DNA of 63,668 bases, the filler included. It is 8 parts of 8 records of this genome, joined end to end, with 100 filler letters (N's around TTAATTAATTAA, not from the genome) between each part and the next. Parts side by side here need not be neighbours in the genome. Positions count along the whole stretch, not along the records: positions 59,921 to 63,668 come from SRR20825010_3574; 7 more parts are not named here. One strand, 5' to 3'. Positions 1 to 63,668 of this stretch are shown piece after piece; position 1 is the first letter of the stretch, and each line of letters starts with the position of its first letter. The translations under genes were made by a program, and so were the position numbers. The notes beneath the pieces were generated by a model, which searched no databases, was not told the origin of the DNA, and was given only the letters and a program-made list of their open reading frames with translations.

Positions 1-224
1 GAACAATGACTACATTGATTTCATTAAAATCACTTTACGGCACTCCAAATATCATGATTGGTATTATAGTCAACCTCCTTTTTGTCTATCTAGTGCTGAA
101 AACCAGCGGTTGGCTAGAGCGCAAGATCGGGAATGCGGGGTTCAACATCCTACGTAAGGTTTTTGGTATCATTTTGCTGTCCATTGCGATTAAAATCTTC
201 AAAACCCACCTACTTACGCTATGA
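1..224 (+). CDS. MarC family membrane protein, 5'-truncated
   Basis: C-terminal hydrophobic helices with 'GTMTTLISL...GFNILRKVFGIILLSIAIK', typical of MarC; runs off contig start. Confidence 0.75.
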   Translation, partial: TMTTLISLKSLYGTPNIMIGIIVNLLFVYLVLKTSGWLERKIGNAGFNILRKVFGIILLSIAIKIFKTHLLTL

Positions 225-679
225 TTAAGATTTACACGGACGGAGCGGCCAAAGGAAATCCCGGGCCAGGAGGATATGGAGCTATTTTGGATTATCAGGG
301 CAAAAGAAAGGAACTGTCAGAGGGATTTCGCCGAACAACCAACAATCGCATGGAATTATTAGCCGTCATCCGTGCTTTAGAAGCGATCAAAAAACCGGGA
401 TGGGAGGTCTTGATCTATTCCGATTCCAAATACGTGGTAGATGCGGTAGAAAAAGGTTGGCTGAAGGGATGGGTGGCCAAAAACTTCAAAGACAAAAAAA
501 ATGTAGATCTCTGGAAAAAATACCTCGACGTGGCTCAGCGCCAAAAGGTGCGATTCCAATGGGTAAAAGGTCACGCAGGGCATCCAGAGAACGAGCGTTG
601 CGATGAGCTGGCCGTTCAGGCTGCAGAGAGCTTCGATCTAAAAATCGATCAGGTTTTTGAAAATGAAAATCCCGGCTGA
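221..679 (+). CDS. rnhA: Ribonuclease HI
   Basis: YTDGAAKGNPGPGG, TTNNRMEL, DSKYV, WVKGHAGHPENERCD motifs. Confidence 0.97.
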   Translation: MIKIYTDGAAKGNPGPGGYGAILDYQGKRKELSEGFRRTTNNRMELLAVIRALEAIKKPGWEVLIYSDSKYVVDAVEKGWLKGWVAKNFKDKKNVDLWKKYLDVAQRQKVRFQWVKGHAGHPENERCDELAVQAAESFDLKIDQVFENENPG

Positions 680-1386
680 TGCCCAATAACTTTTTCCGGT
701 TCAAACAGTTTCTGATCAATCAGGGCGAAACGGCCATGAAGGTGACCACCGAGGGCTGTTTGTTTGGCGCAGTGATAGATTTACCCGAGAGCCCAAAACG
801 CATCCTTGATATCGGGACAGGTACCGGATTGTTGGCTTTGATGCTGGCACAGCGCTCTCCTGACTCCAATATAGATGCCGTAGAAATTGACATGGCGGCT
901 TACCAGCAAGCCAAATCGAATTTTGATCTAAGTTTCTGGAAAAACAGATTGACCGCACACCACAGCTCCATCCAGAATTTTGAGCCAAAAGAAAAATATG
1001 ATCTTATTGTTTCAAATCCACCTTTTTTTAAAGATTCATTGAAAGGAAAATCTGTTTCTGACAATCTTGCCAAACACGAACAGGGCTTAACTCAGCTAGA
1101 TTTGATAACGCATGTGGATCATTTGCTTTCGGAGGAGGGCATGTTCTGGGTGCTCTATCCGGAGCGAGAGGCAAAAGATTTTGAAGACTTATCTGCAGCC
1201 AAAGGACATTTTGTTAGGAAAAGGATTTTTGTTCATAATCACCCCACATCAGATGTCTTGAGGGTAGTTCAATGTTTCTCTAAAACACGAGGTAGCGTTC
1301 AGGAACGTATGCTGAGCATCAAAGAAAAAGATACCTATACAGCCGAATTCACGGCATTGTTGGCACCATTTTATTTGGATTTGTGA
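679..1386 (+). CDS. tRNA1(Val) adenine(37)-N6-methyltransferase (YfiC-like)
   Basis: FRFKQF N-terminus, LDIGTGTG SAM motif, NPPF catalytic motif. Confidence 0.9.
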   Translation: MPNNFFRFKQFLINQGETAMKVTTEGCLFGAVIDLPESPKRILDIGTGTGLLALMLAQRSPDSNIDAVEIDMAAYQQAKSNFDLSFWKNRLTAHHSSIQNFEPKEKYDLIVSNPPFFKDSLKGKSVSDNLAKHEQGLTQLDLITHVDHLLSEEGMFWVLYPEREAKDFEDLSAAKGHFVRKRIFVHNHPTSDVLRVVQCFSKTRGSVQERMLSIKEKDTYTAEFTALLAPFYLDL

Positions 1387-1393
1387 TTCGATT

Positions 1394-3214
1394 TTAGCTT
1401 TTACTTGCCACCCAATCCGATATCAATTCCTCCATAACATTGAGCGGAACAGCGCCGTTGGTTAATACCACCTCATGAAATTCGCGGATGTCAAATTTTT
1501 CTCCGAGTTTATTTTTTGCCATTTCTCTGAGTTCCAAAATTTTCATCATCCCTATTTTATATGCTGTGGCCTGTGATGCCATTATAATGTGTCGCTCAAC
1601 CATGCGCTCACATTCGCGGTAGCTACCGGATGTATTGGTTTGATAGTAAGCGATTCCCTCTTCTCGTGTCCATTTTTTCAGGTGGATCCCCGTGTCTACG
1701 ACCAAACGACAAGCTCTCCACAATTCCATTGCCAATCGTCCGTAGTTGGCATACGGGTTTGTATACATTCCGATTTCCATGGGAAGGTATTCGCTATATA
1801 GACCCCAGCCTTCTACGCTAGCCGTGTAGCTGCCGAACTTCCTGAATTTCGGAATGTCAGTCAGCTCCTGAGCGATGGTCCGATCCATGTGGTGGCCGGG
1901 GATTCCCTCGTGGTAAGCGAGAGGCTCCATTTCGTACTTGGGCATGTTCCGAGTGCTGCTCAAGTTGGCATAGTAGGTTCCAGGTCGAGAACCATCTGGA
2001 GCAGGACGTTGGTAAAAGGCTTTCCCTGCAGAGTTTTCTCGAAAAGCTTCTACTCTTTTTACCACAATATCCGCCTTGGGTTTGGTGATAAACAATTCAT
2101 CCAACCGGCCTCTCATGTTGTCAATAAGAATGGTTGCACTATCCAGATAAGCCTGTTTACCTTCTTCAGTGTTAGGAAAATAGAACTGATCGTCTTCTTT
2201 GAGGAAGGTGAAAAAATCCTGAAGGTTGCCTTCGAAACCTACCTGATTCATAATTGCTTGTATTTCGGAATGAATCCGGGCTACCTCGCTTAATCCGATT
2301 TCATGAATCTCTTCTGCAGTGAGATTGGTAGTTGTTGTTCGGGCCAAAGCATTGCTGTAAAAGTCATCTCCGTTGGGGAATTTCCAGACACCATCCTCAT
2401 CCGTAGCTCGCGTTTCCTGATCTTTCACTACCACCATAAGTTTTTCGTAAGCGGGTTTCATGCTAGTCAAAAGGGCTTTTTTGGCCTCTTCTATGAACCA
2501 CATTTTTGTTTCATCTGTAAGGTCGAGTTTTGCAATTTTATCCTGAAAATCTGCGAGTAGTGTGCCTGGTTCGCCTGATTCAAAGGGCTCACCTTTTAAA
2601 ATGTTCTCGCAATCGGCCAACACGCGTGGGAAGACAAATTTGGGGGCTAGAATGCCTTTTTCTTCTCGGATTCTCAGGTTTTCAATTCCCTGATCAAAAT
2701 ATGCCGAAATTCCATTTAACCGGGAGATATAGGCCGCAGCATCCGATGAATCGGTGATTTGGTGGATGTTGATTAAAAAGGCTGGAATGGATGATTGCAT
2801 TCCGCGCATTTGATTGATCGGATAATTGTGAAAACGCCATTTAAAGTCGGCGATTCGGTTTTCTGCCTTCTCCTTAAACAACTTATAGGAAATTTGGGTT
2901 TGCCTGTTAAGTTGTTCCGGGTTGATGGAATCTATCACATACTGCAATTCTGCTTTAGTGATTTCAAGTTCCATTTGAGCATTTTCATCCGAGATGTCGT
3001 CCCATTCGCCATAGTCCTTCTTGATCCCCTGATAGCTTTGGCTCATGGGAGACCGGTCGATCGACGCATCATAACTTTTATCAAAGAAGGCATTGGCTTT
3101 AGAGGAGGCCTCTTCGATTTCTTCTGAACTGAATTTTTTGCTCGTTTCGGTGCAGCCAAAGAGTCCAATGAAAAAGACGAGGGTAGCGGATATTCTTAGC
3201 GTATATGTATTCAT
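1394..3214 (-). CDS. DUF885 family lipoprotein (metallopeptidase-like)
   Basis: Lipobox LFGC; HEGIPGHH, EGWGLYSE, RACRLVVDTGIH, QATAYKIG motifs. Confidence 0.9.
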   Translation of the reverse strand: MNTYTLRISATLVFFIGLFGCTETSKKFSSEEIEEASSKANAFFDKSYDASIDRSPMSQSYQGIKKDYGEWDDISDENAQMELEITKAELQYVIDSINPEQLNRQTQISYKLFKEKAENRIADFKWRFHNYPINQMRGMQSSIPAFLINIHQITDSSDAAAYISRLNGISAYFDQGIENLRIREEKGILAPKFVFPRVLADCENILKGEPFESGEPGTLLADFQDKIAKLDLTDETKMWFIEEAKKALLTSMKPAYEKLMVVVKDQETRATDEDGVWKFPNGDDFYSNALARTTTTNLTAEEIHEIGLSEVARIHSEIQAIMNQVGFEGNLQDFFTFLKEDDQFYFPNTEEGKQAYLDSATILIDNMRGRLDELFITKPKADIVVKRVEAFRENSAGKAFYQRPAPDGSRPGTYYANLSSTRNMPKYEMEPLAYHEGIPGHHMDRTIAQELTDIPKFRKFGSYTASVEGWGLYSEYLPMEIGMYTNPYANYGRLAMELWRACRLVVDTGIHLKKWTREEGIAYYQTNTSGSYRECERMVERHIIMASQATAYKIGMMKILELREMAKNKLGEKFDIREFHEVVLTNGAVPLNVMEELISDWVASKS

Positions 3215-3314
3215 ATCTGGTTAATTTGTTGATTTAAAATTAACCTTTTTGCGAGCTTCTTCGGCTGATTCTATACGGGTGGATGCTCAGAGATTTGAGC
3301 AGCAAATATATTTT

Positions 3315-4637
3315 TTAAACTTCCCTTTCGTCAAACTCAAAGCCCATTTCATTGAGTTCATCAAGCACCGGATTGTAGATTTCGGGCACAGTAGGAATGT
3401 GTACGCCAGACAAGTTTACCTTTCCTTGAAGAATAAGTTTTGCCATAATTCCCAGTGGTAAACCTACTGTTTTGGACATGGCAGTGTGGGTTGGATCATC
3501 GCCAACAGCCACCATGCTCGATTGGATTTCTCGTCGCTTTCCTTTGTCTGTAAACACAAATTTGTGCCACATGATGATCATGTCTTTGTCCTCTGGCAAA
3601 AGCGTCCATTTTTTCTTGAGAATGTGTTCCAAAATCTGGGCAGGGCTTCCTTCTTTCAGACCGACGGGCGTTTCCTCAAAAACATCCAGGTTTTTAAGCT
3701 TATACATTTCGTCCGACTCCATACTTAGGTTCATGTAATGAGCCATTTTTAGTTCCACCGAATCGTCAGGATTGTAGGAAAGAAAGGAATTAAAAAACTG
3801 GCGGTGGGTCATGGATTCCACATTTTCCATCTTGTAACTATCGTCAGTGGCCCCAAGCTGCACAAATATGTTCCAGGCTTTACAAAATCCCGGTCTTCGT
3901 AAGGTGCCCCGATACAAGGTCTTTATTCCGCGGAGTTTATATACATCCAAATATTTCAGGGAGTCGCGATTGGCGTAACCTTCGAAATACCCATGCCCAG
4001 GGATATGGATAACCTCCGTTCTCCTAAACAACCGGTGATAAGGGATGTACTTAAAGCGACCTTCTTGCAGAAACTTTACATTGCCCTGGCCTGCCAAAAC
4101 CACATTTCGTGGATTCCAGGTGAATTTATATTCCCAGGGATTATCGGATTCCTTATTTTCCGCCAGCAATCCCCCGGTAAAGGTTTCAAACGAAGTGAGT
4201 TCATGCCCTTCTTCTTTGATCCGATCAAGCACCTTCATGGCCGACATGTGGTCAATCCCAGGATCCAATCCCAATTCCATTACGCAGAGTGCATTCTTCG
4301 ATTCAAAAACGGAATGTAAGGCTTTAATCTCATCGGGGAGATAGGAGGCCGTGAGCATGTTTTTCCCAAATTCAGCACAGATGTGAGCCACCTTCGGATG
4401 CAAAGAGGCGGGCAACATGCTGATGACCAAATCCGCCTCAGAAATTTTTCTTCTGGCGGCTTCAGTCTCTTCTATATCGAATGAAATAACATTTGCTTCA
4501 GGAAATTTTTTCCTTGCTGCTTCCACATCAATTTCCGCGATGGTCAAACCCCAGTTTTCATTTTGGCTATGAGAAATAAGGTAGTTGATTAAGGATGTGG
4601 CGGAGCGACCTGCTCCCAGAATCAGGATGTTTTTCAT
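3315..4637 (-). CDS. Saccharopine dehydrogenase family protein
   Basis: GAGRSA Rossmann motif, ELGLDPGIDHMSA, YKFTWNP, TAMSKTVGLP. Confidence 0.93.
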   Translation of the reverse strand: MKNILILGAGRSATSLINYLISHSQNENWGLTIAEIDVEAARKKFPEANVISFDIEETEAARRKISEADLVISMLPASLHPKVAHICAEFGKNMLTASYLPDEIKALHSVFESKNALCVMELGLDPGIDHMSAMKVLDRIKEEGHELTSFETFTGGLLAENKESDNPWEYKFTWNPRNVVLAGQGNVKFLQEGRFKYIPYHRLFRRTEVIHIPGHGYFEGYANRDSLKYLDVYKLRGIKTLYRGTLRRPGFCKAWNIFVQLGATDDSYKMENVESMTHRQFFNSFLSYNPDDSVELKMAHYMNLSMESDEMYKLKNLDVFEETPVGLKEGSPAQILEHILKKKWTLLPEDKDMIIMWHKFVFTDKGKRREIQSSMVAVGDDPTHTAMSKTVGLPLGIMAKLILQGKVNLSGVHIPTVPEIYNPVLDELNEMGFEFDEREV

Positions 4638-4664
4638 GTGGGGTGTTTAGTAAGTGATAGTGAG

Positions 4665-5423
4665 TTAGTTGTTTGTTCTGTGCACCATAGTGGCGCTTGC
4701 CTGTGCTCCGGCCAGCACGAGCATGTCGGCCAAATTTACATGCGAAGGTCGGGATAAGACAAAATCGATGACTTCAGCAATGTCCTCCGCTCTGAGCGGT
4801 TCCATTCCCTCATACACTTTTGCCGCTTTCGAGTCATCGCCTTTGAAGCGGACATTGGAAAATTCGGTATTTACCAGGCCAGGTTTTATTTCGGATACTT
4901 TTATGTTGTGCTCGATCAGATCTTGACGCATCCCTTTAGTAAGTCCGTCAACGGCATATTTGGATGCATTGTACACGTTTCCATTTTTGTAAGATTCGAT
5001 CCCAGCCACGGAACCAATGTTAATAATATGGCCAGACTTTCGTTGAACCATTCCCGGTGTGATTGCTTTGGTGACATAAAGCAAACCCTTGAGGTTAATG
5101 TCGATCATTGCTTCCCAGTCATCAATATTTCCTTCATGAATGGGGGACATGCCGTGCGCATTTCCGGCGTTATTGATCAGGATGTCAATGGTTTTCCATT
5201 CCGATGGTAAAGATTCTATCGAATCAAATACTTCGGTTTTGATGGTGGCATCAAAGCAAAGTGTATGGATTTCGGTGTTTTTTGAAAGAGAATGTTGAAG
5301 TCCGTCAAGCCTTTCATTTCGCCTTCCACACAAGATCAATCGATAATCACCCTTCGCCAGAATTTCAGCTGTGGCCTTCCCTATACCGCTAGTCGCACCT
5401 GTGATCAGAACCGTTTTTTTCAT
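4665..5423 (-). CDS. SDR oxidoreductase (YdfG-like)
   Basis: TGATSGIG, NNAG, YNASK motifs. Confidence 0.92.
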   Translation of the reverse strand: MKKTVLITGATSGIGKATAEILAKGDYRLILCGRRNERLDGLQHSLSKNTEIHTLCFDATIKTEVFDSIESLPSEWKTIDILINNAGNAHGMSPIHEGNIDDWEAMIDINLKGLLYVTKAITPGMVQRKSGHIINIGSVAGIESYKNGNVYNASKYAVDGLTKGMRQDLIEHNIKVSEIKPGLVNTEFSNVRFKGDDSKAAKVYEGMEPLRAEDIAEVIDFVLSRPSHVNLADMLVLAGAQASATMVHRTNN

Positions 5424-5470
5424 CTGTTTTTGGTTGGTCAGATTTTAATCCTAAAGATAGGCAGATCGGG

Positions 5471-6268
5471 CTAGTCGGTTTTTCTCTTGATCGATTTTTT
5501 CTTTTTTCGGAGGTATTTTATGTAGGATGGGCCTCCTTCAAAGGTGATATAGAAGGCAAAGTTTTCAAATGCAAGGTGCTTAAATGGCTCGCTATAGGGC
5601 CCTCCCGAATTGGGAAGCATGTCCCTGAGTCCCCAGGTGTATCGAATCTCCGGTGAAAATTTGAATAGTGGGAAATAGAGATCAAAGCCGATCCCCGAAT
5701 CCACGGAAACGTTGAAGTTTTTGAGCTTAATGTTGTTTTCCGTGTCAAAGTTGTCTCCACGGCCTGCTACTTCAAGCGCGGTGTTGATTCCCCCCACGGC
5801 ATACATAGCCACATTCCCTCGCCGTGCAGATTTATATTTCAATAAAATAGGAAGTTCGACGGTGGTCGCATCCTTAACTTCTTCAATTTGGGTGCCGTCC
5901 GTAAACCGATAGGTGAGTTTGTAGTCGTAAAAGGCCACTGTTGGCAACAGCCTAAGATCCAGATATCTGGGAACCAAACGCATATTAACCACAAACCCTA
6001 CGCGCCATCCAGCTCTATGGCTGGGGATAACAGAATGAAGCGAATCAAATTTAGGAGTGGTGTATACATCCGCATATTTGATTTTGTATTTCGAATCATG
6101 CAGACCCATGTGGAAACCGTAGTGAATCCACTCGTTATCATAATCCACCAAATTGTCCGTATTGTAATTTTGCGAGTAAACGGGGTTTACACACAAAGCC
6201 AAAAGAACAACAAGGACTACTTGATACCTACATAAATGGAGCTTATGCCAAAGGTTTGTGGTTTGCAT
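5471..6268 (-). CDS. porT: PorT/SprT type IX secretion outer-membrane beta-barrel protein
   Basis: HYGF, DLRLLPTVAF, ELPILLKYKS, GFDLYFPLFKFSPEIRY; lies directly downstream of menG/ubiE as in other Bacteroidota; start uncertain. Confidence 0.8.
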   Translation of the reverse strand: MQTTNLWHKLHLCRYQVVLVVLLALCVNPVYSQNYNTDNLVDYDNEWIHYGFHMGLHDSKYKIKYADVYTTPKFDSLHSVIPSHRAGWRVGFVVNMRLVPRYLDLRLLPTVAFYDYKLTYRFTDGTQIEEVKDATTVELPILLKYKSARRGNVAMYAVGGINTALEVAGRGDNFDTENNIKLKNFNVSVDSGIGFDLYFPLFKFSPEIRYTWGLRDMLPNSGGPYSEPFKHLAFENFAFYITFEGGPSYIKYLRKKKKSIKRKTD

Positions 6269-6939
6269 TGGGTGTTTTTAAAACCAATCTTCTCTAAAAT
6301 AGCTAAAAAAGCCTGACCATCGGGAAATTGCTGAACTGATTCCGGGAGGTAGGTGTATGCCGAATTGTCGTGGGAAACGACGCTTCCTATTTTCGGTAGA
6401 ATCCACTTAAAATAAAGTTGATACAATTGCTTAAAAGGGAAGATTCGTGGTTTCGAAAATTCCAGTATCACTACTTTGCCACTCGGCTTCAGCACGCGAT
6501 ACATATCGGCCAATCCCTTTTCCAGATTTTCAAAATTCCGCACACCAAATGCAACGATCACGGCATCAAACTTATTGTCGGGAAACAACAATCCTTCTGA
6601 ATCACCTTTTTGAAGTTCGATGAGATGATCGAGCCTCTTCTTCTTCATTTTCTCTATACCTACATCGAGCATGCCCTGAGAAATATCTACGCCAGTTACC
6701 TTTTCCGGCTTCAACGCAAGCGCCTCAATAGCAAAATCACCCGTACCAGTGGCTATGTCCAGTATTTGCTTTGGTTGGTCGGCTTTCAGCAATCGGATGG
6801 CTTTTTTGCGCCAAAGGATATCAATCCCCAGACTTAAAAAGTGGTTTAGGAAATCATAATTGCCACTTATGTTATCAAACATCGTGGCAACCTGCTCTTT
6901 CTTCGAGCCCTGCTTATCTTTGTACGGTACTACGGTCAT
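6217..6939 (-). CDS. ubiE: Demethylmenaquinone methyltransferase UbiE/MenG
   Basis: MFDNIS..YDFLN, LDIATGTGD, FGVRNF, AYTYLPESV; start moved to ATG at 6939 (MTVVPYK). Confidence 0.95.
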   Translation of the reverse strand: MTVVPYKDKQGSKKEQVATMFDNISGNYDFLNHFLSLGIDILWRKKAIRLLKADQPKQILDIATGTGDFAIEALALKPEKVTGVDISQGMLDVGIEKMKKKRLDHLIELQKGDSEGLLFPDNKFDAVIVAFGVRNFENLEKGLADMYRVLKPSGKVVILEFSKPRIFPFKQLYQLYFKWILPKIGSVVSHDNSAYTYLPESVQQFPDGQAFLAILEKIGFKNTQCKPQTFGISSIYVGIK

Positions 6940-6998
6940 AATCGAGTGCAATATTAAAGCTTTAACCCCGTGTTTATCTCCATTGTTATAAATTATTG

Positions 6999-7616
6999 AT
7001 GAAGCCAATCAAATCAGCTGAATTTACCAAAAGTAGTAGTCAGATTTCTGAATGCCCGGTCACAGACCTTCCTGAGTATGCCTTTATTGGTAGATCAAAT
7101 GTGGGCAAATCATCCTTGATCAACCTGCTTACCAATCATGGTAAGCTCGCTAAAGTGTCCTCAAAGCCAGGAAAAACCAAACTAATCAATCATTTCTTAA
7201 TTGATGAAACCTGGTTTCTTGTCGATTTGCCCGGATATGGCTGGGCTAAAGTGAGCAAGACGGAGAAGGCCAAATGGAAGGTAATGATTGGCGAATACTT
7301 CGAAACTCGGGAAAACCTTGCATGTGTATTCGTATTGATCGACTCAAGAATAGACCCACAGAAGAATGATTTGGAGTTTTTGAATCACCTGGGCGTTTTG
7401 GGCTTGCCCATTAGTTTGATTTTTACAAAAACGGACAAACAGAAGCACAATAAAACCGCAAGCAGTATTGCGAAATTTAAGCGTGCGTTGAAAACACAAT
7501 GGGAAGAATTGCCGGTTTGTTTTGAAACATCTACGGTTACAGGGGCTGGCAAGGATGAAATCATCGAATTTATCCGATCAGTCAACGATGAAATAAAAAC
7601 CAATAAGCCGGGGTGA
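6999..7616 (+). CDS. engB: Ribosome biogenesis GTPase YihA/EngB
   Basis: GRSNVGKSSLIN, PGKT, DLPGYG, TKTDK motifs. Confidence 0.96.
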   Translation: MKPIKSAEFTKSSSQISECPVTDLPEYAFIGRSNVGKSSLINLLTNHGKLAKVSSKPGKTKLINHFLIDETWFLVDLPGYGWAKVSKTEKAKWKVMIGEYFETRENLACVFVLIDSRIDPQKNDLEFLNHLGVLGLPISLIFTKTDKQKHNKTASSIAKFKRALKTQWEELPVCFETSTVTGAGKDEIIEFIRSVNDEIKTNKPG

Positions 7617-7633
7617 TACTATTTCATACTTTT

Positions 7634-7641
7634 TACTTTTG
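7634..7641 (+). promoter_or_regulatory. Bacteroidota -7 promoter box (TAnnTTTG)
   Basis: TACTTTTG 23 nt upstream of the DUF5606 start. Confidence 0.5.
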
Positions 7642-7664
7642 CTCCTCATTTACAAAGCATCGAT

Positions 7665-8099
7665 ATGAATTTTAATGAAATAGCATCTCTTTCAGGAAAA
7701 GGCGGCTTGTTCAAAATTGTGTCCCCAACACGATCAGGCGTTATTCTTGAGGCGATGGACGGAACCAAGAAAAAAGTTGTGGCTTCTGTGCAAAACAAAG
7801 TTTCTGTGTTGTCGGATATTTCGATTTACACTACGGACGAGGAAGGGGCTACTCCGCTGAAAGAAGTGATGAAAAAAATTCATCAGGAATTTAATGGAGA
7901 CACTGATCTAACCGCGGCTTCCGAAGGTGAGGAATTGAAGGCGTTCCTAAAGTTCATCTTGCCGAATTACGATGAGTCCAGAGTCTACGTTTCTGATATT
8001 AAGAAAGTCGTGACCTGGTACAACCTACTGGCCTCAACCTGTCCAGAAGTTTTTGAGGATAAGGAAGAGGTAAAAGAAGACAAAAAAAAAGAAGCCTAA
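7665..8099 (+). CDS. DUF5606 family protein
   Basis: SLSGKGGLFK, LSDISIYT, LPNYDESRVYVSDIKKVVTWYNLL; conserved Bacteroidota protein. Confidence 0.8.
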   Translation: MNFNEIASLSGKGGLFKIVSPTRSGVILEAMDGTKKKVVASVQNKVSVLSDISIYTTDEEGATPLKEVMKKIHQEFNGDTDLTAASEGEELKAFLKFILPNYDESRVYVSDIKKVVTWYNLLASTCPEVFEDKEEVKEDKKKEA

Positions 8100-8540
8100 A
8101 TGGCAGCTTTCCAAAATCAATTTCAAGTGATTTGGGCAGATTTGGATCCAAACGCCCACATGCGCCACACCGCATACAATGATTATGCTGCGCAGGTTCG
8201 GGTGAGCTTGTTTGATAAAATGGAATTGCCTTTAAATGAATTAGTGGCCTCTGGCTTTGGCCCAGTCTTGTTTCACGAGGATACTTCTTTCTTCAAGGAA
8301 GTCTTTATGAACGAAAAAATAACGGTGGATTGTGCTGCTCTGGGATATCGGGAGGATATGAAAATCTGGAAGTTTATCCAGAATGTTTACAAAGAAAACG
8401 GCGAGCTGGCCTGCACCATCATCGCCACAGGTGCCTTCATGGATTTACGCCTCAGAAAAGTGGTGGTACCACCTAGACACATCATTGCTATGCTGGATCG
8501 TATCCCACAAGCAGAAGGCTTTCATATTTTTGAAAAATAA
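8100..8540 (+). CDS. Acyl-CoA thioesterase (hotdog fold)
   Basis: WADLDPNAHMRHTAY motif of 4HBT-like thioesterases. Confidence 0.88.
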   Translation: MAAFQNQFQVIWADLDPNAHMRHTAYNDYAAQVRVSLFDKMELPLNELVASGFGPVLFHEDTSFFKEVFMNEKITVDCAALGYREDMKIWKFIQNVYKENGELACTIIATGAFMDLRLRKVVVPPRHIIAMLDRIPQAEGFHIFEK

Positions 8541-8548
8541 TTTCCCTG

Positions 8549-8860
8549 TTGGATTCAAACGATATAGGAGTGAGTTGCTATCAGCTCATCAGGCAAAACT
8601 TCAGTCTGGAGAGGGAATTAAACAACGAAGAGGACTCCTTTAAGCAGATTCACCAGTTACTTCTCCCGGAAATAAAACGACTTCTGGATCAAGATTTCAA
8701 TGCTTTATTAAATATCCTCTATCGGATCGATCTCCAGGAAACTCAGGTTACAAGTATACTGGAATTGGCAGAGCCGAGCGAAATTGCAAGCCATCTCACC
8801 ACGGCCATCATTGAACGCTACAAACAAAAGGTCACCACGCGAAACAGGTACAAGACTTGA
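8549..8860 (+). CDS. Conserved hypothetical Bacteroidota protein
   Basis: LLDQDFNALLNILYRIDL..R..QKV.TR pattern; operonic spacing; TTG start uncertain. Confidence 0.65.
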   Translation: MDSNDIGVSCYQLIRQNFSLERELNNEEDSFKQIHQLLLPEIKRLLDQDFNALLNILYRIDLQETQVTSILELAEPSEIASHLTTAIIERYKQKVTTRNRYKT

Positions 8861-8891
8861 GTTAGTGAATAAACATCTTCGCTATGTTGCG

Positions 8892-8921
8892 TTGTTTTTC
8901 AAAAACTCTTATCTATATTTG
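8892..8921 (+). promoter_or_regulatory. Bacteroidota housekeeping promoter TTG-N19-TATATTTG with no downstream plus-strand CDS
   Basis: TTG 8892-8894 and TATATTTG 8914-8921. Confidence 0.55.
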
Positions 8922-8937
8922 CCTCAGCGGTGAATTG

Positions 8938-8977
8938 GCCCTGCATTCTAGCGATAGATTGTGGGGCTTTTCTTTTT
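8938..8977 (+). terminator. Intrinsic terminator hairpin with GNRA loop
   Basis: GCCCTGCATTCTA-GCGA-TAGATTGTGGGGC followed by TTTTCTTTTT. Confidence 0.7.
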
Positions 8978-9969
8978 CAAGAATTGCCCACAAATTCCAA
9001 TGCCTTCTCAACCATATTTTTTGATCCTATGTAAAGTGGCGATCGTTGATGAAATGAATCCGGCTGGATTTCGAGAATTCTGTTTGTGCCATCCGTAGCA
9101 ACACCACCGGCTTGTTCTGCGATGAAGGCTAATGAATTGCATTCGTAGAGCAAACGTAATTTTCCTTTTGGCGCTTTGGCAGTAGGTGGGTAGATGTAGA
9201 TTCCGCCTTTCAGCATATTTCTGTGAAAATCAGCTACAAGAGAGCCAATGTAGCGAGCAGTCAATGATTGGTCTTTACACCAACCAATGTACGACTTAAA
9301 TTCGTCGCTAAATTCATTCCAGCTTCCTTCATTTACAGAGTAAATCTTTCCATCTTCTGGATAGCGCATGTTTTGGTGAGAAAGCACAAACTCACCAAGT
9401 GATGGTTCCAATGTGAATCCATTCACTCCATGGCCAGTGGTGTAAACTAAAATTGTGGATGAGCCATAGAGGACATAGCCTGCTGCCACTTGGTCTGAAC
9501 CCGGCTGCAGTAAATCTTCATCTTTTATTTCTGTTCCCAATGGGGACTTTCGCCGATAGATAGAAAAAATGGAGCCAATGGAAACATTCACGTCAATATT
9601 GGACGATCCGTCGAGCGGATCCATGCACACCACATATTTGCCCATATTGTTCAATTTAATCACTTCTTCGTCTTCCTCACTCACGATCGCACATACCTGA
9701 CCGCCATTATGGAGTGCACGTGTGAAACGGATATTAGCTACAACATCTAGTTTTTGTTGATCCTCACCTTGTACGTTTTTTGTACCATAAGCACCGGAGA
9801 TTTCCAGCAATCCAGATTTGTTTACTTCTCGATTGATGATTTTCCCAGCCAGACCAATGTCCCTGAGTAGTTGAGATAATTCGCCTGTGGCAAAATCAAA
9901 TTCATCCTGTTTTCTTTTAATGAATCGATCCAGCGTGGTTCCGATAGGTAATCCCAGATTGTTTTCCAT
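8977..9969 (-). CDS. fbp: Class 1 fructose-1,6-bisphosphatase
   Basis: [35 protein letters not shown]. Confidence 0.97.
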
Positions 9970-10033
9970 GTTTCTCTAATTAAAATATAAGGTTAGCGGC
10001 ACGAATAAATTAAAATTTCCTTAATTAGCCGTC

Positions 10034-11266
10034 ATGCTCCGTGTGTACAAATTTGGTGGCGCCTCTGTAAAGGACGCTAAGGCCATTAAAAATATAGAAA
10101 AAATTATCAGTGAACACCCCTCAGAAGAACTTCTTATCGTTGTTTCGGCGATGGGTAAAACAACCAACAAGCTGCAAGATATAGCGAATCTCCGACTTGC
10201 AGGTGTGGTTTACAAAGACCAAATGTGTGCATTAATAGCGGATCATGAAGAAATCTGTCTTGAGCTTTTTCAAAATGTTCCTTTAGAAATAAGGGCACTG
10301 GAAGCCAATCTTGGGACGGCATTGCAAGCTCCTCAAGAGGATGTTCTGGCATTTCAGGATTCGGTCATTGCTTTCGGTGAATTGTTTTCTACAGCAATTA
10401 TTGCGAAATACTTAGGGGCCAAATACCTGGATGCCCGGCACTACGTACGTACAGATGAAACATTTACCGAGGCTGAGGTTGATTGGAGTATAACCTCCAA
10501 ATTCATAAAAAAGGATCTGCCTCAGTGGCTAAGTAAAGGCGTTGTTGTGACTCAGGGTTTCATAGGATCGACATCAAAAGGACAAACAACAACATTGGGA
10601 AGAGAAGGGTCTGACTTTTCTGCAGCAATTTTTGCCAATTGTCTTGGGGCAGAAAGCCTGACGGTTTGGAAAGATGTGCCGGGGCTTTTGAATGCCGACC
10701 CTAAAATTTTCCCTAAGGCAGAAAAATTCGATCACATTTCCTATCAGGAGGTAATAGAGATGACCTATTATGGTGCCAAGGTTATTCACCCAAAAACGAT
10801 TCATCCATTGGCCATGTTGGGGATTCCACTTTATGTGCGTTCATTTCTGACTCCCGACGAGTCAGGAACAGAAATATCTGAACACGAACGACTTGGGCGA
10901 AAAACCTGCTATGTATTCAAAGAAAATCAACTTTTAGTCTCCGTCCGGGTTCGCGACAATAGCTTTATGGACGAACGTAAAATGAGTTTTATACTTCAGG
11001 CACTGGCGCATCTCAATATCAAAGCCAATTTGACCCACAATTCAGCCTTGACTTTTACTTTTTGCATGGATGACAATGCAATGAAACGAGATAAAATTGT
11101 AGACTACCTGAAAGAAGAATTTCAGGTTTTGTACAATGAAAACCTTTGGCTGGCCACAATTAAAAATTATGATTCAGACTCTTTTTCCATGCTTCCAAAA
11201 AATATGGAATGCATCATTGAGGAAAAAACCCGAAACAATTATCAGGTGGTTTACAAACTCGTTTGA
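10034..11266 (+). CDS. lysC: Aspartate kinase
   Basis: KFGGASV, VVSAMGKTT, TTLGREGSD, GAKVIHPKT. Confidence 0.94.
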   Translation: MLRVYKFGGASVKDAKAIKNIEKIISEHPSEELLIVVSAMGKTTNKLQDIANLRLAGVVYKDQMCALIADHEEICLELFQNVPLEIRALEANLGTALQAPQEDVLAFQDSVIAFGELFSTAIIAKYLGAKYLDARHYVRTDETFTEAEVDWSITSKFIKKDLPQWLSKGVVVTQGFIGSTSKGQTTTLGREGSDFSAAIFANCLGAESLTVWKDVPGLLNADPKIFPKAEKFDHISYQEVIEMTYYGAKVIHPKTIHPLAMLGIPLYVRSFLTPDESGTEISEHERLGRKTCYVFKENQLLVSVRVRDNSFMDERKMSFILQALAHLNIKANLTHNSALTFTFCMDDNAMKRDKIVDYLKEEFQVLYNENLWLATIKNYDSDSFSMLPKNMECIIEEKTRNNYQVVYKLV

Positions 11267-11272
11267 GGGTTT

Positions 11273-11743
11273 CTAAATGCTGTGCTTTCCCCGAATGAAG
11301 TTTAGAAAGTTGTCAATCGATCGATCCAGGATTTGATAAACCTCTTCAAATCCATCGTCTCCACCATAATAAGGGTCTGGTACATCCGCTCCTTTATTTT
11401 TATCATCAAACTCGCGCATCAGGTATAATCGCTCAGGTTTTTCACCCACTTCATGTATGATATTTCTAAGGTTGGATGCGTCCATAGCCAAAATGTAATC
11501 AAAGGTTTTAGCATCAACGTAGTGAAACTGACGGCCCTTGTGCGAAATAGGGATATTATGATCATTAGCCGTCTGGATACTTCTGGGGTCTGGATTTTTA
11601 CCAATGTGATAGTTTCCTGTTCCAGCAGAATCTGAGAGAATGCTTTTGGTCAATCCCATTTTTTTAACTTTTTCATTAAAAATGGCTTCAGCCAAAGGGG
11701 ATCGGCAGATGTTGCCAAGGCACACAAATAAAACTTTTATCAT
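11273..11743 (-). CDS. Low-molecular-weight protein-tyrosine phosphatase
   Basis: VCLGNICRSP P-loop, DSAGT, DPYYG. Confidence 0.96.
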   Translation of the reverse strand: MIKVLFVCLGNICRSPLAEAIFNEKVKKMGLTKSILSDSAGTGNYHIGKNPDPRSIQTANDHNIPISHKGRQFHYVDAKTFDYILAMDASNLRNIIHEVGEKPERLYLMREFDDKNKGADVPDPYYGGDDGFEEVYQILDRSIDNFLNFIRGKHSI

Positions 11744-11833
11744 TTTTTTTCAACTAGGTGGTTACCTTTTTTCAGCCCCGGGTATATACTAATGCATAAC
11801 ACAAATTAATTCATACACCTGTTTGACAATTTG

Positions 11834-11865
11834 AAGAGTCCCGAACTATCGGGACTTTTCTTTTT
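11834..11865. terminator. Hairpin terminator (possibly bidirectional)
   Basis: AGTCCCGA-ACTA-TCGGGACT with a T-tract on the plus strand; abuts the stop of the minus-strand outer-membrane protein gene. Confidence 0.65.
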
Positions 11866-11869
11866 ATGC

Positions 11870-13834
11870 CTACTCAAACGGAATCAATCGCGGCTTATAC
11901 TTAAATATATTGTCAAAAGTAATGGGTGTGGAAACCGAAATGCTTATTACAAAATCGTTTGTTTGTTCTGTCGCTATCAGAAATTTGGTTGCTCTTATCT
12001 CAAAGGTGTTAAAAACCAAACTCTCGTTTTTCAGCCGAAGACCCATGCCAATGGAACTAAAATCATGTGTTTCGGCCACCACTCTGTTGTCGACCATGTT
12101 GCTCAAACTCCCATATGCAAACGGTGAAAACCGGAACCCATAAATGTACCATGGAGTATGTACTACAGTTTCCCATCGGATAAATCGTGCTTTCTCACCT
12201 TCAATATCGGGCCCGTTGATGTCCCTGATTCGTGTAGCCAGACTTAAATTTCGTGACGAGGGTTGTCGCACCCCGTTTACGTAACCCATGTTAACGTAAA
12301 ATCGGCTTTTATAGCGGCCAAGCGGGCCATAATTGAAAATAGGGGTGTAATAGGAGAGCGTGGAGCCATAGACACCTGTTTTTAACACGTCTTTAGCAAA
12401 GCCACCAACCTGCTGACTGATAAGGATATATCCGAATTTCTTGAAATACCTCGACCAATAGTATTGAAACCCCATGTAGTTTTGAGTGTAAAATTCATTG
12501 AAGTCTTTTCCGTAAAGTGCTGAGAAGCGATAGCCAACCGGAATATCCTCTGAAACCCCAAACCCATTGACGTAGTTCGATTTGATAAATTTTTGTTTGG
12601 TGTAGGATACCTGACCAAGTACGAACGTGCGGTCATAGTAAATCTCATTGCTGTCGCTGGCTATCGGAGGGCGATCATCGAAGTGGTTGTTTAGCACACG
12701 GCCGGAAAGAATGATGTTCCGCCTTTCGTTTTTTGAATGAAGAAGAAAGGCACGCCCAACCCAAATATCCTTTGTATTTAGTTTGTAAAATCGACCGTCT
12801 TCAACGTCCCCATCCAGTGTAATTGTGGAATCAGTGATCGTTCTGAATTCAACCCCACCACCGTATTTAACCTGTGGAGTAATGAATTCCTTTTGAACAT
12901 TCATTCCATAGTCTTTCTTGTCCCAATAATTCGAGTGGTTTAGTTCCCAACTTGTGATGGCCTTTAGTGAATTTTGACCACCAATTTTAAGCGCATATCC
13001 GTTTGTCGGGTCTGAATGGGTATTGTAAAAATAATTGATTGAACCGTACCTACCTAGACCTGCGATTGACCGGTTGAAAAGTTCAAAATTCAATTGTTTG
13101 ATGTCGTCATACCTGGTCTGGAACCCCCAGCTAAGTTGATCTTTGATGGCAATGATTAGATCAATGTATTCAGAGTTTTCAATTGGTTTGATATAAATTT
13201 TTGCATCTTCCACGTAAAGAAGACCCCTTAGAATCCGCTCAGTATCTGCAAGTGTGAACGGGTTCACTTCCTGTCCCGATTTGATTGGAAGGTTGCTTTT
13301 TAGAACCCAACTGCGTGTGTCAAAATGATATTTATTGGCAAAAATGGAGAGGCCGGATGAAGATGATCGAGAGGTGTCCTGCACACTTCCTTCAAGTATG
13401 TCCACGTGCATAAATCGAATTGAACGAATGATCTTACCAGTGTACTGTCTAAAGGCCATATCACTGGAGAATCCTGACTTTGCAATTTCAGCGGACTGCT
13501 TATCAGGATTGGTGAGAAACAGGTTCGAAATTTTCCTTGTTACTTTATTTCCCCCGGTTCGTTCTTTTAAACTGTTGTAGAAGAGGTCGGAACTGGTGTA
13601 CGGGTTTTTCTGAATCTTGTATCTCGTGTCAGCATCCAAATAGAGTGTAGTGTCGGATTCAGGAGCGATAATCTCATCTTTGAGGATAAGAATCTGGTTC
13701 CTTCGTACCCGGATGGAGTCCCGGATGGAATCCCGGATGGAATCCCCAATCGGCTCAATGCTAAGGTTTGGTTCAGCAATAGCGTGACTGATCAGGCAGA
13801 GTAAAACCGGGGTGATCAGCAAAAACCGTTTCAA
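11870..13834 (-). CDS. BamA/TamA-like (POTRA + beta-barrel) outer-membrane protein
   Basis: Signal peptide; POTRA-like 'LPIKSGQEVNPFTLADTERILRGL.YVEDAKI'; amphipathic beta strands; GLRLKNESLVF near C-terminus. Confidence 0.7.
   Translation of the reverse strand: MKRFLLITPVLLCLISHAIAEPNLSIEPIGDSIRDSIRDSIRVRRNQILILKDEIIAPESDTTLYLDADTRYKIQKNPYTSSDLFYNSLKERTGGNKVTRKISNLFLTNPDKQSAEIAKSGFSSDMAFRQYTGKIIRSIRFMHVDILEGSVQDTSRSSSSGLSIFANKYHFDTRSWVLKSNLPIKSGQEVNPFTLADTERILRGLLYVEDAKIYIKPIENSEYIDLIIAIKDQLSWGFQTRYDDIKQLNFELFNRSIAGLGRYGSINYFYNTHSDPTNGYALKIGGQNSLKAITSWELNHSNYWDKKDYGMNVQKEFITPQVKYGGGVEFRTITDSTITLDGDVEDGRFYKLNTKDIWVGRAFLLHSKNERRNIILSGRVLNNHFDDRPPIASDSNEIYYDRTFVLGQVSYTKQKFIKSNYVNGFGVSEDIPVGYRFSALYGKDFNEFYTQNYMGFQYYWSRYFKKFGYILISQQVGGFAKDVLKTGVYGSTLSYYTPIFNYGPLGRYKSRFYVNMGYVNGVRQPSSRNLSLATRIRDINGPDIEGEKARFIRWETVVHTPWYIYGFRFSPFAYGSLSNMVDNRVVAETHDFSSIGMGLRLKNESLVFNTFEIRATKFLIATEQTNDFVISISVSTPITFDNIFKYKPRLIPFE
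13709..13744. repeat. 12-bp tandem repeat x3 encoding (DSIR)3
   Basis: CCGGATGGAGTC CCGGATGGAATC CCGGATGGAATC. Confidence 0.9.
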
Positions 13835-13859
13835 TCAAAAATGCTAGTTGGATGTAAAC

Positions 13860-13889
13860 AAAAAACCCTGACGTTTTTCGTCAGGGTTT
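13860..13889 (-). terminator. Intrinsic terminator of DUF6588 gene
   Basis: AAACCCTGACG-TTTTT-CGTCAGGGTTT with a T-run on the minus strand. Confidence 0.8.
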
Positions 13890-13911
13890 AAACTTATTCA
13901 ATTTTTTCTGA

Positions 13912-14457
13912 TTATCGAATGCTAAGTCCAACTCCGGCTGTGAGGGTGTTGTATTCCTGTAACGAATAATCTACACTAAACGTCAAAATTAGAAGTTTCA
14001 AACGGGCACCTATATTGGCCTTCATACCTCCGTTATTGCTGGTTATGCTAATTGGATCCGGGTTATTTGGTACTTGCTCATATTCTCCCAACATTTTGAA
14101 TTCTGTTTTGGAGGTGGTAAAACCAAGTCCACCGTAAACAGTAAGTACTGCCAGTTTCTTGGAAATAATACCTTGCATGGTTGTTCCTTTTACATTGAAT
14201 ACTGCGGATTGTCCTGCGTCTTCATCGATATTGGCTACTGTTTCAAGGCTGTTGTATGCGAAGAAGCCAGATAGATCGAATGGAAGGTTCTTGATTCCAG
14301 GAATCCATTGCTTCACATCGTGCATTACCCCGAATCCGAACATTTTCACAGAGTTTCCATCAAAGGATTGTTCAGGAACCAGTCTGATTTTAAGTTCGGT
14401 GTTTTTGATTAGACCAATACCGAATTGTGCATAAGGAGCAGGAACGGCTAGAATAGG
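13912..14457 (-). CDS. DUF6588-like outer-membrane beta-barrel protein, 5'-truncated
   Basis: Frame open to contig end: VPAPYAQFGIGLIKNTELKIRLVP...GFGVMHDVKQW...YNTLTAGVGLSIR. Confidence 0.7.
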   Translation of the reverse strand, partial: PILAVPAPYAQFGIGLIKNTELKIRLVPEQSFDGNSVKMFGFGVMHDVKQWIPGIKNLPFDLSGFFAYNSLETVANIDEDAGQSAVFNVKGTTMQGIISKKLAVLTVYGGLGFTTSKTEFKMLGEYEQVPNNPDPISITSNNGGMKANIGARLKLLILTFSVDYSLQEYNTLTAGVGLSIR

Positions 14458-14459
14458 AA

Positions 14460-14559
14460 NNNNNNNNNNNNNNNNNNNNNNNNNNNNNNNNNNNNNNNNN
14501 NNNTTAATTAATTAANNNNNNNNNNNNNNNNNNNNNNNNNNNNNNNNNNNNNNNNNNNN
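14460..14559. other. Artificial contig-joining spacer
   Basis: 44 N + TTAATTAATTAA (stops in all six frames) + 44 N; GC content jumps across it. Confidence 0.99.
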
Positions 14560-14561
14560 CG

Positions 14562-14903
14562 CCGACGGTGTTGTCCAACGTGCCGGAAACCGCCGATTGC
14601 GTGCGCGATGAGATCTTTGGCCCCGTCGCCGCAATCCAGACATTTGCCGATCAGGACGAGGTGATCCAGCGCGCCAATGACACCGAATACGGGCTGGTTG
14701 CCTATGTCTTTTCCGGCGACATGAAACGCGCGCTGCATGTTTGCGAACGGCTGGAATACGGCATGGTCGGGCTGAACCGGGGTCTGGTGTCTGATCCGGC
14801 AGCCCCGTTCGGTGGGGTCAAACAATCCGGCCTGGGTCGCGAAGGCGGACATGAAGGGATGCTTGAGTTCATGGAAACCCAATACATCTCGGCGGCGTGG
14901 TGA
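14562..14903 (+). CDS. NAD-dependent aldehyde dehydrogenase (succinate-semialdehyde DH-like), 5'-truncated
   Basis: EIFGPV, ANDTEYGLVAYVF, APFGGVKQSGLGREG. Confidence 0.9.
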   Translation, partial: PTVLSNVPETADCVRDEIFGPVAAIQTFADQDEVIQRANDTEYGLVAYVFSGDMKRALHVCERLEYGMVGLNRGLVSDPAAPFGGVKQSGLGREGGHEGMLEFMETQYISAAW

Positions 14904-15787
14904 TGGCGATGCGAGAGGTGATCGCCGCCCCGTCCGTCCGCGCCCTGGCTCTGGAAAAGGGCATAGATCTGAACGCACTGGCCCGCGATCTGGGCCGAAC
15001 CACCATTGCGCGTGAGGATCTGGAACGCGGCCCACCCGCCGCCGCGCCGACGTCCGACACCTCTTATTGGCAGGTCGACCACGCGTCCTACGGCCCGGTC
15101 GAGACACAACCGATGAGCCGGTTTGCCCAGGTCTCCGCCGCGAACCTGTCAGCGGCAAATGCGCAAATCCCCCAAGTCACCCACCACGACCGCGCCGATG
15201 TTTCCGCCATCGAGAGCTTTCGCAAGAGCCTGAAACCAGAGGCAGAGGCGCGCGGCGTCAGGCTGACCGGGCTGGCATTTCACGTCATGGCGCTGGCGCG
15301 GGCGCTGCGGGACTATCCACGCTTTAACGCCTCACTGTCCGCCGATGGCAAGTCGCTGATCCTGAAAAACTATGTCCATATCGGCATTGCCGTCGATACC
15401 GAACATGGCCTGATGGTGCCGGTCCTGCGCGATGCGGGCAAAAAGGGGCTGTGGCAGATCGCGGAAGACATCGCCGATCTGGCCACCCGCGCACAAAGCC
15501 GCAAGATCGGACCGGATGAGATGGGCGGCGGGTCAATGACGATCACCAATCTGGGTGGCATCGGCGGCCGTGCCTTTACGCCCATCGTGAACCCGCCAGA
15601 GGTGGCAATCCTGGGCATCACCCGCACAGAGATGACGCCGCAATGGGACGGCACCGCGTTCCAGCCGGTGCCGATGGTGCCACTGGATCTGAGCTATGAT
15701 CACCGCGTGATCAATGGCGCAGAGGCGGCTCGGTTTACCTCTCGCCTGTGTGCCCTGCTGGCGGACCCGCGCCGCCTGGTGATCTGA
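14903..15787 (+). CDS. 2-oxoacid dehydrogenase E2 acyltransferase lacking a lipoyl domain
   Basis: PSBD-like AAPSVRALALEKGIDL; GLMVPVLR, TITNLGGIG, SYDHRVINGA; TGATG overlap with upstream stop. Confidence 0.88.
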   Translation: MAMREVIAAPSVRALALEKGIDLNALARDLGRTTIAREDLERGPPAAAPTSDTSYWQVDHASYGPVETQPMSRFAQVSAANLSAANAQIPQVTHHDRADVSAIESFRKSLKPEAEARGVRLTGLAFHVMALARALRDYPRFNASLSADGKSLILKNYVHIGIAVDTEHGLMVPVLRDAGKKGLWQIAEDIADLATRAQSRKIGPDEMGGGSMTITNLGGIGGRAFTPIVNPPEVAILGITRTEMTPQWDGTAFQPVPMVPLDLSYDHRVINGAEAARFTSRLCALLADPRRLVI

Positions 15788-15845
15788 CGCACATCACGAC
15801 GCCGACCTACTGGTCGGCCTCGCACACCAACCGGCCACAGGCGCA

Positions 15846-16037
15846 TCAGAACACCCAGACTTCGGGGGCGAAGTTTGCTGACTCTGCGATGGTCCCCGAT
15901 CGCGCTTGCCACGTTCTGAATCGGACTGGCCTGATGCCCCTAAAGGCCGTCTTGCGGACTGGGCTGGCACGTCTGCGGCTGATGCGACTGATCTCGGTCA
16001 AGGCGGCTCTGGGATTGATGCCCATGATGGTCCGCAT
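15846..16037 (-). CDS. Small basic hypothetical protein (63 aa)
   Basis: GAGGG RBS before ATG 16037; fills an intergenic gap; Arg-rich. Confidence 0.45.
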   Translation of the reverse strand: MRTIMGINPRAALTEISRISRRRASPVRKTAFRGIRPVRFRTWQARSGTIAESANFAPEVWVF

Positions 16038-16254
16038 GAACTCACCCTCTTCACGCGCAGATTCACCCATAACACTCCGTCGATCCGGAGATAGACAGCC
16101 CTGTCCCCGGCCTTCGCGGACGTCCTTGGCATCTCAACGATGCTGACTCTGGTCGTCACACCCGCCATGTTGTCTCTGAGTGAGACAGAGGCGCGGCCGG
16201 CGCAGCCACCCCAGGCCATTGCCGCGCCACAGGCAACTTGAGGCGGTCCAGCAG

Positions 16255-16965
16255 ATGCAGACACCCCTTGCGTTTACCACACGCGGCCTGACCAAGGTCT
16301 ATGGCGAAGGGCGCTCTGCCGTCCACGCCCTGCGCGGTGTCGATCTGGAAATCCCGCAGGGTGAGATCGTCGTACTACTGGGCCCCTCCGGCTCCGGCAA
16401 ATCAACCCTGCTGAACATCATCGGCGGACTGGACCGCGCGACCGACGGCACAGCCCATTTCCGCGATCAATCCCTGTCAGAGATGAGCGACGCGGAACTG
16501 ACGCGCTACCGGCGCGACCACGTCGGTTTTGTGTTTCAGTTCTACAACCTGATGCCCAGCCTGACGGCGCAGGAGAACGTCGAACTGGTGACCGAAATCG
16601 CGGCCAACCCGATGGACCCGGACGCCGCCTTGGCGCTGGTTGGCCTGAAGGAACGCACCGACCACTTTCCGGCGCAACTGTCGGGCGGCGAACAACAGCG
16701 TGTCGCCATAGCGCGCGCCATCGCCAAACAGCCAGAGGTGCTGTTCTGCGATGAACCGACCGGCGCTCTGGACAGCACCACAGGCCGCGCCGTGCTCGAG
16801 GTGTTGCGGGACGTGAATGCGCGGCTCGGCTCGACCGTGCTGATGGTGACGCACAACGCCAACACCGCTGCCATGGCCGACCGGGTGATCCATTTCGCCG
16901 ATGGCGGCATCCGCGAGGTTGTCCGCAACCCCACCAAGCTCAGCCCTTCGGAGATCGAGTGGTGA
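16255..16965 (+). CDS. ABC transporter ATP-binding protein (MacB/LolD-like)
   Basis: [27 protein letters not shown]; start moved to ATG 16255 after GAGG. Confidence 0.94.
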
Positions 16966-19325
16966 GCCCGCTGGACCACAAGCTGCTGCGCGATCTCTGG
17001 CGCATCAAAGGTCAGGCCATCGCCATCGGGGCGGTGATTGCCGTCGGCGTCATGATGCTGGTCATGATGACTGGCCTGACCTCCTCGCTGACCCAGACCC
17101 GAGACGCGTATTATGAACGCTACCGGCTGGCCGATGTCTTTGCGCCGGTCAGCCGCGCGCCGGAACGCCTTGGCAGCAGGCTGGCAGCGATCCCCGGCGT
17201 GGCCTCTGTGCAGACCCGCGTACAGGGCCGCGCGCTGATCGACCTGTCGGGGCAGGTTCTGCCGGTGCAGGCGCAGGCAATGTCCCTGCCAGACCGCGGG
17301 CGACCGGCGTTGAACGATGTCTATCTGACCGACGGGCGGATGCCGGCGGCGGGGCGTCCCGATGAAATCCTGTTGTTGCAGAGCTTTGCCGCCGCCCATG
17401 ACCTGCGCCCCGGCGACAGCCTGCGCGCCACGATGAACGGCGCGCGGCGCAGCTTTGACATTGTCGGCCTCGCCCAAAGCCCCGAGTTTTTGTACATCAC
17501 CGCCCCGGGAGAGTTGATCCCCGATGACGCCCGGTTCGGCGTGATCTGGATGAGCCGCGCAGGCCTGTCCGCCGCCTACGACATGTCGGGTGCCTTCAAT
17601 GAGGCGCTGATCGGGCTGTCGCGCGGGGCCAGCGAACCGGCGGTCATGGCGGCCATCGACCGCGTGCTGACCGCCTACGGCGGGACCGGCGCCTATCCAC
17701 TGGCAGATCAGACCTCAAACCGCTTTGTCTCGGAAGAGATCGCCGGGTTGGAGGCCGCCGCCACCGGCGTGCCGCCGATCTTTCTGATGGTCGCGGCCTT
17801 TCTGCTGTATATCGTGATCAGCCGCATCGTGCAGGCCGAACGCGGCCAGATCGGCCTGATGAAGGCGTTTGGCTATACCAACACAGAGGTCGGGGCCCAT
17901 TACTTCAAGCTGGTGATAGCCATTGCGGTGGGCGGCGCGCTGGCCGGGTGTCTGGCGGGCATCGGCACAGGGCGCGCAATGGTCGGGTTATACACCACCT
18001 ACTACAAGTTTCCCTTTCTGGTTTTCCAACTGGACCCGGCCTCGTTTGTGATCGGCGTCGCGGTCAGTATCCTGTCGGCCTCAGTCGGCGGGCTGCTGGT
18101 GTTGCGGCAGGTTTTTGCCCTGACACCCGCCGATGCGATGCGCACACCGACGCCGCCCGATTTCAGCCGCACGGGCCGGATGGGTCGGGCCATCGGCAGT
18201 GTTCTGGATCAACCCTCGCGCATGGTCATGCGCCGCATCACCCGGCAACCTGTCAGGATGGCGGGGGCGATGATCGGCATCGCCAGCGGCATGGCGCTGT
18301 CGGTGTCCATGATCACGATCTATGCGGGCTTCGATCAGACCATCGATCTGACCTTTTCCGTGGTCGACCGCAGCGATGTGACCGTCAGCTTTACCCACCC
18401 GGTCAGCGACAAGACCCTGTTCGAACTGGCCCGCCTGCCCGGCGTTCAGCGGGTGGAACCTGTCCGCAACGTGGCCGTCGTGTTGCGCAACGGCGTGAAC
18501 AGCTATCGCGGCGCGCTGACCGGATTGCCGGAGAATCCGACACTGAACCGCGCACTGGATGACCGGATGCAGCCCATCGCCCTGCCCCAAGGCGGCGTTG
18601 TCCTGTCCCGCGTGCTGGCGGACATGCTGGACATCCAGCCCGGTGATACGCTGGGCGTCGATGTCCGCGAAGGCCGCCAACCGCTGTTGGACCTGCCCGT
18701 CTCCGGCATTGCGGAATCGCTGCTGGGCGCCCCGGCCTACATGGGGCTGGATGCACTCAACGCCGCCCTGCGGGAGCCGGGGCGCGTGTCGGGGGCCTAT
18801 CTGATGATCGACGAGGCACAGGGGGACCCAATTTTTGCCGCCTTGCAGGACATGCCCACCGTTGCGGGCGTCAGCCTGAAATCGCAGGCACGCGATGCCT
18901 TTGTGACCTTGATGAACACCGGCGCGGGGGCGATCCGCTATGTGATGGGGGCGCTTGCCTTTGTCATCACCTTTGGCATTGTCTACAACGCCGCCCGCAT
19001 CGCACTGGCCGAACGCGCCCGCGATCTGGCCAGCTTGCGAGTGATCGGTTTTAGCAAAGGGGAAACCGCTTTTGTGCTGCTCGGTGAGCTTGCGGTTGTG
19101 ACCCTCGTCGCGCTGCCAGTGGGCGCGCTCATGGGCTACTACATGTCCTTCGGCATCGCCGCAGGCTTTTCGACCGACCTCTATCAAATCCCCGCCAACT
19201 TTGATCCTGTCAGCTATGGGCAGGCAACGCTGGTCGTGCTGACCGCTGCAGTGGTATCCGGCTGGCTGGTGAAACGCGATCTGGACCGCACCGACCTGAT
19301 CCAAGCCCTCAAGACCCGGGAGTAA
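16962..19325 (+). CDS. ABC transporter permease (duplicated MacB/FtsX)
   Basis: Two FtsX-like repeats ([25 protein letters not shown]); GTGA overlap. Confidence 0.92.
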
Positions 19326-19328
19326 CCA

Positions 19329-20564
19329 ATGGCCAAAGCAAAGAAGCGGTCCCGCCTTGTGCTGACACTGATCACCGTCGCTTTGGTGGCGGGCGCCCTC
19401 ACAGCGGCCTTCTGGCCCCGGCCGCTGCTGGTGGATCTGGGCACAGTGACCCGCGGCCCGATGCAGGTCACCATCGACGAAGAGGGCCGCACCCGCGTGG
19501 CAGAGGCCTATGTGGTCTCGACCCCGGTTGCCGGGCGGTTGCTGCGCGTTCAGGTCAATCCGGGCGATCCGGTTGTGCGCGGCAAGACAGTTGTGGCGCA
19601 TATGCGCCCCTCAAATCCGTCCGCACTGGACGTGCGCACCCGCGAACAGGCACTGGCCGCCGTTCAGGCCGCCGAAGCGGCGCTGCGGGTGGCACGCGCC
19701 GATCTGAATGCGGCCATCGCCAACCGCGATCTGGCCAACTCGGAACTGTCGCGGACGGTACAATTGAACGAACGGCTGGTGGCCAGCGCCGCCGAACTGT
19801 ATCTCGCCCGCCAGAACGCCCGCGTCGCCGAGGCCTCGGTCGAGACGTCAGAGGCGGCCATCTCCATGCGCGAGGCCGATCTGGCCAACGCCCGCGCCCA
19901 GTTGATCGGGTTTGACGATCAGGGGCTGGCGGCGGCGATCAACGGCAACGCAAGCGACGACATCCCGCTGCACGCGCCCGCCGACGGGCGCATTCTGCGC
20001 GTCATTCAACAAAGTGAAACAACCCTGCCCGCCGGGGCCGCCATCATGGAAATCGGCGACGTACACAGCGATCTGGAGGTGGTGGTAGAATTGATCTCAT
20101 CCGATGCGGTGCAGATTGCAACGGGCGCGCCGGTGATCATCGACGACTGGGGCGGAGTGGCCCCCTTGCAAGGCGAAGTCCGCCGCATCGACCCCTTCGG
20201 CATTACCAAGTTCTCTGCCTTGGGGGTCGAAGAACAGCGCGTTCCCGTCACCGTCGCCCTGACGGACCCGTCAGAGATCCGCAGCGGCCTTGGCCACGGC
20301 TACCGCGTCGAGACGCGCATTGTCATCTGGAGCGATGAGGACGCGCTGAAAGTCCCGGCAAGCGCCCTGTTTCGTGCAAACGACGGCTGGGCGGTCTTTG
20401 TCATGCTCGATGGTGTGGCAGGGCGCCGAACCGTCGAGATCGGACGCAACAACGGCATCGACGCCGAAGTGCTTGGCGGCCTGAATGCCGGAGATCGGGT
20501 CGTCTTGTACCCCTCTGCCGCGATTGAGGACGGCGCATCCATCGCGCCCCGCAGCCTGGACTGA
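19329..20564 (+). CDS. Efflux periplasmic adaptor (HlyD/MacA-like)
   Basis: N-terminal TM, alpha-hairpin, APADGRIL, SALGVEEQRV, VPASALFR. Confidence 0.92.
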   Translation: MAKAKKRSRLVLTLITVALVAGALTAAFWPRPLLVDLGTVTRGPMQVTIDEEGRTRVAEAYVVSTPVAGRLLRVQVNPGDPVVRGKTVVAHMRPSNPSALDVRTREQALAAVQAAEAALRVARADLNAAIANRDLANSELSRTVQLNERLVASAAELYLARQNARVAEASVETSEAAISMREADLANARAQLIGFDDQGLAAAINGNASDDIPLHAPADGRILRVIQQSETTLPAGAAIMEIGDVHSDLEVVVELISSDAVQIATGAPVIIDDWGGVAPLQGEVRRIDPFGITKFSALGVEEQRVPVTVALTDPSEIRSGLGHGYRVETRIVIWSDEDALKVPASALFRANDGWAVFVMLDGVAGRRTVEIGRNNGIDAEVLGGLNAGDRVVLYPSAAIEDGASIAPRSLD

Positions 20565-20949
20565 CGGGACGGCCCGTTGGATCAGACTGGCGGTCAAAAG
20601 GGGCACCGGGCGCGCACCATCAAGAACAACACCTTCGACCCGGCCAACATCGCTGATCTGAACGACGTTGTCTGGATAAGGATGGGACCATAGTCCGGGG
20701 CGCCAATCTGTTTGAACGCGAAATGCGGGACCGGGCGACCCCGAAAAACCGCATCCTTTAGTGGCTCAACCGGGAACGCGTGTTCGTCACAAGGAACAAG
20801 CCTGCCCAAAGGCGCTTGTCCTGACCATTTTTTGCACGGACCCGGCCACTTTGGCCCCGGTTCAGGTGTCAGCGGACCGCGCGATCTGCTAACACCGGGC
20901 CCAACCTACGGGCCGTCTGTTGCGCCCGGCGCCATGGCAGGATTTTACC

Positions 20950-21390
20950 TTGTTTCGATTTCTCAGACCCCTCCTGTCCAAACCCAAACAAGACAGGCTG
21001 GCGCAGGCCATAGAGCGGTTGGACACATCTGCCGAAACATTCCGCCGCGCAGCCGAGGCCTGCGGCCCGCCCCATTCGCAACTGTTCTGGCAGCTTGCTG
21101 GGGCGACCGCTGATTTACGCACACGCATCGAAGCGGACCCACCCCAGATCACCCCGCTGAGAAAGCTCATCTTTTTCTTTATTCCCAAGATGGCCGAACT
21201 GTGTACCCGGTGGACCGGACTGGCCGCCATGAACCCGCTGACCGCCCCCGATCCGCGCGCGCTGGACGATTTCCAATCCTATCTGTCGTTGATCCGCGCC
21301 GCCGAACAAAGCTGTCTTTCGCAGCAATATGACGGGCTGCACGCCTCCATGGCGACGATGGAACAGCAAATGGCGCGGCACGGATCGTGA
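20950..21390 (+). CDS. Hypothetical helical protein, weakly XpaC-like
   Basis: AGGA RBS then TTG; 'RIEADP..I..LRKLIFFFIPKM' resembles XpaC (5-bromo-4-chloroindolyl phosphate hydrolysis family). Confidence 0.45.
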   Translation: MFRFLRPLLSKPKQDRLAQAIERLDTSAETFRRAAEACGPPHSQLFWQLAGATADLRTRIEADPPQITPLRKLIFFFIPKMAELCTRWTGLAAMNPLTAPDPRALDDFQSYLSLIRAAEQSCLSQQYDGLHASMATMEQQMARHGS

Positions 21391-21391
21391 C

Positions 21392-21491
21392 NNNNNNNNN
21401 NNNNNNNNNNNNNNNNNNNNNNNNNNNNNNNNNNNTTAATTAATTAANNNNNNNNNNNNNNNNNNNNNNNNNNNNNNNNNNNNNNNNNNNN
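21392..21491. other. Artificial contig-joining spacer
   Basis: N44-TTAATTAATTAA-N44. Confidence 0.99.
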
Positions 21492-22153
21492 CCAATGCGC
21501 AAACCCGCAGGTATGGGGCGTGTCGCCTGAAACAAACCCTGAAGGTTGCGTAGCCGCTCACCCCGGCCAAGCTCTGCCTGTGCGCGGGCCTCGCCTGTTT
21601 TCACAAGCCAGTCTGTGTAAACCGGCCGTTGGATGTGCTGCCCCGCATGTTTGGCAATCAGCGCGGCTTGATTATAGCCTCGCTGCTTCAGTTTTTCCCG
21701 GCTGCCGGGCACCGGAATCAGTAAATCGGGCAGGGCATATTCTGCGTTTTGGGTGCCAAGTCCAAGCCAAGTCCCCATGAATGCGGCAAGTCCGTGTGCT
21801 TTTCCGTATTTTAGCTGCGCGATCCATTGGTCGAACGGGGCTGTGTAATCGCAACACACCACGCAGTCGGTTTGTTGGTCCGAGTTGTCCTCCTCTTTGG
21901 GTTTGCAGTGCCTGCAATGTGTCCAGCCGAAAGCCTGTGGCCGAGGGCCAAGCGTCAATCCACAGCTTCTGCAGCGAACATTGGGCATGCCTTCCAGCAG
22001 GCTGATGCAGGTGTCGCATGCAAAGCGCGCCAACTGGTTTGCGTGCGGGTTTTTAATCCCGGCATGGCAGGCCACACAGCGCCTTGGCAGCACTGCGTCG
22101 CCCATTCCCTGGCAAGTTCTATAGAATAGGCTGATCAACGGTTTTGGCAGCAT
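21492..22153 (-). CDS. comF: ComF family protein (double zinc ribbon + PRTase), 3'-truncated
   Basis: Four CxxC pairs, QLKYG, PVP...RGYNQA, RLRNL. Confidence 0.88.
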
Positions 22154-22166
22154 GGTCCTTCTCACA

Positions 22167-23081
22167 ATGTCCTCGCAGTATTGGAAACACCCCAGGTCGA
22201 ATGTCGCGCTGGCGCAGCAGTGGTTGCGCAGGGTACATGCGCCTTTGCCCTTTGTTCTCGACGAGGTCAACAAACGTATGGTGGCGCGTGCGCAGATCAT
22301 GCGCCCGGTCGAGGGAGGGGTGGTGCATCAAGGCTGGTTACACCCTGCCACCCTGCACGACGTTAAAAACCTGTTTGTTGGCCGCCAGTTCACCGTGTTC
22401 GCCCCCCAGGCAATTGAATTGCCTGTGGCGGCGGTGGATCAGGCGGCTGCATCTTTTTTGGCCAAGTTGTGGCCAGGGCGCTCCGCCGCGCCGAAAGCAA
22501 GCCATGCCACGGCCCTCGCGATCAATAGCCCCTTGCCATTGGGTGATGCAAGCCAGGCCATGGTCTGGTCACCCTTGTGGTTACACGGTGTGGAAGATCC
22601 GGGTCAGCAGCTGGCTGAATGGTTGCGCGTATTAAAGCCCGAAGGCGGGGTGTTTTTCAGTTGTTTCGGGCCCGACACCGCCCGTGAACTTCACGGCGTT
22701 GCGCGGGCGCTCGGTGAGCCCTTTCCGGACTTTGCCGACATGCACGATGTTGGCGACTTGATGGGCAAGCAGGGTTTTTCCGATCCGGTCATGGAAATGG
22801 AAAAACTGACCCTGACCTACACCACGCCAGAAAATCTGCTGGCAGACTGGCGGGCCTTGTCAGGAAACCCGCTGCGCCAAAGGCAGAAAGGCTTGTGTGC
22901 CCCTGGGCGTTATAAACAAGCAGTGATGCATCTTGAAAGTTTGCGCAACGCTGAAACCGGGCGAATTCCGATGACGCTTGAACTGGTGTACGGGCATGCC
23001 TGGAAGGTGAAAAGAATGACAAAAACCGATATTGCAACCGTAAAGGTTTCGGACATCAAGGGGCGCAAAGGGGCGAAATAG
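22167..23081 (+). CDS. BioC-like methyltransferase-domain protein with degenerate SAM motif
   Basis: EWLRVLKPEG, FGPDT, F.DMHDVGDL, GFSDPVMEME, ELVYGHAWK; no GxGxG. Confidence 0.8.
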   Translation: MSSQYWKHPRSNVALAQQWLRRVHAPLPFVLDEVNKRMVARAQIMRPVEGGVVHQGWLHPATLHDVKNLFVGRQFTVFAPQAIELPVAAVDQAAASFLAKLWPGRSAAPKASHATALAINSPLPLGDASQAMVWSPLWLHGVEDPGQQLAEWLRVLKPEGGVFFSCFGPDTARELHGVARALGEPFPDFADMHDVGDLMGKQGFSDPVMEMEKLTLTYTTPENLLADWRALSGNPLRQRQKGLCAPGRYKQAVMHLESLRNAETGRIPMTLELVYGHAWKVKRMTKTDIATVKVSDIKGRKGAK

Positions 23082-23278
23082 CGTGCTGCTGTGCAACATT
23101 TTGAAATGTAGCGCATTGTTTTCAACTTATTTCCGTGAAAACAGCTGCGGATTGCATGTGTTGTATTGCTTGGTTTAGAGCCTTGAGCCTATAATTCGAA
23201 GGTTTTAATGCACTCTTTTGGGTGTGCATTGGGTCTGAATGAATGCTCCTCAAGAGGTCGATGGGGAAAGAATTGAGC

Positions 23279-23764
23279 ATGATTCCAGAAAATTCAAGCC
23301 AGGCAAATCTGCCGCAAAGTAGTAAATGGGTCTTCAGGCGCAACTGCTCGCTTAGCCCCAAACAGCTTTTGCAGTGGTATTTAAGTCTTTGTTTCATCAC
23401 CTTGGTTGTGGCGACAGGCTTTTTGTTGGCGGGCTTCTGGATCGTGTTGCCTTTTGCCGGCATTGAATTGTTGTTGGTGGGCACGGCGTTCGTGGTTTAT
23501 GCAAGGCATGCAGGCGACTACGAATTGATCGAGCTCCAGCCCAGCCAGTTGCTTCTGGTGAAGGCCGACGGTTCTGAACTGACCCAGCTTGAATGGCCAT
23601 CCCAATGGGCCAGATTGAGCTACAACGGTAAATACAAAGAGCCCTTGGTATTCAGTTACAAGGGCCAACAAGTAAAAATCGGCAAGTTCATTGCCGAGAA
23701 AGACAAGTCGGCGCTGCATCGTGAACTGAAAGCGGCGTTGGCAAGGGTTGCATGCCCTGTATAG
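23279..23764 (+). CDS. DUF2244 membrane protein
   Basis: RNCSLSPKQL, GFWIVLPFAGIE, YARHA.DYE; typical position upstream of coxB. Confidence 0.85.
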   Translation: MIPENSSQANLPQSSKWVFRRNCSLSPKQLLQWYLSLCFITLVVATGFLLAGFWIVLPFAGIELLLVGTAFVVYARHAGDYELIELQPSQLLLVKADGSELTQLEWPSQWARLSYNGKYKEPLVFSYKGQQVKIGKFIAEKDKSALHRELKAALARVACPV

Positions 23765-23813
23765 GCATGTGGCTTCCACCAGTTTGATATTTTTTTTGAG
23801 ATTGAGGATCGCC

Positions 23814-24989
23814 ATGTTGAAGTCGTCCTTGGGTATTCGCAAAGTAGTAGCAACAGCTGCCGCGATTGCGATGACATCCTTCGGAGGTGCAGCGTTTGCC
23901 GAGAATGTTTCTGGGCAACCCTTGCAGTACAACCTCGTCGAGCCGGTTACTGAAATCGCGCGTCAAATCTATGATTTGCACACGTTGATGTTGGTAATCT
24001 GTTTGGTTATTTTCATTGCCGTATTCGGCGTGATGTTCTATTCAATCTTTGCGCACCGCAAATCAAAGGGTGCGAAATCCGCTTCTTTCCACGACAGCGT
24101 GAAAGTTGAAATTGCGTGGACCATCATCCCCTTCCTGATTGTGATTGGCATGGCTTTGCCTGCCACCAAAACAGTGGTCGCGATGAAAGACACGTCGAAC
24201 GCCGACCTGACCATCAAGGCCACCGGCTATCAGTGGAAGTGGGGCTATGAATACCTGGCCGGCGAGGGCGAGGGCATTTCCTTCCTGGCCACACTGTCCA
24301 CACCGCGCGACCAGATTGAAGACCACCAGGGCCAGGCTGTGGCTCGCGGTGAAAACTACCTGATGGAAGTGGACAACCACGTTGTAGTGCCAGTTGGCAA
24401 GAAAGTGCGTGTGGTTACCACCGCCAACGACGTGATCCACGCCTGGATGGTTCCCGCCTTTGGCGTGAAGCAGGATGCGATCCCCGGTTTTGTTCGCGAC
24501 ACCTGGTTCAAAGCCGAGCAGGAAGGCATCTACCGTGGTCAGTGTGCCGAGCTTTGTGGCAAAGACCACGCTTACATGCCCATCGTTGTAGAAGTAATGT
24601 CTGAGGAAAACTACTCCAAGTGGGTTCAGGCCAAGCTGGACGAAATGAAGTCCAAGCAAGACGACCCCACCAAAGAATGGGTGAAGGAAGATCTGGTTGC
24701 CCGTGGTGAGCAGGTTTACAACGCCAACTGTGCAGCTTGTCACCAGGCTTCCGGTGAAGGCATTCCAGGCGCATTCCCTGCGCTGGTTGATGCGGCATCG
24801 GTTAAAGGCCCACAGGCCGACCAAATTGCAATTTTGCTGAACGGCAAGGGCGCTGGCATGCCAGCGTGGAAGCAGTTGAGCGACGTTGAAATCGCCTCCG
24901 TGATTACTTACACACGAAACGCTTGGGCCAATGCTGGCACAGGTACCGACCCGGTTGTTCAGCCAAGTGCTGTTACGGCTGCACGTTAA
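23814..24989 (+). CDS. coxB: Cytochrome c oxidase subunit II with C-terminal cytochrome c
   Basis: DVIHAW, CAELCGKDHAYM CuA site, CAACH heme motif; start ATG 23814 after GAGGA. Confidence 0.96.
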   Translation: MLKSSLGIRKVVATAAAIAMTSFGGAAFAENVSGQPLQYNLVEPVTEIARQIYDLHTLMLVICLVIFIAVFGVMFYSIFAHRKSKGAKSASFHDSVKVEIAWTIIPFLIVIGMALPATKTVVAMKDTSNADLTIKATGYQWKWGYEYLAGEGEGISFLATLSTPRDQIEDHQGQAVARGENYLMEVDNHVVVPVGKKVRVVTTANDVIHAWMVPAFGVKQDAIPGFVRDTWFKAEQEGIYRGQCAELCGKDHAYMPIVVEVMSEENYSKWVQAKLDEMKSKQDDPTKEWVKEDLVARGEQVYNANCAACHQASGEGIPGAFPALVDAASVKGPQADQIAILLNGKGAGMPAWKQLSDVEIASVITYTRNAWANAGTGTDPVVQPSAVTAAR

Positions 24990-25010
24990 TAGATTGCTTA
25001 GGAGATTTAC

Positions 25011-26615
25011 ATGAGCACTACCGCGGCAGATTTGACCCACGGACATGGCCACGACCATGACCACTCGCACGACCATCCGCATGGCTGGCGCCGTTGGTTG
25101 TACGCAACCAACCACAAAGACATCGGTACGATGTACCTGATTTTCTCGTTCATCATGCTGCTGGAAGGCGGCGTGTTGGCCCTGATGCTGCGCGCAGAAT
25201 TGTTTGCGCCTGGCCTGCAACTGGTTCAGCCCGAGTTCTTTAACCAGCTGACCACCATGCACGGCTTGATCATGGTGTTCGGTGCCGTGATGCCCGCGTT
25301 TGTGGGTTTCGCCAACTGGATGATCCCGCTGCAAATTGGTTGTTCAGACATGGCGTTTGCCCGTATGAACAACTTCAGCTTCTGGCTGATGATTCCTGCT
25401 GCAATCATTTTGACAGCTTCATTCTTCATGCCCGGCGGCGCTACTGCTGCTGGCTGGACGCTGTACGCACCCTTGTCAGTACAGATGGGCCCCGGCATGG
25501 ACGCCGCCATTTTTGCGATGCACATTCTGGGTGCTTCCTCGATCATGGGTTCCATCAACATCATCACCACCATCCTGAACATGCGCGCTCCCGGCATGAC
25601 CTTGATGAAAATGCCGATGTTCGCCTGGACATGGTTGATCACTGCGTACCTGTTGATCGCCGTAATGCCTGTTTTGGCTGGCGCAATTACCATGGTGTTG
25701 ACTGACCGCCATTTCGGCACGTCATTCTTCAACGCTGCTGGCGGTGGCGATCCCGTGATGTACCAACACATCTTCTGGTTCTTCGGACACCCCGAGGTGT
25801 ACATCATGATCTTGCCCGCGTTCGGCATTGTGTCGCACATCGTGCCGACCTTCGCACGCAAAACCCTGTTCGGTTACAGCTCCATGGTGTACGCCACGTC
25901 GTCCATCGCGATTCTGTCCTTCATTGTGTGGGCGCACCACATGTTCACAACCGGCATGCCTGTAACAGGCCAGTTGTTCTTCATGTATGCAACTATGCTG
26001 ATTGCGGTGCCAACCGGCGTGAAAGTGTTTAACTGGCTGGCCACCATGTGGCGTGGTTCCATGACATTCGAAACCCCCATGCTGTTTGCAGTCGGTTTCA
26101 TTTTCGTGTTCACCATGGGCGGCTTCACTGGTCTTATTCTGGCTGTTGCACCTGTAGACATTCAATTGCAAGACACTTATTACGTGGTGGCGCACTTCCA
26201 CTACGTGCTGGTGGCAGGTTCATTGTTTGCCTTGTTTGCAGGTACCTACTACTGGTTGCCCAAGTGGTCCGGCCGTATGTACAGCGAAAAGCTGGGCAAG
26301 TTGCACTTCTGGTCTTCACTGATCAGCTTCAACGTAACCTTTTTCCCAATGCACTTCCTGGGTCTGGCCGGTATGCCACGTCGCTACGCCGACTACGCCA
26401 CACAGTTCACTGACTTCCACGCCATTGCCACCGTCGGTGCGTTCTGGTTTGGTTTGTCGCAGTTGATCTTCCTGTGGTGTGTTCTGCGTGCATGGACATT
26501 CCAGAAAGGCGAGCCAGCACCTGCAAGCCCATGGGAAGGTGCGGAAGGTCTGGAATGGACAGTTCCATCACCAGCCCCGTTCCACACGTTCGAAGAACCA
26601 CCTTTGGTGAAGTAA
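25011..26615 (+). CDS. ctaD: Cytochrome c oxidase subunit I
   Basis: TNHKDIG, GHPEVY, WAHH, AHFHY. Confidence 0.98.
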
Positions 26616-26630
26616 TTGACCGAAAAGGAA

Positions 26631-26774
26631 ATGATTTTGACGCCTGAAGAGAAAGAAAAGGCCAAGCGAAACAAGCGCACAGGTTTGATTTTGCTCTCCG
26701 TGGCAGCAGTGTTTTTTCTGGGCATCCTGATCCGCAAGGTGATGGAGCCCAGCATTCTGAGCTTGGTGAACTAA
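26631..26774 (+). CDS. Cytochrome oxidase small assembly protein (47 aa; not in ORF track)
   Basis: AAGGA RBS; MILTPEEKEKAKRNKRTGLILLSVAAVFFLGILIRKVMEPSILSLVN between ctaD and ctaG. Confidence 0.8.
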   Translation: MILTPEEKEKAKRNKRTGLILLSVAAVFFLGILIRKVMEPSILSLVN

Positions 26775-26786
26775 GGGTAATGCAGC

Positions 26787-27353
26787 ATGGCACAGGAACA
26801 TAACCAGAAAACAGGCGGTTTGCACAAGCAGATGTTGCTGCGCCTGTTGGTAATTGTGGTGGCCATGTTTGCGTTCGGTTATGCATTGGTGCCTATTTAC
26901 AAGGCCATCTGCGAGATCACAGGGATCAACGTGTTGACCCCGCAAACCAAAAATGCGGCCGACATTGTGAAAAACACCCAAGTGGACAAAAGCCGAAGCA
27001 TTGAAGTAATTTTTGACGCAAATGAGCGGGGCAGCTTTCAGTTCAAACCTGAAACCAACCGAATGACTGTTCACCCCGGTGAATTGGTGACCGTGAATTA
27101 TGTGGTGTACAACAACCTGCCAAAAGACACGGCAGGTCAGGCTATACCCAGTTATTTGCCCACCAAGGCGGCCGAACATTTCACCAAACTGGAATGTTTC
27201 TGTTTCAAGCAGCAGCCGTTCAAGTCGGGCGAGAAAAAAGAGTTTCCGGTGGTGTTTGTGATCAACCCAAAGTTGCCACAAGATGTACACACCATCACCT
27301 TGAGTTATACGTTTTTTGAAGTGGCGGGTGCCACAGCTATGGCTGCAGAATAA
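26787..27353 (+). CDS. ctaG: Cytochrome c oxidase copper chaperone CtaG/Cox11
   Basis: VPIYKAICEITG, KLECFCF, ITLSYTFF. Confidence 0.95.
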   Translation: MAQEHNQKTGGLHKQMLLRLLVIVVAMFAFGYALVPIYKAICEITGINVLTPQTKNAADIVKNTQVDKSRSIEVIFDANERGSFQFKPETNRMTVHPGELVTVNYVVYNNLPKDTAGQAIPSYLPTKAAEHFTKLECFCFKQQPFKSGEKKEFPVVFVINPKLPQDVHTITLSYTFFEVAGATAMAAE

Positions 27354-27583
27354 TGTCGGAAGACATCAAACAGGCCGCGTCGCGCAAAGCGAACAAGGCG
27401 GTTTTTTTGCAAACCCTGTCGGCTGTGTTGTGGTCATTTTTTGGTGTCCGGAAAAGTAAAAGTCATTCCGAAGACATGCAGAATCTGAACCCCATTCACG
27501 TCATTGTAGTGGGCTTGCTTGCAGCCGCAGTGTTTGTACTGGGCTTGCTGGCTTTGGTGAATTATGTGGTGGGCTCTGCATAA
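27353..27583 (+). CDS. DUF2970 small membrane protein
   Basis: AVLWSFFGVRK...D..NLNPIHVI. Confidence 0.85.
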   Translation: MSEDIKQAASRKANKAVFLQTLSAVLWSFFGVRKSKSHSEDMQNLNPIHVIVVGLLAAAVFVLGLLALVNYVVGSA

Positions 27584-27647
27584 GCAGCACGGAACCTGCC
27601 TTCGAAGTATTGAAGCATTTAAATTTAAAGAAATAGGAGAAACCACC

Positions 27648-28502
27648 ATGCGTGCGAATGCACCATATTACTTTGTGCCTGGGTTGTCCCACTGGCCCGT
27701 GCTTGGCGCGGTTGCCATGTTCTTTTTCGTTTTGGGCATGTCGCAATGGGTCAACGGAGTAAGCTGGGGGCCGGCATCGTTTGCGCTCAGCATGGCCATT
27801 CTGATCTACGTGTTGACCGGTTGGTTCAAGCATGTGGTTGGCGAATCCCAAAGCGGGCAGTACAGCGATCGTGTGGACATTTCTTTCCGTTGGTCCATGG
27901 CGTGGTTCATCTTCTCTGAAGTAATGTTCTTCGCAGCATTTTTCGGTGCTTTGTTCTATGCGCGTCAAATTGCAATGCCCTGGCTTGGCGACATTGACAA
28001 CAAGGCCTTCCTGTGGCCCGACTTCACTGCCAACTGGCCCAATACCGGCCCTGCTGGCACCATTGATGCGTTCCAGACCATGGGCCCCTGGCCAATTCCA
28101 ACCATCAACACTGCGTTGTTGCTCACATCAGGCTTGACCCTGACCTGGGCACACCACGCACTGATCGCCAACAAGCGTGGTCAGTTGATCGGTGGTTTGG
28201 CATTGACCGTGTTGTTGGGCGCGATCTTCATGGGCTTCCAGGCTTATGAATACATTCACGCTTACCAAGACCTGAACCTGAAGATGACTTCAGGCATCTT
28301 CGGCTCAACCTTCTTCATGCTGACTGGTTTTCACGGCTTCCACGTGACGATTGGCGCCATCATGTTGTTCTTCATCATGATCCGCTGTATCAAGGGACAC
28401 TTCACGCCGCAAAGTCACTTTGCGTTCGAGGCGGCCGCCTGGTATTGGCACTTTGTTGACGTGGTGTGGTTGGGTCTGTACGTGGTGGTTTACTGGCTGT
28501 AA
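27648..28502 (+). CDS. coxC: Cytochrome c oxidase subunit III
   Basis: FIFSEVMFF, TGFHGFHV, WYWHFVDVVW; start ATG 27648 after AGGAG. Confidence 0.96.
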   Translation: MRANAPYYFVPGLSHWPVLGAVAMFFFVLGMSQWVNGVSWGPASFALSMAILIYVLTGWFKHVVGESQSGQYSDRVDISFRWSMAWFIFSEVMFFAAFFGALFYARQIAMPWLGDIDNKAFLWPDFTANWPNTGPAGTIDAFQTMGPWPIPTINTALLLTSGLTLTWAHHALIANKRGQLIGGLALTVLLGAIFMGFQAYEYIHAYQDLNLKMTSGIFGSTFFMLTGFHGFHVTIGAIMLFFIMIRCIKGHFTPQSHFAFEAAAWYWHFVDVVWLGLYVVVYWL

Positions 28503-28530
28503 GCTGGCAAAACACTGGCGACAAGAATGG

Positions 28531-28566
28531 AAAAAGCCACTGGAACGTTTCCGGTGGCTTTTTTTT
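28531..28566. terminator. Bidirectional intrinsic terminator
   Basis: AAAAAGCCACTGGAA-CGT-TTCCGGTGGCTTTTTTTT between convergent genes. Confidence 0.85.
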
Positions 28567-28577
28567 GAGTTCTGAGT

Positions 28578-28787
28578 TTATCGAATACCTGTGGATTCAA
28601 TCCATCCCATGTACCAGGAAAAGAGGATGAGAAGAAACAGCACGATTGACAAGCCGATACGCATGGTCAACGCGTTCACAGTGCGGCTCGATTTGCTTTT
28701 GTCTTTCATCAGAAAGAAAAGCGCCGAACCCAGGCTTGCGAAAATGCCCAGAAATGCCAGGCCAATGATCAACTTCATGGTGAACAC
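28578..28787 (-). CDS. Twin-transmembrane small protein (DUF2909/HIG1-like)
   Basis: SLGSALFFLMKD...ALTMRIGLS; typical of cox clusters. Confidence 0.85.
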   Translation of the reverse strand: MFTMKLIIGLAFLGIFASLGSALFFLMKDKSKSSRTVNALTMRIGLSIVLFLLILFSWYMGWIESTGIR

Positions 28788-28831
28788 CCTTCAAAAACTA
28801 ACCGTGTACAACACACATCTGGAAGTATGTC

Positions 28832-29070
28832 ATGGTTAAAGCAGTGAATTCACCCGGCAAGACAAAGCTTGCTTTTACCGTGTTGATCGGCGCGGGGTTG
28901 GTGTGGCTCACTTTTAGTTTGGGGCAGTGGCAAACGGGGCGGGCCCAGGAAAAGCAGGCGCTGTTTGACGTGCAAGCGCGTGCCTTGGCGGCTTCACCAA
29001 TATCGCCCGCCAGTGCACAGCTGGACTTGGACAATTTGTCCTACCGTAAAATTGAATTGCGGGGTACCTT
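28832..29070 (+). CDS. SURF1 family protein, 3'-truncated
   Basis: LGQWQ..RA.EK, YRKIELRG; cox-cluster context. Confidence 0.85.
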
Positions 29071-29170
29071 NNNNNNNNNNNNNNNNNNNNNNNNNNNNNN
29101 NNNNNNNNNNNNNNTTAATTAATTAANNNNNNNNNNNNNNNNNNNNNNNNNNNNNNNNNNNNNNNNNNNN
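29071..29170. other. Artificial contig-joining spacer
   Basis: N44-TTAATTAATTAA-N44. Confidence 0.99.
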
Positions 29171-30419
29171 CAAATCCGACTAAAATTAAGACCAGCAACA
29201 GAACCCCGGCACCAATTAACTGCGTGTTTCTTTGGCTGATTTGCAGGGCTTGAATCTGCGCTTGCTGAGAGAGCGTGGCTATTTCACTGTCTTTCTTTTC
29301 TGTTTCGTATTTGGTTTGGAGTTCGGCAAGCTTGATCTGATTGGTGTTATATAGGGTAGAATCATGTAGAGTCAAATACGCCTGTAGGTATGATACAGAA
29401 GTTTTGTATTCGCCCTTGATCCTATAGGCTTCAGCGAGCAGATAGTTGACCTTTTCAACCGAATAGCCCTTGGTGAGTAATGATTTCAATAATTCAATTG
29501 ATTTATCAGCTTGACCAATGCAAACAAGTGCTTGAGCTTCTTTGAGTTGGTTCAAATTTATATACTCAGAAGTGAACAGGTGTCCATAATTTTCCCGAAG
29601 TTCTTCAAGCTTAGCAAGTGCTTGCGTGCAATCCCCTCTGTCTGCTAAAGCGATCATGAGAGTGCCAAGTGCTCGCATTTCGGCATAGTCAAAATCCACG
29701 GATTTGGCCAGCTGAAATCCTTGATTAGCATAAAAAATTGCAGAATCAAGGTTGTAGATGGCATTGGTCTGGGCGTTTCCATGGGAAAATAGATCGCCGA
29801 GGCTTATGGAAGAACGAATCCACCTGCCAGTGTCTTTTGCATGAAGAATTACCCGATATCCGAAACTCATATTTTGGTAGGCTTCTTCATATCGATCCAT
29901 ACGTTGAAGTAGAAACCCAAGATTGAATTTAGACAAAGCCAATCCCATTCTGTTGCCACTTTTTTCCTCGTAATCGATGGACTTTTGATAAGCGGATAAT
30001 GCTTCTTCCAGTTTTTGCTTGGTGAAGTAATAATTCCCCAATGCATTGTAAGACACAGTCAAGTGTTTCAGAAGGCTATTTTTTTCCTGGAATTTGATAG
30101 CTTCAAGCAGATCGCCCTTGACATCCACTGAATCCTCAGAGTCTATGAAGACGATGGCATTTTGTACCTGAGCCAGATGATACGAACTATCCAGCCCATT
30201 GGATTTGGCCATCTCTACCGCACGTTTGGAATACCATTTGGCAGAATCTTCGGAGGTGCCGTAAAACGCCTTTGAAATTTGGATTAGAAGGTGAATTCTT
30301 TCACCGGAAGTATTTGAGAGCCGGTATTTTTCTTTTAAACTCTTAAGATCTGATTGACCGTAACCTGGATGGATAAACAAGATGAGAATCCCTAAAAGTG
30401 ATACCGTTTTAGCTAGCAT
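29171..30419 (-). CDS. TPR-containing membrane sensor (probable histidine kinase N-terminus), 3'-truncated
   Basis: Signal peptide, TPR-like helices (SYNALGNYY, KFNLGFLL), ELQTKYETEKKDSEI coiled coil, then a TM helix at the contig end; kinase domain not visible. Confidence 0.8.
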
Positions 30420-30493
30420 GGGAGCGCGGAATGGTCAAAGATCAAAAATGATAATTCCCATTCAATTTTCCCCGAATATTTTGGAATTGAGAT

Positions 30494-30526
30494 AAAAAAA
30501 CCCTGAAATTATAATTTCAAGGTTTT
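30494..30526 (-). terminator. Intrinsic terminator after small lipoprotein gene
   Basis: Minus strand AAAACCTTGAAATT-AT-AATTTCAGGGTTTT followed by TTT. Confidence 0.7.
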
Positions 30527-30542
30527 CGAGTGGATGCCAACA

Positions 30543-30686
30543 TTATGCCCAAAGCGCGTAATTGCCTCGAGCTTGTTGATCAAGGTTTTGGTTTGGCTGT
30601 GGCTCATCTTCTTCAGAACAACTAGAAAAAACCACAACAGATAGAACAACTAATGAAATTGACAAAAAGGTTCTTAATGTTTTCAT
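30543..30686 (-). CDS. Small lipoprotein/lipopeptide precursor (47 aa; not in ORF track)
   Basis: MKTLRTFLSISLVVLSVVVFSS-CSEEDEPQPNQNLDQQARGNYALWA; lipoprotein signal peptide plus own terminator. Confidence 0.75.
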   Translation of the reverse strand: MKTLRTFLSISLVVLSVVVFSSCSEEDEPQPNQNLDQQARGNYALWA

Positions 30687-30724
30687 GTCATTAATAGATC
30701 TAATTAAGCCGTTAAGCTAAAAAT

Positions 30725-32134
30725 TTAATCCTTCAAATCCAATTCGCCTTCACTGCTTGCAATCATGGTAGCCACGGTAGCATCGCCGGTGATGTTGGCA
30801 ACCGTTCGGGTCATGTCCAGGATGCGGTCCACAGGAAAAATAATAGCTACCCATGCTGGATTTAATCCTACAGTCTGAAGGATGATGATGAGCATAACCA
30901 GACTGGCGCCTGGTACAGCAGCTGTGCCAATGGAGCCCATCGTAGCTGTGAGTACAATGACCAATTGCTGCGATAGTGAAAGATCAACAAAATGAAGCTG
31001 GGCTAAAAACACCGTGGCTATGGCAAGATAAAGGCTCGTGCCGTCCATATTCACCGTTGCGCCTATGGGCAATACAAAGCTGGAAACGTTTTTGGAAACA
31101 CCCATGCCTTCTTCCACACATTCCATGGTAACCGGAAGGGTGGCCGCACTGGAACTGGTAGAAAATGCAAGAAACTGCGCCGGGCTAAGAATCCGGAAGA
31201 ACTTCTTGTAGTTCAATTTTTTGATAAATATGGAGGCCACTACCGGATAGAAAAGGAACAGCATGATACCCAGTCCGATAAGCACGGTGATGGTGTAGGA
31301 ACCTAAACCTTTAAAGATTTCAAAAACTTCAGCAGGGCTGCTGGCCATTTTGGCTACCACACCGGCCAGCAAGGCAAAAACGAAAAACGGCGCGGCGCTC
31401 ATGATGGTGTCCACCATTCTCAGGAATACTTCATTGATGGCGGAAATGAAATTTTTGACTGGAGCTCCTTTATCTGAAGGTACCACAGCCAATGTGATTC
31501 CGAAAAAGATGGCAAAGAAAATCACCTGAAGCATGAGCCCATTGTTCGATATAGAAAGAACCAGGTTTTCGGGTACCATATCTATGATAAACTGAAGCGG
31601 GGGCGTCTCTTTTTGTTTTTGCGCCTGAACCACTTTTTCTTTTACCTTGTTTTCCTGCCCTTCCAGTTCGCCGCTTGCTCGCAGCTCATTTACAATCGGG
31701 GCATATTGTGGATCGGAAAGAAAATTCTTTCCGTCTTTAATTTCAACATCGGATGTTTCCTGAACCCACAGTTCGTAAGCGATGCGGTTTTTAACCCGTT
31801 GATCGTTATCAATATGCGTTCCGGGCTGGATGAAATTGACAATTAACAAGCCGATGGTGATGGCTGTAACTGTGGATATCAGGTATAAGGCAAGGGTTTT
31901 AGCACCCATTCTTCCCAATTTGGAAGTGTCATTCAGCCCCGAAACTCCATCGATGATGGAGAAAAGGACGAGCGGCACGGCAATGAATTTCAGTAAGCGA
32001 ATAAAAATCTGGCCAAAGGGATCAATCCAGTCAATGGTAAACTGATTCCAGCCAAGGGCGCTTGATATAAAGGCCCAAATGATTCCAAGGACAAGACCAA
32101 TGATTATTTTGACGTGCAGAGGGAGGTTTTTCAT
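30725..32134 (-). CDS. Dicarboxylate/amino acid:cation (DAACS) symporter
   Basis: AFSTSSSAATLP, LPIGATVNMDGT, DRILDMTRT. Confidence 0.95.
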   Translation of the reverse strand: MKNLPLHVKIIIGLVLGIIWAFISSALGWNQFTIDWIDPFGQIFIRLLKFIAVPLVLFSIIDGVSGLNDTSKLGRMGAKTLALYLISTVTAITIGLLIVNFIQPGTHIDNDQRVKNRIAYELWVQETSDVEIKDGKNFLSDPQYAPIVNELRASGELEGQENKVKEKVVQAQKQKETPPLQFIIDMVPENLVLSISNNGLMLQVIFFAIFFGITLAVVPSDKGAPVKNFISAINEVFLRMVDTIMSAAPFFVFALLAGVVAKMASSPAEVFEIFKGLGSYTITVLIGLGIMLFLFYPVVASIFIKKLNYKKFFRILSPAQFLAFSTSSSAATLPVTMECVEEGMGVSKNVSSFVLPIGATVNMDGTSLYLAIATVFLAQLHFVDLSLSQQLVIVLTATMGSIGTAAVPGASLVMLIIILQTVGLNPAWVAIIFPVDRILDMTRTVANITGDATVATMIASSEGELDLKD

Positions 32135-32192
32135 AAGACTGTGTTAAATCGTGAATTTAAGCATTCTCAATTAGTAATTGGAAGTTGCTTGA

Positions 32193-32224
32193 TTGCAATG
32201 CCAATTAGATTATGATTATTTTTG
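32193..32224 (+). promoter_or_regulatory. Bacteroidota promoter for MNT-HEPN pair
   Basis: TTG 32193-32195, 21-nt spacer, TATTTTTG 32217-32224. Confidence 0.5.
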
Positions 32225-32251
32225 TTTGGATCGGACATCAATTTTCAGGGT

Positions 32252-32542
32252 ATGCGGATTTCCTCAGAGCAACAAACATTTTTGGTTAAAACCATTAGGG
32301 AAGTCAAGCCTAAAGCTGAAATTTACCTGTTCGGTTCACGAGTGAACGATGAGCTGAGGGGTGGTGATATTGACGTACTTGTTTTGGATGTTGTCAAATT
32401 TACTCTGAAAGACAAACTTGCTATTAAAAGAAAATTCTTCAATCAGTTTGGTGAACAGAAACTGGATATAGTCACCTTCACAAGGGACGAAAGGTCGGTT
32501 TTTAAGGATATGGTACTGGAGCAAGCAAAAAAGCTATCATGA
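32252..32542 (+). CDS. Minimal nucleotidyltransferase (MNT antitoxin)
   Basis: YLFGSRV...GGDIDVLV and LDIV; 96 aa from ATG 32252. Confidence 0.88.
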   Translation: MRISSEQQTFLVKTIREVKPKAEIYLFGSRVNDELRGGDIDVLVLDVVKFTLKDKLAIKRKFFNQFGEQKLDIVTFTRDERSVFKDMVLEQAKKLS

Positions 32543-32994
32543 AGGATGACAGGTTGATCGAACTGCTGCGGGAATATTGGGTTGTGTTACTTCAGGCCAG
32601 AGTAACGCTGAAAATGTCTTATGATCGTTGCGAAGGTATTTCACTTTTTTCTGGGGACTTAACAATGGAGGATTCTGATGCTTTGGATGCACTAACATCA
32701 AAATTTGCCCGAACATCTGATTTATATACCCAAAAGATCCTCAATGGTCTACTTAGACTCAAAAGAATGGATGCTCCAACCTATGTTGATAAGATGAATA
32801 ATTGCGAAAAGGCGGGCATGATAATGTCTGCTGAGAGCATGATTGCCATTCGAGACTTAAGGAATGAAATTGCGCATGAATACTGGCTTGATCAGCTAAG
32901 AGACCAACAGAAATATACCATCGAACATATCCCATTACTTTTCAAAAGTATGGATGTGACTAAGCTTTTTATGGAAGCAGAGAAAATATTCTAA
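32539..32994 (+). CDS. HEPN-domain protein (putative RNase toxin)
   Basis: RNEIAHEY (RX4H-Y) motif; ATGA overlap with MNT. Confidence 0.85.
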   Translation: MKDDRLIELLREYWVVLLQARVTLKMSYDRCEGISLFSGDLTMEDSDALDALTSKFARTSDLYTQKILNGLLRLKRMDAPTYVDKMNNCEKAGMIMSAESMIAIRDLRNEIAHEYWLDQLRDQQKYTIEHIPLLFKSMDVTKLFMEAEKIF

Positions 32995-33005
32995 TGAACG
33001 AACGG

Positions 33006-34082
33006 CTAGATTTTATTAGTCCTGGCAATCAAATAATAATCTGCAATGACCAAAGCAGCCATGGCTTCTACAATCGGCACTGCCCGTGGCACTACACACG
33101 GATCGTGACGTCCCTTACCGCTTACCACCGCGTCGTTCCCATTTTTATCAACACTGGCCTGATCCTGCATGATCGTAGCGACAGGTTTGAAGGCGACATT
33201 GAAATAAATGTCTTCCCCATTGGAGATGCCACCTTGAATGCCTCCAGATAGATTGGTTTTTGTCCGTACTTTATCTCCATCCTGATAAAACGCATCGTTG
33301 TGCTGTGAGCCACGGAGTTTGATTCCTTCAAAACCACTTCCATACTCGAATCCTTTTACGGCATTGATACTCAACATGGCTTTGCCCAACTCGGCATGTA
33401 GTCGGTCAAAAACGGGTTCGCCCAAACCTACGGGCGTTCCTTTGATCACCCCGGTCACCACTCCACCAACCGTGTCCTGATCTTTCCGCACACCATCGAT
33501 GTAATCGTACATCTTCTGAGCCATTTCAGGATCGGGACATCTCACATCGTTTGTTTCAGTCAGGTTCAGGTCTAGTTCAGTGTAGGGTTTTTCCAATTTC
33601 AAATCACCTACCTGAGACACAAAGGCGTGAAAACTCACTCCAATTTTTTTCAACATCAATTTAGCAATTGCTCCGGCAGCCACGCGAGCAGCTGTTTCTC
33701 TGGCCGAGCTACGTCCGCCACCACGGTAATCCCTCACACCGTATTTGGCATCATAGGTAAAGTCGGCATGTGACGGGCGAAATTTATCTGCGATGTGTGA
33801 ATAGTCTTTGCTTTTTTGGTCCTGATTGCGAATCAATAAGGAAATCGGCGTGCCTGTGGATAGCCCTTCAAAGACTCCCGAAAGAATCTCAACCTGATCT
33901 TCTTCTTTCCGTTGGGTCGTGATTTTGGACTGGCCTGGTTTTCTTCGTGCCAGTTCACTTTGAATAAATGCCACGTCTATTTCCACACCCGCCGGGCAAC
34001 CCACAACAGTCGCTCCGATTGCGGGCCCATGCGATTCCCCAAAAGTGGTTAGGGTGAAAATCTTCCCAAAATTACTTCCCAT
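33006..34082 (-). CDS. aroC: Chorismate synthase
   Basis: [30 protein letters not shown]. Confidence 0.98.
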
Positions 34083-34086
34083 TTTA

Positions 34087-35520
34087 TTATTTGCGGATGA
34101 TGATTAGTACAGACAGTACTAACAGGATTAAAACAAAAATGTTAACAAAAATACGAATCCATACGCTTTCTTCAATTGACCGTAGGTCGTTATTTTCAAA
34201 TTCGATCCCGTCGTAAAAGGACCCCATGTCGTTCGACATGATGTATTCGTTCTTTCTGCTTTCCCCTTTTACGGTCACTATTTGTTGTGAACGTAGGGTG
34301 TCATAAGCGTCTTTCGCCGAGTTGAAATAGATCCATTGGAAATAGTCCCCCAGACGGTATTCTCCCGGTTCATTGGGTATTCCATAGTAAGTAAAACTCT
34401 TCGTTCCTTTCACGCGCCCGTTCGATCGGGTGATGTCTTGTTTCACATTTGGAGCATAAAAATCAAAGTCTTCACTTTCAGGAATGGATGGTTCCTCTAC
34501 GGCGCTCAGGTTGCCTTCGCCCAGAATATTAAAGATGTAATTAAAACTTTGACCGGTGGTCAGGTCGATCTCGCTTATGGATTCTGCCATGCGGTAATTG
34601 CCCACTGCCACACGGTCGCGGAGGGGGTGTGGCGGGAGCTGCATGACTTTTACTATTTTGGCTTTCGAGGAAAAAGTCTCAAAATCTTCCTGTCGGTTTC
34701 TGCCGAAGAAAGTCGGATTTTTTGCCACTTTGTATTTGATCATTTTCAGGTCCACCGACGGAAACCGGATGTCATCCTGATTGAGGGGATAATAGGCCGC
34801 CTGAAAGATTTTGAATTGATTATAGGCTTTTCCGTTGAGCGTTACCGGTTCGCCGTTGATGTTGTCAATGTTAAAATTTTCTTCCCAGGTATTTTCCGGC
34901 TTTAGCTTTTTTACAATATCCGTTAGCTGATTCACCAGATCATAAAACCGCATGTTGGCCTGATTACTCTCTGCCACATAAAAGGCCAGTGTGGTGGTGA
35001 ACCCTTCCCCTATATACACTTCGGATTTGTCTGTCGATAATGCTAAAAATGCATCCGCTTCCACATCAATGAACTCTTGAGGTTCGTTGCGCTGAATGGG
35101 GTTGAATGGATCGAAAGGATCACTTCTTCGCTGCTGTTGTTTCGCCGGGCCAACGGTAATTGTGGTTCCGGTTACATTTAGCGTTTGCTCATTTATTTTG
35201 ATTCGGAAGGGAGCGAGCGTGTACGTTCCTTCCTTAGTGGCCTGATAATTTTGTGTGATGCTTTGGCTGGAAGACATTTTCCCGTTCGTAAACGTGGTAG
35301 ACGAACTGGAAGATGTCCCCCGTTTCACAAACCCTTCAATTTCCGGGAAACCCGAATATTCCTGAAGTTTATTGTTTTGAATGGTGATTGTGATGGTAAA
35401 GTATTCGTTAAGCGCGATGTTGCTGCTGTTATACTTTACCCCAACCTCCTGCGCGAAGGCATTTTGAGTAAAAAGTAGCAGAAATAAACAACCTACTATC
35501 CATGGTCTCGTTAGTATCAT
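34087..35520 (-). CDS. BatD family protein
   Basis: Signal peptide; [31 protein letters not shown] motifs; C-terminal TM; start uncertain (35520 or 35535). Confidence 0.8.
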
Positions 35521-35672
35521 AGCACTATGCTGCAAACGTTTTCCCGGACTTAATTTAGACTCCCAAAAGCTGTTAATAACATAACTTTAGGGAAACTCCG
35601 GCATCAAAGAAAAACGGCAAATTTACAGCGTAGTTCCATTCTTCAGGTGGTCTTTAACAAAAATTAAAATTA

Positions 35673-35864
35673 ATGTTGGAGTATTTCAAAACCATTCTCT
35701 CAAAAGTAAGCTTCGATCGGTGGCTATTTGAAAGAGAGCTTAAAAAAGCAATCAGATCCCTTGTTCCGGATGAATTAATCCTATTAAGAAACTGGTGTTA
35801 TGAGCAGTTCGGCTCAGTGTATCCTTCTATTCTAAATAAACATTTTAGTTTGGCTCTTTCCTGA
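35673..35864 (+). CDS. Conserved small hypothetical protein (63 aa)
   Basis: MLEYFKTILSKVSFDRWLFERELKKAI pattern; AT-rich Bacteroidota-style initiation region. Confidence 0.7.
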   Translation: MLEYFKTILSKVSFDRWLFERELKKAIRSLVPDELILLRNWCYEQFGSVYPSILNKHFSLALS

Positions 35865-35897
35865 CGGGGCATGGGTGTCCAGTATTCGAAGCTGGGA

Positions 35898-36527
35898 TTA
35901 CCGTTCCTTAGAAATTCCGTGTTTAGCACTTTCTGCTAGTTTCTCTAGTCGGAGCGCTTCTTCTACTAGATCTGGATTCTCATGTTTTTTGTAAAGCAAT
36001 TGGAAAATATCACGAATGGAAATATCACTTCCGTTTTCTATCAAGATCATTTCGTCACCCGCTTTCACCTCGCCCTTTCGAATCACACGAACATACACTC
36101 CGGAGTAATCGGAGGCAATAAATTGTTTCAAAACCGTCTGTGTGCAGAACCTGATTCCTAGTTTAAAACAAGGCTGGCGAGGTTCTGAAACTTCAATAAT
36201 GGCCGTACCAATGGAGTAACGCGAGCCGATCGTGATTTTGGATTCGTTCAATCCTTCTACTGTAATGTTTTCGCCGAACATGCCCCAGCTCCAATCGAGT
36301 TTGGGGTGGAGTTTCTTCCAATAGTCGTATACATCGGCAGAGTAGAGGTAGCAGGCCTTATCAATTCCACCATGGTACTTCCGATCTACCACCGCATCTT
36401 TCATCACATCCGTTTCACCTAAAGAAATACTGATACCCACAGGAAATTTGAAAATACCTGTTTCGACTGTATTCCCCCTCCACTTGACCTTCTGTCTTTC
36501 CCCAATATTCACGGAAACGACTTTCAT
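35898..36527 (-). CDS. MOSC domain protein (YiiM-like)
   Basis: TGIFK, HGGIDKA, FGENIT, PRQPCFKL. Confidence 0.92.
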   Translation of the reverse strand: MKVVSVNIGERQKVKWRGNTVETGIFKFPVGISISLGETDVMKDAVVDRKYHGGIDKACYLYSADVYDYWKKLHPKLDWSWGMFGENITVEGLNESKITIGSRYSIGTAIIEVSEPRQPCFKLGIRFCTQTVLKQFIASDYSGVYVRVIRKGEVKAGDEMILIENGSDISIRDIFQLLYKKHENPDLVEEALRLEKLAESAKHGISKER

Positions 36528-36764
36528 TTACAGCAGGTCATTTGCCAGATTTGCGAGCTCCGATCGCTCGCCTTTTTCCAGCGTAATGTGTGCATACATT
36601 GGATGGTTTTGTATCCGGTCGATCAGATAGGAGAGGCCATTACTTTGCGAGTCGAGGTAAGGGGTATCTATCTGATGGATGTCCCCGGTGAAAACGATTT
36701 TGGTGTTTTCACCTGCACGGGTAATAATGGTCTTGATCTCATGTGGTGTCAGGTTTTGCGCTTC
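36528..36764 (-). CDS. PhoH family ATPase C-terminus, 5'-truncated (not in ORF track)
   Basis: Manual translation [33 protein letters not shown]...[14 protein letters not shown]. Confidence 0.9.
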
Positions 36765-36765
36765 A

Positions 36766-36865
36766 NNNNNNNNNNNNNNNNNNNNNNNNNNNNNNNNNNN
36801 NNNNNNNNNTTAATTAATTAANNNNNNNNNNNNNNNNNNNNNNNNNNNNNNNNNNNNNNNNNNNN
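36766..36865. other. Artificial contig-joining spacer
   Basis: N44-TTAATTAATTAA-N44. Confidence 0.99.
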
Positions 36866-38746
36866 AACGATTGGAACCTATCGCGCTCCAGATATTGGGG
36901 CATTCCATTGCCTATTTGGCGTACGGAAGATGGTAAGGAGGAAATTATGATAGGATCCGTGGAAGAGCTAAAGTCGCAAATGGCCAAAGCGGTTGAAGCC
37001 GGCATTCTGGATAAGGACGTGTTCGAGGATTTTGTAGTAGGCGATATGAGCGAGGAGAACTACGACAAGATCGATCTACATAAAAATATTGTGGACGGCA
37101 TCACTTTGGTTTCCCCATCGGGACAACCCATGAGGCGTGAGGCCGACCTAATCGATGTTTGGTTCGATAGCGGTTCCATGCCCTATGCACAATGGCACTA
37201 TCCATTCGAAAATAAAGATTTGATTGATGAGGGCAAGGCATTTCCTGCCAATTTCATCGCCGAAGGTGTAGACCAGACCCGCGGTTGGTTCTATACTTTG
37301 CACGCCATCGGAACCATGGTTTTTGATAGCATTGCCTATAAAAATGTGGTTTCCAATGGACTTGTTCTGGACAAGGAAGGCAAAAAAATGTCCAAACGAT
37401 TGGGCAATGCGGTAGACCCCTTCGAGGTGCTGCCCGAACATGGCCCGGATGCCACACGCTGGTATATGATTTCCAATGCCAATCCGTGGGACAACCTTAA
37501 GTTTGATATTGAAGGTGTTGTGGAGGTAAAGCGAAAATTCTTCGGAACGCTGTACAACACCTATTCATTTATGGCGCTTTATGCCAATATTGATGAATTT
37601 AATTATTCCGAAGCGGATATTCCGTTGAAGGATAGACCGGAAATTGATCAATGGATTTTGTCCGAGTTGCATACCCTGATCAAAAACGTGGATGAGGCTT
37701 ACGATGATTATGAAGCCACGCGTGCCGCTCGAATGATTTCCGATTATGTTCAGGAAAACTTGAGCAACTGGTATGTTCGATTGAGCAGGAGACGTTTTTG
37801 GAAAGGTGATTATGAAAAGGATAAAATCTCCGCTTACCAAACATTGTATACCTGTTTGATGACCGTTGCCAAATTATCTGCTCCGATCGCTCCGTTCTTT
37901 ATGGAGCAATTGTACAGGGATTTGGATGCCACCACTAAGAAAGAAGGTTTTGAGAGCGTACATTTAGCCGAATTCCCTGTTTTTGATGCCAGCATGGTGA
38001 ACAAGGATTTGGAGCGCAAAATGCAATTGGCCCAAAAGATTTCCTCTTTGGTTTTATCCATCCGTCAGAAGGAAAAGATAAAAGTACGCCAACCGCTCCA
38101 GAAAATCATGATACCTGTTCTGGACGATCAGCAAAAAAGAGACATAGAATCCGTCTCCAATTTGGTGAAATCCGAGGTGAATGTTAAGGAGATTGAAATG
38201 TTGGACGATGCTTCTGGAGTGCTCGTGAAGCAAATAAAACCCAATTTTAAGGTGTTGGGCCCGAAATTTGGTAAGGAAATGAAGGCGATTGCCACCGAAG
38301 TATCCAAATTGGGCCAAGAGGACATACAAAAAATGGAGCGTGAAGGTGAATTATTGCTACAGTTGGAAAATAAAACCGTTAATTTACAGTTAACCGATGT
38401 AGAAATAAGTTCCCAGGATATCGAAGGATGGTTGGTGGCAAGTGCAGGTCCCTTGACCGTGGCATTGGATGTAACCATAGATGAGACCTTGAAAAAGGAA
38501 GGTATTGCAAGAGAACTTGTGAACCGGATCCAGAACCTGAGAAAAGAATCCGGATTTGAGGTAACCGATAAAATTGATATAAAAATATTGAAGGACGGCC
38601 TAGTGGAAAATGCGGTTTCCAGTAATGAGGAATATATTAAAACGGAAACCTTGACCGCCGAGCTCAACTTTGAGGAAGAGCTTGAAGAGGGAACGGAAAT
38701 AGCCTTTGATGAGGTTAACACAAAATTGTTTATTCAAAAACATTAA
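36866..38746 (+). CDS. ileS: Isoleucyl-tRNA synthetase, 5'-truncated
   Basis: DWNLSRSRYWGIP, DVWFDSGSMP, EGVDQTRGWF, KMSKR. Confidence 0.97.
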   Translation, partial: NDWNLSRSRYWGIPLPIWRTEDGKEEIMIGSVEELKSQMAKAVEAGILDKDVFEDFVVGDMSEENYDKIDLHKNIVDGITLVSPSGQPMRREADLIDVWFDSGSMPYAQWHYPFENKDLIDEGKAFPANFIAEGVDQTRGWFYTLHAIGTMVFDSIAYKNVVSNGLVLDKEGKKMSKRLGNAVDPFEVLPEHGPDATRWYMISNANPWDNLKFDIEGVVEVKRKFFGTLYNTYSFMALYANIDEFNYSEADIPLKDRPEIDQWILSELHTLIKNVDEAYDDYEATRAARMISDYVQENLSNWYVRLSRRRFWKGDYEKDKISAYQTLYTCLMTVAKLSAPIAPFFMEQLYRDLDATTKKEGFESVHLAEFPVFDASMVNKDLERKMQLAQKISSLVLSIRQKEKIKVRQPLQKIMIPVLDDQQKRDIESVSNLVKSEVNVKEIEMLDDASGVLVKQIKPNFKVLGPKFGKEMKAIATEVSKLGQEDIQKMEREGELLLQLENKTVNLQLTDVEISSQDIEGWLVASAGPLTVALDVTIDETLKKEGIARELVNRIQNLRKESGFEVTDKIDIKILKDGLVENAVSSNEEYIKTETLTAELNFEEELEEGTEIAFDEVNTKLFIQKH

Positions 38747-38750
38747 GAAA

Positions 38751-39134
38751 ATGGCAGAAGATTCAAAAGTAAGATACTCCGATGCGGACCTTGCGGAATT
38801 CAGGACATTAATCGAGGAAAAAATGGAAAAAGCCAAAAATCATTTGGAGCTTTTGAAGAGCTCTTACATGAACGATGGCAATAATGGCACGGATGATACC
38901 TCGCCAACGTTCAAGGCATTCGAGGAAGGTTCCGAGACCATGAGCAAAGAGGCGAACACCCAGTTGGCCATCCGCCAAGAAAAATTTATCCGCGATCTTA
39001 AGAATGCCTTGTTGCGAATCGAGAACAAGACCTATGGCATTTGCAGAGTAACTGGAAAGCTCATCAATAAAGAGCGTTTAAAGCTTGTGCCCCATGCTAC
39101 GTTGAGCATCGAGGCGAAGAATATGCAAAAATAA
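38751..39134 (+). CDS. TraR/DksA family regulator
   Basis: ALLRIENKTYGICRVTGKLI..ERL..VPHATLSIEAK; start moved to ATG 38751. Confidence 0.9.
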   Translation: MAEDSKVRYSDADLAEFRTLIEEKMEKAKNHLELLKSSYMNDGNNGTDDTSPTFKAFEEGSETMSKEANTQLAIRQEKFIRDLKNALLRIENKTYGICRVTGKLINKERLKLVPHATLSIEAKNMQK

Positions 39135-39136
39135 AT

Positions 39137-39160
39137 AAAACGCCTACGGGCGTTTTTTCT
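39137..39160 (+). terminator. Intrinsic terminator
   Basis: AAAACGCC-TACG-GGCGTTTTTT. Confidence 0.75.
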
Positions 39161-39162
39161 TT

Positions 39163-39783
39163 ATGAGGGCGGTGGTGTTCGTGATGTTCGTTTTTACCCT
39201 TGTCAATGTCCATGGGCAAAAATTGGTGAGGAAGGCCTTTATAGGGCCCCGTACGCAAAATATCCAAATTGACGCCCGCTATTGCTATCGAATAGATATA
39301 AAGACGGGGCCGACTGATGAGGTACAGGTTTCGGCCACCATGGATGGCGAGTATGCGAAAGATTTATTGGTCTCCATAAAAGAGAGTGGGACCACAACCA
39401 TGATCAGTACAGATTTTCAGCCCAATTTTGTGAATCCGAATGACAAGCTCAGTGCACATAAGGTAATTTCCATAGCTTTGGAAATAAGTGTGCCCGAGTA
39501 CAAAAATGTGGATGTGTTTGGAACAAAAACAAATCTGTACGCCACAGGAAAATACAAGGATTTGAAGATAACCCTATCAGATGGGCGTTGCACGCTTCGG
39601 AATATTTCAGAATCCGTAACCGTGAGTACACAGAAAGGCGATATTCTGCTCTCGGCTCCAAGTGGCGATATTATTTCTGAAAGCACTTATGGAAGCGTGC
39701 AAAAAGAAACTATTCCTTTTGGGGACAATCGATTTTTTCTGAAGACTGTGGAAGGAGACATCCTAGTGACAAAAACAAAATAA
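39163..39783 (+). CDS. Secreted protein, DUF4097-like beta-strand repeats
   Basis: Signal peptide; repeated T/S-x-x-G-D-I units. Confidence 0.6.
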   Translation: MRAVVFVMFVFTLVNVHGQKLVRKAFIGPRTQNIQIDARYCYRIDIKTGPTDEVQVSATMDGEYAKDLLVSIKESGTTTMISTDFQPNFVNPNDKLSAHKVISIALEISVPEYKNVDVFGTKTNLYATGKYKDLKITLSDGRCTLRNISESVTVSTQKGDILLSAPSGDIISESTYGSVQKETIPFGDNRFFLKTVEGDILVTKTK

Positions 39784-39816
39784 TATGCATATTTTTGCAA
39801 TCCTTTTAATAACAGC

Positions 39817-40467
39817 ATGAGTTTAAAGAAGTCCCTTATTATCATCGTACTCATCCTAGTGGTGGACCAGATCAGCAAGATCTATATCAAGACCAGTTTT
39901 ATATTGGGTGAGGCCCACGAGGTGTTCAGTTGGTTCAAAATTCTGTTTATAGAAAACGAAGGGGCTGCGTGGGGAACCAAATTGAGTGACCTTTTGCCAA
40001 TATCCGAACCTGTCGGTAAACTAATATTGACCATTTTCAGGATTTTTGCTGTTTTTGGGATTGGTTATTGGTTGTGGGATATTATTCGGAAACAGTCTCC
40101 AAGAACTTTGATTTTGGCGGTCTCCCTCATATTTGCCGGGGCGGTCGGAAACATTATCGATTCGGTTTTTTACGGAATTATTTTTGACCATAGCAATGGG
40201 CAGGTGGCAACATTATTTGCCGAGCAGCCCTATGGAAGTTTGTTCCATGGCAAAGTGGTAGATATGCTGTACTTTCCATTGGTGGATACCACTTGGCCTG
40301 ATTGGGTACCGTCCGTTGGAGGCAAACGTTTCCGTTTTTTTGAACCCGTGTTCAATATTGCGGATACGGCAATCAGTACAGGAGTGGGTATATTGATTGT
40401 GTTCAATAAGAAAGCATTTCCAAAAAGTTCGGAAAATAAAGAAGAAGTTTCCAATCAGAACGTATAA
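39817..40467 (+). CDS. lspA: Lipoprotein signal peptidase II
   Basis: DQISK, ENEGAAWG, GAVGNIID, VVDM, FNIAD; TATTTTTG promoter box at 39790-39797. Confidence 0.95.
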   Translation: MSLKKSLIIIVLILVVDQISKIYIKTSFILGEAHEVFSWFKILFIENEGAAWGTKLSDLLPISEPVGKLILTIFRIFAVFGIGYWLWDIIRKQSPRTLILAVSLIFAGAVGNIIDSVFYGIIFDHSNGQVATLFAEQPYGSLFHGKVVDMLYFPLVDTTWPDWVPSVGGKRFRFFEPVFNIADTAISTGVGILIVFNKKAFPKSSENKEEVSNQNV

Positions 40468-41018
40468 ATCTTTTCTGGAGTGATGCAATAATCCAGCTTT
40501 ACGTCGTTTTTGTGCACATCGGTGATCAGTTTTGGTTCGGCACCAAAAAAAGATAGGCCGATTTTAAGGGTCCCTTTTCGGCATTTGTTCAGAAAACCAT
40601 CATAAAATCCTTTTCCGTATCCTACACGGTTTCCCATTTCATCAAAAGCCAACAAGGGAACAAATACCACGTCGATTTTATTTTCCGGTATCTCAATGCC
40701 GTCAACAGGTTCAGGAACCCCCCACGCACTTTCTTTAAAAGCAGTGTTATCCGTGAGCAAATAGTTTTCCAAGCTGTTGGAACCAACCACTTTGGGAACC
40801 ACTACATGCTTATCCTTGCCTTGCAACAACGTTATCAAGGGCAACGTATCGACCTCGTTCTTGTCTTCGATACTCAAAAAGATATGGTAATAAAAAAAAT
40901 CCCAAATAGGGATTCGAAGCGAACTATTGGCCAAGGCCAAACTTAAATCCGAGGCTTTTGTTGGAGAAATTTCCGCTCTCAGATTTTTGTATTTTTTTCT
41001 CAGTTCATGTTTCAACAT
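40455..41018 (-). CDS. 5-formyltetrahydrofolate cyclo-ligase
   Basis: WGVPEP, VPLLAFD..GNRVGYGKGFYD, HKNDVKLD. Confidence 0.94.
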   Translation of the reverse strand: MLKHELRKKYKNLRAEISPTKASDLSLALANSSLRIPIWDFFYYHIFLSIEDKNEVDTLPLITLLQGKDKHVVVPKVVGSNSLENYLLTDNTAFKESAWGVPEPVDGIEIPENKIDVVFVPLLAFDEMGNRVGYGKGFYDGFLNKCRKGTLKIGLSFFGAEPKLITDVHKNDVKLDYCITPEKIYTF

Positions 41019-41060
41019 TGACTGTTGAAGATTTTGGGGTTGTTTGGGGACAATGGACTA

Positions 41061-41150
41061 CTACTCTCCTTTTGTTGCAACGGAGAAAAAGATTTTGAAG
41101 AAAAGCATCAAAATCAAGTACATTCCCAAAACGATAATATAGTTTTCCAT
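41061..41150 (-). CDS. Candidate 29-aa single-TM peptide
   Basis: MENYIIVLGMYLILMLFFKIFFSVATKGE* in intergenic region. Confidence 0.35.
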   Translation of the reverse strand: MENYIIVLGMYLILMLFFKIFFSVATKGE

Positions 41151-41499
41151 AGGATTGTAATTATATCGTTAAATGTAAGTAAAACATTTGAGAAGAATAC
41201 CATGAAATGCACTTTTTATCGATGAAATGCATGATTTTTAGCAACAGTTTAACAAAACTTATTGATTGCCAAGTGCTTGATTGTAGGTTTTCCATAGTTT
41301 TTTTGTGGTAAATCCCCAGTTTTGATAAATATGATATTTTTTAGGAAATTTTTCATCTTTTCCAACCACTTAAAAAGTATCAATTAACAAGGGTTATATA
41401 TCAATCCAAATTGGGAATTCATCAAGTTTAACAATAATCAAGACAATTAAAATATAACTTTGTTATAAAGTCAAGAACAGGTCACTTTTAGAGCAATCT

Positions 41500-43293
41500 A
41501 TGTCCAAACCTACATCCTTAAAAGTACAGTTGAGTGCGCTTCCCAATAACCCGGGAGTGTACCAGTTTTATGATGCGGACGGCAAAATTCTGTACGTAGG
41601 TAAGGCCAAAGACCTGAAGAAGAGGGTTTCTTCCTATTTCAACAAAAAGCAGGAGTACGGAAAAACCAGAGTGCTGGTAAAAAAAATTGATTCCATAAAG
41701 CATATTGTGGTGCCTACCGAGTCGGATGCCCTGTTACTGGAGAACAATCTTATTAAAAAATTGTTGCCAAGGTATAACGTGCTGCTCAAGGACGATAAAT
41801 CCTATCCTTGGATATGCATTAAAAATGAACGTTTTCCAAGGGTATTCTCCACAAGAAAGTTGATCAAGGATGGTTCAGAATATTTTGGCCCCTACACCAG
41901 CATGAAAACGGTTCGGACGCTCTTGGACCTGATCAAGAGTCTATATCCTTTGCGTACGTGCAACTATGATTTGTCGGAAGAGAAAATAGATGCAGGAAAG
42001 TACAAGGTATGCCTAGATTACCATTTGGGCAATTGCTTGGGGCCCTGCGAAGGTCTTCAAACGGAGAAAGAGTATCACGGACAGATTGAAGATATCAGGC
42101 AGATCATTAAGGGCAATTTAAAAGACTCCATACAGACTTTTAAACAGCAAATGAAAGACTATGCCGAGGAGATGGAGTTTGAAAAAGCTCAAAAGGTAAA
42201 GGATAAAATTGATGTGCTGGAGAATTATCAAGCTAAATCCACCGTGGTGAACCCTAAGATCAACAATGTGGATGTGTTCACCATTATTTCTGATGAAACC
42301 CACGGATATGTAAATTTTTTACAGATTTCGCATGGGGCCATAATTCGGTCCCACACCTTGGAGATTAAAAAGAAGCTGGACGAAACCGATGAAGAGTTAT
42401 TACAATTGGGAATAACGGAGCTTAGACAGCGTTTCAATTCAACATCTAAAGAGGTGTACCTCCCCTTCCCGGTTACTGTAGAGGAAGATGTAAGGGTAAC
42501 CCTTCCCAAATTGGGAGACAAACGCCGAATTTTAGATCTTTCCGAACGCAATGCGAGGTTTTATCGCCAAGATAGACTGAAACAGATTAGGATAACCGAC
42601 CCTGACCGTCACACTAAACGGATTATGGCCCAGATGAAATCGGATCTGAGATTGTCGGAGGAGCCACGGCATATTGAATGTTTTGACAACTCCAACATTC
42701 AAGGAAGCAATCCCGTTGCAGCTTGTGTGGTTTTCAAGGACGGAAAGCCATCCAAAAAGGATTATCGCCACTTCAACATAAAAACCGTGGAAGGCCCCGA
42801 TGACTTTGCCAGTATGGAAGAAGTGGTCTTTAGGAGGTACAAAAGGTTGCTGAACGAAGAGGAACCACTCCCACAGTTAATTGTGATTGATGGGGGAAAG
42901 GGACAATTGTCATCGGCATTAAAGAGTTTGGAAGTTCTGGGGCTTCGGGGTAAAATCGCCATTATAGGCATTGCAAAGCGCTTGGAAGAAATTTATTTTC
43001 CGGATGATTCAGTGCCATTGTATCTGGATAAACGTTCGGAAAGCCTGAAAATAATCCAGCAGCTGAGGAACGAGGCCCACCGATTTGGTATAACCCATCA
43101 CAGAAACAAAAGAAGTAAGGGCGCGATTAGTTCAGAATTGGTTAATATTGAAGGCGTCGGAGAAAAAACCGCCCAACAATTATTAAAAAGCTTTAAATCG
43201 GTAAAACGAATCAAAGAAGCATCATTGGAAGCATTGACGGCCTCGGTCGGTGCTTCAAAGGCAGAGAAAATTCATAAAACATTTCATAAGTAG
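41500..43293 (+). CDS. uvrC: Excinuclease ABC subunit C
   Basis: PGVY, YVGKAKDLKKR GIY-YIG, ECFDNSN, IDGGKGQ, RNEAHRF; TAACTTTG promoter box at 41455-41462. Confidence 0.97.
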   Translation: MSKPTSLKVQLSALPNNPGVYQFYDADGKILYVGKAKDLKKRVSSYFNKKQEYGKTRVLVKKIDSIKHIVVPTESDALLLENNLIKKLLPRYNVLLKDDKSYPWICIKNERFPRVFSTRKLIKDGSEYFGPYTSMKTVRTLLDLIKSLYPLRTCNYDLSEEKIDAGKYKVCLDYHLGNCLGPCEGLQTEKEYHGQIEDIRQIIKGNLKDSIQTFKQQMKDYAEEMEFEKAQKVKDKIDVLENYQAKSTVVNPKINNVDVFTIISDETHGYVNFLQISHGAIIRSHTLEIKKKLDETDEELLQLGITELRQRFNSTSKEVYLPFPVTVEEDVRVTLPKLGDKRRILDLSERNARFYRQDRLKQIRITDPDRHTKRIMAQMKSDLRLSEEPRHIECFDNSNIQGSNPVAACVVFKDGKPSKKDYRHFNIKTVEGPDDFASMEEVVFRRYKRLLNEEEPLPQLIVIDGGKGQLSSALKSLEVLGLRGKIAIIGIAKRLEEIYFPDDSVPLYLDKRSESLKIIQQLRNEAHRFGITHHRNKRSKGAISSELVNIEGVGEKTAQQLLKSFKSVKRIKEASLEALTASVGASKAEKIHKTFHK

Positions 43294-43296
43294 GCC

Positions 43297-45570
43297 ATGG
43301 GAAACAAGGCAATATTATTTACCGTTCTGATTGCTTCGCTCTGTTTGAAGGGGACGGCCCAGAATACCCCGGAAAACAGACCGCCAAAAGTGGGCCTTGT
43401 GCTCAGTGGTGGCGGAGCCAAGGGGTTGGCCCATATCGGAGCTTTGAAGAAAATCGAGGAAGCGGGGGTTAAAATCGACTACATCGGTGGGACAAGTATG
43501 GGGGCCATTGTAGGAGCGTTGTATGCGTCTGGCTACTCCGCGCAGGAACTGGATTCCATATTCAGAAAAACGGATTTCACCCGTTTAATACAGGATAATG
43601 TACCGCGGAGCGCCAAAACATTTTATGAAAAGGAAGATTCGGAACGCTACGCTTTATCACTCCCCTTCGAAAACTTTAAGGTATCCTTTCCACAGGCCAT
43701 TTCCAGCGGACAGAACATATATAATCTTTTGGTTCAACTATTGTTCCACGTAAAGGATGTGCAGGATTTCGGTAAATTACCCATACCATTTCTATGTATG
43801 GCCACCAATGTGGAGACAGGAGAAGAGATTTTGTTAGATAGAGGTTACTTGCCAGAGGCCATCGTCGCTAGCGGAACGTTCCCCTCCCTTTTTGAGCCTG
43901 CCGAGATAAACGAGCAAATTTTGATTGATGGTGGTGTGGTCAATAACTATCCGATAGCGCAGGTAAAGGCAATGGGCGCCGATATTATCATAGGGGTGGA
44001 CGTGCAGCATGATCTGGCCACAAGGGAATCCCTTTCTTCGGCCACGGAAATCTTGTTGCAGATCAACAATTACCGTACTGTCAACGATATGAGAAAGAAG
44101 TCCAAGGAAACCGACGTTTACATAAGACCGGACATCGATGAGTTCTCCGTAATTGCTTTTGACAGGGGCAAACAGATTATAAAAAGCGGGGAAAAGGCGG
44201 CTGAGGAAAAATTCGATGAACTTAGGCAAATTGCCCTGAGGCAAGGTGAGACGGCAAAACCTAGGAAGAGAATCACGGTAGTGGACAGTTTGGTCGTGAA
44301 CCGGATGATCATTGAAGGGAATGATCAATATACCCGGGGCTATATAAAAGGAAAGCTCCGGTTTGATTTGGCGGAAAAAATCTCTTTCGAAGATTTACGA
44401 CAGGGAATGAACAATCTATCTGCTACGGGCAATTTTAAAGCTATTCGGTATGATTTGATTTCCAATGGATTGGGGACCGATTTGATTTTAAAGCTCAAGG
44501 AGAATCCGACCAAAATGTTCATTAAAATGTCTGCCCACTATGATGATTTGTACAAGAGCGCGGCGCTCATCAACCTTACCAAAAAGAATTTTTTGATGAA
44601 GGACGATGTGGCCTCGTTCGATTTTATTCTTGGGGACCACATCAGGTACAATATGCAGTATTATCTGGACAAAGGATATTATTGGAGTTTCGGGATAAAT
44701 TCCAAGCTGACCGATTTTGATTCGGAGATTGATTTTTCCCTCATCCAAGGTAATTTTGATGTTCCCCTCAACCCGAATATCCAAAGGATAAACGTGGATG
44801 TAACGGACCTTACCAACCAGATATATCTTCAAACCGTGTTAAAGGAAGAATTTGCGTTTACCATAGGGGCAGAGCATAAATTTTTGAACTATAGCACAAG
44901 AACGCTAGGCCAGTTGGACGTGGATCCAGATGTCCAAAACGATGCTCCGACAGGCAATCAAAGATCCAACTTCGAAAATTCTAATTATTTCAGCGCATTC
45001 TCTCAAGTAAAGTTGGATACGTACGACGACAAGTACTTTCCTACAAGAGGGCTGTTTTTTGATGGAGATTTTCATTTTTATGCATTCTCATCCGATTACA
45101 ACGAGAACTTTTCAGAATTTGCCGTGGCCAAAGGAAGATTTGGAGGTGTGTTCTCTCCAGTCCACAATTTAAGCTTTAAATTGGAGGCGGATGCCGGGTT
45201 TAAACTGGGAACAACCCCAGTGAGTTCCTTTGACTTTATTTTGGGAGGCTTTGGAAACGATTTTGTAAACAATTTTGTGCCCTTTTTTGGATACGACTTC
45301 CTTAGTCTGCCTGGGAACAGTTATGTAAAAGGGTTCGGCCGTTTGGACTATCGTTTTGCTCCCAAGCACCATGTGCTTTTTTCCGCCAACTACGCCACCG
45401 TTGCGGACGATTTGTTCAGAACAGGGGATTGGTTTGAGGAGCCAAGTTTTTCAGGGTATGGACTTGGGTACGGTTTTGAATCCTTTTTGGGACCTATCCA
45501 AATATATTATTCTTGGTCGCCAGAAATCAGTGAGGGTAATTTTTTCTTTAGTGTCGGGTATTGGTTTTAG
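43297..45570 (+). CDS. Patatin-like phospholipase fused to POTRA/Omp85 barrel (PlpD-like)
   Basis: SGGGAKG, GTSMG, DGG motifs; C-terminal barrel ending FSVGYWF. Confidence 0.9.
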   Translation: MGNKAILFTVLIASLCLKGTAQNTPENRPPKVGLVLSGGGAKGLAHIGALKKIEEAGVKIDYIGGTSMGAIVGALYASGYSAQELDSIFRKTDFTRLIQDNVPRSAKTFYEKEDSERYALSLPFENFKVSFPQAISSGQNIYNLLVQLLFHVKDVQDFGKLPIPFLCMATNVETGEEILLDRGYLPEAIVASGTFPSLFEPAEINEQILIDGGVVNNYPIAQVKAMGADIIIGVDVQHDLATRESLSSATEILLQINNYRTVNDMRKKSKETDVYIRPDIDEFSVIAFDRGKQIIKSGEKAAEEKFDELRQIALRQGETAKPRKRITVVDSLVVNRMIIEGNDQYTRGYIKGKLRFDLAEKISFEDLRQGMNNLSATGNFKAIRYDLISNGLGTDLILKLKENPTKMFIKMSAHYDDLYKSAALINLTKKNFLMKDDVASFDFILGDHIRYNMQYYLDKGYYWSFGINSKLTDFDSEIDFSLIQGNFDVPLNPNIQRINVDVTDLTNQIYLQTVLKEEFAFTIGAEHKFLNYSTRTLGQLDVDPDVQNDAPTGNQRSNFENSNYFSAFSQVKLDTYDDKYFPTRGLFFDGDFHFYAFSSDYNENFSEFAVAKGRFGGVFSPVHNLSFKLEADAGFKLGTTPVSSFDFILGGFGNDFVNNFVPFFGYDFLSLPGNSYVKGFGRLDYRFAPKHHVLFSANYATVADDLFRTGDWFEEPSFSGYGLGYGFESFLGPIQIYYSWSPEISEGNFFFSVGYWF

Positions 45571-45760
45571 TAAAAATCACTCGATCAAAAGGCTCAATTT
45601 TCTTAATAATTTGTCAAAAAAACGGTAAAACCAATCAATAATACAGAGGTTTAGTTAAAGTCCGTTAAAAACAATTTTTCCTACAAAACGTTGCCGTATC
45701 TTTACACCACATAAGGGGTGGTTCCCTTATAACTTTAAGTATTGGTTTTTCATAATTTAA

Positions 45761-45860
45761 NNNNNNNNNNNNNNNNNNNNNNNNNNNNNNNNNNNNNNNN
45801 NNNNTTAATTAATTAANNNNNNNNNNNNNNNNNNNNNNNNNNNNNNNNNNNNNNNNNNNN
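45761..45860. other. Artificial contig-joining spacer
   Basis: N44-TTAATTAATTAA-N44. Confidence 0.99.
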
Positions 45861-46397
45861 CTGATCCTCGACGAGCCGACGAACCATCTGGACATCGATG
45901 CCCGTGACGCGCTGGTGCAGGCGATGAACGATTATACCGGCGCCGTCATTCTGATCAGCCATGACAGACGCCTGCTGGAGCTCACGGTAGACCGGCTCTG
46001 GCTTGTTTCTGGTGGGGGCGTGAAACCCTATGACGGCGATCTCGACGGGTATCGTGACTGGCTGCGTCAGGAAGAACGTGCGGCCGCCCGTGCAGAGAAT
46101 GGCTCGGCTGGGCCGGAGAAGAAAAACGACCGCAAACAGGCCCGCAAGGATGCGGCTGATCGGCGCAAGCAAACCGCGGATCTCCGCAAGCGGGCGCGCG
46201 AGCTGGAAAAGAACATCGAGAAATTGAACCAGCATAAAGCCAAACTCGAAGCACAGCTTGCCGACCCCAAGCTGTATGAAGGACCGACATCGGACATGAA
46301 GGCGCTGATCCTGAAGAAAGAAGCAGTGAATCAGGAGCTGGAAGTTACGGAAGCGGAGTGGCTGGAAGCAGAAGCGGCTCTGGAAGAAACAAAATAA
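45861..46397 (+). CDS. ABC-F family ATPase, 5'-truncated
   Basis: LILDEPTNHLD, ISHDR, C-terminal coiled coil with LADPKLY. Confidence 0.92.
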   Translation: MILDEPTNHLDIDARDALVQAMNDYTGAVILISHDRRLLELTVDRLWLVSGGGVKPYDGDLDGYRDWLRQEERAAARAENGSAGPEKKNDRKQARKDAADRRKQTADLRKRARELEKNIEKLNQHKAKLEAQLADPKLYEGPTSDMKALILKKEAVNQELEVTEAEWLEAEAALEETK

Positions 46398-46415
46398 AGC
46401 GGGAGGAGGGCAGCC

Positions 46416-48008
46416 ATGCCCCGGACGATCACTGCGCGCGAACTTCACGATGCGCTTTACGGAACCGGTGAAATTGCCCTCATTGATGTAAGGCCGGAAG
46501 CGGTATTTGGTGCGAACCATATCCTTCTCGCTGCAAATATTCCGCTCGGTCATCTTGAGCTACGCATGGCGGACCTTGTCCCCCGGCTCTCTGTCTCCGT
46601 TGTTCTGTGCGATGGCGGGGAGGGGCTGGCGGAGCTCGCGGCTCAGCGCTTGGCGGGGCTTGGCTATACGGACATCTCTATCCTCGAAGGCGGTGTGAAT
46701 GCCTGGGGCGCGGCCGGTCTTGAGCTTTTCAGCGGGCTTTATGTGCCGAGCAAGGCCTTCGGCGAATATGTCGAGCACGAATATGAAACCCCGTCGGTTT
46801 CCGCCGAGGAACTGCACCGGATGATGGAGCAGGGGGAGAATATGGTGGTGCTGGACTCGCGGCCGATGGGCGAGTTCACCATGATGAACATCCCGACCGG
46901 AATCGACATGCCCGGCGCCGAGCTGGTCTATCGGGTACAGGAGGCGGCATCCGATCCGAGCACGACAATCGTGGTCAATTGCGCCGGCCGGACCCGCAGT
47001 ATTATCGGCGCCCAGTCCCTGATCAATGCGGGGGTTCCGAACAAGGTGGTCGCGCTGCGTAACGGCACCATGGGATGGCATCTGGCGGGGTATCAGCTTG
47101 AGCATGGAAACGTGCGCCCGCCGCCGGAAGTCAGCCCCGAGGGACGGAATCTCGCACGCCAGCGATCGCGGTCAGCGGCTGACCGTTTCGGTGTGCGCCG
47201 TGTCGATGCCAAAACTTTGGAGGGCTGGCGCTCGGAAGCCGCGGAGCGCACGCTCTATGTGCTTGATGTCCGGACAATCGAAGAATTCGAAGCAGGGCAC
47301 ATCGCAGGGTCTCGCCATGCTCCCGGCGGGCAGCTCGTGCAGTCGACAGACTCCTATATGGGGATCCACCGGGCGCGGGTGGTTCTGGTCGATCCGGAAT
47401 TCGTACGGGCGGAAATGTCCGCGAGCTGGCTCCGGCAACTCGGCTGGGAAGAGGTGTACGTCCTCGATACCGGGTTTGATGGCCAGACGCTGGAGAAAGG
47501 CGCGCGCACTCCTGTTCTGCTGGGGGATTTGCCCGCTGTTGATCTGCTGTCTCCTGATGAGGCGAAGCGGAATGCCGATGCAGGCGCCGCTTTCGTTGAT
47601 CTGACCCGGAGTCTCGACCATCGGGACAATCATCCGGAAGGAGCCCGATGGGGCAAGAGGGAGACGCTTGAAGGCGATCTTAAGGCTATTGGCTGCTCTG
47701 AAGCCGTTTTGACTGCGGCTGACCATCGGCTGGCAGTCCTGGCCGCTGGCGATCTGGCAGAATCGGGAATTCGCTGCACGGTGATTGATGGCGGAAGCCG
47801 GGCCTGGGAAATGGCCGGCCTTCCAATGGCGGCCGGTATGGGCGCGCCATTGGCTGTTTTGGATGATGTATTTATGCGTCCCTACGATAAGGACGCAGGC
47901 AAAGCGGAGATGGAACGGCGGATGAACGCCTATCTAAGCTGGGAGGTGGGGCTGGTCGAGCAGATCGGACGCGCCGGCGGCATCAGTTTCCAATCCTATC
48001 GGAACTGA
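46416..48008 (+). CDS. Four-domain rhodanese-like sulfurtransferase
   Basis: Four rhodanese repeats (IDVR, LDSR, LDVR, VDL); VPSKAFGE; NCAGRTRS. Confidence 0.88.
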   Translation: MPRTITARELHDALYGTGEIALIDVRPEAVFGANHILLAANIPLGHLELRMADLVPRLSVSVVLCDGGEGLAELAAQRLAGLGYTDISILEGGVNAWGAAGLELFSGLYVPSKAFGEYVEHEYETPSVSAEELHRMMEQGENMVVLDSRPMGEFTMMNIPTGIDMPGAELVYRVQEAASDPSTTIVVNCAGRTRSIIGAQSLINAGVPNKVVALRNGTMGWHLAGYQLEHGNVRPPPEVSPEGRNLARQRSRSAADRFGVRRVDAKTLEGWRSEAAERTLYVLDVRTIEEFEAGHIAGSRHAPGGQLVQSTDSYMGIHRARVVLVDPEFVRAEMSASWLRQLGWEEVYVLDTGFDGQTLEKGARTPVLLGDLPAVDLLSPDEAKRNADAGAAFVDLTRSLDHRDNHPEGARWGKRETLEGDLKAIGCSEAVLTAADHRLAVLAAGDLAESGIRCTVIDGGSRAWEMAGLPMAAGMGAPLAVLDDVFMRPYDKDAGKAEMERRMNAYLSWEVGLVEQIGRAGGISFQSYRN

Positions 48009-48039
48009 GCGCGCCGGCTTCCGTCATGGCCGAATCTCG

Positions 48040-49224
48040 CTATGCAAGAGCGCCCATGCGCTCGAAACCGGCCTCAAGGTCCGCTATGAGATCGGCTTCA
48101 TCCTCCAGCCCGGCATGAATACGCAGAAGCTGCCCCGGATGATCCCACTGTGTTGCGGTACGTGCCGCAGCGGGATCTCCGGGAAGAATTAGGCTTTCAT
48201 AGCCGCCCCAGCTCGCGCCCATGCCGTAGAATTCAAGCCCATCCAGAAAGGCGGCAAGCGCCGTTTTTGATACTGGATTGAGAACAAAAGAAAAAAGTCC
48301 GCTGGAGCCGCTGAAGTCCCGTTTCCAGAAATCGTGTCCCGGACAAGAAGGCAAGGCTGGATGCAACACGCGCTCGACTTCGGGTCTGTCCTGTAACCAT
48401 TTGGCCAGCACCAGAGCTGATTTCTCGTTCTGCGCGAGCCGTACGGCCATTGTTCTGAGCCCGCGTTGCGCCAGATACAGATCGTCCGGGCCGGAGCAGT
48501 TGCCCTGCATATAAACCATGTCGCGGACTGCACCGGCATGGGCGCTCCGGCTGGCGATGGTGCCCATCATGATGTCGGAATGACCGCAGATATATTTCGT
48601 CACCGCCTCGACAACGATATCGACGCCATGCTCCAGAGCGTTGAAATAGAGTGCTGTCGCCCAGGTGTTGTCCATGATGACGGTCGCATCGTGCTGATGC
48701 GCGATGGCCGCGAGCCTGGGGATATCAGAGACCTCGAAAGTTATGGTTCCGGGGGCTTCCAGATAGACCACCCTGGTTTCCTGCCGGATATTCTCTGCAA
48801 GCTGCTCCGGCTTCATCGGGTCGAAATAGCTTGAAGAGACCCCGAACCGCTTGAGAAAGCCTTCCGCGAACTTCCGTGTCGGGAAATAAACGTTGTCAGC
48901 CAACAGGATATGATCGCCGGCAGAGACCTGGCTGAGGATGGCGCAGCAGAGAGCGGCGAGACCGGAAGAAACCGCGATGGCATCGTCGGAGCCGTATAGG
49001 GCAGCGACGGCTTCCTCGAAGGAGCGGCTGGTCGGCGTTCCACGGCGCCCGTAACGGTAGCCCTCGAATTCCGGTTTCCGGGATGCTTCGAGTTCCGCGA
49101 GGGTAGGTTTGAGAATCGTTGAGGCATGGTAAACCGGTGGATTGATGATCCCATGGTTGTGGTGCGGATCTCGTCCCGCGTGAGCGACGAGGGTGCGCAT
49201 TTTGGTTTTTGTGCCGGTTTTCAT
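48040..49224 (-). CDS. metC: Cystathionine beta-lyase
   Basis: NPPVYHAST, YGRRGTPT, DNTWAT, TKYICGHSD, MGASWGGYESL. Confidence 0.94.
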   Translation of the reverse strand: MKTGTKTKMRTLVAHAGRDPHHNHGIINPPVYHASTILKPTLAELEASRKPEFEGYRYGRRGTPTSRSFEEAVAALYGSDDAIAVSSGLAALCCAILSQVSAGDHILLADNVYFPTRKFAEGFLKRFGVSSSYFDPMKPEQLAENIRQETRVVYLEAPGTITFEVSDIPRLAAIAHQHDATVIMDNTWATALYFNALEHGVDIVVEAVTKYICGHSDIMMGTIASRSAHAGAVRDMVYMQGNCSGPDDLYLAQRGLRTMAVRLAQNEKSALVLAKWLQDRPEVERVLHPALPSCPGHDFWKRDFSGSSGLFSFVLNPVSKTALAAFLDGLEFYGMGASWGGYESLILPGDPAAARTATQWDHPGQLLRIHAGLEDEADLIADLEAGFERMGALA

Positions 49225-49603
49225 GCGATCTCCGAAATTATAAAGGGGTATCGAGAAGATTCTGTATTTGAGATTTTATTGTCAAAAAAGCACGGATGTC
49301 CGCCGAAAATACGCGAGGGTTGCAGTGACGGCATGGATATTCCTGACCGGCCGGTTCTTCTCGCACTTGCAAAACACCGCAACGGCGTGTTGGAATTACC
49401 TCTACTGTCATGAAGTCTGGCTCCAAGGTCATCCGTGTTTCGTTCAAGTTGATCGAGCAAAGGAAAGAAAAAGCCGAGTAGTCGGAGTACATGACAGTGA
49501 ACAACGACCGGGATCCACGGGGGCGATCCTAAGTCTTAGTCAGGGGTATGCAGACCGGGACAACCGGCCGTCGTTAACCGAAACATAACAGGGTGGGTTT
49601 AGG

Positions 49604-50647
49604 ATGAAGAAACTGAGTCTTTTGGGCCTTGGCCTCGGCATGATGGCCAGCCTAGGCTTCACAGCCGAAATGGCGTCCGCGCAAAGCACGCTGGACATCG
49701 TGAAGCAACGGGGACATCTGCGGTGCCAGGTCGGCACTCCGGCTCCGGGCTTCTATCAGCTTGATGAAAAGGGTGACTGGTATGGTAGCGACGTGGCCAT
49801 CTGCCGCGCCGTTGCAGCCGCCATCTTTGACGATCCGAGCAAAGTGGAATTCCAGTCCGTGACCAGCGCGGTGCGTTTCACCGCCATGGCCAACGGTGAG
49901 TCCGACGTGCTGTCCCGCACGACGACCTGGACTCTGTTCCGTGACACGCAGCTCGGCCTCGATTTCACGGCCGTTAACTTCTATGACGGCCAGGGCTTCA
50001 TGGTCGACAAGGACCTGGGCGTAAGCAGCGCGCTTGAACTGAAGGGCGCGACCGTCTGCGTGCTGACCGGCACCACGACCGAACTGAACCTTACCGACTT
50101 CAGCCGCACCAACGATCTTGAGATCGAGCCGGTTGTCTTCGAAGATTCCAACGTCCGTGACGATACCTTCGCCAAGGGCGGCTGTGACGCGATCACCAAC
50201 GACAAGTCCAGCCTGGCCTCCACCCGCGCGAAATTCCCGGATGCATCCAAGTATGTCGTGCTTCCGGAAACGATTTCCAAAGAGCCGCTTGGTCCGGTCG
50301 TTCGCCAGAACGATTCCCAGTGGATGGATATCGTGAAATGGACCGTCTTCGCCCTGATTCAGGCCGAGGAAATGGGCATCGACAGCACCAATATCATGGA
50401 TATGGCCGCCAACCCGGCCTCTCCTGAAATGGCGCGTATGCTCGGTGTCGAAGGCGACCTGAACAAAGGTCTCGGCCTTGAGCCGGACTGGGTTGTCCGT
50501 ATCATCAAGCATATCGGCAACTACGGTGAAGTGTACGAAGAGTACATGGGCACTAAAGGTGAGTTCGCCATTGGTATCCCGCGTGACGGCAGCCCGAACG
50601 CACTGTGGACCAAGGGCGGTCTGATGTACTCCCCGCCGTTCCGGTAA
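49604..50647 (+). CDS. aapJ: General L-amino acid ABC transporter binding protein
   Basis: DVLSRTTTWT, YDGQGF, ISKEPLGP, GNYGE, GGLMYSPPFR. Confidence 0.93.
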   Translation: MKKLSLLGLGLGMMASLGFTAEMASAQSTLDIVKQRGHLRCQVGTPAPGFYQLDEKGDWYGSDVAICRAVAAAIFDDPSKVEFQSVTSAVRFTAMANGESDVLSRTTTWTLFRDTQLGLDFTAVNFYDGQGFMVDKDLGVSSALELKGATVCVLTGTTTELNLTDFSRTNDLEIEPVVFEDSNVRDDTFAKGGCDAITNDKSSLASTRAKFPDASKYVVLPETISKEPLGPVVRQNDSQWMDIVKWTVFALIQAEEMGIDSTNIMDMAANPASPEMARMLGVEGDLNKGLGLEPDWVVRIIKHIGNYGEVYEEYMGTKGEFAIGIPRDGSPNALWTKGGLMYSPPFR

Positions 50648-50662
50648 GAAATCCAATACAGC

Positions 50663-50689
50663 AGGCCCGGTCGAAACTCGACCGGGCCT
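50663..50689 (+). terminator. Intercistronic hairpin after aapJ
   Basis: AGGCCCGGTCGA-AAC-TCGACCGGGCCT perfect 12-bp stem, weak U tract. Confidence 0.65.
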
Positions 50690-50730
50690 CTGTTCTTTGG
50701 ATCACTTAATCTTACGCGGAGATCGGCTAT

Positions 50731-51933
50731 ATGGCTGTCGTTGACAGAGGGGCGTCGGGACAGGGTTCATCGTTTTCGGAAATCGTAAACGACGAGCGTT
50801 ACCGATCCATATTCTACCAAATAATCGTGTTTGCAGCCGTTATGTGGGTCGGCTGGTACTTGTTCTCAAACACGTCACAAAACCTCGAAGAACGGGGAAT
50901 GAGCGCCGGTTTTGGCTTTCTGAATAGCACTGCCGGGTTCTCAATATCGTTTTCCATTATTCCTTACGAAGCCGGTGACAGCTACCTGTGGGTCTATCTG
51001 GTAGGCATCACCAATACGCTTCTGTTGTCGTTTCTTGCCATCGTGGCGACGACCCTGCTTGGGTTTTTCATCGGCATTCTGCGGCTGTCCAAAAACTGGA
51101 TGGTTGCGCAGCTGGCGTCCTGGTACGTCGAAATCCTGCGAAATACGCCGCTTTTGCTGCAGATCCTGTTCTGGTATCTCGCTGTTTTCGCGATCCTGCC
51201 GAGGCCGAAGAACAGTCTCGATGTTCTCGGACTTGAGGTTTTTCAGCTGAATAACAGGGGATTCTATTTCCCGGCACCGATTCCAGGGGATCTATTCTGG
51301 CTGACCATGGTCACGCTTCTTGTCTCCGTGATCGTGGCCTATTGCATCGCGGTTTGGGCCAAGAAACGGCAAAATGCGACCGGTCAAAGATTCCCGGCTT
51401 TCTGGACCGCCGTGGGTATCATTGTCGGTGTTCCGCTTTTGATGTTCCTGGTGACGGGCTCTCCGCTGCAATGGGAAATTCCTGTTCTTAAGGGCTTCAA
51501 TTTCTCTGGTGGATCATCCGTTCCTCCGGCGTTCCTCGCGGTTTTCATCGCTCTCGTGATCTATCACGCCTGCTTTATCGCAGAGATGGTGCGGGCCGGG
51601 ATTCTGTCAGTCAGTCACGGGCAGACCGAGGCATCGTATTCCCTTGGACTGAAGCCGGGACTTACGCTGCGGCTGGTGATCATCCCGCAGGCCATGCGGG
51701 CAATCGTTCCGCCGCTGATCAGTAACTGGATGAATGTGGTCAAGAATTCGTCCCTGGCAATTGCCGTGGGCTTTCCTGACCTCGTCGCGGTCTTCATGCA
51801 GACCTCGCTGAACCAGTCCGGCCATGCGATCGAGATCGTGGCCATGGTGATGTTCTTCTACATGACCGTGAGCCTGAGCATTTCCGCCGCGCTGAATTAT
51901 TACAACAAGCTCGTTCAATTGAAGGAGCGGTGA
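50731..51933 (+). CDS. aapQ: Amino acid ABC permease
   Basis: RNTPLLLQ, AEMVRAGI...GQTEA, KNSSLA. Confidence 0.92.
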   Translation: MAVVDRGASGQGSSFSEIVNDERYRSIFYQIIVFAAVMWVGWYLFSNTSQNLEERGMSAGFGFLNSTAGFSISFSIIPYEAGDSYLWVYLVGITNTLLLSFLAIVATTLLGFFIGILRLSKNWMVAQLASWYVEILRNTPLLLQILFWYLAVFAILPRPKNSLDVLGLEVFQLNNRGFYFPAPIPGDLFWLTMVTLLVSVIVAYCIAVWAKKRQNATGQRFPAFWTAVGIIVGVPLLMFLVTGSPLQWEIPVLKGFNFSGGSSVPPAFLAVFIALVIYHACFIAEMVRAGILSVSHGQTEASYSLGLKPGLTLRLVIIPQAMRAIVPPLISNWMNVVKNSSLAIAVGFPDLVAVFMQTSLNQSGHAIEIVAMVMFFYMTVSLSISAALNYYNKLVQLKER

Positions 51934-51936
51934 GCC

Positions 51937-53292
51937 ATGACAAATCTTGACGCATCGTCTTCGGAAGTTGTCTTCCAGCCCAAACCCAGTCTGCCGCCGC
52001 CGCCTAATACAGTCGGTGTCGTAGGCTGGATCCGGAAGAATCTGTTCAGCAGCCCGTTAAATGCTTTCCTGACCATCCTGTCGCTTTATGTGATTTGGGT
52101 GGTGGTTTCCAACACGTTTGAATGGGCGGTTGTTAACGCCGTCTGGGAAGCCAATTCACGTCGTGAATGTCTCGACAAAGTCGGACTTTCAGGAGCGTGC
52201 TGGGCCGGTGTCAGCCACTGGATGAAAAACTTCATCTATGGCCGGTATCCGGATGAGGAAATCTGGCGGGTTAATCTTGGCTTCGGCATCCTCATCCTCT
52301 GGATGCTGCCGTTCTGGCTTCCGCGGGTGACATCGAAGATCGCTATTGGCGCTTCGGCAATCCTGATCTCTCCTTTCCTTCTCGGTTATCTTTTTGCCGG
52401 GGGCGAAAAGGGGCTGTTCCTGCAGGTCATGGTCTCTGTTGCGGTCACGTCCTTCATTTTCAGCTGGGTGCACACCGTGCTGTGCATTACCACGGGCAAG
52501 CCGCTCTGGACCTCCATCGTCATGGCCAGCGGGTTTTCCGCGAAACCGGAAGCCACGCAAAAATACCCGGTATTCGCAGCCTTTCTGGTTGTGTTCATCG
52601 CGGCCTTTGCATGGCAATCAGGCTGGGACATCAGCTCGCAATCAACCAATCTCTGGGGCGGTTTGTTTGTCACTCTGGTGATTTCGGGAATCGGGATCGC
52701 GGTCTCATTGCCTGCCGGTATCGTACTGGCTCTGGGGCGCCGTTCGAAAATGCCGGTTATCCGGGTTTTCTGTGTGTCCTTTATCGAGCTGTTCCGGTCG
52801 GTTCCCCTGATCACCGTGCTTTTCATGGCGGTAACCATGGTGCCGTTGTTCCTGCCGGAGGCTATCAACCCGGTGAAGATCGTTCAGGCGATCATCGCGG
52901 TTTGCATCTTCTCCTCGGCTTATATGGCGGAAACAGTGCGTGGCGGCCTTCAGGCCATTCCAAAAGGGCAGTACGAAGCGGCGCAAGCCCTTGGTCTGAA
53001 CTACTGGAAAATGATGACCCTGATCGTCATGCCGCAGGCACTTAAACTGATGATCCCGAACATTGTCGGCAGCTTCATCGGGCTTTTGAAGGACACCACG
53101 CTGGTTTCCATCGTCGGCCTCTATGATCTGCTGCTGATGCTGAAGGCCGTCAGTCAAAACCCGCAATGGAACGGTATTCACACAGAGCCGCTTGTCTTCG
53201 GCGCAGCGCTGTATTTCGTTCTCTGTTTCATCATGTCGAAATACAGCCAGCATCTTGAACGGACGCTGGGAGCAGGGCAGGTCCGGAGGTAA
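51937..53292 (+). CDS. aapM: Amino acid ABC permease
   Basis: ALGRRS, RSVPLITVL, GQYEAAQALGL, KDTTLV. Confidence 0.92.
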   Translation: MTNLDASSSEVVFQPKPSLPPPPNTVGVVGWIRKNLFSSPLNAFLTILSLYVIWVVVSNTFEWAVVNAVWEANSRRECLDKVGLSGACWAGVSHWMKNFIYGRYPDEEIWRVNLGFGILILWMLPFWLPRVTSKIAIGASAILISPFLLGYLFAGGEKGLFLQVMVSVAVTSFIFSWVHTVLCITTGKPLWTSIVMASGFSAKPEATQKYPVFAAFLVVFIAAFAWQSGWDISSQSTNLWGGLFVTLVISGIGIAVSLPAGIVLALGRRSKMPVIRVFCVSFIELFRSVPLITVLFMAVTMVPLFLPEAINPVKIVQAIIAVCIFSSAYMAETVRGGLQAIPKGQYEAAQALGLNYWKMMTLIVMPQALKLMIPNIVGSFIGLLKDTTLVSIVGLYDLLLMLKAVSQNPQWNGIHTEPLVFGAALYFVLCFIMSKYSQHLERTLGAGQVRR

Positions 53293-53342
53293 TCCGGGCC
53301 AACCCATTTCTTTCCAGTGTATCGAGCCAAGGAGTTAATAAT

Positions 53343-53840
53343 ATGAGCATGGATGCTCAGGTCGAAACCAAACCAACGGTCAAGTCCACCAAGGGCGATG
53401 AAGTCGTCATTGAGCTGGCTGGCGTTAATAAATGGTACGGAGAGTTCCACGTCCTGAAAGACGTGAACCTCTCGGTTCACCAGGGTGAGAAGATCGTTAT
53501 CTGTGGCCCGTCCGGGTCCGGTAAATCGACGCTTATCCGTTGTATCAACCGTCTGGAAGAGCATCAGGGCGGCGATATCATCGTCAACGGCGTGACGCTC
53601 GACAACAACCTGAAGAACATCGACGCGATCCGCAGCGATGTTGGCATGGTGTTCCAGAGCTTCAATCTTTTCCCGCACCTGACAGTGCTGGAAAATTGCA
53701 CGCTGGCCCCGATCTGGGTGAAGCAGACGCCGAAGGCTCAAGCGGAAGAGCTGGCGATGGAATATCTCCATCGCGTGAAGATCCCGGAGCAGGCCTCTAA
53801 ATATCCGGGCCAGCTTTCCGGCGGTCAGCAGCAGCGTGTT
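53343..53840 (+). CDS. aapP: Amino acid ABC ATP-binding protein, 3'-truncated
   Basis: [32 protein letters not shown]. Confidence 0.93.
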
Positions 53841-53940
53841 NNNNNNNNNNNNNNNNNNNNNNNNNNNNNNNNNNNNNNNNNNNNTTAATTAATTAANNNN
53901 NNNNNNNNNNNNNNNNNNNNNNNNNNNNNNNNNNNNNNNN
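53841..53940. other. Artificial contig-joining spacer
   Basis: N44-TTAATTAATTAA-N44. Confidence 0.99.
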
Positions 53941-53941
53941 T

Positions 53942-54196
53942 TCGATAGCTGGTGGGCATGACCCTGCTCATGTGAATGTTTATGGTGATATTCCAATTCG
54001 ATTGTATCACGGAAGCAATGATGGCGTGGTTCCACCAAAATACAGTCGTGACCTTATTGCGGCTTTGGACCAGTTGCCTAACGAAGATGCTGAGTATTTT
54101 GAAGCCGAGGGAAGAGGTCATGAATGGAATTATGTACTCAATGATGAGACAGCAATTCTTCCATGGTTGTTTACCAAAATCAAAGATCAAGAGTAA
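53942..54196 (+). CDS. Alpha/beta-hydrolase (esterase/peptidase-like) C-terminus, 5'-truncated
   Basis: IAGG...PIRLYHGSNDGVVP...GHEW..WLF. Confidence 0.75.
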   Translation, partial: SIAGGHDPAHVNVYGDIPIRLYHGSNDGVVPPKYSRDLIAALDQLPNEDAEYFEAEGRGHEWNYVLNDETAILPWLFTKIKDQE

Positions 54197-54715
54197 TATT
54201 TATTAGCTGTTGCTTTGTTGGCGATGCAATGGAGTTGGGTTGTTCGTATTCCATTGCTTTTTTATTTCCTCATGATAGGATAGAGGCTATGATCATGGTT
54301 TTTTCAGATGCGTGTAATCACGGAAATGACGCTCTCCTGGGTTTATGTAATTGGATCAAACAGGAAGCTTCCTGTTGTGTAATTCTTGACATTAGGCTGA
54401 TATTTCTCGAAACCCTAAAAATGAGGGTAATTATCCTGAAACATAATTGTATTATTAGAAGAATTTTTAATCGTGTTTTTGTTGTTTTTAATGCGTCACA
54501 CTAATTCACTTAATAATTCATTTTATTTCAGAAATAAATATTATTGCTTGCTATTAAAGCGTTACAAGGTTTGATTTATTTCAATATTATTTTGTTTAAT
54601 TATTGTATTATTCCAATAAATTAATTTAAAATAATTTTTGATCTTGATTGTAAATGTCTTAAAGTTGTGGAGTGAAAAGCGTTTAAAAATGAGATTTTAA
54701 TAATGCGACGTGCCT

Positions 54716-57697
54716 ATGAAAAGAATATTTACATCTCTATTTCTACTTCTTTTTCTGATATGCGAGACCCGTGCCCAAGGTTTGGTGCTATCGGGTAAGG
54801 TATCAGATGCTGAAAGTGGTGAAGAATTAATTGGAGCAACGGTTCTAGAAAAGGGAACGACCAACGGAACAATAACGGATATTGATGGCAACTATCAATT
54901 GACAGTGGCTAACTCAAATTCAGTGTTATTGTTTTCGTATGTTGGTTATGCACCTGTCGAAATTCCAGTGGGTAATCAATCTCGGATTGATATGAAACTG
55001 GAACTTGACTTTTCAGAACTTGATGAAGTTGTTGTGGTAGGATACGGTTCTATTCGCAAGAGCGATTTGACCGGGGCAATTGCCTCGGTAAAGAGTGAGG
55101 ATTTGGTTAAGGTTCCCAATGCAAATCCTGTTCAAGCACTGCAGGGTAAGGTTTCTGGACTTCAGGTACTAAATACCAGTGGTGATCCCGGAGCTACACC
55201 TGTTGTTCGTCTCAGAGGTATAACAACACTCAATAACAACAATCCCATATTTGTAGTGGATGGGGTGATTATCGAGGAGGGCAACTCGCTGGATTTTCTT
55301 AATGCCAACGACGTAGAATCAATGGAAGTATTGAAAGATGCATCTGCCACAGCCATATTCGGTTCACGTGGAAGTAACGGTGTTATCATTGTTACCACAA
55401 AGCGTGGGAAAAAAGGAGATGTACGGGTCAATGTAAGTGCTGATCTAAGTTGGGAGTCCATCTCAAATAAAATAGATGTGATGAACGGACGAGAATTTGC
55501 AACCTATGTCAATGACATCACTCCGGGGACTTATAACAATCTGGATGTCTTGCCAAATACCGATTGGCAGGACCTAATCTATCAGGACATGGCGCCTATC
55601 CGATCCTATTCCGCGTCTATATCCAGCGCCAACGAAAGGGTGAACTATTATTTTGGTCTGGGGTATTTTTCTCAGGAAGGGATCATTCCGAAATCAAACC
55701 TGGAGCGTGTTACGATCAAATCGAACACCACTTACAGCATAACTAAAGATTTGGATTTAGGTGTCAATCTGTCCATCGCATTGAAGGACAAGCAAAATGC
55801 TCCGGGTGTTGTGACTGCTGCGCTTCGTGCCTGGCCGATAAGTACACCCTATAATACGGACGGTTCGTTTGCTGAGGTTTTTGGTAGCTCCAATACACTT
55901 GCCTCCATCGAGTATTCTAATAGCAACAGTAAGAGCATGGAGAGCGTAGGCAACCTCTATGCTGAGTATAAATTCTTGGATGGTTTTTCAGTAAAATCGA
56001 GCTTTCAGTTCTCGTTTGAGCTGAATAAGAATAAAAGTTTTACTCCTTCCTTTTTTGTAGCGCCACTTCAGCAAAACGAAACCAGTGACATCAGTCAGAG
56101 CTATAGCGATAGGAATTTCTTACTTTGGGAAAATACCTTGTCCTACGTGAAACAACTTGGAGTACATCGTATTAATGCAGTAGCCGGTTGGACTGCACAA
56201 CAAGTAACTTCAGAGTATTTGAATGGAAGTGCGCAGAATTTGCTTAGAGATAGCGAAGAGTTTTGGTATATCAATGCGGCAGATGGTGATCCGTTGTTGC
56301 AGTCAGTTTCGAATTCTGGTGGTCATTCTGCATTGGAGTCATACTTGATAAGGGTTAACTACAGCTTAATGGATAAATACCTATTCACAGCCACCTATAG
56401 GAGGGACGGTTCATCCAAATTTGGCCCCAACAACAGGTATGGTGTTTTTCCGTCCTTTGCTCTTGGATGGAATATCAGCGATGAGTCCTTTTTTCCAGAT
56501 GTGACCTTTATAGACAATGTAAAGCTTCGAGCAAGCTGGGGAATAGTTGGAAATGATAAAATAGCTTCAACAAGACAATTTTCATTAATTTCTTCCGGTA
56601 GTGGAGCTGTCTTTGGATCAAATGAACAGTTAAATCCTGGAGCTACCTATTCAAGTGGTGGAAATCCAAATTTGAAATGGGAGGAAACCGAGCAGTTTGA
56701 TATCGGTTTAAATATTGAATTTTTCAATGGACGTCTAGTTACTGAACTGGATTACTATAATAAAACGACCAATGACATTCTGGTTAATTTGGAACCGGCA
56801 GGATACACAGGTATTGGTGCCTTTCAGAGTATTACCTACAATGTAGCTTCTGTAGAAAACCGTGGTTTTGAGTTCAATACTACCTGGCGACATGATTTGG
56901 GAGATTTGGATTATCAACTTGGATTTCTTGGCTCTTTTGTCAAAAATGAAGTGCTGAGTCTCGGACAAAATATTGGTGCTGATTCAATTATTACAGCCGG
57001 TGACTTAGGAAATGGTCAGCGTGTTTCTCAAACAGTTGTAGGTATGCCGATCGGATTTTTTTATGGCTACAAGGTGGCTGGCGTTTTTCAAAATGCTGCT
57101 GAGTTGGATCAGCATCCTCATCTTGCGGCCCAGCGCGTGGGTGACTTTTATTACGAAGACACAAACGAAGATGGTGTGATCAATGCTGATGATCGTGTAG
57201 TAATCGGCTCATCGATTCCGAGTTTTATTTATGGGTTTAACGCTTCGGTTGGTTATAAAGGGGTGAACCTGAGTCTTGATTTTCAAGGGCAAACAGGGGT
57301 GGATATCTACAATGGTAAACAGGCCATCCAATCTACCCTTTCTAATTTTGAAACCAAATTTCTTGACCGATGGACGGGAGAAGGAACGACCAACGAAAAT
57401 CCAAGAGCTACACAGGGAGGAGTCAATTTTTCGCCATCCGATTACTTTGTTGAAGATGGTTCTTTCTTGCGTTTAAGGACAGCCACACTGAGTTACGATT
57501 TGCCTATGCTTTGGCTCAAGGCCATTGGGGCACAATCTACCCGGGTTTACATACGGGGCACGAACCTAATGACCTGGACCAAATTCACCGGTTATTCACC
57601 GGATTTGGGAGCAGGCAATGCCCTCGATGGGGTTATAGATCGGGGTGTTTATCCAATTACACGCGTTTATAGTGCTGGTCTAAACTTAACATTCTAA
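54716..57697 (+). CDS. susC: SusC-like TonB-dependent transporter
   Basis: GTITDIDGNY, EVVVVGYG, VLKDASATAIFGSRGSNGVIIVTTK, LKWEET; C-terminal LTF. Confidence 0.96.
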   Translation: MKRIFTSLFLLLFLICETRAQGLVLSGKVSDAESGEELIGATVLEKGTTNGTITDIDGNYQLTVANSNSVLLFSYVGYAPVEIPVGNQSRIDMKLELDFSELDEVVVVGYGSIRKSDLTGAIASVKSEDLVKVPNANPVQALQGKVSGLQVLNTSGDPGATPVVRLRGITTLNNNNPIFVVDGVIIEEGNSLDFLNANDVESMEVLKDASATAIFGSRGSNGVIIVTTKRGKKGDVRVNVSADLSWESISNKIDVMNGREFATYVNDITPGTYNNLDVLPNTDWQDLIYQDMAPIRSYSASISSANERVNYYFGLGYFSQEGIIPKSNLERVTIKSNTTYSITKDLDLGVNLSIALKDKQNAPGVVTAALRAWPISTPYNTDGSFAEVFGSSNTLASIEYSNSNSKSMESVGNLYAEYKFLDGFSVKSSFQFSFELNKNKSFTPSFFVAPLQQNETSDISQSYSDRNFLLWENTLSYVKQLGVHRINAVAGWTAQQVTSEYLNGSAQNLLRDSEEFWYINAADGDPLLQSVSNSGGHSALESYLIRVNYSLMDKYLFTATYRRDGSSKFGPNNRYGVFPSFALGWNISDESFFPDVTFIDNVKLRASWGIVGNDKIASTRQFSLISSGSGAVFGSNEQLNPGATYSSGGNPNLKWEETEQFDIGLNIEFFNGRLVTELDYYNKTTNDILVNLEPAGYTGIGAFQSITYNVASVENRGFEFNTTWRHDLGDLDYQLGFLGSFVKNEVLSLGQNIGADSIITAGDLGNGQRVSQTVVGMPIGFFYGYKVAGVFQNAAELDQHPHLAAQRVGDFYYEDTNEDGVINADDRVVIGSSIPSFIYGFNASVGYKGVNLSLDFQGQTGVDIYNGKQAIQSTLSNFETKFLDRWTGEGTTNENPRATQGGVNFSPSDYFVEDGSFLRLRTATLSYDLPMLWLKAIGAQSTRVYIRGTNLMTWTKFTGYSPDLGAGNALDGVIDRGVYPITRVYSAGLNLTF

Positions 57698-57699
57698 AC

Positions 57700-59181
57700 A
57701 TGAGAGCTTTAAAACATCTACTTTTTGTCATAGTACTAGGGCTATCTTTTTCTTGCGGGGATGAGTTTCTTGATAGACCACCTCTTGGAGATTTGAGTGC
57801 AGGAACCTTTCCTGAAAGCCCTGAAGATGCTGTGCTGGCTACCAATGCCGTTTACAACATTCTTAGATATTGGAATTTTAACACGGGTGGGCCTCCCTTG
57901 TTGGATGTGATGTCCGATCAGGCGACAAAGGGTAGCAATCCCGGAGACGGTGCTACCACTGCTCCTTTTGAGGACTTCACTTTTGACCCCTTTGCTGGTG
58001 CTATAGATAGTTGGTATAAAACCGTTTATCAGGGGATCAGGCGCGCCAATTTGGTTATCACAGAAGTGCCTGATATCACAATGGATCCAGCACTTCAAAC
58101 TCGATTGATCGCAGAAGCACGTTTCCTAAGAGGTTATTTTTATTCAGTTCTGGTTCGAGCATTTGGTCCGGTTCCCATGGTTACTTCCGTGGATCCACCA
58201 TTGGATTTGACAAGAACCGATACCGAGACGATCTGGACACAGATTATTTTTCCCGACCTGGAGTTTGCAAAGGCCAATCTACCTGAGAAGTCTGATTACA
58301 CTGCGGACGATTTAGGTAGGGTTACGAAAGGAGCCACCAAGGCACTTCTTGCACGGCTTTATCTATTTCGTGGTGATTTCCCATTGGCAGAAACCATGGC
58401 CCTGGAGGTAATTAATTCTGCACAGTATGACTTGGAAGCCAATTTCGCAGATGCCTTTAGTGCATACAGCGAAGGTGGGATAGAATCGGTATGGGAGGTG
58501 CCTGCACTTCCATTGAGCTTTGGAAACGGAGGAAATCAGTATGCTAACACTTGGGCGATACGTGGTATACCAAACCGTGGCTGGGGGTTTGGAAGGCCTG
58601 CTTATCCGTGGATAGTTATGATGCAGGGCAACAATGACCCAAGGCTCGACGCAAGTGTTATTTTCTTGGGTGAATCTTTGGAGGGTGTGGTCACCGAGGG
58701 AGACGGTGCTACTCCTGACACGATCTATAACGAATCAAATCAAATTATCGAAATAGAAGTATACAATCAGAAGGTTTGGCATCCTGGCCCGGCTACAACT
58801 GAATCATTTGGTCATAACAAACGAAATATACGCTACGCGGATGTGTTGCTTATGGCTGCCGAAGCACTTAATGAAAATGGTAAATCCGCTCAGGCTTTGC
58901 CTTATCTAAACAAGGTGAGGGAAAGGGCTCGTGCTGGAAACAACGGAATATTACCGGATATCACCACAACAGATCAAGTGGCATTGAGAAAGGCCATTGC
59001 CGACGAGCGGAATTATGAATTGGCTTTTGAAGGTTTGCGCTTCTGGGATTTGGTCAGAACCAACCAGGCAACAACTGTATTGGGTCCGCTCGGTTTTACC
59101 GCAGGTAAGCATGAGTTATTCCCTATTCCGCAATCGGAAGTAGATATTTCTGAAGGAAGAATTACACAGAACAATTACTAA
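57700..59181 (+). CDS. susD: SusD/RagB lipoprotein
   Basis: Lipobox SFSC; EARFLRG, RYADVLLMAAEA, ERNYELAFEGLRFWDLVR, FPIPQSE. Confidence 0.95.
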   Translation: MRALKHLLFVIVLGLSFSCGDEFLDRPPLGDLSAGTFPESPEDAVLATNAVYNILRYWNFNTGGPPLLDVMSDQATKGSNPGDGATTAPFEDFTFDPFAGAIDSWYKTVYQGIRRANLVITEVPDITMDPALQTRLIAEARFLRGYFYSVLVRAFGPVPMVTSVDPPLDLTRTDTETIWTQIIFPDLEFAKANLPEKSDYTADDLGRVTKGATKALLARLYLFRGDFPLAETMALEVINSAQYDLEANFADAFSAYSEGGIESVWEVPALPLSFGNGGNQYANTWAIRGIPNRGWGFGRPAYPWIVMMQGNNDPRLDASVIFLGESLEGVVTEGDGATPDTIYNESNQIIEIEVYNQKVWHPGPATTESFGHNKRNIRYADVLLMAAEALNENGKSAQALPYLNKVRERARAGNNGILPDITTTDQVALRKAIADERNYELAFEGLRFWDLVRTNQATTVLGPLGFTAGKHELFPIPQSEVDISEGRITQNNY

Positions 59182-59226
59182 CACAATAAACAATTAAACT
59201 ATTAACTATTTGAAACTTAAAAGCGT

Positions 59227-59820
59227 ATGAAAATGAAGACGATTAAATATTTATTTGGGCTTTTAGCCCTTGCGAGCCTTTCAGTGTTTGTCAGCTGTGG
59301 GGACGATGAAAAGAAGCCTGCCGAATTGACTTTGGTGAGCATTTCAGCAGCTGGAACAGATGTACTCACAGGTACAGCTACTACGGTTGATTTAAACGGA
59401 GCGGCTTCAGCTGAAGGTGTTCCGGTTGAGGTTGTGATTACGTTGACTTTTAGCAAAGACGTTGATGCGGCCACAGTTACGGAATCTACAGTGTCTGTCT
59501 CGGATATCAATTCTACGGTTGCTGCAAGTGGCTCTGTTGTCACACTGACGACTACAGATGAAATGGCGAGAGGAACAATTTATACTTTGTCGATTGGAGC
59601 GATTGCTGCTGTGGATGGAGGCGAATTCATTCCTGGAACACGAACATTTAAAACAGGAGGAAGAGCCCCGGTTGTTGCACCGCAAGCATCAAGTCAGATC
59701 GCCTTCTGGAAATTTGATGGCGATGCGAATGATGAGTTGGGTGTTTACAACCCATCTTACGAACATAACATCGATTATGTAGCTGATAGACACGGGGAAG
59801 CGGGTAGTACGGCTTTATTC
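59227..59820 (+). CDS. Surface lipoprotein with Ig-like (Big_5) domain and start of LamG-like domain, 3'-truncated
   Basis: FVSC-GDDE lipobox; ITLTFSKDVD..TV, YTLSI, FKT; AFWKFDGDAND..DRHG. Confidence 0.75.
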
Positions 59821-59920
59821 NNNNNNNNNNNNNNNNNNNNNNNNNNNNNNNNNNNNNNNNNNNNTTAATTAATTAANNNNNNNNNNNNNNNNNNNNNNNN
59901 NNNNNNNNNNNNNNNNNNNN
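59821..59920. other. Artificial contig-joining spacer
   Basis: N44-TTAATTAATTAA-N44. Confidence 0.99.
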
Positions 59921-59952
59921 AAACCGCTATTTTTTATATACGTTGTTACCTG
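59921..59952. repeat. End of attC-like repeat element; GTTACCTG core at 59945-59952
   Basis: GTTACCTG is the exact reverse complement of CAGGTAAC at 63627-63634 at the other end of the R-M unit. Confidence 0.5.
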
Positions 59953-60068
59953 GCTGGCGTTTTTCCACAAACTTGCTAGCGTTGGCAAAGACATACTCTT
60001 TTACAGTTTTGGTGTAGCTTGGATGGCGCGACTGTAAATGTGTATGGCTTTCAGCGTTGGCAATTCCG

Positions 60069-61250
60069 CTATGTGATTAAATTATAACTTTCACTAGGTG
60101 GAAACAGTAATTCAATTCCTTTTGGTTTTATTTTAAAAAGCGGACCTTTTTCGACCACTTTTCCTTTCGAGTTTCTTTTAATTAAATGGTCAAGCGTTAT
60201 TATTCCTTGTTCAATTAGTAAGTCAAATTGTGACGTAATTGGCTTTTTAGTATGCTCAACCAATTTATATTGAAAATGTTCTCGGTCATTTATTCTAGTA
60301 CTTTCCGCTTCTACCCAAAAAGTTTCTTTATGTTTCAGTTTTAGTCGGTTGTGTAGTTTGTCTAATGTCCAAACCACAAAATCGCCAACCTCTGGCTTGT
60401 CAGAGTTTTCAATCAGTTGTTTTATGTCGGTATCAATTCTTAAGTTCAAGCCTTGCGAGTTTCTCGTTATTGCTGATACTGTGCAATACAACTTGAAATC
60501 TTCTTCTCGTTCGTAACCAAAATTGTCAAGAATTTCTGCTGAACTTTTAAACTTACTTAATTTCCAATCTGGGACTTGTGCAAATAGATTTTTACGGTTT
60601 GTTCTACTATTTCTGAATGATTTAAGTTCAATTCCTTTATAGTCTGGCTGTTTTGATGAATTAATGTCAATTCCGAGTGCAGTTTCAAGTGTTCTCCCAA
60701 CAGAAGTATCTGCATCAACCATTGAAGGAATTGGGCCAGCGTTTGCAATTTTTCTTAACATAGCCAAAAGCTCAAAAGCAACTTCATTTTCAGTCGTATT
60801 AATTGCATTTATTAATTCTTGAAAAGGATTTAGAATTGAAGAATTAATCAATTCTTTGATGTCTAATTTTGTCAAGTTGAAAACTTGAAATTGATTATCA
60901 AAATATGTAAATGCAATAATATCATTTGGGTCTGCAATTTTTGTTAAGCTATAAAACCAAATTCGTGGGTCTCCTTTTTTAGTAGAAGGTCTGTATAAAG
61001 ATGCTTGTGATTTTATGGTTTTAAAACCTGTATGAATGATTGCAGGAATCATCACTTTACTTTCAGTACCTTGTTTTTGTAATTCGTAATCGTGAATGTT
61101 TTCACTTTTCAAAAAACTTCGAACAGAACCAGTTGCATCCATAATGGATTTTTTTAGTCCGGTTTCGGTTGGCTCAATTAAAGTAAGAGAAACTTGGTTT
61201 TTGGTCAGTAATTTTATTTTTTCTTGTTCTGCGTCTGTAAGTTTTCTCAC
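60069..61250 (-). CDS. MvaI/BcnI-family restriction endonuclease
   Basis: VGRTLETALGI..NSSKQPDYKGIELKS PD-(D/E)xK motif, LFAQVPDW, KHKETFWV, GPLFKI. Confidence 0.88.
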   Translation of the reverse strand: MRKLTDAEQEKIKLLTKNQVSLTLIEPTETGLKKSIMDATGSVRSFLKSENIHDYELQKQGTESKVMIPAIIHTGFKTIKSQASLYRPSTKKGDPRIWFYSLTKIADPNDIIAFTYFDNQFQVFNLTKLDIKELINSSILNPFQELINAINTTENEVAFELLAMLRKIANAGPIPSMVDADTSVGRTLETALGIDINSSKQPDYKGIELKSFRNSRTNRKNLFAQVPDWKLSKFKSSAEILDNFGYEREEDFKLYCTVSAITRNSQGLNLRIDTDIKQLIENSDKPEVGDFVVWTLDKLHNRLKLKHKETFWVEAESTRINDREHFQYKLVEHTKKPITSQFDLLIEQGIITLDHLIKRNSKGKVVEKGPLFKIKPKGIELLFPPSESYNLIT

Positions 61251-63454
61251 TTGATATGTTTTAAAATTTCACTTGCTACTGCTCTTGCTAATAAAGGCGG
61301 AACAGCATTGCCAACTAAAGTGTATTGTGGCACTTCTGTTTTTCTATTATTTCCGCCTGTTGAGCGTTTACCTTGAAACACAAAAGAATCATCAAAGGAT
61401 TGTAAACGTGCCATTTCTCTAACTGTTAATGACCTTGGCGAATTGTAATGAATATAATCGTCAGCAATGGTCATTATCGTAGAACTTTGCTCGTCTGGTT
61501 TTAAAACATTGTAATTTCTCTTATTTGTAGACAGATTTAATTTCTCAAGTTCTGGCCGTGCTTTTTTATAATCTCCATTTTTTAAAATCACTCCAAGTCT
61601 TTCAACAACAGTTTCGTTTTGCTTACTTGTTTTGTGATTGTTGAGTATGTCAAAGTATTTTTCTCCGTTTTCTAAACCTTCAGTATTTCTTACGTAAAAT
61701 GGTTTTGTTTGTGGTTTGAAACGTTCAATCAATCTACCTTTCTTTGACCATTCAGCAAATGATTTTCCACCTTTTGAAATTGGTTTTCCATCAATTCTGC
61801 GCTTCTTCAAAAGTTTAGCCATTTTTTTAGCTGTTCCATTGTATTGAGCATAAATATCAACTTCTTCATATCGATGAGCTTCTTGGTCATTGCCGATAAA
61901 GTCTAAATCGTGTAAAGCTTCAAAAATTGTAACTTTTTCTTCTTCGGAAACTGTTGCAGGAATTTCAGAAATATATTTTTGGTCTTTGCGACAACCAATA
62001 AAAAGTACTCTTTCTCTATTCTGCGGAACACCGTAATTTGATGCATTAGCAACAAAAGGTTGTTCTATTTTATAAAGTCTAATACTTTCAAGAATTGTTT
62101 CTAATTCCTGTTTTTGTGTTTTATTACAATGAGTTTTTAATATCTCAATTGACTCGTCAAAAGAAGTGGTGTAAATTTTTAATGCAGTAATAATATCTTC
62201 ACAATCTTTTTTATAGTTGGCTGGAACTTTTAAATTTTTAAATGAATTCTCAATTTTTGAAATAATATTTTCAGAGCCAATTTCTGTAAGGAAGTCAGTA
62301 AAAGCAGTTGTGAAATTATCACTATCGATATTACAAAAGTCTTTCTCTTTAATAATGTCACGCTTTAATTTATCCCATTCTTTGGTTCGTGCTAAAAGAT
62401 TAAAACCGTGGCGGATTGTGTTAATGTTTTCGTCTGTTTTACTGGTTTTGTAGTCTGCAATTTTTGGTGTTATCTTTTTAAATCTGTTTTCCACAAAGTT
62501 GATGAAATCGGCTTTTCCATTTTCTTTGTCTTTTTCCAGAAGCTTTTCGATTTCAACTCTTTTTATTATTGTATCGAAAAGAAATGAATTTGATTCTTTA
62601 CTGACTTTTTTTATGAATGAAATTAATTGAGGAATTTCTTTAGTGTCAACAATAGAGTTGATTTCTTGAAGAATTAACTCTTTTATTTTACCACCTTCTT
62701 TAGTCAAAATGCCTTTTACATTTTCCATCACAAAGTATTTAGGTTGTAAAGCCTTAATGACTTCTAAATAATGAGAAAATAGGTCATCTTTTTTGTCGAA
62801 TTTTTTTCGCTTTCCTGCAAGACTAAAACTTTGACAAGGTGGTCCACCACAAACAACATCTATTTTTCTACCATTGATTTTTTCTAATAAGTTGTCTAGA
62901 AAATCTGGTTCAGTAATATCTTGTTTTAAAAATTCAGCATTTAAACCTAATTGGTGATTGTAGCGAACAAGGTGAGTTAACTCACAGTTTTCGTTAATAT
63001 CGTTAGCCACAATAAAATCGAAGAATTTATTGTTATGTTCAGCTTGTAAAAATCCTTCGCTAAAACCACCTGCTCCAGCAAATAAATCAACAAAAGTGAA
63101 CGGTTTTCCGTAAAGTGAAACTTGTTCTTTTACAATATTTACATTACTGTTTTCTTTGTAGTTTTCTATGTGTTCATTTAAAAGGCTTTTAACTTCGTCT
63201 TGGTTAAAAGTCTTTTTGTTGGAATGGTGTAGAAGTTCGTCAGCTCTTTCTCTTAAGAAATCCAAATAATGGTTTATTTCGTGCGATTCTGTAGTCAAAC
63301 CAATCGCTTTTTGTTTGGATTTATCAAATTTTTTAGCTTCTATTTTTTGACCTGTCGAAACCTTAACCTGACTCCCATTACAGTTTATTCGTAGATGAAT
63401 TGGTGCAAACCCTTTTTTGTCAGGTTTGTCTAAATAAAAATTAATTGTTGCCAT
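61247..63454 (-). CDS. DNA cytosine-5 methyltransferase with N-terminal integrase arm-DNA-binding-like domain and large internal insertion
   Basis: DLFAGAGG (I), GGPPCQSFS (IV), MENVKG (VI), YGVPQNRER (VIII), REMARLQSF (IX), GNAVPP (X); N-terminal ~90 aa resemble Arm-DNA-bind_5; GTGA overlap with REase. Confidence 0.92.
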   Translation of the reverse strand: MATINFYLDKPDKKGFAPIHLRINCNGSQVKVSTGQKIEAKKFDKSKQKAIGLTTESHEINHYLDFLRERADELLHHSNKKTFNQDEVKSLLNEHIENYKENSNVNIVKEQVSLYGKPFTFVDLFAGAGGFSEGFLQAEHNNKFFDFIVANDINENCELTHLVRYNHQLGLNAEFLKQDITEPDFLDNLLEKINGRKIDVVCGGPPCQSFSLAGKRKKFDKKDDLFSHYLEVIKALQPKYFVMENVKGILTKEGGKIKELILQEINSIVDTKEIPQLISFIKKVSKESNSFLFDTIIKRVEIEKLLEKDKENGKADFINFVENRFKKITPKIADYKTSKTDENINTIRHGFNLLARTKEWDKLKRDIIKEKDFCNIDSDNFTTAFTDFLTEIGSENIISKIENSFKNLKVPANYKKDCEDIITALKIYTTSFDESIEILKTHCNKTQKQELETILESIRLYKIEQPFVANASNYGVPQNRERVLFIGCRKDQKYISEIPATVSEEEKVTIFEALHDLDFIGNDQEAHRYEEVDIYAQYNGTAKKMAKLLKKRRIDGKPISKGGKSFAEWSKKGRLIERFKPQTKPFYVRNTEGLENGEKYFDILNNHKTSKQNETVVERLGVILKNGDYKKARPELEKLNLSTNKRNYNVLKPDEQSSTIMTIADDYIHYNSPRSLTVREMARLQSFDDSFVFQGKRSTGGNNRKTEVPQYTLVGNAVPPLLARAVASEILKHIK

Positions 63455-63462
63455 AATTATTC

Positions 63463-63498
63463 ACGGACGTTTTTACGTACACGGACAAATTTACGGAC
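63463..63498 (-). promoter_or_regulatory. Promoter -7 box embedded in ACGGAC direct repeats
   Basis: ACGGAC at 63463, 63481, 63493 and ACGTAC at 63475; minus-strand TAAATTTG at 63486-63493. Confidence 0.7.
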
Positions 63499-63642
63499 AT
63501 TTTTATTAATTCCTAATTTAATTCTGTTTTTTGTTCAGATTATGCGTTGGAAAAAGGCAAGCTCTTTTTATTTTGTGAGGCACGAGCAAAATAAAATGTG
63601 CTTGACTGTGCGGTGGGATTCGCTTGCAGGTAACGTTGTTGT

Positions 63643-63668
63643 GTCGAGTAGACAAGGGGAGTTTCACC
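63643..63668 (-). mobile_element. 3' end (domain VI) of a group II intron, truncated by contig end
   Basis: Minus strand GGTGAAACTCCCCTTGTCTACTCGAC matches the bacterial group II intron terminus (GAAA loop, bulged A, terminal AC); only 26 nt visible. Confidence 0.65.

Follow-up and report, generated by a model that had tools for sequence, protein, structure and literature searches.

What is an integrase-type DNA-binding domain doing at the head of a cytosine methyltransferase? The question arises from a window of 63,668 nucleotides (the whole stretch of DNA that was analysed), a chain of contigs with N spacers in which the R-M piece occupies positions 59921-63668 (3748 bp). The G+C content of this piece is 32% as compared to 48% for the remaining window and, since the contigs are joined by N spacers, the window carries no information on its linkage to other genes. 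One open frame at 61247..63454, on the minus strand, encodes a protein of 735 aa in which an Arm-DNA-bind_5 domain, a helical linker and a C5 methyltransferase follow one another; a restriction endonuclease gene comes next. The coding parts are the following:

63215..63454, minus strand: Arm-type DNA-binding domain, aa 1-80 (PF17293 match at 63233-63430, aa 9-74)
63119..63214, minus strand: linker, aa 81-112, with a second long helix predicted at aa 85-112 (model of aa 1-115)
61247..63118, minus strand: C5 cytosine methyltransferase part, aa 113-735 plus stop (PF00145, E 2e-53, in two stretches)
60069..61250, minus strand: restriction endonuclease gene, 393 aa, with an MvaI/BcnI-family domain at aa 162-383 (PF15515, E 4e-80)

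The initial annotation had described the N-terminus as an integrase arm-type domain fused to the methyltransferase in one continuous frame. Both points were borne out: the 735-aa frame starts with the residues quoted there, 63180-63454 corresponding to aa 1-91, and PF17293 (Arm-DNA-bind_5) was matched above its curated cut-off of 22.6 bits both when the whole protein was searched against Pfam (32.2 bits, aa 9-74) and when aa 1-100 were searched alone (38.6 bits, E 1.5e-9). With aa 1-100 and E up to 1, Pfam gave no regulator-type helix-turn-helix family, and one weak z-alpha row (E 0.038) was below cut-off. The AlphaFold2 model of aa 1-80 (mean pLDDT 93.1) shows beta strands at aa 3-8, 16-25 and 28-39, followed by a helix at aa 55-77. 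The modelled Arm part of the methylase thereby has the same topology, three-stranded with one helix, as was predicted for the arm domain of the CTnDOT integrase when PF17293 was defined (10.1101/542381). Fold searches with the models of aa 1-115 and aa 1-80 returned rows at noise level (best row Z 4.9); both AP2 (6sy0; Z 4.4, rmsd 3.6, 57 residues, rank 9) and the arm domain of the HPI integrase (3jtz; Z 3.7, rmsd 2.9, 55 residues, rank 32) lie within noise. No Foldseek match was obtained with the Arm models at E ≤ 0.001, and the profile of the N-terminus found no meaningful match among solved structures (top row occludin, E 0.024). When the model of aa 1-115 was used, the helical hairpin dominated the fold search.

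In phmmer searches, alignments to integrases of 401-424 aa reached query residues 97-105. The homology ends at about residue 105, which is where the SAM-like core-binding domain of these integrases starts; the capture of an integrase 5' end, as proposed in the initial annotation, is therefore a fair description. The event was ancient and not recent, as the nearest integrases found are 38-44% identical over the matched part. The fusion protein itself is not an integrase, as it gave no match to PF13102 or PF00589 and has PF00145 instead. Tyrosine integrases of the Int_CTnDOT type (Arm-DNA-bind_5, Phage_int_SAM_5 and Phage_integrase) share with it the approximately 105 homologous N-terminal residues and the same predicted secondary structure of the Arm domain, whereas the fusion carries a methyltransferase in place of the core-binding and catalytic recombinase domains. 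Moreover, its presumed target is an array on a promoter, whereas the arm sites of Int_CTnDOT flank the att core.

The PF00145 match begins at aa 119 (182 bits vs. a cut-off of 22), with an extension of 118 aa ahead of the C5 methyltransferase domain, and TIGR00675 was matched with 157 bits (cut-off 100.65). The catalytic motifs are readable in the translation, and we take them to be AdoMet motif I, PCQ motif IV, ENV, QNRER and GNAVPP of the C5 methyltransferases. An insertion of about 200 aa follows the ENV motif (aa 271-480, 62015-62644), and the nearest solved chains align with aa 118-268 only. The methylase stop overlaps the GTG start of the endonuclease gene by 4 nt, as GTGA, on the same strand. 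In the endonuclease, the PF15515 model is covered from position 1 to 227 of 227 (269.5 bits vs. a cut-off of 25), and the comparison with R.MvaI (2oa9) gave E 1.6e-7; the 160-aa N-terminal extension had no Pfam match at E up to 0.01. Cleavage by enzymes of the MvaI/BcnI family takes place at sites of the CC(W/S)GG type, which resemble the CCNGG site of SsoII. No separate controller gene is present within the 3.8-kb unit, nor was an Rfam family or a tRNA found near the fusion gene.

Homologous fusions, which the initial annotation had recommended looking for, proved widespread and intact. We used 80 of 105 stretches in species-representative genomes that encode a relative, with L001 in genome G001 as the reference locus, whose protein is identical to that of the window and whose flanks differ. 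The whole gene is held by 79 of the 80 loci, the remaining one being truncated at residue 59 where its contig stops, and these 79 full-length loci from other genomes all have open frames of 720-738 aa with the same ATG. Both PF00145 and PF17293 are present in all of the best 120 homologue protein clusters; these span at least 15 named genera, with identities of 88-100% for the system. The loci come from Flavobacteriaceae, Cytophagales, Saprospiraceae and Bacteroidales. Of the words sampled from 61247-63668, a fraction of 0.99-1.00 was present in four more public runs from two studies, one of these runs maybe being the source sample. The dN/dS, calculated on pairs limited to an overall dS of 0.2-2, a range that left 1293 of the 1437 Arm-part pairs, was 0.067 for the Arm part (aa 1-75) and 0.066 for aa 76-117, as compared to 0.020 for the methyltransferase N-lobe and 0.058 for the C-terminal methyltransferase part. 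A value of about 0.07 indicates, at the level of codon substitutions, that the Arm domain is under purifying selection and is kept for a function, which argues against the decay considered in the initial annotation. The fusion occurs in 24 genomes of a family sample of 401. In a phylum sample, also of 401 genomes, the methylase core was found in 4 (E ≤ 1e-50), always in frames of 737-754 aa that are long enough for Arm head and linker, and no relative without the Arm head was found at this threshold. A second, distant clade consists of three fusions with an Arm part 29-35% identical, for which PF17293 gave 22.6 bits in L096 and no match at E ≤ 0.001 in L094 and L095; two of the three have a different partner, a convergent 314-aa ORF.

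The promoter region of the fusion gene contains these features:

63463..63498, minus strand: putative operator of four direct GTCCGT-type hexamers, ending 8 nt before the ATG
63498-63493, 63486-63481 and 63468-63463, minus strand: exact GTCCGT (hexamers 1, 2 and 4)
63480-63475, minus strand: degenerate hexamer GTACGT (hexamer 3)
63486..63493, minus strand: predicted sigma-A -7 box TAAATTTG, filling the gap from hexamer 1 to hexamer 2 and reaching into both

The hexamers start 12, 6 and 12 nt apart, and the array, which is contained in the fragment 63455-63510, lies 9-44 nt upstream of the methylase ATG. All three GTCCGT of the 3.7-kb piece fall within 36 nt on one strand. Among the 79 loci, where the background frequency is 0.16 hexamers per kb, 77 retain the pair motif GTCCGT-N6-GTCCGT and 70 retain all four hexamers in this layout; in loci with 67-72% protein identity, similarity to L001 begins only at the array. 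The pair motif has a single match in the 4.5-Mb genome G001, at the promoter of the fusion gene. In the family sample, the exact motif was found up to about 45 nt upstream of the frame in 23 of the 24 fusion genomes, and the 24th has it with one changed base; in the fusion-free genomes, no TAnnTT spacer occurred among the matches listed.

The -7 consensus of Bacteroidota is TAnnTTTG, at -12 to -5 in flavobacteria (PMC9723704). The box reads TAnnTTTG in 75 of the 79 loci, with variation only at both n positions, and TAAATTCG in 2 further loci. Transcription is predicted to start near 63481. For a relative with about 90% identity, RNA-library contigs stop at 63472 and 63475, without loose ends and 6-9 nt short of the predicted start; being assembled contigs from two libraries of one study, and of a kind of library that can hold DNA, they are a weak hint to the transcript start. 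They span the Arm part and the methyltransferase N-lobe. RNA runs X4 and X10 contained short pieces only. A scan for E. coli-type promoters was discarded, as it gave no more sites than shuffles and the method is unsuited to this phylum.

An integrase-type head and matching repeats on its own promoter lead to the reading that the methylase probably switches its own operon off: the Arm head would bind the promoter array and repress the M-R operon, as in M.SsoII and M.Ecl18kI, with another fold and another operator. In a new host without methylase, the sigma-A promoter would be free and one M-R transcript would be made, from which the methylase would be translated first and the endonuclease by coupling at the GTGA overlap. 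As the methylase accumulates, its Arm head would occupy the direct GTCCGT hexamers, which are located at about -17 to -12, -5 to +1, +2 to +7 and +14 to +19 (counted from the box); so bound, it would exclude RNA polymerase, and both genes would settle at a low steady level. Considering that hexamers 2 and 3 abut (6-nt spacing), four domains may not bind simultaneously. Repression of a single shared promoter would not in itself make the endonuclease lag behind the methylase.

M.EcoRII, M.MspI and M.ScrFIA are further C5 enzymes whose N-terminal region binds DNA in a regulatory role. M.SsoII, M.Ecl18kI and the fusion are alike in being C5 methyltransferases of type II R-M systems with an extra N-terminal region before motif I, and in having an operator, putative in the fusion, at the methylase promoter upstream of the coding sequence. 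In M.SsoII and M.Ecl18kI, the N-terminal region binds an operator on its own promoter, distinct from the methylation site, and excludes RNA polymerase (PMC2760811; PMC3978073). The SsoII system has a helix-turn-helix in residues 1-71, a 15-bp inverted repeat and divergent R and M genes, whereas the fusion has a head of integrase origin made of a three-stranded sheet and a helix, an operator of four direct hexamers arranged about a -7 box of the Bacteroidota type, and co-directional, overlapping M and R genes. The Arm-methylase would work like the SsoII-type family and is not a member of it. The C proteins, which are separate small helix-turn-helix proteins with C-boxes as their targets and, usually, an activating effect on the endonuclease gene, resemble the proposed Arm head in that they control R-M expression in a new cell through DNA binding. 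In C proteins such as C.PvuII and C.Kpn2I, a dedicated DNA-binding function times and limits R-M expression after entry (PMC2175313; PMC6237814).

Co-occurrence alone cannot show which protein reads the hexamers. It is conceivable, with a clearly smaller probability, that the array is read by another factor or is itself a promoter or leader element, and that the Arm head has another DNA-directed role; it might tether the enzyme, generally or at specific sites, and so alter the place or rate of methylation, or might inhibit it allosterically when bound to a site. The hexamer array is kept also in the distant clade, near-invariant while the Arm domain falls to 29-35% identity. This would fit a host factor or a constraint on promoter or 5' UTR; it also fits conserved contact residues, and 12 Arm positions are invariant in 19 fusions. 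A second, non-transcriptional effect has a precedent, since regulatory-site DNA inhibits methylation by M.SsoII (PMC6100179). Against another reader, all 24 sampled genomes that have the fusion have the array as well, with no promoter-type spacer elsewhere among the matches listed. Judging from the comparison of loci, the array follows the Arm-methylase and not the endonuclease, because the distant fusions keep it, two of them with another partner ORF. A host factor common to Flavobacteriaceae, Cytophagales, Saprospiraceae and Bacteroidales, with one target per genome, is unlikely.

The unit that carries this operon is a 3.8-kb integron-like gene cassette, with the following ends in the window:

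63629..63634, minus strand: 5' boundary of the mobile unit, reading GTTACC along the gene strand (29-locus alignment plus window)
59921..60068, minus strand: 3' non-coding end, part of an attC-like imperfect inverted repeat, inside which the contig breaks

When 29 loci were aligned with the window, similarity set in sharply at GTTACCTGCAAGC, and the extents of blastn matches agree; upstream of this junction the sequence differs among genomes, window and L001 diverging about 10 nt upstream. The 3' end matches L001 13387-13541, and the full site of L001 ends at a junction motif at 13616-13632. A single-strand fold pairs both ends of the attC-like site (z -1.74), whose identity as attC was judged by eye and from this one fold. 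In L001 an integron-integrase-like gene is followed by a one-strand array of similar units to which the R-M unit belongs, and which also contains a group II intron and cassettes of the HEPN and toxin-antitoxin-like kinds; the junction motif occurs there in 9 copies on one strand, and in the 80 loci in 100 forward vs. 28 reverse copies. Like integron cassettes, some of which bring a promoter of their own, the R-M unit is bordered by GTT junctions on either side and has an imperfect inverted repeat (attC-like) in its 3' part. Unlike in known integrons, the L001 recombinase (2030-3136) is below the integron-integrase cut-offs (185.5 bits vs. 265 for TIGR02249; 187 vs. 220 for the XerA/integron-integrase model) and points the same way as the cassettes; its relatives (32-41% identity) are found in 7 of the other 79 loci. 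A circular cassette junction is predicted to pair CAGGTAAC with GTTACCTG. The cassette context is the reason why the system is so similar across genera and assembles as contigs of about 3.5-4 kb.

Given that the R-M unit is a mobile cassette and the Arm domain is of integrase origin, one might suppose that the Arm head ties the methylase to site-specific recombination, either at the arm sites of integrases and mobile elements or in excision and integration of the cassette. G001 does contain 21 integrase-sized frames with an Arm domain, and three of these are no more than 20 kb away from the fusion gene. We consider this role improbable: the pair motif is found nowhere else in G001, no GTCCGT cluster but only single scattered hexamers occur within about 3 kb of five of the closest integrase genes (42% Arm identity), the array sits on the promoter, some 130 nt in from the cassette junction and not at it, and the recombinase beside the L001 array is without an Arm domain. 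The initial annotation had offered R-M control or a tie to att arm sites as the function of the captured domain; the conserved array on the gene's own promoter gives the former strong support by comparison of loci, while the latter found no support. A view of the N-terminus as relic or artefact, produced by chimeric assembly or left from a captured part that is decaying while translation begins near motif I, was refuted: the window is a contig chain and its R-M piece is short with a deviating G+C, but the same intact frame in 79 of 79 independent loci, the dN/dS of the Arm part, the two domains in all 120 best protein clusters, the long frames of all four methylase cores of the phylum sample, the RNA-library contigs that cross the join between Arm part and methyltransferase, and the PF17293 match rule out a unique or decaying, a chimeric and a profile-less fusion alike.

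Self-repression through the Arm head would add a new kind of controller. The full-text literature search found no description of a fusion between Arm-DNA-bind_5 and a C5 methylase or of its regulation, in agreement with the initial annotation, whose author knew of none. All self-regulating methylases that we know of have helix-turn-helix heads and come from Proteobacteria and Firmicutes. The wider proposal, on which we are evenly divided, is that Arm domains are a third kind of built-in R-M controller, next to C proteins and the helix-turn-helix heads of SsoII-type methylases, with four direct hexamers clamping the -7 box, which makes the 3.8-kb unit a self-sufficient and self-limiting cassette that has spread by way of integron-like arrays in many genera of marine Flavobacteriaceae and whose controlling module has been reused with other partners. 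If this is true, the same circuit was invented independently from a part of an integrase, in a phylum whose promoters follow other rules. Arm-DNA-bind_5, whose arm-site rules are, as far as we know, otherwise little known, gains a predicted and simple DNA target, and the pair of putative repressor and operator is a compact one for genetic tools in Flavobacteriia. We are aware of hardly any report of complete integrons in Flavobacteriaceae or their phylum; integron-like arrays are here indicated as carriers of defence genes in this family.

The R-M contig (59921-63668, 3748 bp) is separate from the other contigs of the window and has a G+C content of 32%, as compared to 48% in the remaining window. 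The seven joints of the window all lie within 14460-59920, each consisting of a 12-base linker with stops in all frames between two runs of 44 N (the linker was seen at the last joint), and the neighbourhood of genes across them is not real. If the assembly represents a binned genome, the R-M contig may come from another organism than the contigs with 48% G+C. It carries two genes, both on the minus strand, in which the methylase stop and the endonuclease GTG start overlap as GTGA:

61247-63454, minus strand: Arm-methylase ORF, 735 aa
62015-62644, minus strand: insertion of about 200 aa in the methylase (aa 271-480), dividing the PF00145 match into two
60069-61250, minus strand: endonuclease ORF, 393 aa, GTG start
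60771-61250, minus strand: N-terminal extension of the endonuclease (aa 1-160), without Pfam match

Residues 162-383 of the endonuclease match the MvaI/BcnI family over the whole model (Pfam, E 4e-80), and the ORF also matches solved R.MvaI (2oa9, E 1.6e-7). R.MvaI is only 249 aa long, whereas the protein described here has 160 additional residues ahead of the MvaI/BcnI domain, for which no Pfam family was found. In the methylase, Arm-DNA-bind_5 (PF17293) occupies aa 9-74, with scores of 32.2 bits when the full protein is scanned and 38.6 bits for aa 1-100 by themselves (cut-off 22.6), and the C5 DNA methylase family follows from aa 119 in two stretches (E 2e-53), in agreement with NCBIfam (TIGR00675). 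The insertion between these stretches gave no family match in the Pfam scan. The initial annotation had described a fusion in one frame, quoting its N-terminal residues, and had expected an Arm-DNA-bind_5 profile match; the ORF starts with those residues and the profile was found above its cut-off.

When aa 1-110 were compared by phmmer with 1.8 billion representatives, 151 matches were obtained at E ≤ 0.001. The top ones represent this fusion, whole or in fragments, followed by proteins of 400-428 aa, two of which (P0142 and P0150) were scanned and contain Arm-DNA-bind_5, Phage_int_SAM_5 and Phage_integrase. The head is 38-44% identical to the integrases. Since several alignments extend to query residues 97-105, where the integrase core-binding domain starts, the captured piece corresponds to an integrase N-terminus up to a domain boundary, which bears out the capture of an integrase 5' end proposed initially. 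Judging from these alignments, the capture is an old one. AlphaFold2 predicts strands at aa 3-8, 16-25 and 28-39, a helix at aa 55-77 and a second helix at aa 85-112 (pLDDT 93.1 for the aa 1-80 model and 82.8 for the aa 1-115 model), the topology of the CTnDOT arm domain cited when PF17293 was defined (10.1101/542381). Fold searches with these models gave no independent support for an arm-domain fold, a solved arm-domain structure (3jtz, Z 3.7) and an AP2 domain (6sy0, Z 4.4) both appearing amid noise-level matches.

The fusion is a conserved family and no accident. The best 120 clusters of the homologue search are 733-736 aa long and 88-100% identical, all 120 contain both domains and, where source names are given, they come from many flavobacterial genera. 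In species-representative genomes, 105 relatives were found, and 80 loci were retained (identity from 100% to 67%), belonging to Flavobacteriaceae and to records labelled Cytophagales, Saprospiraceae, Bacteroidales, Fluviicola and Marivirga, plus one MAG labelled Roseobacteraceae. After exclusion of one gene truncated by a contig end, the frame is unbroken in all 79 remaining loci, is 720-738 aa long and starts at the same ATG. Nei-Gojobori dN/dS (1437 pairs with overall dS of 0.2-2, fewer being usable per part) was 0.067 for aa 1-75 and 0.066 for the linker; in the MTase it was 0.020 in the N-lobe, 0.070 in the inserted region, which is thus also conserved, and 0.058 in the C-terminal part. 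The head is therefore under constraint as strong as that on large parts of the enzyme. These values and the intact frames contradict the case of a unique and decaying fusion. Across the phylum, 401 sampled genomes included four with this methylase core (E ≤ 1e-50), each in a frame of 737-754 aa, and no relative this close without the head was seen. At least seven of the 79 loci (L017, L038, L042, L044, L046, L057 and L058) carry an insertion of 0.5-2.7 kb that separates the methylase gene from the endonuclease gene, for example:

L017, 4104-6313: intergenic insert with two extra co-directional ORFs
L044, 12211-13925: intergenic insert with two extra co-directional ORFs

One of the two ORFs resembles GmrSD_N (DUF262), with E 1e-19 in L044 and weakly in L017. 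Such loci are thus expanded operons under the same promoter module.

Directly 5' of the methylase ATG, the gene strand reads GTCCGTAAATTTGTCCGTGTACGTAAAAACGTCCGT (window 63498-63463; 9957-9992 in L001, the locus of genome G001 that encodes an identical protein). The three exact GTCCGT hexamers of the whole 3.7-kb R-M contig all fall within this array. GTCCGT-N6-GTCCGT, the first pair, occurs in 77 of 79 loci, and the layout of four hexamers (GTCCGY and RTMYGY variants included) in 70 of 79, over a background of 0.16 hexamers per kb outside the array. In loci at 67-72% protein identity, similarity to L001 starts only at the array, and the third hexamer is mostly exact GTCCGT. Together with their neighbours, the six bases that separate hexamer 1 from hexamer 2 form TAnnTTTG in 75 of 79 loci (TAAATTCG in two more), with variation of the box confined to its two free positions. 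TAnnTTTG is the flavobacterial sigma-A -7 box, located at -12 to -5 (PMC9723704), from which the hexamers fall at about -17 to -12, -5 to +1, +2 to +7 and +14 to +19 and the transcription start is predicted near 63481. RNA-library contigs from a relative about 90% identical (two libraries of one study) cover 62430-63472 and 62432-63475, ending there without loose ends, and none lies on 63546-63668; these ends are only a weak hint on the start, because contigs hide true ends and RNA libraries can contain DNA.

The array goes with the Arm-methylase. Among 401 genomes sampled from the family, 24 encode an Arm head as part of a frame of 736-775 aa. Of these, 23 have an exact copy of the pair motif no more than about 45 nt ahead of the frame, and in the 24th one base of it is altered. 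Chance matches occur in 40 non-fusion genomes, near the count of a reversed control pattern; among the matches listed, a promoter-type spacer was not seen. Three of the 24 fusions form a second clade, whose head is 29-35% identical to that of the window while the array is the same. In two of the three, a convergent ORF, possibly a novel endonuclease, replaces the MvaI/BcnI gene; no Pfam family was found for it:

L095, 2825-3769: convergent 314-aa partner ORF
L096, 2809-3753: convergent 314-aa partner ORF

The best reading of these patterns is that the Arm-methylase is an autorepressor, whose head would bind the hexamers and block the promoter, limiting the M-R transcript after methylase build-up. 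Of the R-M controller role suggested initially, the conserved array on the gene's own promoter was found, while binding and repression are what we infer. Another DNA reader acting on the array would also fit, and the constancy of the array while the head diverges is the main doubt on autorepression by the Arm head. A link to recombination sites, the other role suggested, found no support: G001 has 21 integrase-sized frames with Arm-DNA-bind_5 and the pair motif exactly once in 4.5 Mb, about 3 kb searched near five of the closest integrase genes in other genomes gave single scattered hexamers only, and the array is located some 130 nt inward from the junction of the R-M unit.

M.SsoII and M.Ecl18kI use an N-terminal helix-turn-helix to recognise a 15-bp inverted repeat at the promoter of the methylase gene and keep RNA polymerase off it (PMC2760811; PMC3978073). 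The proposed action of the Arm head on its own promoter would be analogous, but the system described here lacks their defining HTH, inverted repeat and divergent genes and is no member of that group; it is most likely a self-repressing methylase of new build. The SsoII/Ecl18kI operator AGGACAATTTGTCCT (PMC2760811) has nine bases, AATTTGTCC, in common with the array (window 63481-63493, minus strand), despite unrelated DNA-binding heads; the overlap is probably a coincidence. As the initial annotation had supposed, no description of a PF17293-type domain joined with a methyltransferase was found in full-text literature searches; the papers found to name PF17293 concern integrases or microbiome tables.

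Similarity among loci has an abrupt onset at GTTACCTGCAAGC, some 180 nt ahead of the ATG, and stops 140-250 nt past the endonuclease gene. In L001 a junction motif, CATAYACAA followed by three bases and CGTT, occurs nine times on one strand and divides the region into units, given here together with the neighbouring features:

L001, 23-799: fragment of a TnpB-like ORF (RNA-guided endonuclease family), upstream of the recombinase gene
L001, upstream of the cassettes: recombinase, 368 aa, XerA/integron-integrase models best, below cut-offs
L001, 7565-8018, 8019-8472, 9372-9824 and also 3732-4186: four units of about 454 bp, 92-95% identical, each with the junction motif at its borders, without long ORF
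L001, further units: ArsR/MerT; Gp49-HTH pair; 183-aa ORF; HEPN gene
L001, 9825-13632: R-M unit, bounded by the junction motif
L001, 15502-17321: group II intron (Rfam D1-D4 and domain V-VI matches), with an RT-maturase ORF at 15976-17226
Window, 59921-63634: R-M unit, the sole part of the array present

L001 2030-17321 thus has the appearance of an integron-like array, with about ten units on one strand after an integron-integrase-like gene and with toxin-antitoxin-like, HEPN, ArsR/MerT and R-M cassettes. Occurring several times within one array, the units of about 454 bp resemble cassettes that are empty or RNA-only. The intron lies shortly after the last junction motif (15264), an arrangement resembling that of attC-targeting group IIC introns. 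On joining of its two ends, the R-M unit would have CAGGTAAC paired with GTTACCTG, and its 3' end folds into an imperfect hairpin (z -1.74). No Arm domain was found in the 368-aa recombinase, relatives of which occur in 7 of the 79 other loci. Over 80 loci, the junction motif was counted 100 times in forward and 28 times in reverse orientation. An integron-like cassette nature would account for the many contigs of about 3.5-4 kb among the best 120 clusters and for the wide spread at high identity. Because the IntegronFinder 2.0 report names Salinibacter ruber as the sole member of the Bacteroidetes with a complete integron (PMC9024848), the arrays merit a study of their own, complete integrons being, by that account, scarcely reported in this phylum.
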